Below are positions 1-32,000 of a stretch of 32,000 bases of DNA, piece after piece. The notes under the pieces were generated by a model. The model saw only the letters and a list, made by a program, of their open reading frames with translations, made no database searches and had not been told where the DNA came from. Every line of letters begins with the position of its first letter. Within the stretch, counting starts at the first letter, position 1. Both the position numbers and the translations under genes were made by a program. The stretch comes from Candidatus Thorarchaeota archaeon. Lineage in GTDB: Archaea > Asgardarchaeota > Heimdallarchaeia > Hodarchaeales > Hodarchaeaceae. The stretch lies in assembly GCA_048882505.1 (NCBI GenBank), contig JBHLRO010000008.1, positions 1 through 32,000 on the forward strand, given 5' to 3'.

Positions 1-125
1 GCTGTCAAGACTTTTTGCAGCATTGTGTCAAAATCATGCTTTATAAATGCCCTCGTGACCGTAACGACCGCCTCAAGCTGACGTTTGATTTGCCTGTCTT
101 CCGTTACGTCATCTTGATCTTCCAT
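1..125 (-). CDS. Partial hypothetical protein (N-terminus only, runs off window start)
   Basis: ATG at 125 opens a stop-free frame to the edge (MEDQDDVTEDRQIKRQLEAVVTVTRAFIKHDFDTMLQKVLTA), preceded by GGTAAGG; same strand as, and 85 nt downstream of, the GTPase gene. Not in ORF track. Confidence 0.45.
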   Translation of the reverse strand, partial: MEDQDDVTEDRQIKRQLEAVVTVTRAFIKHDFDTMLQKVLT

Positions 126-210
126 GGACCTTACCAGCCATGCTTATATTACCTGGATCTGATTAACTAAAAGAAAACAATTATCAAAGATATTGAAGGA
201 AGTTTGATAA

Positions 211-1152
211 CTAATTCATGTCTAATACTAGTTCATTCTCTGCATTAATTCCCGAATTGAGTAGAGCTTCCAAAAGGGGCATAATACCTTCACCTGTGAG
301 AGTCTCAGTTGCGAAAACCTTATTAGCGGGAACTTGGAATCTACGGGCAATAAACCTTTTTAAATCCTTCACAGTACTCAAATCCTTTTTATTTGCTGCT
401 ATACAATATGGTTTGTCCCAAAAAGTACGTAAATCCAGAAAACATTCTTGAGCCTTTTGCATTTGATCCCGCTTTGAACAATCAACAAAGAAAATGAATG
501 CATCAGAAATCTGATTAAATAAATACCAAAAAGGTTGGAAGCTGCTGCTTAGGTCAATGAAACGTAAACCAAAAGGAATTTCCTTAATCTCTGCTACTTC
601 TACCATTTCTAGTAGCCTGGTGGGTCTATAAGTGGCGAATTCTCTTAACTGCTGTCCATTTGTAAAAAATCGTGTGAAAGTTGTCTTTCCTGACTGAGCT
701 AGGCCCGTTAATGCAACAGTTACACGCGGTATGGCGTCTACCACGGCAAGAACAGTTCTACAAAGGAATTCGAAATCTCCTATCCGTTTGTATTGATCAT
801 AAGACGAGATATTTGAAACAGTTCTCGAAAGTACCACCAAAAATTTCCGAATTTTGTGTATGGCCATATTAGAGGTGGCGGTAGCCACCAAAAGGTTTGG
901 TCCAACAGATTGAAAAGCAATTAATTTGTCCTGATGTATTATAATCTGATTGGAAGGATCTTTCGCTTGTAAGGTACGAATGAAAGGTAAAATTTCTAAT
1001 ATGCTTGATTCTAGAGCAAATCCCATGGTAGATAGAACTACTGAATCGTTTGAATCTAATAGCTTGACTGAAAGCAATGTCACTGTTTCCACATTCGTAC
1101 CATCAGTTTGTAAATCCATTGGTTTCTTTGATAAGATTATGACTCTGTTCAA
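211..1152 (-). CDS. Arf-like small GTPase with N-terminal longin-like domain
   Basis: G1 GLAQSGKTT, G2 YRPT, degenerate G3 IDLSSS, FIFFVDCS, G4 ANKKD, TGEGI; ~135-aa N-terminal extension with a longin-like beta/alpha pattern. Track start 1152 is TTG; alternative ATG at 1119. Confidence 0.85.
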   Translation of the reverse strand: MNRVIILSKKPMDLQTDGTNVETVTLLSVKLLDSNDSVVLSTMGFALESSILEILPFIRTLQAKDPSNQIIIHQDKLIAFQSVGPNLLVATATSNMAIHKIRKFLVVLSRTVSNISSYDQYKRIGDFEFLCRTVLAVVDAIPRVTVALTGLAQSGKTTFTRFFTNGQQLREFATYRPTRLLEMVEVAEIKEIPFGLRFIDLSSSFQPFWYLFNQISDAFIFFVDCSKRDQMQKAQECFLDLRTFWDKPYCIAANKKDLSTVKDLKRFIARRFQVPANKVFATETLTGEGIMPLLEALLNSGINAENELVLDMN

Positions 1153-1347
1153 GTAAACTAATGGCCAACCCCCTTAAAAAAAACCACCTGAAGAATTCAT
1201 CCGAAGAATTCGTTATGATCGTAATTTGTTACACTTTGTTTAAAGACGATATAAACTGTCACCCATATAACCAAAAAGTAACTTTCCCCAGATAACGGAT
1301 TGAAAAGTAAGAAAAAAGAAAGGTTATCTAAGATAAATAACCTTAAA

Positions 1348-2628
1348 TTATGCCATTTTTACCATTGTATTTATTGTACGCGAACCAATCAACAATTGGA
1401 CGTTCCTTGTCCCTCCTACAACCTCGGAAATTTCTGATAATCCTTGATACATAGGCATCCTTGTCTGGTCAGTCACACCGGTACCACCCATGGCATGCAT
1501 TAGTTCGTAGCACAATTCATGATTTAAATATGCGCAATACTCCTTCATGTGGGAGGCTGTGGCGACGAAAGGATTCATTGTGACTGGAATTCCAACCAAC
1601 TCATGTGCTTTTGCATCGTAAGTCTCAGCAAGTTTGAGGAGTGCCATAGTAACCATCGAAAGACGCGCATGGTATTTAGCCATAACGCTCATGCCAATGG
1701 CCTGATGTCTCAATATTTTTTCACCGAATTGCTTTCTAATTGTTGTATAAATTGATGCCAGGGTGAAGGCACCCCACATATTTCCTACGCATTCTGCCGC
1801 AATTCCGATTCTTTCGGGCACCAATCCTTCAAAAAGGATCTCGTAACCTTTCCCATCATCGCCAGTGACGTAATCAAAGGGAATAAGAGCATCCTCGAAT
1901 ATAGTTTTTCCAATGTGAACCTTCGAAACAGAAGGGATACCTAATCTCTCTGCCCTAAATCCACGATTCCATTCTTTGTGTGAAACTCCTTGAACCATGG
2001 TACTGCGTGGATCCTCGTCGTTATACACGGCATAGACTGCGCACATATCAGCTTTCGGAGAATTTGTGGTATAACACTTTGTACCATTGATTACAATACC
2101 ATCGTCTGCCTTTTCCGCTTTCACTGTCATGTTAACGGCATCAGATCCACGATTAATTTCTGTAATCCCGATACATCCAATTTTGGTTCCATCGAATAAT
2201 CCCTCGAGGTCTTTGCGGAGGGGTTCAGGATTGTCTTTTTCCTTATAGTGATGAGCGATTGGATTTATGTTAAGGACTGAAGCGCCGAGAGCCATGGAAA
2301 ACTGTGGATTAAAAATATCCATGGTCCACTGTCTGAGAATTTCGGGTTTCAAACCGATCTTGAGATCATCACGGTGGGGGTACTCAGTTGACCTATTTAT
2401 GAGGCCATGCCTCCCTGCCCATGGAAACCAATCATAAACGTCCGCATTGTTATGGCCAGGAACGCCGCCAATCTTTTCGTCCTGTTCTAAACATAGATGT
2501 TGAATTTCTTGGACGAATTGCTTATCCTCCTCCTCAAGTAACATCATGAAATTAGCATTGAAGACAGCGTACTGTCGCTCCAGACTCATTGCATTCAAGA
2601 TGTCATCTTCAAGTAATTGAGTTTTCAT
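1348..2628 (-). CDS. Acyl-CoA dehydrogenase family protein
   Basis: GITEINRGSDA, INGTKCYTTN, PERIGIAA, RKQFG, MHAMGGTG, VVGGT motifs. Confidence 0.9.
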   Translation of the reverse strand: MKTQLLEDDILNAMSLERQYAVFNANFMMLLEEEDKQFVQEIQHLCLEQDEKIGGVPGHNNADVYDWFPWAGRHGLINRSTEYPHRDDLKIGLKPEILRQWTMDIFNPQFSMALGASVLNINPIAHHYKEKDNPEPLRKDLEGLFDGTKIGCIGITEINRGSDAVNMTVKAEKADDGIVINGTKCYTTNSPKADMCAVYAVYNDEDPRSTMVQGVSHKEWNRGFRAERLGIPSVSKVHIGKTIFEDALIPFDYVTGDDGKGYEILFEGLVPERIGIAAECVGNMWGAFTLASIYTTIRKQFGEKILRHQAIGMSVMAKYHARLSMVTMALLKLAETYDAKAHELVGIPVTMNPFVATASHMKEYCAYLNHELCYELMHAMGGTGVTDQTRMPMYQGLSEISEVVGGTRNVQLLIGSRTINTMVKMA

Positions 2629-2851
2629 TTTTAGATCCCAACTAGTTCTAAGATTGTTTTTCGTGTGTTAGAGAGTCTTTCGTCCACGAATCTTTTTAAG
2701 GCTTTTTTAGATATTAATTAAATACAAATGGGTTACTCGGCGTAATCCGTATTCGAATTTTAACACTAATACCGCATTCCTTCTATTTTCCGCATATAAT
2801 TCTTTTAATGGGGAGAAGAAGAGAGCCAGATGTAACTAATGTCGGAGTGTC

Positions 2852-4645
2852 GTGTCAATGACTACGAAATGGGATTTAACATTTTTATATCAAGGTACGA
2901 ATGACCCCCAGATCCAAATAGATTTGAAACGAGCAGAAGAAACTGCCCAAACACTAGAAAGAAAGTACCGTGGCAAAATACAAAGCGGGGAAATTTCCTC
3001 AAACGAGCTCCTGGATTTCTTTCAAAAGGTGGAAGAAATTTACACAATTTTATCCAAAGCTGGAGGATTTGCTTCTCTATTATTTGCCCAAGAAACAACT
3101 AATGATGATTTCAAAAAACTAGACACTGAAATTCAAGGGAAATCAGTGGAAATTCGCAATCAATTAATTTGGGGTGAGTTGGAGATTGGAAAGATGAGTG
3201 ATAATGTTGTGAAGACGTTTACTTCCGATCCCATATTAAAGAATTACCACCATTTCATTAAAGTCCTACGTCTTTCTAAGCCATATATGCTTGAAGAAAA
3301 AGTAGAACAAGCCCTTTCGTGGAAAAGATTAGTGGGAGCTTCTGCTTGGTACAAGTTTTATAGCGAATATACTTCTGCATTTCGATTCGACATAGAAATC
3401 AATGGAGAAACGAAAACCCTATCACCTGGAGAGATCCGTCCTCTCTTTCACGACCCAGATGCGCTGGTCAGGGAGAAGGCATTCCGAGCATATTACCAGA
3501 AGTATGCAGATGAATCGATTGCAATCACTCACACATTTAACAATATTTGGAAGGACCATTCCCAAAACAAGTCACTTAGAAATTGGCCAGAGACGATGAC
3601 CGTTGCTCACCTTCGAAATCAAACGGATGAAGAAATCGTTATGAAAATGATCGAAGTAGTGAGAAAGAATTTCGGGCTTGTCCAAGACTATTACAAAGCT
3701 AAGGCAAAACTACTTGGAAACGGGAACCGAATCAAGGGATCAGATCTTTATGCGCCGATCGGGAAAACGGTGAAATATTCATGGGCGGAAGCTAAAAAAA
3801 TGGTTTTAGATTCTTACACTGATTTCGATAGTAAAATGGGGGAATTAGCGCAGGGTATCTTTGACAGAAACCGTATCGATTCAGAAGTTAGGAAGAATAA
3901 AATGACAGGAGCGTTTTGTGCAGGGATAAATCCAGAGCTCGACCCAGTGATTCTTATGTCCTTTGATGAAACACCTGATTCCGTTATGACGCTAGGACAT
4001 GAGATGGGTCATGCCCTCCACGATCTATTTGCTGGTCAAAAACAAACTAAATTGAACTATTCTCCACCTCTGGTAACCGCGGAAACTGCGAGCGTATTTG
4101 GTGAACAAATTGTAATTGAAAGATTATTGAAGGAGTTTACAGACGAGGAAGGAAAACTAAAGATCTTAGGCCGAATTCTTGAGGATGCCATTCTTACTAT
4201 TTCTCGCCAAGTAATGTACATTGGATTTGAGAAGGAATGTCATGAAACAGGAGGATCAAGAAGCCTTTCGGGACAAGAGATGTGTGATATTTGGGATAAA
4301 CATGTTCGTGAGACCTATGGTGAAGTAGTCGATTTCTTACCGGAACAGTCATGGAATTGGTCCACGATTCCCCATTTCATCACTACACGGTTCTATTGTT
4401 ACGCTTACAGTTTTGGTATGCTATTTGTCCTTGGTTTATATCAGAAATACTTGGAAGAAGGCGAGAAGTTCATCCCACATTATAAAGCAATCCTTCAGGC
4501 TGGGGGTTCGCAATTTCCTATTGCCTTGGCCGCATCGGTAGGGATTGACTTAACAGATGAGAAATTTTGGCAGGCTGGATTCGAATACCTTCAAAACCTC
4601 CTTTCGGAGTTTCGATCTTTGGTTGAAAAACAAGCGAGATCTTGA
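2852..4645 (+). CDS. pepF: Oligoendopeptidase F (M3B metallopeptidase)
   Basis: N-terminal WDLTFLY, GAFC, HEMGH zinc motif, AETAS, PHF..FYCYAYSFG; 597 aa. Confidence 0.93.
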   Translation: MSMTTKWDLTFLYQGTNDPQIQIDLKRAEETAQTLERKYRGKIQSGEISSNELLDFFQKVEEIYTILSKAGGFASLLFAQETTNDDFKKLDTEIQGKSVEIRNQLIWGELEIGKMSDNVVKTFTSDPILKNYHHFIKVLRLSKPYMLEEKVEQALSWKRLVGASAWYKFYSEYTSAFRFDIEINGETKTLSPGEIRPLFHDPDALVREKAFRAYYQKYADESIAITHTFNNIWKDHSQNKSLRNWPETMTVAHLRNQTDEEIVMKMIEVVRKNFGLVQDYYKAKAKLLGNGNRIKGSDLYAPIGKTVKYSWAEAKKMVLDSYTDFDSKMGELAQGIFDRNRIDSEVRKNKMTGAFCAGINPELDPVILMSFDETPDSVMTLGHEMGHALHDLFAGQKQTKLNYSPPLVTAETASVFGEQIVIERLLKEFTDEEGKLKILGRILEDAILTISRQVMYIGFEKECHETGGSRSLSGQEMCDIWDKHVRETYGEVVDFLPEQSWNWSTIPHFITTRFYCYAYSFGMLFVLGLYQKYLEEGEKFIPHYKAILQAGGSQFPIALAASVGIDLTDEKFWQAGFEYLQNLLSEFRSLVEKQARS

Positions 4646-4676
4646 GCACTCAATATATGTCTTTTCACACCATTCC

Positions 4677-4690
4677 AGGCTTATAAGCCT
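4677..4690. repeat. Perfect 14-bp palindrome AGGCTTATAAGCCT between convergent genes
   Basis: Read directly; a second hairpin CCAGAT-N7-ATCTGG lies at 4727-4745, followed by A6. Confidence 0.6.
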
Positions 4691-4823
4691 CTTTCCCTGG
4701 GTTTCATTCAATGCTAGAGATTACGCCCAGATTGAATAGATCTGGAAAAAACGGAGCGATGGGCATCGGATATTATGTAAATCTATCTTCGCTGTTTTTT
4801 TGGCTGTACCCATGCTACTGGGT

Positions 4824-7800
4824 TTATTCTAATTTTTTTCTATAATAAGATCCCGTGAAATACACGAGAATTGATGCAACTATAAGTATAGAGAAAATAG
4901 TGTCCTCTATTGATTGTTTGGGGATGATTGTGACGCTAACAATATCAAAATCGCTGATAGTATAGGTGCGGCTCGAAAAGATATCGTTAAGCTGGTGAAT
5001 AACAGTGAGATTTTCGTCCACAATCATGATTGACCTCAGGTGAAGAGTAAACTGATTAGCGGCAGATGGCAAGGAAAGAATACGGGAGGACGAAATAACC
5101 ACAGGGATTTCATGGCGGCCGCTTTCTAAGAATTCTTCGGGAGTAATGACTGTTACGTCGTAATAATTGTCGTCATCCTCGAAATCTATTTCTATTTGCA
5201 CGTACAAGGAATATAATGCCGCTTTATTGACACTAACCATCACTGTTATAGCTATTTCTTCAAATTCTGAGTCGAAATCCAGATTATTAGCTATCTCCCA
5301 GAATATTCCTGTTAGGTATGCATCTGGAGGATCAAATTGGCTGTAGGAATAGATTGAGGTTTGGTACGGGTGAACGAGTACATCGAGAAGATTTTCCTGA
5401 ACATCGTATAGTCTTAAGCGCCACAAAAAGTAACTAGTATCATCGAAAAGCAAGTATAAATAAGGAGACGGAAGTACAATCGATATATTGTGGATCCCTT
5501 CCTCCCACACAACATCAGGTGATTCGTCTAAACCAATAATGTCAGGGTCTAGACGCCATTCTTCCTCCTGTAAATTTAGTTCATAATGGTACAGGGCTGG
5601 TTGAGAAACATTGACCTCACAAGCAATAACCAATTCATCAAATTTACCATTTAGATCGGTATCGACCCCATAATCCCATATATTACCAGTTAAAAACGCA
5701 TTTGGGGGATCAAATTCCTCATATTGGTAGTATTGGCTAACGTATGGATGTTCTAACCAATCAATTCTGTTTCCATCGGAAAAAATCTCACACCAAAACT
5801 CATACGCAGAATCTAGGCCTAATGAATGGGCTAAGGTTACATAGATTGGTATCGTGACATTTCTAACACCTTTGGACATTAGCGAACTCGACGATCCACC
5901 AAAATCTGACCACCAGACGTTTATAAACGGCCTAACATTGAACTCGACGAAAATCCAGGCGCTTTCAGTGACGTTCACCTCCACAGTAAAGAGGAGCTCG
6001 TTTATCAAGCCATCTAGATCTGTGTCAACCCCAGTACTCCATATCCGACCAGTAAAGAAAGCGGTAGGAACTTCAAAATCCCTATAATGATACCGATTTG
6101 TAACATACGGGGTATCAACAGAATCCAGTAAATCATACTCTTGTGAATGGCGAACAAACGCCTCGGTGATTACAAAGGACGTATTCAGCCTTAGGGGAAA
6201 TATGTACCTTGCTCCAAAGGAAAAGTTGATATTATGTATCCCACGCCCCCATTGACCCTGAGCATCCATATAACCTCCCTCTATCCATCTCTGGTTCGAT
6301 TGATATGGAGAAATGGACAATTCCAGACGGTAATTTCCCGGTGCAGTCACGTTTATCTCTATTGAAAAGATCAAGGCTTCAAAAAGGCCGTTATTATCGA
6401 TATCTCGACCAATATCAGTATATTTTCCCGTGAAATAAACAAAAGGACGGCGGAATTGCGAATAACCATACTCCTGGGTAGTATAAACATCATAAGCAAT
6501 ATCATGAATTCTGTCAAATAGGTCTCGTATCCTAACGATCTCATACCGGAAAGATGAGTCTTTATGGAGACGAAAGATATCTTCGCCGCTCATGGAAAAG
6601 CTGATGTTTTGGATCCCTTTGGAGTATGGATATTGGGCTGATATAGAGAAACTGCGACGAGCTTCCTCCATTGAACCGTTTTGATCGAATGGGACAATCT
6701 CCAGCTCGAACCGAAAATCACTCGGAAAGGTAATGTTCACTTCCATAATAAGAACTAATTCCTCATACCTCCCGTCTGCATTTATATCAGTCGGAATATC
6801 CCAATAATTTCCAGTGAAAAGGGCTATAGGTTCAGGAAAATCCGTAAAATTATATATTTGCGTAACATAGGGGTATTCAGCTCGAAAATAATAGTTCCAG
6901 GAATCATGAATAGCGAATCTGATAATTTCAAAGGACGAATTCTCATAGAGAGAATAAAGCGAATTGGTTTCAAATTCAAATGTAACATTATGGATTCCTT
7001 TTCCAAAATATCGCTCCACCTCTTTCCATTGATCCCAATCACCATCATCTTTGGCGACAGGGTGAATAGCCAATTCATATTGATAAACACGGGGTTCCGA
7101 AATGTTCACTTCCACCACTATCACCAATCCTTCGAATTTTCCGTCTATATCACTGTCTACTCCCCAATCCCAGAACCTCCAAGTAGAGCTAGCTGTATGC
7201 ACGCCAAACTCTTCAAGATCATATTTCTTTGTTGTATAAGGATCCGTCAGGTATTGGTGCTCAACGTTATAAAAACTGAGTATTGTATAGCTCACGTTGT
7301 AGGTACCTGATAGTTCTCGAATCGTGAAATCTCTGGTAGGAAACGAAACCTCAATTACCTCATCTCTAGGGGTCAAAAACCCGTTCCAGTAGGTATCCAA
7401 TCCTGAGGTTGAACCAGGAAATGGACTTGCTTCCCCTAGATATATCCTCAAATCATATTGACCCGGATCAACGACATGAATATTCAATCGGAGGACAAGT
7501 TCGTCATAATATTGATCGCCATCGGAGTCTCTCCCAAAATCATAAAAACCAGTGATTTCGGCACTTGGTCTTTCAAATTCAGTATATTGATATGCGTTGG
7601 TTGTGTAGTTGACAGTGAAGCTTATTTCGGACAATTCCCACCATCCTTCATATGTGAAAACACCAGCTTGCACGACAAAGGGGCCGTTTACTCTATTCGC
7701 CCTGATTGGCTGACCAGCAAATGAAAGAGTAATATTTCCGTTCTGGATTCCCTGTCTGTCCTTTCCTATTAGAATACCGTTACTGTCTCTTAGCACTCCA

Positions 7801-8090
7801 TAAATGCCATCAATGTTTCCGGTATTATTAATCCTCCCTAAATCAACCATTAAACGGTTATATAGTCCATTATTGTCATCATCAATTGAATAGTCTCTCC
7901 ATGAGATATTTTCGAGCAGTAAATTTTGATTATTCTCTATAGATAGGCCTGGAGGTTTAGGTTGATTCCTTAATGGATCCATTAATCTTGAATCTTCGAG
8001 ATCATCTTCAGAAGAGGAAAACAGAGTTGTAAAAAACGAGCCAGAGGAGATCAAAACCAAAACAATCAGAAATCGTTGCAAGTACTTCAT
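4824..8090 (-). CDS. Large secreted, C-terminally anchored repeat protein (8 x ~124-aa repeats with DxDxDG motifs)
   Basis: Signal peptide MKYLQRFLIVLVLISS (ATG 8090; track starts at ATG 8111); repeats of D-x-D-x-D/N-G..LvvxVEVNI..PYxTxxY..F..P; C-terminal TM helix followed by RKK. Confidence 0.85.
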   Translation of the reverse strand: MKYLQRFLIVLVLISSGSFFTTLFSSSEDDLEDSRLMDPLRNQPKPPGLSIENNQNLLLENISWRDYSIDDDNNGLYNRLMVDLGRINNTGNIDGIYGVLRDSNGILIGKDRQGIQNGNITLSFAGQPIRANRVNGPFVVQAGVFTYEGWWELSEISFTVNYTTNAYQYTEFERPSAEITGFYDFGRDSDGDQYYDELVLRLNIHVVDPGQYDLRIYLGEASPFPGSTSGLDTYWNGFLTPRDEVIEVSFPTRDFTIRELSGTYNVSYTILSFYNVEHQYLTDPYTTKKYDLEEFGVHTASSTWRFWDWGVDSDIDGKFEGLVIVVEVNISEPRVYQYELAIHPVAKDDGDWDQWKEVERYFGKGIHNVTFEFETNSLYSLYENSSFEIIRFAIHDSWNYYFRAEYPYVTQIYNFTDFPEPIALFTGNYWDIPTDINADGRYEELVLIMEVNITFPSDFRFELEIVPFDQNGSMEEARRSFSISAQYPYSKGIQNISFSMSGEDIFRLHKDSSFRYEIVRIRDLFDRIHDIAYDVYTTQEYGYSQFRRPFVYFTGKYTDIGRDIDNNGLFEALIFSIEINVTAPGNYRLELSISPYQSNQRWIEGGYMDAQGQWGRGIHNINFSFGARYIFPLRLNTSFVITEAFVRHSQEYDLLDSVDTPYVTNRYHYRDFEVPTAFFTGRIWSTGVDTDLDGLINELLFTVEVNVTESAWIFVEFNVRPFINVWWSDFGGSSSSLMSKGVRNVTIPIYVTLAHSLGLDSAYEFWCEIFSDGNRIDWLEHPYVSQYYQYEEFDPPNAFLTGNIWDYGVDTDLNGKFDELVIACEVNVSQPALYHYELNLQEEEWRLDPDIIGLDESPDVVWEEGIHNISIVLPSPYLYLLFDDTSYFLWRLRLYDVQENLLDVLVHPYQTSIYSYSQFDPPDAYLTGIFWEIANNLDFDSEFEEIAITVMVSVNKAALYSLYVQIEIDFEDDDNYYDVTVITPEEFLESGRHEIPVVISSSRILSLPSAANQFTLHLRSIMIVDENLTVIHQLNDIFSSRTYTISDFDIVSVTIIPKQSIEDTIFSILIVASILVYFTGSYYRKKLE

Positions 8091-8175
8091 AGATGACCAT
8101 CGACAATCCATGAGCTACTCTTCATGCTTTAAACATAAATTATATATTTGCATAGATGATTTATTCAAAACCTTC

Positions 8176-9213
8176 CTAGTTTGAACTCGCCTCTTCGTAG
8201 TAACGGACAAGAAGTAATAATACCCGAGTCGTCCAATCAATATATCGATTACGTCTTCGCCTCCAATTTTCCGACAATGGTAAAAACCTGGAGGTAGGAA
8301 TTCTTTCTCCAAAATCCCAAAAATTATCAGCTTTTTGAATTTCCCATAGCCAGGTTATAGTTCTCCCTGCGGCCCTTTGCCAGCTCGGGAACCTTGAGAG
8401 GATTTCCTGGGATGTAAACCAGGCTTCGACGGAGGGAGGACGAGAAAGATTAGGTTTCACGTTTACTGGAACCCCCACATATCCAAGCCCTTTCTTGTTA
8501 CGCCATAGCCAATTGAAAAATCTCTTTTCAAGTAAGTTTGGAAGCTGATCCGCCCTTGATCCAAGTAAGGTTACCAGATATTTATTGTTTGCATGTAAAT
8601 AATGAAGATTATTCTTTGGCACAACTAGTCCATGGATATCCCTATGGGCTTGAACTTCTTTTAACACCGAATACTCCCCTGATCCAAAAGTTGCTTTAAT
8701 TATCTCTATCCATTGATGCCAAATTGGAGTGAGGATTGGATCCGTGGGTTGAACTAGTGCGAGGATTGAAGCCACGAATAGGCGGGTACCGATCGGCCAT
8801 CGTTCATTTTTTTCTTCAGGATCTGGAAAGCGGACGTTACCCTTAATGAGTTGATGCAAGTATTCAATTACTCGTTTGATAACTATGTCTTCCAAATTTA
8901 AACCCAAACTTACAGCTCGTTCAACACCCCATTCAGTTGTTCCAATCTTCTGCCTTTTCATGGTATTTAATGAGTGAAACCTACCCCAGCTTCCGTCTGG
9001 ACGTTGCTCCTGCTCAAGAATATCTATCCATCTGCTCCTTCTTAGATCATTTTTAGCATCTATAAGGCTTTTGGTCGTTTTTGAGACCATTAGCACGTCT
9101 CTGATTATTCTAACCTGTACCACTGGATCGGGATTGAGTGCCAGAGTTGCTCGAGCGATTTCCTTAATGAATTCAAGGCCTTGAATCTTCAGTCCCTCTA
9201 TGTTGGCAATCAA
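8176..9213 (-). CDS. Hypothetical protein, probable prenyltransferase/squalene-cyclase-like alpha/alpha toroid (QW motifs)
   Basis: EQRPDGSWG and IQKADNFWDFG resemble QxxDGxW repeats; no DxDD motif; TTG start, uncertain. Confidence 0.6.
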   Translation of the reverse strand: MIANIEGLKIQGLEFIKEIARATLALNPDPVVQVRIIRDVLMVSKTTKSLIDAKNDLRRSRWIDILEQEQRPDGSWGRFHSLNTMKRQKIGTTEWGVERAVSLGLNLEDIVIKRVIEYLHQLIKGNVRFPDPEEKNERWPIGTRLFVASILALVQPTDPILTPIWHQWIEIIKATFGSGEYSVLKEVQAHRDIHGLVVPKNNLHYLHANNKYLVTLLGSRADQLPNLLEKRFFNWLWRNKKGLGYVGVPVNVKPNLSRPPSVEAWFTSQEILSRFPSWQRAAGRTITWLWEIQKADNFWDFGERIPTSRFLPLSENWRRRRNRYIDWTTRVLLLLVRYYEEASSN

Positions 9214-9298
9214 GGGTAAACTGAATAAACTTTGAATCTATTTTAACGTATCAATTTCCCTATATCTTGAACAGTAAGCGTATTAATCTGGCAAAATG

Positions 9299-10138
9299 TC
9301 AGGTAAATCTAGTAAAAACACCATGTCCGTCTCTTATGATTTGTGTTAAGTTTCCTTTTACCGTTAAATTCAGCAGGAGGATTTCGTGAAATCCAGCTTC
9401 TAGTAAATGCCTAATCTCTATCAATTTTCCTCTCATCTGGCCAGATGCATCGTCTTTTCCGAATTCTTCTTTAATCAACCTATCTAGAGAATTTCTAGAA
9501 ATCTCAGGTAGTAATTCCGCGTTTGGGTCGACCTTTGGGTCGGCTGTGAAAACTCCGTTCACATCGGACCCAAAAACTACGGTTTTAGGCTGAAAATGCT
9601 TTGTTAGATCATACAAAATTTGATCTCCCGAAAGAACACTATACCCCAACGATTTATCCGGCACCATATCCCCTGAAATTACTGGGATCATCCCCACATC
9701 TAGAAACGAACTCAAATTATTGACATTCCCATGAACTACACGCCTATCGCTCGATTGATACATACTCGAAGCGTACAATTGGATTGCGGGAACTCCATGT
9801 CTTAATAGTGCCTCCAAAAATGTTTGACGTAAACGATTAACCGCAATCTGCGCCTCTAAAAATCCCACGCGTTGTCGTAAGGTCCCATCGGTACCTGTAT
9901 GTAAATTGTATTTCAAGACAGTATAGTGACCTGGGGAGCCAACACCCGTCAGAATGATCATCTTCGGTCTTTCATGTATAAGTTCACTTATCTCTCCGGC
10001 TATGTCATCGATTGTATTAACGTTTAACTGTAAAGCTTGTTTTATATCTTCAGGATGTTGAGTTCTCAGTGCGGTGTACAGTAAAGCCTTTTTCGATAGA
10101 CACGATCCCCCGATCTTGATGATTAAATCAATCTGCAT
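9299..10138 (-). CDS. ipk: Isopentenyl phosphate kinase (amino acid kinase family)
   Basis: IIKIGGS, GVGSPGH (IPK-specific His), PVISGD, LSGDQI, SDVNGVFTADPK, DASGQMRGK; ATG at 10138 (track TTG 10147). Confidence 0.88.
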   Translation of the reverse strand: MQIDLIIKIGGSCLSKKALLYTALRTQHPEDIKQALQLNVNTIDDIAGEISELIHERPKMIILTGVGSPGHYTVLKYNLHTGTDGTLRQRVGFLEAQIAVNRLRQTFLEALLRHGVPAIQLYASSMYQSSDRRVVHGNVNNLSSFLDVGMIPVISGDMVPDKSLGYSVLSGDQILYDLTKHFQPKTVVFGSDVNGVFTADPKVDPNAELLPEISRNSLDRLIKEEFGKDDASGQMRGKLIEIRHLLEAGFHEILLLNLTVKGNLTQIIRDGHGVFTRFT

Positions 10139-10343
10139 CTGAATCAAACCTGTACATGGTTTTTTTACGCAATCAGTTACATAGGGTCATTGAAATGAAA
10201 TGAGATCGAAAAATCTCTTTCCAACGGCCAAAATTTCATAACAAGACCTATTACGGGGATGGAATAGTGTGCTACAAGACCATTCCTAAAGATCATTCAA
10301 TTAAATTACTTTTTGCCAATAAAAAATCGAATTCTCCAACAAG

Positions 10344-10351
10344 TTTATAAG
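10344..10351 (+). promoter_or_regulatory. Archaeal TATA-box candidate TTTATAAG in the divergent ipk / prenol kinase intergenic region
   Basis: Consensus-like TTTATAA with purine-rich AACAAG upstream; near-symmetric, so it could serve both directions. Confidence 0.4.
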
Positions 10352-10427
10352 GACGTTCAATAAAATTCTCTGCTTACTCCTTCTTATCATAAAAATTGGC
10401 ACGCAGAAAATCAATTTGGTGAAAATT

Positions 10428-11231
10428 ATGGCTTATATCACACTTCTACCTGACCAACCGCTAATTTGGAATTTGCTTATGGGCGCGGTTGTTATGATGG
10501 TCTACATACAAGGGACAATATTTTTGATGTCACGTCTTGTAGATGCTGGAACGCTATCCTCTGATCTTTCACGGAAGGTAATCCATATTGCCGCAGGAAG
10601 TTATATTTGGATTTGGCTTTTTATCGACACCTCCGATATACTTTCTGCCATGTTCAATATCATCGTTCCTCTTCTTTTCTTCGCTACTTTCCTCTACAAG
10701 GGCTATAATGCGACATCAGAGGATAAGGATGTGAAAACTATGACTCGGACTGGAAACCCCAAAGAATTACTAAGAGGTCCGCTCTATTTCACGATTGTGA
10801 TGATGGTTGCTGGAACAATATTTCTTGATACTTGGGTTGGGGTCTTCATGATGGCTGTTGTAGGCTGGGGTGATGGTATAGCACCGTATATTGGAAAAAA
10901 GTACGGTGGTCGAACGTATAAGACTTTCGGCCCCGAAAAAACTATTACGGGCTCCTTAAGTGTCCTTATCTTTAGTGTCGCGGGATGTTTTGTATTTTAT
11001 GTTCTTCTTGGATTAATAGGAGGATTAGGTGGTCCTTTACTTCCAGATCCTGGAATCGACCTGGTCCAAATGCTCATGGTGATAATAATTCTTGGATTGG
11101 TGGCAATGATCGTGGAAGCGTTCTCACCTGCCGATATTGATAATCTACTTTTACCAGCATCAACAATTGTCGTGATGTTCGTTTTAAATCTCCTTTTGAG
11201 CGGGACTTTCTTTACTATATTCTTCCTATAG
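10428..11231 (+). CDS. CTP-dependent phytol/farnesol (prenol) kinase, VTE5/FOLK/dolichol kinase family
   Basis: LSRKVIHI, TRTGNPKELLRGPLYF, GWGDGIAPYIGKKYG, KTITGS, DNLLLP; multiple TM helices; ATG 10428 (track TTG 10416). Confidence 0.85.
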   Translation: MAYITLLPDQPLIWNLLMGAVVMMVYIQGTIFLMSRLVDAGTLSSDLSRKVIHIAAGSYIWIWLFIDTSDILSAMFNIIVPLLFFATFLYKGYNATSEDKDVKTMTRTGNPKELLRGPLYFTIVMMVAGTIFLDTWVGVFMMAVVGWGDGIAPYIGKKYGGRTYKTFGPEKTITGSLSVLIFSVAGCFVFYVLLGLIGGLGGPLLPDPGIDLVQMLMVIIILGLVAMIVEAFSPADIDNLLLPASTIVVMFVLNLLLSGTFFTIFFL

Positions 11232-11242
11232 TTGGCATCCCG

Positions 11243-11259
11243 TTTTTTCCCTTTTTTTT
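11243..11259 (+). terminator. Oligo-T terminator after prenol kinase
   Basis: T6-CCC-T8 starting 12 nt after the stop codon. Confidence 0.55.
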
Positions 11260-11434
11260 CTTATACCAAGGTTTTCACAACTGATGAAATTTTATAATCA
11301 GTGGGGATTTTAAAGAAGACAAATCGAGACGTTGTTCCTCTCCTCTTCATCGCAAGACAAAGAGATTTTTGGAACAACCGTGATTCAATCATTGCCTTAT
11401 ACGACACAAATAAGATACTGGAAGACGGCGAATT

Positions 11435-12514
11435 ATGAATAGTAGTTCCACTAATAGCCACAATAAGATTTTTCAGGCGCTTAAAAGCTGTAAAGATATT
11501 ATTTGGCCGATTATTGAAGAATATATTAGTCCCAAACCACTTCCATCTCTCTCACCACTTCTGATGCCGGAAATCGAAGAGCTCTTCTGGAAGCAAGTTT
11601 CGGATTATCCCAGGAGAGGGGGCAAATACATAAGATCCTCTCTGATAATTCTTACGTGCGAAGCGCTGGGAGGATCGCGGGAGGAGGCAAAATATACCGC
11701 AGCCGCCATGGAGATCTGTCAAAATTGGGCTCTAATTCATGATGATGTGGAAGATGACTCCAAAAAACGAAGGGGAAAACCCGCGCTACACTACGTTTAT
11801 TCAACAAATCACGCCATTAATGCTGGTGATGGGCTGCACGTAATGATGTGGGGCCTCTTAGGAAGGAACCTCGAGGTATTAAATCCTAATATATGTAGAA
11901 TGGTCTTCCAAGAATTTTATAATATGATGTTAAGAACCGTGGTGGGTCAAGCTGCCGATTTAACGCTCCGAAATTCAACAGATTTAACGATCGATGACAT
12001 CTATTACATAATGGACGGAAAAACGGGATATTACACAATAGGCGGGCCCATGCGGCTTGGAGCAATAATCGCTGGCTATGACCCGCATGATCCAGACAAT
12101 AAAGAATTATTTAAGAACATTAATTCTTTTGCAGTAAATCTAGGAAGGGCTTTTCAAATCATTGATGATTTACTTGATTTAACTACTGATTTTGAGGGAT
12201 TAAAAGTAAAAGGTAATGATATACAAGAAGGAAAACGCTCTATACTACTTGTAAAATTATTCCAAAAAGCAACGGATAAAGACTACCAGGATATTAACAA
12301 CATTATGAAGAAAACACCTGGATCAAGAACCGAAGCAGAGATAAGAAAAATCCTTTCATTCATGGATGAATATGGAATATTTGAAGAAACACGATCAATA
12401 GCGAACGAATTAGCAAGAAAAACCCGAGAAATACTTAATAATCTTCCATTTCACAAAGAATCACTTGAATTGATGGACCTCCTGGTTCAATTCCTGGTAT
12501 CCAGAACCTATTAG
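11435..12514 (+). CDS. idsA: Short-chain trans-prenyl diphosphate synthase (GGPP synthase-like)
   Basis: GGKYIR, FARM LIHDDVEDDSKKRRGKP, GQAADL, KTGYYT, SARM FQIIDDLLD, DIQEGK. Confidence 0.92.
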   Translation: MNSSSTNSHNKIFQALKSCKDIIWPIIEEYISPKPLPSLSPLLMPEIEELFWKQVSDYPRRGGKYIRSSLIILTCEALGGSREEAKYTAAAMEICQNWALIHDDVEDDSKKRRGKPALHYVYSTNHAINAGDGLHVMMWGLLGRNLEVLNPNICRMVFQEFYNMMLRTVVGQAADLTLRNSTDLTIDDIYYIMDGKTGYYTIGGPMRLGAIIAGYDPHDPDNKELFKNINSFAVNLGRAFQIIDDLLDLTTDFEGLKVKGNDIQEGKRSILLVKLFQKATDKDYQDINNIMKKTPGSRTEAEIRKILSFMDEYGIFEETRSIANELARKTREILNNLPFHKESLELMDLLVQFLVSRTY

Positions 12515-12556
12515 AAATCACTCGGGCAATTTGGCTGGAATCGAATATCCGATGGA

Positions 12557-12580
12557 ACCTGGGGGTTTTCGCCTCCAGGT
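12557..12580. terminator. GC-rich hairpin between convergent genes
   Basis: ACCTGGGGG-TTTTCG-CCTCCAGGT: 9-bp stem with one G-U pair; no adjacent U-tract. Confidence 0.45.
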
Positions 12581-12707
12581 ACTACTTTCAAGTTGTTATG
12601 AAGGATTAATGAGGAGATTTCCTTAAAATGCGCCCAAACTTAATCTCCCGTTAAAGTTATACTCGGAATATGCGAGGTACCAGAAAAACAGAAAAGAAGT
12701 GGAGAAC

Positions 12708-15224
12708 TTAAGTTCTATCTTTTCTTCTCTTTTTTCCCAATATGACCATTGAGAATATTACCAGCGTTCCTAGCGACAGAAACAGTTCAAATCCAGGCGT
12801 CCTTCTTGGGTTCATTTCTGGGGCTAAGATTTGCGAAGCCAGCAATTGGGTCGCCAATATTTCCGTGGAAAGAAGCGATGAATAATAGTTGTAAGTGGGG
12901 AGGTCAAAGGACAGATAGTGATACGCAACAGCTTCGATTAAAACTTCAAGGGTAGCGTTCCTGTAGTTAGCTCCATCCCAGGTTCGAACGACATCAACAT
13001 ACAGGTAGGACTCACTAGAAACAGTTTGGACAAGCATGGTAATCCACGATTTCGTTGAATCGGATCCTGAATTGAAACTGTTGAAAACTTCAAGATTGAA
13101 AAGGTTTCCTCCGAGAACGTTAACATCCTGGATTGTGGCATTCCAAGACGAAGGCCCGCTGGTATAATTGCCATGTAGGATTGCGGTAATGTTGTAGATT
13201 CTGTTTTCAAGTAACCTAAGTGGTATTCCGTATAGGTGATCTGCGGCAGCGACCAAGTCGTCATTTACAGCAAAAGAAGTTGTTGCGATTATTGGATTTT
13301 TCGGAATAAAGTAACCCCCTCCAATATAAGTCCAACTATTAAATGATCCGTGTTGGACTTGCGCGACATTCGTACTCACTGTTAGCTCGGCCGAAAATGG
13401 ATCGGGGAATTGCCCAGTAGTATTTTGTGCATCATAAGGACGAATAATTAAAATCGGCTGTTCGTAATCTCGTGTTGGCAGAAAAGATGCTATGACTGAA
13501 TTATTGGAGTTCCATGCAGTCCATTGGTTAGATATATTTTGATTGCCAATCCAAGTATACCACGGACTGTAGAAATTTCTTATCATTTCGTTATATTTTC
13601 CAACCCAGCCGTATTCGTATTGAACCTGTTGATTTGGCAATTTGTGATCATTCGTTGATATATTGACGAAATTAATACGATTTCGCATCATCGGAAGTTC
13701 AAAAGCGAAAAGACTGTTTCTCGACACAGAAACGGTAGATGGGGATGAAATAGGGATTTTAGTAAACCTAAACTGGTGAGACGAAAAATAATACGTAAAT
13801 CTGATTGCATATGTCCCTGCGGGAAAATACCGCCAATTATTTCCTATATCAGTATTCGAATCCCCGAAGAGGTTACCATACTCAGGTTCAAAAAAGTTTC
13901 TGTCGGATATTTGCTCCCAGGTATTAGGCTCAGTTCCGGGTCGGTACAGGTAAAAATAGAAATAACGGGCATACCCAGGATAAGTGTAGTTCATGGCGAT
14001 CATATGAGGTGAATTTAGGGTGAAATAGTAATAGATGTAGTACCCCGGGTTTTGGAAGTTCTCGTTGAAGACCAGCTCTGCGGCATCAACAATTTCGTCT
14101 GGTGGTTTTGGCTTATTTTGATAGAAGATTGTGTATTCTCCTACTGACCAACCTTGTGCAAAAAAGACAAGTAGCGCACTTTCATTCCTAGGCGCGAAAA
14201 GCTGATATCCGTTTTGATCCAATCCTCCTCCTAAAAAGTCAGCATGTTCACTGACCAAGAATACAAAAGGTTGCCCGCTTGTAAATCCCGAAGATTCGAG
14301 CATACGAAAATTTACAAATATTTCATACAGGTTGTTTTCTATCAAAGAGATATTGAAAATCCGAATACTGAATATTTCATTTTCCGGGAATATAACGGTA
14401 TTTCCTGAGACTGTCTCACGGGTTCCCTGATTGATTTCGCCAGAATAAGTGGTATTAACATCAATTGAAGGAAGATAAGAGGGAAATTGCCAAGAATGGG
14501 CAGTAAGGGTTACTAATGAGCCTGTGTCAAGCCATAGAGTAAAGTTTAAAGGCGTTATGGAATCATTCTTTGGTATAAAGGCGTAGGTCATTTGTTTCTC
14601 AATATAGCCTATGGAATATCCTTGTCTTGGGTGCGCATCAGGAAATACAATTGTTCCTTCTGCATTCCCATCGAAGATATCAATATCTAAGTAGAAGGGC
14701 TCACTTGTATTAAGAAATCCAAAATAGTTTGTAAATCCCTCCGCCATGAACGAATAAGAGTAATCCATGTGGAGACTAATCGCCTGCGGTGCATTTGAGG
14801 TTTCAAAAATGGGATTGAAAGTGGATGGAATTCTCACAGCTCGTGGATAAGGCTCTGGTTCAAAAAGAGGATGGACTCCATATCTTAGATTATCCGTTAG
14901 CAGACTGTCGGATACAAAAGTACCCCTTTCGAGGTCAAGTGAAAACTCATTGAACTCGTTGTAGTTAGAAAAAGATGTGTATTCTGCATTTTGACTCCCA
15001 CTAATACCTCCATAAACGATATCAGCGTCCGAATAATCCTCTCCTGGGTGATTGATGTAATATAGCCAGTCATCGTACTGATCTTCAGGAACAAAAGTAT
15101 CTACCTCAAGAGGTTTAGGAAAAATAACAGGAATTTGTGCAGATATTGGTAAAACAACTAAAACAGCCAATATAAATATGAAGTGAACAGCCAAGGATAG
15201 TATTTTGTATTTACGAGCTTTCAT
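12708..15224 (-). CDS. Cell-surface glycoprotein with PGF-CTERM-like sorting signal
   Basis: N-terminal signal peptide; many N-x-S/T sequons; C-terminal TPGF + TM helix + KKRRK. Confidence 0.85.
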   Translation of the reverse strand: MKARKYKILSLAVHFIFILAVLVVLPISAQIPVIFPKPLEVDTFVPEDQYDDWLYYINHPGEDYSDADIVYGGISGSQNAEYTSFSNYNEFNEFSLDLERGTFVSDSLLTDNLRYGVHPLFEPEPYPRAVRIPSTFNPIFETSNAPQAISLHMDYSYSFMAEGFTNYFGFLNTSEPFYLDIDIFDGNAEGTIVFPDAHPRQGYSIGYIEKQMTYAFIPKNDSITPLNFTLWLDTGSLVTLTAHSWQFPSYLPSIDVNTTYSGEINQGTRETVSGNTVIFPENEIFSIRIFNISLIENNLYEIFVNFRMLESSGFTSGQPFVFLVSEHADFLGGGLDQNGYQLFAPRNESALLVFFAQGWSVGEYTIFYQNKPKPPDEIVDAAELVFNENFQNPGYYIYYYFTLNSPHMIAMNYTYPGYARYFYFYLYRPGTEPNTWEQISDRNFFEPEYGNLFGDSNTDIGNNWRYFPAGTYAIRFTYYFSSHQFRFTKIPISSPSTVSVSRNSLFAFELPMMRNRINFVNISTNDHKLPNQQVQYEYGWVGKYNEMIRNFYSPWYTWIGNQNISNQWTAWNSNNSVIASFLPTRDYEQPILIIRPYDAQNTTGQFPDPFSAELTVSTNVAQVQHGSFNSWTYIGGGYFIPKNPIIATTSFAVNDDLVAAADHLYGIPLRLLENRIYNITAILHGNYTSGPSSWNATIQDVNVLGGNLFNLEVFNSFNSGSDSTKSWITMLVQTVSSESYLYVDVVRTWDGANYRNATLEVLIEAVAYHYLSFDLPTYNYYSSLLSTEILATQLLASQILAPEMNPRRTPGFELFLSLGTLVIFSMVILGKKRRKDRT

Positions 15225-15543
15225 GAAATCATCAGCAGCATTTCTCGGTTATCTACTAGGTATAAGAACTGCAATTTTAAATAGATAATCAAATTACATG
15301 TGAACACTCGGGCTATGCATTGAGAAACATAGTCAGGGAAAAAGAAATACAAGGCCTTTACGACAAAAGAGATGAAGGGTTCCGTAAATACAAGGGGAAT
15401 GTCTACATAACATTTGGGGAATGTAGCAAGCCTTAATTGACCTCAAATAGGTATAAGTTAAGCGCGATCCAGTGTAACCAGCAAAGAGTACCAATGTACT
15501 TATGAGCTCATAGGAGGGATATCAACTACATATTATCTAAATC

Positions 15544-15798
15544 ATGAATATTTTGAACGCAAATGTGTCCAAACAGAATGGAAAAAAGGCAGACTGGGAA
15601 AATCGTAAAGAAATTTCATTCTACGACAATGTAAACAAAATGTATTAAAGGAACCTCGAAACTCACACATCCAAAGAATGGAAATTGCAAGATTTAACGG
15701 GTGAATTACCCGACGATGATAAAATCAGGAGATTTAATCGGTTCGTTAGCGATATAACGCCCTTTTTCTTTTTTTTTCAGCAGTTCCATGTATTTTAA
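15544..15798 (+). pseudogene. Possible decayed ORF with one internal TAA
   Basis: Frame from ATG 15544 is open to 15798 except for TAA at 15646-15648; no family recognised. Confidence 0.2.
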
Positions 15799-15968
15799 TT
15801 ATAATTTTAATTTACTCGTGAAATCGTAAAAGGATACTTTTAGTTTTGTAATTTTGTTTGAAAGAAACATAAATAATTATTCAATTTAATTATAATATAA
15901 ATACTATAATAAAGCTTAAATACTAGTAGAAATTATGTTTATTTGACCAACGTTTATGGAGAACAATA

Positions 15969-16208
15969 ATGTTCAATCCGATCAAAACACAGAAACGAGA
16001 TACAGTGAGTTGGACTGATAAATCTGCATTTTACAATTGTAACTGTTGTAAACTTTGTAACATTGATAGTGTTTATCCAGGTCACAGCCCCCTGATTGGA
16101 TTCACATATAGTTCCTCACAATTGGTTCACATTTCATCGTCTCCTAGCACACCTGTACGCCAATTTAGCTTAGATGTTGGTCACATCATACTCCAAAACA
16201 TAAATTGA
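15969..16208 (+). CDS. Possible small Cys-containing ORF upstream of doxX
   Basis: GGAG-like RBS; stop TGA overlaps the doxX GAGG RBS; composition not convincingly protein-like. Confidence 0.25.
   Translation: MFNPIKTQKRDTVSWTDKSAFYNCNCCKLCNIDSVYPGHSPLIGFTYSSSQLVHISSSPSTPVRQFSLDVGHIILQNIN
16031..16060. repeat. TTGTAA x3 direct repeats (9-nt period) plus palindrome TTACAATTGTAA
   Basis: TTGTAA at 16037, 16046 and 16055; TTACAA at 16031. Confidence 0.7.
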
Positions 16209-16218
16209 GGATACAACA

Positions 16219-16746
16219 ATGGCTGTTGAAAAATCTAACAAGCTTTCTGAATACTTTATAGGCTTAACTCGAATTACTATGGGAATTCTATTCCTTTGGC
16301 CGTTCTTGGACAAAATGTTCGGACTAGGCTTTACCACCGCCCCCGAAAACTCTTTCCTGGCGGGTACGTCGCCTACCAATGGATTCCTAAATTTTGCAAC
16401 AAATGAGGCTGGTCCTTTCGCATTCTTCTTCAAGGACATATTGGGTAATATGTATCAAATCGTTGACCTGGTCTATATGGCCATGCTCCTGGTAGTTGGC
16501 GTTGGATTAATACTTGGGATTCTAACCCGCGTCGGTGGCCTTTCTGGTGCTATTTTCATGGCAGCGATAATCTTGGCTGAATGGCCCGTACTTCAAGCTG
16601 GTGCTCACAACCCACTCATTGAAGAACACTGGATCTACATGTTCATTTTGCTTTTCTTGGCAGCTATTCCTTCTGGGAATTATTTGGGTTTGGGCAAAAG
16701 ATGGAGCGAGCTCTCCTTTGTGGAGAAGTTCCCAGTCTTGAAATAA
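16219..16746 (+). CDS. DoxX/DoxD family membrane protein
   Basis: FLWPFLDKMFGLGFTT and NPLIEEHWIY motifs; about 4 TM helices; GAGG RBS. Confidence 0.8.
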   Translation: MAVEKSNKLSEYFIGLTRITMGILFLWPFLDKMFGLGFTTAPENSFLAGTSPTNGFLNFATNEAGPFAFFFKDILGNMYQIVDLVYMAMLLVVGVGLILGILTRVGGLSGAIFMAAIILAEWPVLQAGAHNPLIEEHWIYMFILLFLAAIPSGNYLGLGKRWSELSFVEKFPVLK

Positions 16747-16757
16747 GCCTAAGAACC

Positions 16758-16793
16758 TTTTCCATCTTTTTTTCTTTTTTCAAACATTTTTTT
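16758..16793 (+). terminator. Oligo-T terminator after doxX
   Basis: T4, T7, T6 and T7 runs directly after the stop codon. Confidence 0.6.
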
Positions 16794-17119
16794 CGGGGAA
16801 GATTTAGGGTCAATAAAACTCCTTTTCTGGCCGTTTCGTGGCAAAATGAGAAACTTTAGCCGTTATAAAATCCCGCGTTTCGGCTTCTACGATGCTTATT
16901 AACTTTACAAGGAAGAATAATATCCAGGTCGGGGCCTTTCGCGGATTTATCCTCGCGATAATTGAACTCGAAGCCAAAAACGTAATAACACGACATTTGA
17001 TCTTAAAACCAATGCATCAGCAGAGAGCAAACCTATTACAAAAACATAATACGACATTTAGATCGTTATCTGTTCTACATTGAATAATCAGATTTCATTT
17101 CGCAGGCAAATCGAGTATA

Positions 17120-17809
17120 CTACGATTCCTCTGGTAGTGTATCCTTGTAAATCCTATATAGACAGTAGTTATCGCCATCACGAAGACATTTTTCCTTTTT
17201 CGTCTTGAAACCGGCTATCTCGTTGATCAAGGTTTGATCTACCTGACAAACCATTGGATTCTCAATCACAACGTCATATACCAGGCAATTATAGCTTTTG
17301 ATACCGTAGGATATCTCGTCTTCTATGAGTTCTGGGAATTTTCCATACTCTGTAAATGCTGCTATTATCTGGTTTAACTTCGATCGTACTGTCTCGGGTT
17401 CGTCAGGGGGAGGAAAGGCATGTTTAATTTCATCCGCAACACGCTTTCCTATGGAATCTAGAATCTCCATGGTTTCTTTTTTTCCGTGACGCTTCTCCAG
17501 TTCATCCAGTAAATAGAGGGCGAAGTCCGCATAGATTTTTGGAAAAATGCCTAAAGCACGTCCAGTCAACCGATACACCATGGCAGGTCGGCCAGTGGAC
17601 TTCTTTTTCAGTTCTGACCTGATAACATAGCTTTCCTTTTCTAAAAGGTGGAGGTATTGCCTCACCGCGTTGATACTGAGACTCATGGCATCGCATATTT
17701 CGCGGATCGTACTTGGCTGATTTTTTAGCAAATATCTGATTATTTTCTCTCGGGTGGTAATGTAGGGTTCTTGTGCAGGACTATTTGCACGCAAATCTTC
17801 AACATTCAT
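17120..17809 (-). CDS. Winged-HTH transcriptional regulator (COG2345/SufR-like) with C-terminal 4-Cys domain
   Basis: TREKIIRYL..TIREICDAMSLSINAVRQYLHLLE..GRPAMVYRLT; C-x12-C-x19-C-x7-C. Confidence 0.85.
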   Translation of the reverse strand: MNVEDLRANSPAQEPYITTREKIIRYLLKNQPSTIREICDAMSLSINAVRQYLHLLEKESYVIRSELKKKSTGRPAMVYRLTGRALGIFPKIYADFALYLLDELEKRHGKKETMEILDSIGKRVADEIKHAFPPPDEPETVRSKLNQIIAAFTEYGKFPELIEDEISYGIKSYNCLVYDVVIENPMVCQVDQTLINEIAGFKTKKEKCLRDGDNYCLYRIYKDTLPEES

Positions 17810-17953
17810 AAGGGTGCACTCGGAAGAAAGTTGATTTGAAGAGAATCAAACCTTCCGTGAAAGCTTCTGGCCTTTAACTATTTGAATTTTGTCCGTTTAC
17901 AATATAAACATATTTTGAAAGGATAGTGATGATTTTAACGAAATCTATTAATC

Positions 17954-17969
17954 TAATGTTTAAACATTA
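17954..17969. promoter_or_regulatory. Perfect 16-bp palindrome TAATGTTTAAACATTA, candidate operator
   Basis: Lies in the divergent promoter region between the HTH regulator and the 1038-aa gene, next to TTATAAA. Confidence 0.55.
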
Positions 17970-18221
17970 TAAATTCAAAAAATTGGGGTGATTAAGGAGC
18001 GCGCAGAATTGGTGCGCGAAGTTCTCAGACCGATACAACAGGGAAAATATCACAAAACCATCAACCACGTGATTTCCAGGGTATAATACGTCATAATCAG
18101 TTGGTTCAACTGAAATCAATGAAAATCCCTTATTCCTTGGTTATTCGCTTGACGAACCACCTTAAGGATTGGAGGTGATCGGGTGACGATAGGTTTTTGA
18201 GAAGTAAAGGAGGGGAGGGAA

Positions 18222-21200
18222 TTGAGAGATGGAATGCATCCAGAGACAACCCAAGACACCCAAGTGAAAAGAAAAGGGAGGAAGTTGGTAGAACGTCTTC
18301 CCCTTCTATGGAAACGGTCAATAAACAAGCAGATCAAGGCAGATCCAGATTCTGCGATCCGAATCTTTCTTGACAACTATAAGATTGGCAACGATCTTTC
18401 TCGGATGAAATATGGATTAATTCAGACACTTCCAGAAAGCTTAACTTACGTTTTATCCTCCCTTGAGAAGTGTGACGTTGGAGAAGAAAAGATTCGCATC
18501 CTGAATCTCCTAAGTTCATCAGAACTCGCCGCTTACCTGCAGGATATTCCGCAGAAGATGCAAAAGATGGTTTTAAACCAGATCTATATCAATTGGGGTG
18601 AATTGAGGCATAATAAAGCCAATTATCATCGCCTGCTCAGCGCCTTAAATCCCAATTTAATTTCTGACGTTCTAACAAAAATGTCCCATGAGGGAAAAGA
18701 AGCTAATTCAGATCTACTTGATGTATGGGGACCTGCTATTGGACCCTACATATTCTCATATTATATGAAAAGCCCCCAAGGATTTCTGATTGATTACTTG
18801 ATGAATCTAACGGTAGAGGCCCGTATGAGTATCCTAAGTAAAGGTTTGCCTGCAAGATTGTCACCTAAGAAAACCAAATTGGTACTAAGATTGATTCACC
18901 CCTCAGATCTTGAGTTAAACTTTGTATTAGGAGAATTTCTAACGCATTTGGCACCAAACAGTAGAAAATCGCTAGAGGAATGGTTAAATGATGAACAAAT
19001 ACCACTAGAAAGACTTGTTCAGATCAACAATCAAACAGATTCCATGGAAACTCTTTTATTCTTATCTCAACTCTTATTGTTCGAAATCAAAGAACAAAAA
19101 AGGTCAGTTAAACCCCTCCTTGTCGACTTGATTAGTGCTGGGAATTACTCTCTTGTAAATGAACTACTGAGGAATTTAAACAAACAAAAGGATTTCAACG
19201 TGATTAAGAGTTTGTTGGAAGTAATGACTAGGTTGGGTAAGCAAGCGATAAAACGTATGAGTTATCTACAGGAGATGTTTCTTGAATACGGACGACAGGA
19301 TATTCCTTCAGTTCTCAAAACGTATTTTCGTTCAGATTCAAAGACCTTTAGGCCAATACTTCTGCCATCCCTACAAAATCAGGCTGTTGAAAACAGCCGA
19401 GAGTTTCTAGAATTTTTGGTGAGTTCAAATGTTTCGTTTGATGTATCCATGCTGGATCTTTTTTCTACGTGTCCAAATGGTCTAAAACATAAACTAGGGG
19501 ACTATATAGTCAAAAATGATTTCATTAAAAAATTGCATCCACTGTTCGGCAATTTAAACTTCTTTATGGCAATATTACTTGCCCCAGGACAGGTTTCGCG
19601 TACCCATCAACCTTTGATGGACAAATATTTGGAAGAACATCTCTCATCTCCTTCCATCCGAGATATTCTAAATGTTGCAAATAAAATTACATATCCTGAG
19701 CTAGCGTTCGCAACGATCTTTGATAACAACACTATTCTACTGAAAAACGTAATTAATATATTATCAGAAAGCTCCGAGATAGGCGATTATTGGGTAAGGG
19801 TCTTGGTTGCGAATGTCCGCGAAGCTCTGCCACTTACCATCAATTTTCTCCTCTCCAAGAGTGAATACGGTGGTCTCGCCGCCCTTCTAAAAGCGCTCAT
19901 CAATGAAGAACCAATAGTATTCTGGAATGAAGTTGGAAATCTAGAAAATTCGAATCTGGAGCGACTCAGGAAATTTTACGGGTATGCCTTTTTCAAATCG
20001 ATTCCATACATTAGTTCTATTATGGCAGTCCTTGATCACAAGTTTTTCCTAAGGATTTGGCGTGACAACAGCCGAATGCTCGCTAAGGAGAAGGGAACTT
20101 CATTACTGTACGAGTTATTTAGGACCATAGAAAGCCAGAACGTGGCAATTGAATCGGTCTATGGAGCCATCATGGAGCTTGTCAGGTGTGACGTCCAAGG
20201 ACTTCTAGGAAACGCATTATTACGATGTTCCAAGCTCAAAGACGAATTTAGAGGGATTATCACTGGTCTCATTAGAGAATTGATTACTACCTATCCTGAA
20301 GAGGCCCTTACATTAATTGATGAATTAAGGCTGAACCCACTTTTGTCAGATGTAGAAAGCTTTTTTCAAACGAAAAACGTCCAAGAGGTAACCACTTTTC
20401 TTTACAATATGGTTCCCGCTTTACATTCCGAAATATATCATCCCCTGATTATATCCTACATTCTTGATCATGCCAGAGAGAATCCGTCATTTATAGATCG
20501 ATTAATTAGGATTTTTGAAGAAAATTATCCTGAGATTTCCCATTCTGGTGAAAAATTAATTTTAGTGACCCTAAAGCGTATTAGGGGGCCATATGAAACC
20601 TATAAAGGCGTACTAAAACTCCTTTTCACCCATCCCCAAACCCAAAAGTATTTATTATCAGAATATTTTATGGGACTCCCTATAAAGACTCTAGAACAGT
20701 TTTTGATGGATCCAGAACTGATTTCTTCAAGAGGACATTTTCTTGAACATGTTCTAGAGCAATATAAGTCTCGTCCTCCTTCTGATGCTCCAGTATATTT
20801 TATGGAACTCTACCAGCGGTTGGATGATGAACTTCTGAGGATTGAACTATTACCCGTTTTGGCTGAATACTTTACTTGGCAACAACTGCCTATGTTATTG
20901 AAGGTTCCTGAAGCCCACAAAACGAAACATCAATATCAGGAGGCCCTCTCTCGTTTTGCAGAGCGCTTTGAAATATCATCTGCCAAGGCCCTCCTTGAGA
21001 TCTGGAATGCTGGACTGGACGAAATTTACAATCAAGCCTTGGATGGTAAATCTACAGGGCTGATGGCCAGTACATGCCCAAATTGTGGCCAACCAGTCCT
21101 AGAAGGTCAAAAGAGTTGTGGTTTCTGCCCTCAACAACTTACTTGTCTAATTTGTCGTCAATCCGTTATAGTGCTTGCTCGGATAGACGTAGTACGATGT

Positions 21201-21338
21201 CCAAAATGCAATAGTTTCTTTCATAGAAAACATTTGAAGGAAAGTGTTCGGATTAAGGAGTTCTGCCCGATTTGTAACGGGAGTTTGACCCTAAAAACAG
21301 TTTCATCGTTACCTAGGCATGAATTTTCATTTATGTGA
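18222..21338 (+). CDS. Large alpha-helical (solenoid-like) protein with C-terminal C4 zinc finger + RING-like domain
   Basis: About 950 aa Leu-rich helical sequence without TM segments; C-terminal CxxC-x10-CxxC-x5-CxxC-x14-CxxC-x4-HxxH-x10-CxxC; TTG 18222 with GGAGG RBS or ATG 18234. Confidence 0.8.
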   Translation: MRDGMHPETTQDTQVKRKGRKLVERLPLLWKRSINKQIKADPDSAIRIFLDNYKIGNDLSRMKYGLIQTLPESLTYVLSSLEKCDVGEEKIRILNLLSSSELAAYLQDIPQKMQKMVLNQIYINWGELRHNKANYHRLLSALNPNLISDVLTKMSHEGKEANSDLLDVWGPAIGPYIFSYYMKSPQGFLIDYLMNLTVEARMSILSKGLPARLSPKKTKLVLRLIHPSDLELNFVLGEFLTHLAPNSRKSLEEWLNDEQIPLERLVQINNQTDSMETLLFLSQLLLFEIKEQKRSVKPLLVDLISAGNYSLVNELLRNLNKQKDFNVIKSLLEVMTRLGKQAIKRMSYLQEMFLEYGRQDIPSVLKTYFRSDSKTFRPILLPSLQNQAVENSREFLEFLVSSNVSFDVSMLDLFSTCPNGLKHKLGDYIVKNDFIKKLHPLFGNLNFFMAILLAPGQVSRTHQPLMDKYLEEHLSSPSIRDILNVANKITYPELAFATIFDNNTILLKNVINILSESSEIGDYWVRVLVANVREALPLTINFLLSKSEYGGLAALLKALINEEPIVFWNEVGNLENSNLERLRKFYGYAFFKSIPYISSIMAVLDHKFFLRIWRDNSRMLAKEKGTSLLYELFRTIESQNVAIESVYGAIMELVRCDVQGLLGNALLRCSKLKDEFRGIITGLIRELITTYPEEALTLIDELRLNPLLSDVESFFQTKNVQEVTTFLYNMVPALHSEIYHPLIISYILDHARENPSFIDRLIRIFEENYPEISHSGEKLILVTLKRIRGPYETYKGVLKLLFTHPQTQKYLLSEYFMGLPIKTLEQFLMDPELISSRGHFLEHVLEQYKSRPPSDAPVYFMELYQRLDDELLRIELLPVLAEYFTWQQLPMLLKVPEAHKTKHQYQEALSRFAERFEISSAKALLEIWNAGLDEIYNQALDGKSTGLMASTCPNCGQPVLEGQKSCGFCPQQLTCLICRQSVIVLARIDVVRCPKCNSFFHRKHLKESVRIKEFCPICNGSLTLKTVSSLPRHEFSFM

Positions 21339-21395
21339 TGATTTGGTAGGGATAAAAATTAGAAATATTTCCAAGACTGCGATTTTGGATTTTAA

Positions 21396-23696
21396 ATGAA
21401 AGAGGGAGTACCAACGGAACAGCGCGTTCTTGTCATTGGAGAAAAACCTTCTCAAGTAAAGGCCCTAACAAGTGCGCTTTGCAACTCTGTTACATTAGAG
21501 AAAGCAGCAGAAAGGATATACCTGCGTAAGGGGAAATGGAAAGGTTATAATTTAATTTTTCTACCCTTAGCTGGACACATCACAACTTTGGATACTGCTT
21601 CAGGTTTCGGATGGAGGGAATGTGCCCCTATTGATATAGTCAAAAATAATGAGGCTTTAGTTTTCAAATGGAAACATTCTTTCGAACGTATCATTAAACA
21701 ACAAGCACTACTGGTTGAAGAATTATGGCTGGCGACAGATCCCGATTCTGAAGGGGATAACATTGCGTGGGAGGTTTATCAAGTTGCAGTTGCTGCAAAT
21801 AAGCGGCTAAGATTGGCAACTAAGCGAGTTTGGAATTCATCTCTGACACCGCCTGAAATAAGGCGTGCATTTGAAAATATGAAATCATGGGCCAATTCTC
21901 TTGCTTTAGCTGTACAAGGAAGACGAATAGTGGACGCTTGGGTTGGATTTGCAGGCACACGAGAATTGACTATCGCAGCCAGACGAGTCATAGGGCGTAG
22001 CAAAGATGTGTATTCCGTTGGTCGTGTACAATTACCCACCTTGAAACTAATTGTGGATCGTGACCGAGAACGTCAAGGATTTCAAGTACAATCCAGGTAC
22101 AATTTATTAGCGGACATTTATGATGATTCGGATCAGCAAACGGTAATTCTTGCGGTAAAACATATTCGTTCCCCTTTTGAAAACAAGACTGAGGTTGACG
22201 TTTTACTAAAGAAATTACGAGACGTGAAAAAAGGAACAGTATCTGATTTCAAAACCAAAACCACAAGGGTTCCACCACCAGTCCCTTGGAACACAACAGA
22301 TGCATTAGCAATACTAACTAAAGAGCTTGGGGTCTCCGCAGATAAGGCTCTGTCTCTTCTTGTTATCCTATATGATAAGGGTTTTATTTCTTATCCTAGG
22401 ACAGAAAATAGACTGTTTAAAAAGAATTTTCCACATTCTACCATATTGGAGAGATTAAATGAATATGATGCTTTTAAACCGCTCTTGGAACGGATTTCTA
22501 ACCCTATTGATGTAAGAACTGCTGGTAAAAAACGGGGAATAGAAGACCACGATCCAATTCATCCCACTGGCAAAATCCCCGTGTTAAATGACACTATTAC
22601 CGAGTTACATATAAGAGCCTGGCAATATACCAGCTTACATTATATTGGCTTATTCATGCCAGATTTGAAACAGGCACATGGTTCGGTATTAATCGATATT
22701 CGCAATGAACCCTTTGGCCAAAAGTACCAGGCTACAATTGATGATGGATGGACGGCTGCGATACATTGGAAAAGTCCTAGATCTTCTACACCATTTACTT
22801 TTAAAAAGGGGCAGGAAGTGGCCGTGGGAAATCCTAGGAGAGAAATTTACAAGACTAAACCCCCGAGCTTATGGAGTGATAGTACAATCATACGCCGTTT
22901 AGAAAAACTAAGGATAGGTACTAAATCAAGCAGACCAGATATTTTAACAAAACTAAAACTCCGTAAATATGTGGTTAATAAAGGAAAGACGATGTATGAG
23001 AGTACGGCGACTGGAAGATCCATTATTGAAGTATTTGAGGAAATCTGGCCCGAACTGGTACTACCAGACTTTACACGAAAAGTGGAGTCCCATATGGACG
23101 GTGTCGCGAGTCAAAGCTCAGATTACGAAAAAATGCTCAACGAATTGAGACAATACTATATTGAACTACATCGAAAATTAGTAACGCAACTACCCAAACT
23201 ACAAGGGTTGCTACAACAATCAGAAAACTCCATCAATTCTTCAGCATCGGCGCAAAGCACGAATAAATCATCGCAGGGGGATAATATGTTGTGTCCGGTT
23301 TGTAGGAAGGGAACCCTTCTTCAACGATATAATCCTAAGACTAAGAAGCCTTTCTTTGGATGTTCAAGATTTCCCAAATGTCAATGGACTAGCCCCGGAA
23401 CGAAAAACCGACAAGGTGTTTTATTACCAGTAGAGACCGAGAAGGATCTTGTTGGTTCTTGCCCAGCCTGTGATGGCATTCTCTTGCTAAAGAGAAGAAA
23501 AAAATTTAGATTAGTGGGCTGCTCCAATTATCCTCGTTGTTCTTACAGTCATTTTCTTCCTAAGAAAGGAAGACTTTATTTATTGAAAGAACAGTGTCAC
23601 AAATGTGGGAGAGGTATGATTTCACTAACAAGCAGGGATGGGATCCCTCCGAAAGTCGTCAAACGCACGTTTTGCGTCGTATGTAATCAAAAATGA
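21396..23696 (+). CDS. topA: Type IA DNA topoisomerase (archaeal TopA/Topo III) with three C-terminal Zn ribbons
   Basis: TOPRIM IGEKPS, AGH, ATDPDSEG, GRVQLPTL, catalytic SYPRT, HDPIHPT, GTKSSR; CPVC..CSRFPKC, CPAC..CSNYPRC, CHKC..CVVC. Confidence 0.93.
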   Translation: MKEGVPTEQRVLVIGEKPSQVKALTSALCNSVTLEKAAERIYLRKGKWKGYNLIFLPLAGHITTLDTASGFGWRECAPIDIVKNNEALVFKWKHSFERIIKQQALLVEELWLATDPDSEGDNIAWEVYQVAVAANKRLRLATKRVWNSSLTPPEIRRAFENMKSWANSLALAVQGRRIVDAWVGFAGTRELTIAARRVIGRSKDVYSVGRVQLPTLKLIVDRDRERQGFQVQSRYNLLADIYDDSDQQTVILAVKHIRSPFENKTEVDVLLKKLRDVKKGTVSDFKTKTTRVPPPVPWNTTDALAILTKELGVSADKALSLLVILYDKGFISYPRTENRLFKKNFPHSTILERLNEYDAFKPLLERISNPIDVRTAGKKRGIEDHDPIHPTGKIPVLNDTITELHIRAWQYTSLHYIGLFMPDLKQAHGSVLIDIRNEPFGQKYQATIDDGWTAAIHWKSPRSSTPFTFKKGQEVAVGNPRREIYKTKPPSLWSDSTIIRRLEKLRIGTKSSRPDILTKLKLRKYVVNKGKTMYESTATGRSIIEVFEEIWPELVLPDFTRKVESHMDGVASQSSDYEKMLNELRQYYIELHRKLVTQLPKLQGLLQQSENSINSSASAQSTNKSSQGDNMLCPVCRKGTLLQRYNPKTKKPFFGCSRFPKCQWTSPGTKNRQGVLLPVETEKDLVGSCPACDGILLLKRRKKFRLVGCSNYPRCSYSHFLPKKGRLYLLKEQCHKCGRGMISLTSRDGIPPKVVKRTFCVVCNQK

Positions 23697-23743
23697 CCTA
23701 ATTTTGCTAGTGGCTTTTTTTAGGTTTAGCTCATACTACTTCT

Positions 23744-24703
23744 TCAATTTCCATTAGAAGAAAATTTCATTCTCCGAATTATAAATAGAATAATTAGAGA
23801 AGATAATAGAATCAATATTGGGGCTTCCTGGGTCTTTTCAGCCTGGGTATCTGTGGTGTTCATTTGAGAGAATAGATCACTAATCGGAATGTATCTCTCC
23901 TCACCTTTAGCTAGTTCTTCACCTAGATTCAGCTTAACTATGTCACTAAAGTTATGATTCTGATAGATGTAAATATCTGTGTTTTTGAGATCAAAAACAT
24001 TGCTATATCTGGTTGCATACGTACCCTCTTGATGAGTTGCGTTGAGGATATCACGAACAGCTTCCACAGTAAGGTCGTTTTCATGATCAAGATTATTTAG
24101 CATTTCTGTAGCCACTTGATACCTCCAACAAGGCGTCCACCCGTTCGGCGGATATCCTACGTTGAAATTCGTGGAAACAAGATATTTATCTTCTGGTCTT
24201 TTTCTTGTAAAGTTGAGTTCACCATCTGTTCCAGGGCTTATAACTAAAGCATCCCCATTTGCATCAGCAAAGTGGACTTGGTAGGCCATTGAATTTCCCC
24301 AGGTAAATTCTTGAGCAACTCGAATTACATCGGAAATATTATTACCCATGTCCATAATGTGTTTGACAATCCATTCCTTAGGGGATAGGAGTTCAGGATG
24401 GTTATTTAGGGTCATTTTAGGTAAAGCATTGGCATCAAAACAAAGTCCCTTCTCATTCATCCCCCCTTGCGGAAAGAAGTCATCAAAACCAAGGTAGACA
24501 CCCCCGAATTTTCCTTCTTCTTGAAATTCGAACCAAAGATAGGTATTAGGATTGCTCCAATCTTCGTTATTTCCAAAGAGTACCTTATTCTCGTTTGAAA
24601 CCGTAAAAATTGTGCACGCTGACACTGCATTGCTGGCACCAACTATGAAGAAAATCAACATTAGCAGAAACATGATAGAGTGTAATTCTTTGTGAGATAC
24701 CAT
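23744..24703 (-). CDS. Secreted membrane-anchored Ntn hydrolase (choloylglycine hydrolase / C45-like)
   Basis: Signal peptide ending AVSA followed by CTIF (Cys30 nucleophile), LFGNNED, GGMNEKGL, STNF; C-terminal TM helix + RRMK. Confidence 0.85.
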   Translation of the reverse strand: MVSHKELHSIMFLLMLIFFIVGASNAVSACTIFTVSNENKVLFGNNEDWSNPNTYLWFEFQEEGKFGGVYLGFDDFFPQGGMNEKGLCFDANALPKMTLNNHPELLSPKEWIVKHIMDMGNNISDVIRVAQEFTWGNSMAYQVHFADANGDALVISPGTDGELNFTRKRPEDKYLVSTNFNVGYPPNGWTPCWRYQVATEMLNNLDHENDLTVEAVRDILNATHQEGTYATRYSNVFDLKNTDIYIYQNHNFSDIVKLNLGEELAKGEERYIPISDLFSQMNTTDTQAEKTQEAPILILLSSLIILFIIRRMKFSSNGN

Positions 24704-24779
24704 TTTACGTCAAGTTCACTAAAGCAAGTTCTAATTAAATTTATGATAAAGGCATTTCTGCCATAGTACCGGTGACGAG

Positions 24780-24844
24780 AGCGTTCATGATCTTCCTTAG
24801 CAAAGCAAGCTAGAAGATCCTGTGATTACCCACAGAGAAGCGCT
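24780..24844 (+). other. Predicted three-way-junction RNA/DNA structure upstream of eutA
   Basis: Hand-folded stems 24780-85/24839-44, 24789-801/24809-19 and 24820-24/24831-35. Confidence 0.35.
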
Positions 24845-24911
24845 AAAAAAAACCAGAGTAATTATCGAATGCAACCACTTTCGGGCTTTATCTGCGTTTT
24901 AGATATTTCTA

Positions 24912-26381
24912 ATGGACTTCGAGAGAAAGATTATGATTAAAACAACAGAAAAACGCATCCAATCCGTTGGTATTGACGTGGGGACAAGTACATCCCATTT
25001 AATCTTCTCGGAATTAGTATTACGCAAGGATCCTACATCGAGAACCGAAAAATTCCATGTTGCCGAGCGTCACATTAAGTTTAAAGGTAAAATCTTTCTT
25101 ACACCTCTTATAAGTCCTACAGAGATTGATTTCGGTGAATTAACAAAAATTCTTCTTCAAGAGTACGCGCGGGCTGGTATTAAGGTTTCAGAGATAGATA
25201 CAGGAGCTGTCATAATTACGGGGGAATCTGCGAAAAAGGAGAATGCCGAAAAAATTATTGAAAATCTATCAAGGGAAACAGGGCGATTTGTTGCGGCTTC
25301 TGCAGGGCCTAATTTCGAAGCAATTATTTCTGCGTACGGGTCTGGGGCGGTGGAGTTTTCAAGATCTTCGGGGACAAGACTGATACATACTGATGTCGGG
25401 GGAGGCACAAGTAACATTGCAGTTATCGAAGCGGGAGAAATTCTTGCCACAGCGTGTATCAATGTCGGTGGTCGTCTCATCGTGGTAAATGAGAATAATG
25501 AAATCGTTCGGCTTGAACCTGCAGGTGCTCAAACCCTTAGGCATTGCAAGCTAGATTTAGGTCTTGGAGATGTAATCACTGAAGGGGAAAAGGATAAAAT
25601 CGCGAAGATACTAGCGATAACTCTAATTCAAGTATTGACGAGTGATATCTCCTCATCTAGCCTAGTCAACGATCTTATGATGACGCCAGTACTACCAGAA
25701 AGTTGTTTTACCCCAGACATTAAATGGAGCTTTTCTGGTGGAGTAGCAGAATACATTTATAGAAAATCTGAGGCTTCTTACAATGATTTGGGATTACATC
25801 TAGGCAGGCACATAAGGAACCTAGCAAAAAAACATCAAGAAATTTTGGAAATGCCTGAGAAGATTCGAGCAACAGTAATTGGTGCTTCCGAATATACTTT
25901 ACAGATTTCGGGTTCTACTACATTCATTTCACCAAACTTTGAGAAAACGAGCAGATTACCGATTCGGAATCTTCCCATTGTAATTCCTCGTATTGATCGA
26001 ACCAAACTCTCGGAAAAATACATTGCTGATCAGATTCAAAAGGCTTTAACTCGATTGGATATTTCGGAAGGGGAGGAACCACTGGCTTTAGCTTTTCACG
26101 ACCCAGTCCGTACAGTTTATGACAGACTTAAGGTTTTCTCGTTTGGACTCGTTAAGGCATTACCGCGCACGATCAAACACAAGATGCCCATGATCCTGAT
26201 ATTTGATACCGATGTGGGGAATTCAGTCGGCAATGTCCTCTCCCGAGAAACGCAAATCCAGACCGATATATTGTCAATCGACGAGATTTCATTAAAAGAA
26301 GGAGATTTTATCGACATAGGCCAACCTGTGGTGGAAAATAAGGTTTTCCCAGTGGTCATTAAATCCCTAGTTTTTGGGTAG
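24912..26381 (+). CDS. eutA: Ethanolamine ammonia-lyase reactivating factor EutA
   Basis: SVGIDVGTSTS, IITGESAKKENA, SAGPNFE, DVGGGTSN, NVGGRL, FSGGVAE, IRATVIGAS. Confidence 0.9.
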   Translation: MDFERKIMIKTTEKRIQSVGIDVGTSTSHLIFSELVLRKDPTSRTEKFHVAERHIKFKGKIFLTPLISPTEIDFGELTKILLQEYARAGIKVSEIDTGAVIITGESAKKENAEKIIENLSRETGRFVAASAGPNFEAIISAYGSGAVEFSRSSGTRLIHTDVGGGTSNIAVIEAGEILATACINVGGRLIVVNENNEIVRLEPAGAQTLRHCKLDLGLGDVITEGEKDKIAKILAITLIQVLTSDISSSSLVNDLMMTPVLPESCFTPDIKWSFSGGVAEYIYRKSEASYNDLGLHLGRHIRNLAKKHQEILEMPEKIRATVIGASEYTLQISGSTTFISPNFEKTSRLPIRNLPIVIPRIDRTKLSEKYIADQIQKALTRLDISEGEEPLALAFHDPVRTVYDRLKVFSFGLVKALPRTIKHKMPMILIFDTDVGNSVGNVLSRETQIQTDILSIDEISLKEGDFIDIGQPVVENKVFPVVIKSLVFG

Positions 26382-26469
26382 AAGGTAATAGCTAAGCCAG
26401 TTGGGAGATCATATAATTTTTTAGTTAGGAGGAAAATCATTGGTTCAACCGTTCTCTAGAGGAATATCT

Positions 26470-27468
26470 GTGAAAGCGATTGTGTGGACAAAATACGGGT
26501 CTCCTGAGGTTCTGGTGTTAAGAGAGGTAGAGAAACCCACCCCCAAGGATAATGAAATCCTGATAAAGGTACATGCGGCAGCTGTAACCATGGGGGACTG
26601 TGAAATGCGAGATCTAAAACTTCCGCTTTCCATTCGGTACTTGATGCGTGTATTTGTTGGAATTAGAAAACCAAAAAGAAGAACAATACTTGGCCAGGAT
26701 CTTTCTGGAGAAATCGAGGCTGTTGGAAGCGATGTAACCCGTTTCAAAAAAGGTGATTATGTTTTTGGAACAACGGGTTTCAAATTTGGGGCTTATGCAG
26801 AATATATTGCTTTGCCTGCGGATAACAGCGACGGGGTACTGGCATTAAAACCGACCAATATAACCCATGAGGAAGCTGCTGCCGTTGTTACGGGGGGATT
26901 AAATGCATTACATTTTCTGAGAAAAGCAAATGTCCAACCAGGACAGAAAATTTTGATCATCGGTGCGGGTGGAAGCATAGGCACTGTCGCGGTCCAATTA
27001 GCTAGATCATACGGTGCTGAAGTGACGGCCATTGATAGTACGAAGAAATTGGAGATGCTAGGTTCTATTGGAGCAGATTATGTCATTGATTACACTCAGG
27101 AAGATTACACCAAACGGGGTGAAGCATTTGATATTGTGTTTGACGTAATTGGGAAGGGCTCACTTTCTAGCACCATAAATTCTGTGAAACCTGGCGGAGT
27201 GTATCTTATGAGCAACCCGCGGTTGACAACAACGATTAGAGGACGCTGGGTCTCAATGAGAAGTAGCAAGAAAGTAGTAGGTGGGACAGCAGACGAATTT
27301 CCTAACCTTCTAAGCAAAATCACAAGGTTAATGGAAGCAGGGACGATTAAAGCAGTCATAGATCGCGCTTATCCGTTGGAGCAAACTGCTGAAGCTCATC
27401 GGTATGTAGAAACTGGACATAAAGTAGGTAACGTAGTCATTTCTCTGGCTAATTCGAAGAAGGCCTGA
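26470..27468 (+). CDS. Zinc-less NAD(P)-dependent MDR oxidoreductase (quinone reductase-like), copy 1
   Basis: KAIVWTKYGSPEVL, GQDLSGEI (no GHE), GAGGSIG, AEAHRYVE; GTG 26470 or TTG 26440, both with an RBS. Confidence 0.88.
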   Translation: MKAIVWTKYGSPEVLVLREVEKPTPKDNEILIKVHAAAVTMGDCEMRDLKLPLSIRYLMRVFVGIRKPKRRTILGQDLSGEIEAVGSDVTRFKKGDYVFGTTGFKFGAYAEYIALPADNSDGVLALKPTNITHEEAAAVVTGGLNALHFLRKANVQPGQKILIIGAGGSIGTVAVQLARSYGAEVTAIDSTKKLEMLGSIGADYVIDYTQEDYTKRGEAFDIVFDVIGKGSLSSTINSVKPGGVYLMSNPRLTTTIRGRWVSMRSSKKVVGGTADEFPNLLSKITRLMEAGTIKAVIDRAYPLEQTAEAHRYVETGHKVGNVVISLANSKKA

Positions 27469-27748
27469 GGATTTTGGAATTATAATCTGAAGTTCGACGT
27501 TTAGATTTATACTTTAATAAGGATAGATGTTGTATTCAAGAGCGATTTAAGGTTTATTGAAAATTGAATCACAGTTCTATTACCTCATTACAGATCGAAA
27601 TATCGCCATTCTCAATTGAACCGACCGATTTTTATAGAAGGTTCACGTTCTACGAATTTCGCATTTTTGTTGATTTTCACATGTGTCTCTGCCAGATGTT
27701 GTGAGAAGTGATTCCTGGTTTATCAATAGGACACCGAGGAGATCCCAT

Positions 27749-28339
27749 ATGAGCTCAGAGCAACAAACCGCACGAATCGTAGGGATTTTTACGAAAGTTG
27801 AAAGGCTTAAATCCTGGTTCTTTAAAATAGTAGAGGAAGATGTGGGAGATGATATCCCAAGAGATGACATTGCCGCTTCCGTTGTTATAATTGCAATTTG
27901 TTTACCACTTATGCTGTATTTCTATCTGCATCAGGCGATGTCAACGGGATTTTTCACCATAAAATTTGATATATTAGAGGCCGTGTTCCTTTACGGAATA
28001 TTACTCTACTGGATTGTAACATCTGCATTGATTCTGATTGGTCAGAAACATGCTTCGCGCGATTTGGATTCTTTTGGAGGACTTGCATTTGCCACTGTAG
28101 GCTCTGTATGGCTAATTTTTATCTTTCCCTTTGACTTTATTAATTTTGCAGAGGCGTCACCCGATATCCTCAGAATTTTGTTACAGTGGATCTCCAACGA
28201 AATTGCCTTGATAATCCTGATTCTGGCCTTCATCGCACATCTGGTGTTTGCAGTTTTTGCTGGATTTCAGCGAGTCTATGTTCGTAAAGCCATGTCCCGC
28301 CTCAAAAAGGAAGCAATCTCGGCTGATCTTAATACCTGA
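27749..28339 (+). CDS. Hypothetical integral membrane protein
   Basis: About 4 hydrophobic segments, GFFT and FPFDF motifs; ATG 27749 with GAGGAG RBS (track start 27683). Confidence 0.75.
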   Translation: MSSEQQTARIVGIFTKVERLKSWFFKIVEEDVGDDIPRDDIAASVVIIAICLPLMLYFYLHQAMSTGFFTIKFDILEAVFLYGILLYWIVTSALILIGQKHASRDLDSFGGLAFATVGSVWLIFIFPFDFINFAEASPDILRILLQWISNEIALIILILAFIAHLVFAVFAGFQRVYVRKAMSRLKKEAISADLNT

Positions 28340-28354
28340 GATAGGTGATCTATC

Positions 28355-29386
28355 ATGAGCAATCTAGAAAGAAAAGAAAAAATGAATGCAATCATTTATA
28401 CCGAATATGGCCCTCCAGAGGTTCTGAAATTATCAAAGGTCGACAAACCGACTCCGAAAGACGATGAAGTGTTAATACGAATTTATGCCACAACTGTAAA
28501 TTATGGAGATCTAGTAGCCCGGAATTTCAGAAACGTTTCTCCTGGCAAGTTCGCGATGCCTTTGCTTTTCTGGTTTATCGGGAAGTTTGCATTTGGAATC
28601 AGAAAACCTCGCAGAAAAATCTTGGGAAATGAGTTTTCTGGTGTTGTTGAATCCGTAGGTAAAGATGTTACGCTGTTTAAGGAAGGTGACGAAGTTTTTG
28701 GCTGCGCAAGCCAACAGATGGGAGCTTATGCCGAGTACAAGGTGGTTCCAGAAGATGGAATCCTCTCCCTGAAACCGTCCAATATGACCTTTGAGGAGGC
28801 AGCGGTCGTCCCTTATGGATCGATAATGGCAGTGGCATTGCTTAAAAAAATAAATATTCAACCAGGACAAAAAATATTGATTAATGGCGCTTCTGGAACA
28901 ATAGGTGGAGCCACACTACAGCTGGCGAAATCTCATTATGGCGCGGAAGTCACTGGGGTATGTGGTACCCCAAGATTAGATTTTGTGAAATCATTAGGCG
29001 CCGATAAGGTAATTGACTATACCACCACCGATTTCACAGAGAGTGGGGAGAAGTATGACATTGTTTTTGGTGGCTTAGGTCGTACTCCTTATTCCAAAGT
29101 CAAACATGCTCTAAAAAAGAACGGCCGCTATGTCTTAACCAGTTTCAAGATGCGATCAGTCGGACAAATGATACGAACTAAGTTATTCGGGAGTAAGAAA
29201 GTGAATTGTGTCATATTACCAGAAAAAGGAGAAGATCTACGAGAAGCAAAAGAACTAATTGAGGCGGGCAAAATCAAAGCGATTATAGATAAACGTTTTC
29301 CATTTAAGCAAACGGCGGAGGCACACAGGTACGTTGAGGAAGGGAATAAAAAGGGACAAATCGTAATTCAGGTTGTTCAAGAATAG
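28355..29386 (+). CDS. Zinc-less NAD(P)-dependent MDR oxidoreductase, copy 2
   Basis: NAIIYTEYGPPEVL, GNEFSGVV, GASGTIG, AEAHRYVE. Confidence 0.88.
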   Translation: MSNLERKEKMNAIIYTEYGPPEVLKLSKVDKPTPKDDEVLIRIYATTVNYGDLVARNFRNVSPGKFAMPLLFWFIGKFAFGIRKPRRKILGNEFSGVVESVGKDVTLFKEGDEVFGCASQQMGAYAEYKVVPEDGILSLKPSNMTFEEAAVVPYGSIMAVALLKKINIQPGQKILINGASGTIGGATLQLAKSHYGAEVTGVCGTPRLDFVKSLGADKVIDYTTTDFTESGEKYDIVFGGLGRTPYSKVKHALKKNGRYVLTSFKMRSVGQMIRTKLFGSKKVNCVILPEKGEDLREAKELIEAGKIKAIIDKRFPFKQTAEAHRYVEEGNKKGQIVIQVVQE

Positions 29387-29589
29387 AAGGGTTTTAGGTT
29401 CGAAAAAGAATAGGGTATTAGGATCGATTCGAAATGGAGATGTCAGAGAGTGCCTTATGGAGTGGAAATTCATTATTTCCTCGAATCCAAAATAGGAGAA
29501 AGCTAAGCACTCTGGTGATATACCTGTTTAACTATCTTTGACTGTCGTTAGTCTTATTAAGCTTCCATGGAGGAACTCTGCGGATTATT

Positions 29590-31149
29590 ATGACAATTTC
29601 CGATGACCAGTTCGATGTTGTAATTGTTGGCGCGGGCCTGGGGGGATTAACTGCTGGTGCTAAATTGGCTAAAGAGGGTAAAAAGACCCTAGTTATAGAA
29701 CAACATTCGAAAATGGGTGGGTGTGCCACTTGGTTTAAAAGAGAAGGCATTACCTTCGAAATAGGCCTCCACGAAATGGATGGTTTAGATAATCCTGATA
29801 ATCCAAAGCAGTTGATATTCAACGACCTTGGGGTATATGATCATGTCCAGTTTTTGCGTGTTCCTGAATTTTACAGGATAACCAATGGCCGATTTGATGT
29901 GGTTATCCCCCATGGAGTTGATGAGGCGAGAGCTGCTTTATCAATTGCATTTCCAAAGGATATCGATGCTATTGATACCTTTTTTGTGGATTTGGAGAGA
30001 ATTCCAAGGTTTTTGCGTTCTCAGAATCTACTTGAACTCGCCCCGTTGGCTCATCAAACCATCGGGGGTTATCTAGATAGTCTCACCGATAATGAAGATC
30101 TCAAGTTCGCATTGATTGGAAATCTTGGATATTATGGTGATGACCCTTACAATTTGAGTCTCATCTTTTTTACATCAGCCCAGCGATCATTTTTCACTGG
30201 GGGTGGCCATTTCGTAAGAGGCGGATCACAGCTATTATCAAACTATTTGGCAGAGGTAATCGAGAAAAACGGGGGAACCGTCCTCCGACGCCATTTGGCA
30301 AAAGAAATTCTCGCAGAAGGAGACAGGGTGACGGGAGTCGTTTACCAAAAGAGGAAACCAAAAAAGAAAAACGAAAAGACTGGAAAAGTGGCATCCGAAG
30401 ATAGGGACGAACGGGTTCAACTTCAAACTGCTTACGCTGATGTCGTGATCTCAAACGCATCACTCCCGCAACTGGTAAATACCCTAATTCCTAGTCTTAA
30501 AGATACCGAGTTCGGTAACACAGTTAATTCTATGGAACTCCCGTGTTCGTTGTTTTCATTTTACCTCGGATTCAGTGATCCTCCATCCACCGTGGGTTGT
30601 CAACACTATTCGACCTTTGTTTTCTCCCCAGAATTAAAAAAGTTGAAGGATTTCATAAGATTTGAAAAATCCGAAGATTACGAGAAAAAAGGGTTCGTTT
30701 TTGTGGACTATCAATCCTTTGATACTGGTTTGAACGAGGAAGGGAAATATGCCGGCGTGATCTGCGGCATTGATTATCTGGATCATTGGCAAAAAACGAT
30801 TGGACAAGGAGAGGCGGCGTATGACCAGAAAAAAAGACAAACAGAAGAAATCCTTCTTGATCGTCTAGATCAAGTTTATCCCGGGATTAAGGATCTTGTG
30901 ACAGTACGTGAATTTGCAACCCCCCGCACCATTGTAAAGTATACTATGAATCCTCAAGGCAGTGTGTATGGATTCGCGCAAACCCCTGCTCAATCGGGTC
31001 CTAAAATTCGAGGCCTTAGAAGTTCTCCCTTTATGAACCTCTATTTTGCATCAGTTTGGGTTGGATCGGGAGGATTTTCAGGTGCTATCTCCGCAGGTTA
31101 CGGATGTGCTTCCAAGATATTGAAAAATCATCCTGTTATTAATAGTTGA
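29590..31149 (+). CDS. FAD-dependent oxidoreductase, phytoene desaturase / retinol saturase family (COG1233)
   Basis: GAGLGGL..EQHSKMGGC Rossmann motif, RGGSQ, ATPRT..YT.NPQGSVYG, LYFAS..GGFSG. Confidence 0.85.
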   Translation: MTISDDQFDVVIVGAGLGGLTAGAKLAKEGKKTLVIEQHSKMGGCATWFKREGITFEIGLHEMDGLDNPDNPKQLIFNDLGVYDHVQFLRVPEFYRITNGRFDVVIPHGVDEARAALSIAFPKDIDAIDTFFVDLERIPRFLRSQNLLELAPLAHQTIGGYLDSLTDNEDLKFALIGNLGYYGDDPYNLSLIFFTSAQRSFFTGGGHFVRGGSQLLSNYLAEVIEKNGGTVLRRHLAKEILAEGDRVTGVVYQKRKPKKKNEKTGKVASEDRDERVQLQTAYADVVISNASLPQLVNTLIPSLKDTEFGNTVNSMELPCSLFSFYLGFSDPPSTVGCQHYSTFVFSPELKKLKDFIRFEKSEDYEKKGFVFVDYQSFDTGLNEEGKYAGVICGIDYLDHWQKTIGQGEAAYDQKKRQTEEILLDRLDQVYPGIKDLVTVREFATPRTIVKYTMNPQGSVYGFAQTPAQSGPKIRGLRSSPFMNLYFASVWVGSGGFSGAISAGYGCASKILKNHPVINS

Positions 31150-31199
31150 AGATTTAACATTGGAATTCCATTATTATTTTCCCATAGGAGGTTTTTAAC

Positions 31200-32000
31200 T
31201 TGTTTGACGTTTTATTGAATCAAGAAGAAAAGGAAGTCAAATATAAGGTTCGGGAATTTGTGAAAACCATACCTTCTAGCTGGCTTCGGAAAATGGATCA
31301 AGAAGAGATCCAATATCCCCGAGAGTATGTAGAACGGTTAGGAAACCAAGGTCTCCTTGGTTTAAGATTTCCCCAGGAATATGGCGGAAAGAATCTTGGA
31401 TGGGTGGCCGAAGTTACGGCAATTGAGGAGATCGGGGTGCTCGGAGCCGCCCTTGGATGCTTGTATTCATTACCCAGTATTGTAGGAGAAGCTCTGGAAC
31501 GATTTGGTACAAGAGAACAGAAAGAAAAGTATCTCAAGCCCATCGTTGAGGGAAAACTATTTTGTGCCGAAGCCCTTACCGAACCTCGGGGGGGATCGGA
31601 CTTTTTCGGAGCAACCTGTACTGCCGTAAAGGAGGGTGATATCTTCCTTTTAAGCGGGCAAAAACGATTTGTGGTTGGTTCTGAAGGTGCTGACGTCTTT
31701 TTGGTCTATGCGAAGACCAACCCAGATGCATCTGATCCACGTCAGTCTCTAGGTTGTTTCATTGTAGATAGAACGGATAAGATACACGTCAAGCACGTTT
31801 ATGGACTAATGGGATCCCGAGGCGGTGGAACTGGTCGGCTATTATTCGATAATGCGGAAGTTCCTGAAGAGAATCTGATAGGAAAAGTAGATGCAGGTGG
31901 AGCGATATTCAATCAGATGATGATTCCGGAGAGAATGACATCCGCTGCTGGCGCCATTGGAAGTGCACGTGCAGGGATTGAAGTGGCAGCCAAATACAGC
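31200..32000 (+). CDS. Acyl-CoA dehydrogenase, partial (runs off window end)
   Basis: TTG at 31200 after AGGAGGT (31186-31192); open frame with GLLGLRFPQEYGG, AEALTEPRGGSD, LSGQKRFV, IPERMTSAA. Not in ORF track. Confidence 0.9.
   Translation, partial: MFDVLLNQEEKEVKYKVREFVKTIPSSWLRKMDQEEIQYPREYVERLGNQGLLGLRFPQEYGGKNLGWVAEVTAIEEIGVLGAALGCLYSLPSIVGEALERFGTREQKEKYLKPIVEGKLFCAEALTEPRGGSDFFGATCTAVKEGDIFLLSGQKRFVVGSEGADVFLVYAKTNPDASDPRQSLGCFIVDRTDKIHVKHVYGLMGSRGGGTGRLLFDNAEVPEENLIGKVDAGGAIFNQMMIPERMTSAAGAIGSARAGIEVAAKYS

Follow-up and report, generated by a model that had tools for sequence, protein, structure and literature searches.

Longin and roadblock domains, together with small GTPases, form the core of the trafficking and nutrient-signalling switches of eukaryotes, and Asgard archaea are where prokaryotic forms of such switches can be studied. 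At the very start of the window (the whole 32,000-nucleotide stretch analysed here, from an Asgard archaeon of Hodarchaeales type) lies a gene that appears to join both elements in a single chain. The original prediction read its product as a longin-like domain fused to an Arf-like GTPase and suggested that such a chain could be an ancestral regulator-GTPase module for membrane biology. The question raised by this locus is whether the two domains are what they seem to be and, if they are, what a fusion of this kind does in the cell.

Gene structure and start codon

The open reading frame spanning 211..1152 of the window lies on the minus strand and encodes 313 amino acids when read from a TTG codon. 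The original prediction gave this frame with no strand; the frame exists, and every motif string quoted from it (GLAQSGKTT, PT, FIFFVD, ANKKD, TGEGI, LSVKLL, VVLS, IIIH, LIAFQSV, and LLVATA) was found in the translation. Although the frame is indeed open from 211 to 1152, the gene itself is probably shorter. Its start codon is most likely the GTG at window position 1083, which gives a coding sequence of 290 amino acids at 214..1083 on the minus strand with the stop codon at 211-213, and the TTG at 1152 is likely unused. In both protein and genome searches, the homologous start of relatives corresponds to residue 24 of the 313-residue reading. The GTG at 1083 is the likeliest start because 17 of 19 orthologues have a Met at this position, because the open frame of the 91%-identical copy in genome G061 extends just nine codons upstream of the homologous start, and because the NCBI annotation of that copy is 291 amino acids long. 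The upstream in-frame extension at 1084..1152 (minus strand), which begins with the TTG at 1152 and has an ATG at residue 12, is not conserved and is probably untranslated. Residue numbers below refer to the 290-residue form (protein P0004) unless the 313-residue reading is named.

An Arf-family G domain

The Arf-family G domain comprises residues 119-290, encoded at 214..729 on the minus strand, and was assigned from Pfam, a PDB profile search, and Foldseek. The Pfam Arf family (PF00025) matches residues 145-299 of the 313-residue reading with an E-value of 4e-9 and 36.6 bits, against a cut-off of 22.3 bits. Scores to the Arf HMM range from 36.6 to 38.2 bits against this cut-off, compared with 13.5 bits for Ras. 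Arf is also the best Pfam family in 20/20 orthologue G domains (3.4e-16), half of which (10/20) additionally give a weak match to SRPRB. The genome has at least 60 open reading frames that match the Arf HMM; by score this gene is 48th among them, so its membership rests on Arf being the best family rather than on the score. A scan of NCBIfam returned Obg matches below threshold and nothing else. Gtr1_RagA gave no match to the window protein at E-values up to 1, nor to the 20 orthologues at E-values up to 0.1, and the architecture also differs from that of Rag/Gtr proteins in that the extra domain is N-terminal and longin-type.

Comparisons with solved structures agree with this assignment. A phmmer search against PDB sequences returned solely Arf and Arl proteins, with Candida albicans Arf1 as the best match (E 9e-7). 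When a profile of 20 orthologous G domains was searched against the PDB, the best match was GerdArfR1 (8OUN/8OUM) at an E-value of 9e-14 over profile positions 3-159. This was followed by Arl8, Arl13B (E 2e-10), Arl3, Arl2, Sar1, Arl6, Arl1, and Arf1/6, as well as by Galpha and IFT22; Rab, Ras, and Rag proteins are absent among the top 60 matches of this profile. Foldseek with the full-length model retrieved Arl3, Arf1, and Arl1 at TM-scores of 0.75-0.80. Judged by the PDB profile search, the G domain is nearer to ArfR and Arl proteins than to SRbeta. The prediction of an Arf-like GTPase is therefore borne out, with Arf as best Pfam family and GerdArfR1 as nearest solved relative. By both profile search and Pfam, the G domain groups with Arf and not with Rag, Rab, or Ras.

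Predicted fold of the N-terminal domain

Residues 1-118, encoded at 730..1083 on the minus strand, form a domain with the order beta-beta-alpha-beta-beta-beta-alpha-alpha in the AlphaFold2 model. The model of this region, built from a 19-row alignment, has a pLDDT of 89.9 and a pTM of 0.84, and its elements are strands at 3-9 and 15-18, a helix at 26-41, strands at 46-50, 53-60, and 63-70, and helices at 75-90 and 103-117. The full-length model reproduces these elements. This is the longin order, with two helices after the last strand and none before beta-1. We also carried out a structural scan with VIA-align, which is independent of Foldseek, against 48,161 PDB representatives. The top matches are longin domains that cover residues 1..118, with 102-116 residues aligned and Z-scores of 10.2-11.5. 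These include delta-COP (11.5), SYBL1/VAMP7 (11.1), sedlin (11.0), AP-3 sigma and synbindin (10.8 each), and Sec22 (10.4). The N-terminal domains of AP mu subunits, SRX (2go5_1, Z 10.0; 5ck3_A, Z 9.4), and the longin domains of Mon1 and DENN proteins come next.

The sequence gives less to go on. The N-domain of the window protein has no Pfam match, while among 19 relatives four match Pfam Longin (PF13774, best E 0.0022), two match Fuz_longin_1, and one matches Clat_adaptor_s. A profile mixing both longin–Arf subfamilies matches the longin domain of Ykt6 over the whole domain at an E-value of 0.015. Profiles built from a single subfamily, either this clade or the canonical one, found no longin in the PDB, and hhalign of the two N-domain profiles against each other gave a probability of 16%, with the register right. 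Only L4, V6, S18, A69, L82, L85, F104, and C108 are invariant. A feature search of the ESM Atlas with this domain was uninformative, its best score being 0.79 to bacterial clusters with no name. Since sequence support is weak, the longin call rests mainly on the predicted structure.

The main alternative for this domain is a roadblock/LC7 fold. Foldseek alone does not separate the two, as it intermixes LAMTOR roadblocks and VAMP7 longins at E-values of about 1e-4. Its best hit is a roadblock subunit of Ragulator (5y3a_G, E 4.7e-5), with many LAMTOR, MglB, and Asgard roadblock matches after it. However, the modelled topology has no helix before beta-1 and has two helices after beta-5. In VIA-align, the roadblock proteins (MglC, MP1/p14, and Asgard roadblocks) reach Z-scores of 8.5-9.9 and cover just residues 1..93-97, whereas the longins extend to residue 118 at higher Z. 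The coherent sequence matches are solely to Ykt6 and to Pfam Longin and Fuz_longin_1. A roadblock identity thus seems very improbable, and the predicted structure marks the N-terminal domain as having a longin fold. AlphaFold2 reproduces the order of strands and helices that had been read from the letters (beta-beta-alpha-beta-beta-beta-alpha), and the fold comparison by AlphaFold2 and VIA-align comes out as longin rather than as some other fold.

Nucleotide-binding motifs and switch II

Much of the nucleotide-binding site is retained. The G1/P-loop GLAQSGKTT (residues 127-135; 679..705, minus strand) is intact, with G127, G132, and K133 invariant in 30 sequences, and the switch I threonine T155 of the Y-x-P-T motif (619..621, minus strand) is invariant in all aligned relatives. 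The G4 motif is NKKD (residues 231-234; 382..393, minus strand), in which N231 and D234 are invariant and the Lys is replaced by Met or Phe in some orthologues (NMRD/NFRD). The G5 equivalent reads T-E-T-L-T-G-E-G (residues 259-266; 286..309, minus strand), compared with T-C-A-T-x-G-x-G in Arf. The alignment of the clade contains 38 invariant columns, with nucleotide-binding residues among them.

Switch II is different. It is degenerate and, relative to Arf, shortened by two residues, reading D177-L-S-S-S-F-Q-P-F-W186 (526..555, minus strand); the same gap is also visible in the HMMER alignment to 8OUN. The Mg-binding D177 and the switch II tryptophan W186 are invariant. Where Arf has D-x-G-G-Q, members of the clade read D-L-G-[M/Y/K] and the window copy reads D-L-S-S, so that the whole clade lacks the universal G3 glycine as well as the catalytic glutamine. 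The window protein has no W-D-x-G-G-Q switch II with a catalytic Gln; it reads F-I-D-L-S-S-S, and only the downstream W186 is retained. Arf-specific features include a Leu/Asp pair in G1 (G-L-D-x-x-G-K-T) and a glycine at the third position (PMC11914678). Two of these features, the third-position glycine and the G1 Asp, are additionally lost from the window copy and its 91%-identical twin. G1 is GLDRSGK[T/S] in many orthologues and GLAQSGKT in the window, so that the Leu is kept and the Asp lost.

Because the P-loop, the switch I Thr, the Mg-binding Asp, and the Asn and Asp of the NKxD motif are all retained, the protein most likely still binds guanine nucleotide. Arf-type hydrolysis assisted by a GAP is probably unavailable to it, since switch II is shorter and has neither the DxxG glycine nor the catalytic Gln; the elements of this switch required to sense the gamma-phosphate and for hydrolysis by way of the Gln are absent. 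Some GTPases do hydrolyse in the absence of this Gln, through residues supplied in trans. Judging from these motifs, the protein may be held in one nucleotide state, or it may cycle slowly by another route.

Distribution, origin, and selection

The gene is confined to a single genus. At an E-value of 1e-15, one match per genome was found in 22/22 genomes of its own GTDB genus and none in the 61 other genomes of the class. In a search of 1.8 billion representative proteins, only 6 matched below 1e-30. The source names of matched proteins are those of Hodarchaeales, Hodarchaeota, or Heimdallarchaeota MAG proteins. Matches to the N-domain profile in other families of the class, which were considered as candidate longin–Arf genes, were rejected; there a longin-like domain is joined to helical or polytopic membrane regions and not to GTPases. 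The orthologues within the genus are positional, with an acyl-CoA dehydrogenase gene upstream on the same strand throughout (1348..2628 of the window, minus strand). This conserved neighbor served both as a marker of positional orthology and as a rate control.

A maximum-likelihood tree of 45 G domains was inferred under LG+C20. The clade of this gene (clade A) is recovered as monophyletic (100/99) with a stem 1.34 substitutions per site long, and it joins the canonical longin–Arf group (group B), which keeps WDLGGQ, at 91/85. The window copy and its twin are nested within clade A on a further branch of 1.32. In the same genome, the nearest paralogue is another longin–Arf gene, C6:49161-50045, which scores 86 bits against the G-domain HMM of the clade, compared with 49 bits for the next. 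Given the single-genus range of the clade and its long branch next to the canonical longin–Arf group, the gene is derived and not ancestral. The simplest history starts from a single longin–Arf fusion that was duplicated, after which this lineage diverged at an accelerated pace and lost the GQ of switch II.

The gene evolves fast yet is under purifying selection. Apart from the 91%-identical copy in G061, the window protein shares 31-37% identity with its orthologues, which average 53% identity among themselves, and the neighboring acyl-CoA dehydrogenase retains 74-81% identity across the genus. Between the window copy and the 91%-identical copy, dN/dS is 0.096 overall, 0.19 for the N-domain, and 0.041 for the G domain, with dS of approximately 0.43; the corresponding dN/dS of the acyl-CoA dehydrogenase is 0.022. 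These values bear on the idea that a longin–Arf gene was duplicated and that this copy is now decaying or without function, its motif losses simply reflecting relaxed constraint. The long stem branch and the second long branch to the window copy would fit such decay, as would the loss of the G3 glycine and Gln and, in the window copy, of the G1 Asp and the remaining G3 Gly as well. Against it, the reading frame is intact in 22/22 genomes, dN/dS is low between the two closest copies at a dS of 0.43, particularly in the G domain, and the invariant columns include the residues that bind nucleotide. We consider decay to be the least credible of the explanations weighed here.

A sensor histidine kinase gene downstream

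The window begins at a contig end, so there is little sequence downstream of the gene. The remaining 230 downstream bases align at 89% identity to the genome with the 91%-identical copy (G061), and from this alignment positions 1..126 (minus strand) correspond to the first 42 codons of a sensor histidine kinase gene (GAF–H-box–HATPase_c), cut at the contig end. The full gene in G061 encodes a soluble protein of 434 amino acids, which can be recognized as a sensor histidine kinase because it contains GAF and HATPase_c domains and an S-H-D H-box. The two genes are separated by an 84-nt spacer (127..210, minus strand) in which a T-rich tract and an AT-rich box precede the kinase gene, as read from the alignment to the 89%-identical G061 locus; a function can only be inferred for these elements. 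Owing to the T-rich tract, it is possible that the two genes are transcribed separately.

A kinase homologue on the same strand, with or without a GAF domain, follows within 1.5 kb in 11/19 other orthologous loci, which makes 12/20 with the window itself. The association between the longin–Arf gene and the kinase is no more than suggestive, because gene order shared within one genus may simply have been inherited. Among relatives of the canonical group, P0010, P0017, and P0034 are single-chain longin–Arf–GAF proteins. One longin–Arf–GAF fusion adjoins a response regulator, a GAF-HisKA-HATPase_c kinase, and another Arf/Rag-like GTPase. In BLASTP, the GAF domain of the fusion P0010 showed no similarity to that of the downstream kinase. 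No conserved partner other than the kinase emerged from the P0002 and P0030 loci, which have just metabolic genes in common, and no trafficking genes lie nearby in the window or in the compared loci.

Proposed function

Taken together, the window protein is very likely a soluble fusion of a longin domain with an Arf-family G domain that belongs to a derived clade. In the mechanism we propose, the retained P-loop and associated residues would hold guanine nucleotide in the G domain. Lacking Arf-like cycling, this domain would either act as a long-lived, nucleotide-bound adaptor or hydrolyze only with residues supplied in trans. The longin domain would provide a protein-binding platform, as inferred from longin and roadblock biology (PMC10933270). 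The fusion as a whole would then be a cytosolic, nucleotide-dependent adaptor, and gene context suggests the directly downstream GAF sensor histidine kinase as its likeliest pathway partner. The longin–Arf–GAF single chains known from further families of Heimdallarchaeia would fit a role for the protein as a kinase subunit. This locked switch coupled to a kinase is a tentative mechanism, possible rather than probable. The explanation as a whole, in which confidence in the identity and in the mechanism is balanced, is the one we somewhat favor. More specifically, it is conceivable, if unlikely, that the clade is a nucleotide-locked pseudo-switch serving as a regulatory subunit of the adjacent kinase. 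If true, the longin platform would link an Arf-family GTPase of eukaryotic type, directly and physically, to a two-component system of prokaryotic type.

The protein could also work as a regulator and GTPase in cis, in which the longin domain would dock against the switch face of the G domain in the same chain, much as in SRX–SRbeta-GTP or MglB–MglA, and would set the nucleotide state of that domain independently of the kinase. The covalent fusion in itself would suit this arrangement, GTPases are known to use longin and roadblock domains as platforms (PMC10933270), SRX is among the good structural matches to the N-domain, and the weak SRPRB matches in half of the orthologue G domains are in keeping with it. 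SRX is not the best match, however, the G domain lies nearer to ArfR/Arl than to SRbeta, and the N-domain lacks a conserved Arg or any other residue that could be a candidate for catalysis. With a pTM of only 0.58, the full-length model also does not define the inter-domain geometry. A prediction of the full-length homodimer with two copies scored 0.00, which gives no verdict and weighs neither way. On balance we regard regulation in cis as unlikely. A working Arf-type membrane switch, recruited to membranes in a GTP-dependent manner as part of a proto-trafficking system, is less credible still and appears improbable. It would be in line with membership in the Arf family and with the finding that other Asgard ArfR and AArf proteins bind membranes in yeast (bioRxiv 10.1101/2024.02.28.582541; PMC11914678). 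Those proteins, however, use an N-terminal amphipathic helix, in whose place this protein has a globular longin domain of 118 residues, and AArfs with extra N-terminal domains are probably not membrane-acting (PMC11914678). No lipidation motif was seen, and a CAAX-type motif is missing from the C-terminal tail. The switch II without DxxGQ, the restriction to one genus, the fast evolution, and the lack of trafficking genes nearby also count against a membrane switch.

These comparisons leave the preferred reading, an adaptor that may act with the kinase, some distance from the ancestral regulator-GTPase module for membrane biology that had been proposed. The single chain of longin domain and GTPase stands. 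Ancestral status does not agree with a derived clade of one genus on a long branch, and a role in membrane biology finds no sign in a protein with neither amphipathic helix nor lipidation motif, with a degenerate switch II, and with a soluble GAF histidine kinase as its recurring neighbor.

Comparison with known longin and Arf-family proteins

The longin–Arf architecture is not new: examples from Lokiarchaeum were described in 2016, and reports on Asgard Arf-like proteins with such fusions followed in 2024-25. In Lokiarchaeum, five longin domains are fused to Arf-like GTPases (Klinger et al. 2016, in the summary given in PMC4917890), longin/roadblock–GTPase architectures are described in MK-D1 (PMC10933270), and AArfs with longin N-termini are also known (PMC11914678). 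The accession NHJ01182 is not mentioned in the main texts of the literature searched. The window protein shares with the Asgard longin–Arf fusions the order of domains, from longin to Arf G domain, the superphylum, and the lack of an amphipathic N-terminal helix. It differs from them in that its clade has a shortened switch II without DxxGQ, occurs in a single genus, and evolves much faster than its neighbors. The paralogue at C6:49161-50045, which belongs to the sister clade (91/85), likewise has a longin-type N-domain and an Arf G domain in approximately 295 amino acids. This paralogue keeps WDLGGQ, NKQD, and the SAL of G5, and shares about 20% identity with the window protein over the full length.

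Structures of the Asgard ArfR proteins GerdArfR1 and HodArfR1 are available (8OUM and 8OUN; bioRxiv 10.1101/2024.02.28.582541), and by profile GerdArfR1 has the nearest solved G domain to the window clade. [quoted passage not shown] The SRX domain of SRalpha paired with SRbeta resembles the window protein in combining a longin-like domain with an Arf-related GTPase. The signal recognition particle receptor, however, consists of two polypeptides with SRbeta anchored in the membrane, whereas the window protein is a single chain with no anchor seen. Among eukaryotes, Arl13B is an atypical Arf-family member with no catalytic Gln; it keeps the DxxG glycine and has other domains. It has an Arf fold with a non-canonical switch II, as does the window protein, and there is no specific relationship between the two.

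The literature compared contains no counterpart to a fast-evolving but selectively kept longin–Arf clade of one genus, with a short switch II without DxxGQ and a recurrent GAF kinase neighbor. Selection in the lineage nearest to eukaryotes has maintained a longin–Arf fusion despite the loss of the canonical hydrolysis motif, and longin–Arf fusions recur beside GAF histidine kinases. These observations support cytosolic signalling, rather than vesicle budding, as the role of some Asgard Arf-like proteins at least, and they single out the longin–Arf protein and the GAF kinase as a concrete, testable protein pair.

Conservation of the G4 motif

In the alignment of longin–Arf orthologues, the Asn and Asp of the G4 motif are invariant across the clade. 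The G4 Lys is not conserved in the clade, since 9/20 orthologues carry Asn-Met-Arg-Asp or Asn-Phe-Arg-Asp in place of Asn-Lys-x-Asp (G4 column, residue 232).

Genomic neighborhood and GAF-containing relatives

Directly downstream of the longin–Arf gene in the window is a gene for a soluble sensor histidine kinase with GAF, H-box, and HATPase_c regions (positions 1-126, minus strand), which runs past the contig end; a full copy is found at L007:2459-3763. Homologous kinase genes are present at 11 of the 19 orthologous loci, with some encoding a 278-aa form that lacks the GAF domain. In other Heimdallarchaeia, longin, Arf, and GAF domains occur on one chain of approximately 470 aa (relatives P0010, P0017, and P0034), and one longin–Arf–GAF gene was located at L056:5001-6410. 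Response regulator, GAF-HisKA-HATPase_c kinase, and PAS/receiver genes neighbor one longin–Arf–GAF gene, beside which a second Arf/Rag-like protein of 471 aa is also encoded.

The window also contains two large minus-strand ORFs, of 1095 aa (4824-8111) and 345 aa (8176-9213), for which a Pfam scan with an E threshold of 0.001 returned no match. At locus L006, a gene of 1035 aa near the longin–Arf orthologue likewise had no Pfam hits.

Longin-like domains and other small GTPases

The longin–Arf N-domain profile matches ORFs of 440-470 aa from other families of the class (L061, G033:C87; L062, G046:C4) at E values of 1e-10 to 1e-7. Here the longin-like N-domain is fused to a long hydrophobic, apparently polytopic membrane region. 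ORFs of approximately 290-310 aa at L058, L059, and L060 also begin with a longin-like N-domain, but the remainder of each is not a GTPase and lacks G motifs. Length alone would not distinguish these ORFs from longin–GTPase fusions.

Genome G000, which carries the window, also encodes two paralogues of 344-350 aa (L003, C4:210759-211823; L004, C23:25016-26077) in which the G domain comes first, followed by a C-terminal extension of approximately 150 aa. As read from sequence, this domain order is Rag-like, and both paralogues keep the canonical DLGGH/DLAGQ motif. Across the whole genome, the Pfam Arf cut-off is exceeded by at least 60 ORFs, of which many are probably Rab/Ras-like cross-hits. 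The small-GTPase complement of G000 is very large for a 4.3-Mb genome.

Follow-up and report, generated by a model that had tools for sequence, protein, structure and literature searches.

Measurements of polyprenol kinase and polyprenyl-phosphate kinase activity go back decades and include one archaeon, and the second kinase in plants is known to be a DUF92 protein. To our knowledge, genes for prenol salvage are known only for VTE5, FOLK and VTE6 of plants and cyanobacteria and for one Plasmodium prenol kinase. We know of no partner second kinase for FOLK or PfPolK, and of no described link between a dolichol kinase and an IPK. Prenol salvage was called a 'missing pathway' in reviews from 2022 and 2026 (PMC9782597, PMC13022625). 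Close described systems include VTE5 (phytol kinase) and VTE6 (phytyl-phosphate kinase, DUF92/COG1836) from plants and cyanobacteria, which likewise phosphorylate an isoprenoid alcohol twice in succession. The same logic, an alcohol kinase followed by an IPK, is used in engineered isoprenol/isopentenol utilisation pathways, which are synthetic and built from soluble promiscuous kinases (PMC8500459, PMC9654404). A biochemical precedent in archaea is the two-enzyme route from prenol to diphosphate reported in 1996 for S. acidocaldarius, the genes of which were never assigned (cited in PMC9385802 and PMC10849223). As no IPK above the family cut-off was found in S. acidocaldarius in our control search, its enzymes are probably not the gene pair described here.

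The window analysed is a stretch of 32,000 nucleotides from Candidatus Thorarchaeota archaeon. Three neighbouring genes were found in it, designated IPK2, KIN and IDS. IPK2 (9299-10147, minus strand, 282 aa) is divergent from KIN (10416-11231, plus strand, 271 aa as an ORF), which encodes a membrane protein of the polyprenol/dolichol-kinase family, and KIN is followed by IDS (11435-12514, plus strand, 359 aa), a short-chain trans-prenyl diphosphate synthase of the IdsA/GGPPS-like type. The true start of KIN is probably the ATG at 10428, giving 267 aa, because the database copy has this length. All three ORFs were located where the preliminary description had placed them, the family-level identities agree with its assignments, and its layout of an ipk gene divergent from a kinase gene that precedes a GGPPS-like gene was confirmed from the sequence. 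The AT-rich spacer between IPK2 and KIN (10148-10415, 268 nt, assigned to no strand) contains a TATA-like TTTATAA and ATAAAAAT stretches as read from the sequence, and is presumed to be the seat of both promoters. The divergent layout is also kept in the nearest relatives, L045 and L132, which share 77% (IPK) and 92% (KIN) identity with the window. IDS is 77% identical in L132, while the L045 sequence is too short to reach this gene. The three-gene arrangement is not due to chance, since it is kept in the nearest relatives and the adjacency of KIN and IPK recurs across phyla.

When this locus is compared with the known systems, the first protein is of the same kind and the second is not. VTE5 is a membrane kinase of the CTP_transf_1 superfamily, to which KIN also belongs, whereas VTE6 is a DUF92 membrane protein and the partner of KIN is a soluble IPK paralogue with the amino-acid-kinase fold. 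No DUF92 gene is paired with, or fused to, the first kinase at the window locus. In contrast to the engineered pathways, KIN and IPK2 would be a natural and co-inherited pair with a membrane protein as the first enzyme.

A total of 80 organism-named loci with the KIN motif were compared, 19 of them of the Heimdall/Hodarchaeales type and 61 outside this type. Among the latter, an IPK gene was located at a distance of 1 kb or less from KIN in 59 of the 61 loci, on the same strand in 58. The median gap between the two genes in these loci was 18 nt, their ORFs overlapped in eight loci, and both gene orders were observed (KIN before IPK in 30, IPK before KIN in 29). The pairing was also found in further Asgard genomes beyond the 80 loci. 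Taxonomically it spans three archaeal phyla and bacteria. The Asgard carriers belong to Thor-, Loki- (including the cultured Promethearchaeum syntrophicum MK-D1), Njord- and Asgardarchaeia, the other archaeal carriers to Thermofilaceae, DHVE2/Aciduliprofundum and Thermoplasmata (Thermoplasmatota). The bacterial carriers (Caldithrix, KSB1 and Cytophagia-labelled) have the MEP pathway; HMG-CoA reductase was absent in four of five and IspH was present in all five. Conservation of this kind is among the strongest obtainable from sequence and supports a functional link between KIN and IPK. In the Heimdall/Hodarchaeales-type loci, however, the two genes were paired in just 2 of 19, and they are mostly split in the genus of the window, so that selection for coupling is weak or lost there.

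What is conserved is the pairing of KIN with IPK and not the triple with the synthase. The preliminary description had combined all three genes into one route, for which synteny across genomes was to serve as a check. The link between kinase and IPK stands, with wide adjacency, both gene orders and a dedicated IPK clade, but the synthase is not conserved with the pair and the pair itself does not hold together in most genomes of the window genus. The KIN-IPK pairing is not described in the literature searched, in agreement with the earlier remark that no such clustered salvage system was known in Asgard archaea.

We lean slightly towards KIN and IPK2 as a two-step module that converts an alcohol to a monophosphate and then to a diphosphate; the two activities, their nucleotide donors and the identity of the substrate are inferred. 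In the first step, KIN would phosphorylate a free prenol to a prenyl monophosphate, probably in a CTP-dependent manner. The soluble IPK2 would then add a second phosphate from ATP, and the resulting prenyl diphosphate would be used by prenyl diphosphate synthases or prenyltransferases, here the neighbouring IDS and elsewhere UbiA-type enzymes. As substrates, C10-C20 alcohols (geranylgeraniol, farnesol, phytol) are favoured over C5 alcohols. The MEP-pathway setting of the bacterial carriers fits a self-contained route of this kind. A more far-reaching version can be put forward tentatively and with some doubt. Here, IPK2 would be the long-sought polyprenyl-phosphate kinase of archaea and several bacterial phyla, acting on geranylgeranyl, farnesyl or phytyl phosphate to give the diphosphate, and KIN-IPK2 would be an ancient, horizontally mobile two-gene cassette. 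It would allow cells to make membrane ether lipids and other isoprenoids out of prenols that are scavenged or recycled, with no need for the mevalonate or MEP pathways and by a solution other than that of plant VTE5/VTE6.

The window IPK matched the NCBIfam model NF040647 (IPPK_Arch) with 167.9 bits at a cut-off of 120 (165.7 bits in the genome search) as well as Pfam AA_kinase (PF00696), and the nearest solved structures were the IPK structures 3LL9 and 7N9D. Residues K11, G13, G14, G68, G70, G73, H74, D160, D175, D233 and K241 were invariant in 24 IPK2 sequences. The catalytic residues, including KxGGS, the His of the GSxGH loop and the Asp and Lys residues, are common to IPK2 and canonical IPKs. 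Canonical archaeal IPKs (3LL9, 3K4O, 3LKK), which catalyse the final reaction of the archaeal mevalonate pathways, have the same fold and catalytic residues as the window protein; they differ in forming a separate clade and in being encoded beside mevalonate genes and not beside KIN, and IPK2 carries near-fixed changes in the proposed substrate motifs. In the phylogenetic tree, all 47 KIN-adjacent IPKs clustered with those of the window genus in one clade, IPK2 (SH-aLRT 98), and none of the 36 other IPKs fell inside it. The window IPK lies within this clade (SH-aLRT 97-98) and outside that of the mevalonate-pathway IPKs. The clade is also separate from the canonical IPKs encoded elsewhere in the same genomes. 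Approximately 50 of the 201 sampled Asgard genomes encode two IPKs, the second, canonical copy being the mevalonate one, which is fused to IDI2 in Lokiarchaeial genomes. Automatic 'IPK present' calls in surveys of the Asgard mevalonate pathway conflate two paralogues. IPK2 is proposed as a candidate kinase converting prenyl monophosphates to diphosphates.

The genome of the window brings in another explanation, in which the IPK is the mevalonate IPK, KIN is a dolichol/polyprenol kinase that provides lipid phosphate as glycan carrier, IDS is the main GGPP synthase and their adjacency reflects shared regulation. A complete archaeal mevalonate pathway is encoded in this genome (HMGR and an MVK-AMPD-AcnX-UbiX-IDI2 operon on contig C2), but without its own IPK. 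The operon needs an IPK and has none, a profile search revealed no canonical IPK elsewhere in the genome, and apart from the window IPK2 no IPK of this genome exceeds the family cut-off. It may therefore also serve de novo synthesis and may carry out the last archaeal mevalonate step, for which a genus-specific amino-acid-kinase/metallo-beta-lactamase (AAK-MBL) fusion is an alternative. Some KIN homologues are annotated as dolichol kinase by their sources, and the dispersal of the pair in most genomes of the window genus is also in line with such roles. Sec59/arCOG01881 dolichol kinase, a member of the KIN superfamily and the name that KIN homologues usually receive from automatic annotation, is held to be ancestral and near-universal in archaea (PMC5898192). 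We consider this explanation unlikely, as it leaves unexplained the second, KIN-linked IPK in genomes with a canonical, sometimes IDI2-fused, copy and the operonic pair in bacteria without HMG-CoA reductase, where the pair cannot belong to the mevalonate pathway. In addition, the closed genome CP070695, which belongs to this genus too, contains the AcnX marker and KIN but no IPK2, which thus looks dispensable there. Asgard genomes also encode further KIN-like paralogues that have no IPK next to them, and these may be the true dolichol kinases.

The chain length of the substrate was considered from the residues of IPK2. R1-R4 are the chain-length positions of IPK, wild-type IPKs perform poorly once a chain reaches 10 atoms, and activity on geranyl and farnesyl phosphate has been engineered through large-to-small changes (PMC8500459). 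In IPK2, G/A69 is changed to V (50/55), M103 to V (53/55), I171 to V (48/55) and the aromatic or His residue preceding the GD motif to S or G (41/55), a substrate-binding role of these motifs being an assumption based on published work and on the alignment to 3LL9. R2 is Ala in 20/55 and R4 is Gly, Cys or Ala in 31/55, where R1-R4 were mapped onto the window IPK by the 3LL9 alignment and spacing and not by structure. The changes are mixed in direction. Those from large to small residues, found at positions 103 and 158 and frequently also at R2 and R4, resemble the engineered ones and argue for longer chains. Several others are bulkier (G69V, A77V) and agree better with salvage of C5 units, in which KIN would act on isopentenol or dimethylallyl alcohol and IPK2 on IP or DMAP to give IPP or DMAPP, so that units lost via phosphatases or taken up from outside are recovered. 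The engineered two-step isoprenol pathways would be the synthetic counterpart, and the native substrates of IPK are indeed C5 monophosphates (PMC8500459). Bacteria with the KIN-IPK pair also encode a fused VTE5-like/DUF92 protein that may already serve long prenols, so the pair may be responsible for another chain length. Even so, C5 salvage seems quite improbable to us: a polytopic membrane kinase would be odd for a water-miscible C5 alcohol, and the characterised relatives VTE5, FOLK, PfPolK and Sec59 all take substrates of C15 or longer (PMC10849223, PMC9782597).

A VTE6-like DUF92 protein was present in 10 of 10 bacterial pair carriers tested, and DUF92 was not found in MK-D1 or in the DHVE2, Thermoplasmata or Njord carriers. 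The only DUF92 gene in the window genome (C41:7738-8532, beside an AMP-binding ligase) is VTE6-like as well, and its product is a rival candidate for the second kinase.

In the case of KIN, profile searches gave no Pfam or NCBIfam match for the protein itself, even at E = 10. We assigned it to the multi-pass membrane proteins of the CTP_transf_1/polyprenol-kinase superfamily (the kind of VTE5, FOLK, Sec59 and Dgk1) by homologue names, motifs and model fold. Source annotations of its close homologues read diacylglycerol/polyprenol kinase, dolichol kinase or phytol kinase, some homologues at 55-66% identity have weak PF01148 matches, and in the protein atlas KIN lies near clusters labelled 'diacylglycerol/polyprenol kinase' and 'phytol kinase'. 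KIN retains the RKxxH, WGDG and DN motifs of the family, and R53, K54, H57, M109, R111, G152, D153, G154, K175, E234, D242 and N243 were invariant in 24 diverse sequences. KIN thereby has the Arg-Lys-His motif known from the kinase branch and the acidic pair of a candidate di-metal site (D153 and D242-N243), the meaning of these motifs being taken from PMC10849223 and PMC5898192. The Arg-Lys-His motif has been discussed for the Plasmodium prenol kinase, and the triad described for PfPolK resembles that of KIN (PMC10849223); PfPolK and FOLK (Arabidopsis farnesol kinase) also share its superfamily and membrane topology. From these features, KIN is proposed as a candidate CTP-dependent isoprenoid-alcohol kinase.

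The AlphaFold model of KIN (pLDDT 91.4) consists of eight long helices and two short loop helices. Its C-terminal half (residues 139-269) superposes on CdsA 4Q2E (Z 7.5, rmsd 3.2, 117 residues) and on CarS 5GUF (Z 7.3, rmsd 3.1, 106 residues), Z values that are modest for a helical protein, and the best Foldseek match was 4Q2E with an E of 0.02. The two invariant Asp residues are predicted to sit in the superposing domain. It is very improbable that KIN is a cytidylyltransferase or a kinase of another lipid (archaeol, a diacylglycerol-like lipid or a CDP-activated intermediate) with IPK2 acting on an unrelated small phosphomonoester: the superfamily does include the CdsA and CarS cytidylyltransferases and the CTP-dependent DAG kinase Dgk1, CdsA and CarS are the only solved structural matches, some KIN homologues are annotated as phosphatidate cytidylyltransferase and fosfomycin kinases are among the relatives of IPK, but the window genome encodes a separate CarS and two other CTP_transf_1-like paralogues, so that KIN is not the sole candidate for those housekeeping roles, KIN has RKxxH in common with the kinase branch (PMC10849223), prenyl synthases and UbiA prenyltransferases recur as neighbours, and IPK2 is nested within the IPKs with all their catalytic residues kept.

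The KIN-IPK2 pair thus offers concrete candidates for both steps of prenol salvage, one pair being present in the cultured MK-D1. If the two-step module is real, sediment archaea could make membrane lipids from isoprenoid alcohols that they scavenge, which bears on the interpretation of lipid biomarkers and isotopes. A second functional class would be defined inside the IPK family, and natural enzymes would become available for alcohol-to-diphosphate routes that are now assembled from promiscuous parts.

IDS is a lineage-specific neighbour of the KIN-IPK pair. It matched PF00348 (polyprenyl synthase) with 177.9 bits, and none of its best NCBIfam models, namely IdsA, GGPP synthase and encapsulin-cargo polyprenyl transferase, reached the cut-off (IdsA_Meth 163 bits and GGPP_syn 158 bits; cut-offs 468-500). 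Both Asp-rich motifs are present, the FARM as DDVED at residue 103, in the context CQNWALIHDDVED, and the SARM as DDLLD at residue 244 (IIDDLLD). In archaeal GGPP synthases, a bulky residue five positions before the FARM leads to a shorter product, and by analogy the Trp at -5 in IDS suggests a short product. Among close relatives, IDS adjoins KIN only in L132 and L134/L007. Overall, IDS neighbours were observed in the window lineage, at three Thor loci and at one f16 locus, and in f17 one IDS lies beside a KIN paralogue that has no IPK link. Synthases different from the window IDS adjoin the pair in some Thorarchaeota and two other lineages, and a UbiA prenyltransferase neighbours it in MK-D1 and three relatives. 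A second IDS of the window genome is located at C2:193812-194843.

When the window sequence was read, three open reading frames were found where the preliminary description had placed a prenol-salvage cluster of prenol kinase, isopentenyl phosphate kinase (IPK) and prenyl diphosphate synthase. The IPK (282 aa; 9299-10147, minus strand) matches the NCBIfam archaeal isopentenyl phosphate kinase equivalog with 167.9 bits (cut-off 120), and its nearest solved structures are IPK structures. A membrane protein of the polyprenol/dolichol kinase superfamily, here called KIN (271 aa; 10416-11231, plus strand), is encoded on the opposite strand, 268 nt apart; its start is probably the ATG at 10428, because the database copy has 267 aa. 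The synthase (IDS, 359 aa; 11435-12514, plus strand) lies 203 nt beyond KIN; it belongs to the PF00348 trans-prenyl diphosphate synthases and has the two Asp-rich motifs. A 345-aa QW-motif protein just 3' of the IPK gene (8176-9213, minus strand), with only a faint match to a squalene-hopene-cyclase C domain (E 0.14), was considered as a further cluster gene and rejected: it was not found beside the IPK gene in the nearest relative (locus L132) and so probably does not belong with the isoprenoid pair. Next to IDS, an 838-aa protein (12708-15224, minus strand) shows a sub-threshold C-terminal match to the Heimdall-CTERM sorting domain (18.7 bits, cut-off 24) and is kept beside the IDS gene in the nearest relative with 71% identity.

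KIN was searched in 201 Asgard genomes and the loci obtained were then compared with the window proteins by tblastn; an IPK gene was found directly adjoining KIN in many Asgard families. A KIN motif scan of 185,579 species genomes gave 80 organism-named loci; many genomes in the survey are incomplete MAGs. An IPK gene lies within 1 kb of KIN in 36 of 37 loci from other Asgard and unclassified archaea (35 on the same strand), 12 of 13 from non-Asgard archaea (12) and 11 of 11 from bacteria (11), that is, in 59 of the 61 loci outside the Heimdall/Hodarchaeales type, 58 of them same-strand. The median spacing is 18 nt and the reading frames overlap in eight loci. Both gene orders are about equally common (KIN>IPK 30, IPK>KIN 29), which argues for selection on adjacency itself. 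Among the archaeal carriers are Thor-, Njord- and Asgardarchaeia, the cultured Promethearchaeum syntrophicum MK-D1, Thermofilaceae, DHVE2/Aciduliprofundum and Thermoplasmata; those in the Bacteria bear the labels Caldithrix, KSB1 and Cytophagia. One contig labelled Candidatus Nanopelagicaceae (DATKTW010000156.1) carries an Asgard-like pair in the order KIN>IPK, with the IPK sister to a Lokiarchaeial sequence; this "actinobacterial" contig is probably a mis-binned Asgard contig. Among the Heimdall/Hodarchaeales-type loci the count is 2 of 19 (one on the same strand): the divergent pair is kept in the window and its nearest relative (L045/L132), and one further Heimdall locus has IPK>KIN. The window's lineage is thus the one where the pair mostly came apart.

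Clustering of all flanking ORFs gave no universal third neighbour, only lineage-specific ones, namely IDS, UbiA, an HAD hydrolase (five loci) and, in some bacteria, a URO-D-like protein. Of the cluster in the preliminary description, KIN and IPK are the conserved part. An IDS adjoining KIN is kept in the closest relatives of the window alone (L132, L134/L007). Unrelated IDS genes adjoin the pair in three Thorarchaeota loci (IDS>KIN>IPK) and KIN in one locus of Asgard family f16, and in family f17 an IDS lies next to a KIN paralogue lacking an IPK neighbour. In MK-D1 (L182:2510-5076; NZ_CP042905.2, about 2727296-2729862), a UbiA prenyltransferase, KIN and the IPK follow each other in this order on the same strand, 41 and 11 nt apart; UbiA lies about 760 nt from KIN in three MK-D1 relatives. 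No DUF92 gene was detected in the closed MK-D1 genome. The HAD hydrolase, a possible phosphatase counterpart, lies 0.5-1.8 kb from the pair in five loci of four lineages, within Thermofilaceae, Asgardarchaeia and Thermoplasmata: L158:4744-5439, L154:3555-4259, L042:4070-4822, L173:1641-2387 and L179:1038-1688.

The simplest model explaining all of the evidence, and one that we consider somewhat better than an even bet as a functional reading of sequence, phylogeny and synteny, is a two-step route. KIN would make a prenyl monophosphate in the membrane, the linked IPK would convert the monophosphate to the diphosphate, and local synthases or prenyltransferases would consume the latter. A plain housekeeping set of mevalonate IPK, dolichol kinase and GGPP synthase is an unlikely explanation. 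Two IPK-family matches (E <= 1e-25) were found in about 50 of the 201 Asgard genomes, and the trees took in non-adjacent copies and single-copy IPKs of other families, fetched for comparison. Support in these quickly searched trees is SH-aLRT alone, and the root was placed on a fast-evolving fusion clade. All 47 KIN-adjacent IPKs grouped in the 94-row tree with the window-genus IPKs as one clade (55 rows, SH-aLRT 98), here called IPK2, whose members come from Asgard archaea, Thermoplasmatota, Thermofilaceae and bacteria; the 36 other IPKs all fell outside it, and an 81-row tree supported the clade with 97. The IPK copies that are not linked to KIN are the mevalonate enzymes. The KIN tree has two large subclades, each rich in IPK-adjacent members. 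By and large it groups its members as the IPK2 tree does, which is what co-inheritance of the pair, with some inter-domain transfer, would produce.

Some canonical IPKs carry additional domains or extensions. One Lokiarchaeial family has the enzyme as a fusion with a type-2 IPP isomerase (FMN_dh) domain (L079:3974-5878; IPK matches in Lokiarchaeial family f13 sit in open frames of about 632-642 aa), and the f16 enzyme (L107:3464-4798) has an N-terminal extension of about 180 aa without a Pfam match.

The housekeeping explanation draws part of its support from the window's own genome, in which IPK2 is the sole IPK above the cut-off. HMG-CoA reductase is encoded there, and a tight operon (C2:56982-62814; L212:1983-7815) contains mevalonate kinase (MVK), a UbiD-type decarboxylase, the large and small AcnX subunits, UbiX and IDI2. 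By its gene content this operon is the archaeal mevalonate route as far as isopentenyl phosphate, plus the isomerase, and IPK is absent from it. The suggested partial bypass of the mevalonate pathway would thus stand beside a pathway that is complete in this genome (HMG-CoA reductase and the MVK-to-IDI2 operon), with IPK outside the operon. A eukaryote-type pathway that would make IPK needless was rejected, as diphosphomevalonate decarboxylase was looked for in this genome and not found and the AcnX/UbiD operon is present. A candidate for the housekeeping enzyme is a 572-aa protein in which an IPK-like amino-acid-kinase domain, with the catalytic His of GSxGH kept, is fused to a metallo-beta-lactamase domain (C13:57614-59329; L036:676-2394, minus strand). 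This fusion is present in all 10 phylum-sample genomes of the window genus, this genome included, and in none of the other families among the 27 Asgard families, one f4 genome matching the metallo-beta-lactamase part only. The genus with the fusion is the genus without a canonical IPK, and the fusion is possibly a displaced or diverged housekeeping IPK. CP070695, a closed genome of the same genus, has KIN, AcnX and the fusion and no IPK2. Two cases look about equally probable to us: the fusion acts as housekeeping IPK, leaving IPK2 accessory, or IPK2 took over the housekeeping step; the takeover would also explain the drift from KIN in the window genus.

In the case of the bacteria, HMG-CoA reductase is missing in four of five carriers and IspH is present in all five, so that the pair in those four cannot serve the mevalonate pathway. 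DUF92 was found in all ten bacterial carriers, inside ORFs of about 500-530 aa; the two systems thus coexist there and are probably not redundant. A PcrB/GGGPS-family prenyltransferase occurs in 9 of 10 bacterial carriers, which is weak context only, as the family may be common in these phyla anyway.

The point of the KIN-IPK2 route that is least certain is how long a substrate chain it takes. All catalytic residues are kept in IPK2 (K11, G13-G14, H74, D160, D175, D233 and K241, window-protein numbering), and near-fixed differences from canonical IPKs lie in motifs taken as substrate-binding. Position 69 is V in 50/55 IPK2 and G or A in 36/36 canonical sequences; position 77, V in 44/55 and A in 36/36; position 100, Q in 44/55 and R or H in 27/36; position 103, V in 53/55 and M in 34/36; position 158, S or G in 41/55 and H, Y, W or F in 33/36; position 171, V in 48/55 and I in 36/36. 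Positions 234-235 are A-S in most IPK2 and V-T in most canonical IPKs. The alkyl pocket of the Thermoplasma IPK is set by Y70, V73, V130 and I140 (R1-R4), and smaller side chains there widen the substrate range (PMC8500459). We infer that these correspond to F96, A99, V162 and L172 of the window protein, a mapping made by alignment to 3LL9 and spacing only. R2 is Ala in 20/55 IPK2 and in no canonical sequence, and R4 is Gly, Cys or Ala in 31/55 and in no canonical sequence (Leu in the window). This suggests a reshaped, probably longer pocket; the pattern is mixed and is not proof. A C10-C20 substrate is favoured by the membrane location predicted for the first enzyme and by the small-for-large substitutions in IPK2. 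The known preference of IPK and the coexistence with VTE5-like/DUF92 proteins favour a shorter, or at least different, chain, and a C5-only version of the same two-step logic, to which these two points lend themselves, is judged improbable.

KIN itself gave no match of its own in Pfam and NCBIfam searches, up to E = 10, and none to PDB chains in sequence and profile searches; Foldseek against the PDB returned a weak CdsA match only. Its many homologues bear the names diacylglycerol/polyprenol kinase, dolichol kinase or phytol kinase, and weak PF01148 matches occur in some of them. Alignment of 24 diverse members showed invariant R53-K54-x-x-H57, MxR, WGDG, K175, E234 and D242-N243. The first motif matches the Arg-Lys-His triad described in the Plasmodium prenol kinase (PMC10849223), and two conserved Asp residues form the metal site of the superfamily according to Makarova and colleagues (PMC5898192). 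AlphaFold gives a confident model (pLDDT 91) with eight long helices and two short loop helices. The C-terminal half of the model superimposes on two catalytic domains, that of CdsA (4Q2E; Z 7.5, rmsd 3.2 over 117 residues) and that of CarS (5GUF; Z 7.3, rmsd 3.1 over 106 residues), with Z scores that are modest for a helical protein. The earlier label "VTE5/FOLK-like" (phytol and farnesol kinase) holds at superfamily level by homologue names, motifs and fold, and assignment stops short of a branch (VTE5, FOLK, Sec59 or Dgk1). That KIN acts on a lipid other than a prenol, or as a cytidylyltransferase, to which the fold matches might point, is highly improbable beside the prenol-kinase triad. 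KIN as CDP-archaeol synthase was rejected, CarS being encoded on another contig (C67) of the genome, which also has two further CTP_transf_1-like paralogues and a DUF92 (VTE6-like) gene.

The phytol kinase and phytyl-phosphate kinase of plants and cyanobacteria (VTE5/VTE6) share the working principle of KIN-IPK2. However, their defining DUF92 partner is not the neighbour of KIN in the window, where an IPK paralogue takes its place; KIN-IPK2 works like VTE5/VTE6 and is not a member of that route. According to reviews (PMC9782597, PMC13022625, PMC9385802, PMC5898192 and PMC11052028), polyprenyl-phosphate kinase genes are unknown outside VTE6, and no mention of a link between an IPK paralogue and a polyprenol kinase was found in these reviews or in several full-text searches. 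The single DUF92 gene of the window's genome (C41:7738-8532; L038:1459-2358, minus strand) is the next gene downstream of one for an AMP-binding protein of the acyl/aryl-CoA ligase type. In Heimdallarchaeia family f2 the sole KIN-like match sits inside ORFs of 530-550 aa (L119:2143-3741 and L120:2113-3729), which may be fusions with a second domain, e.g. DUF92.
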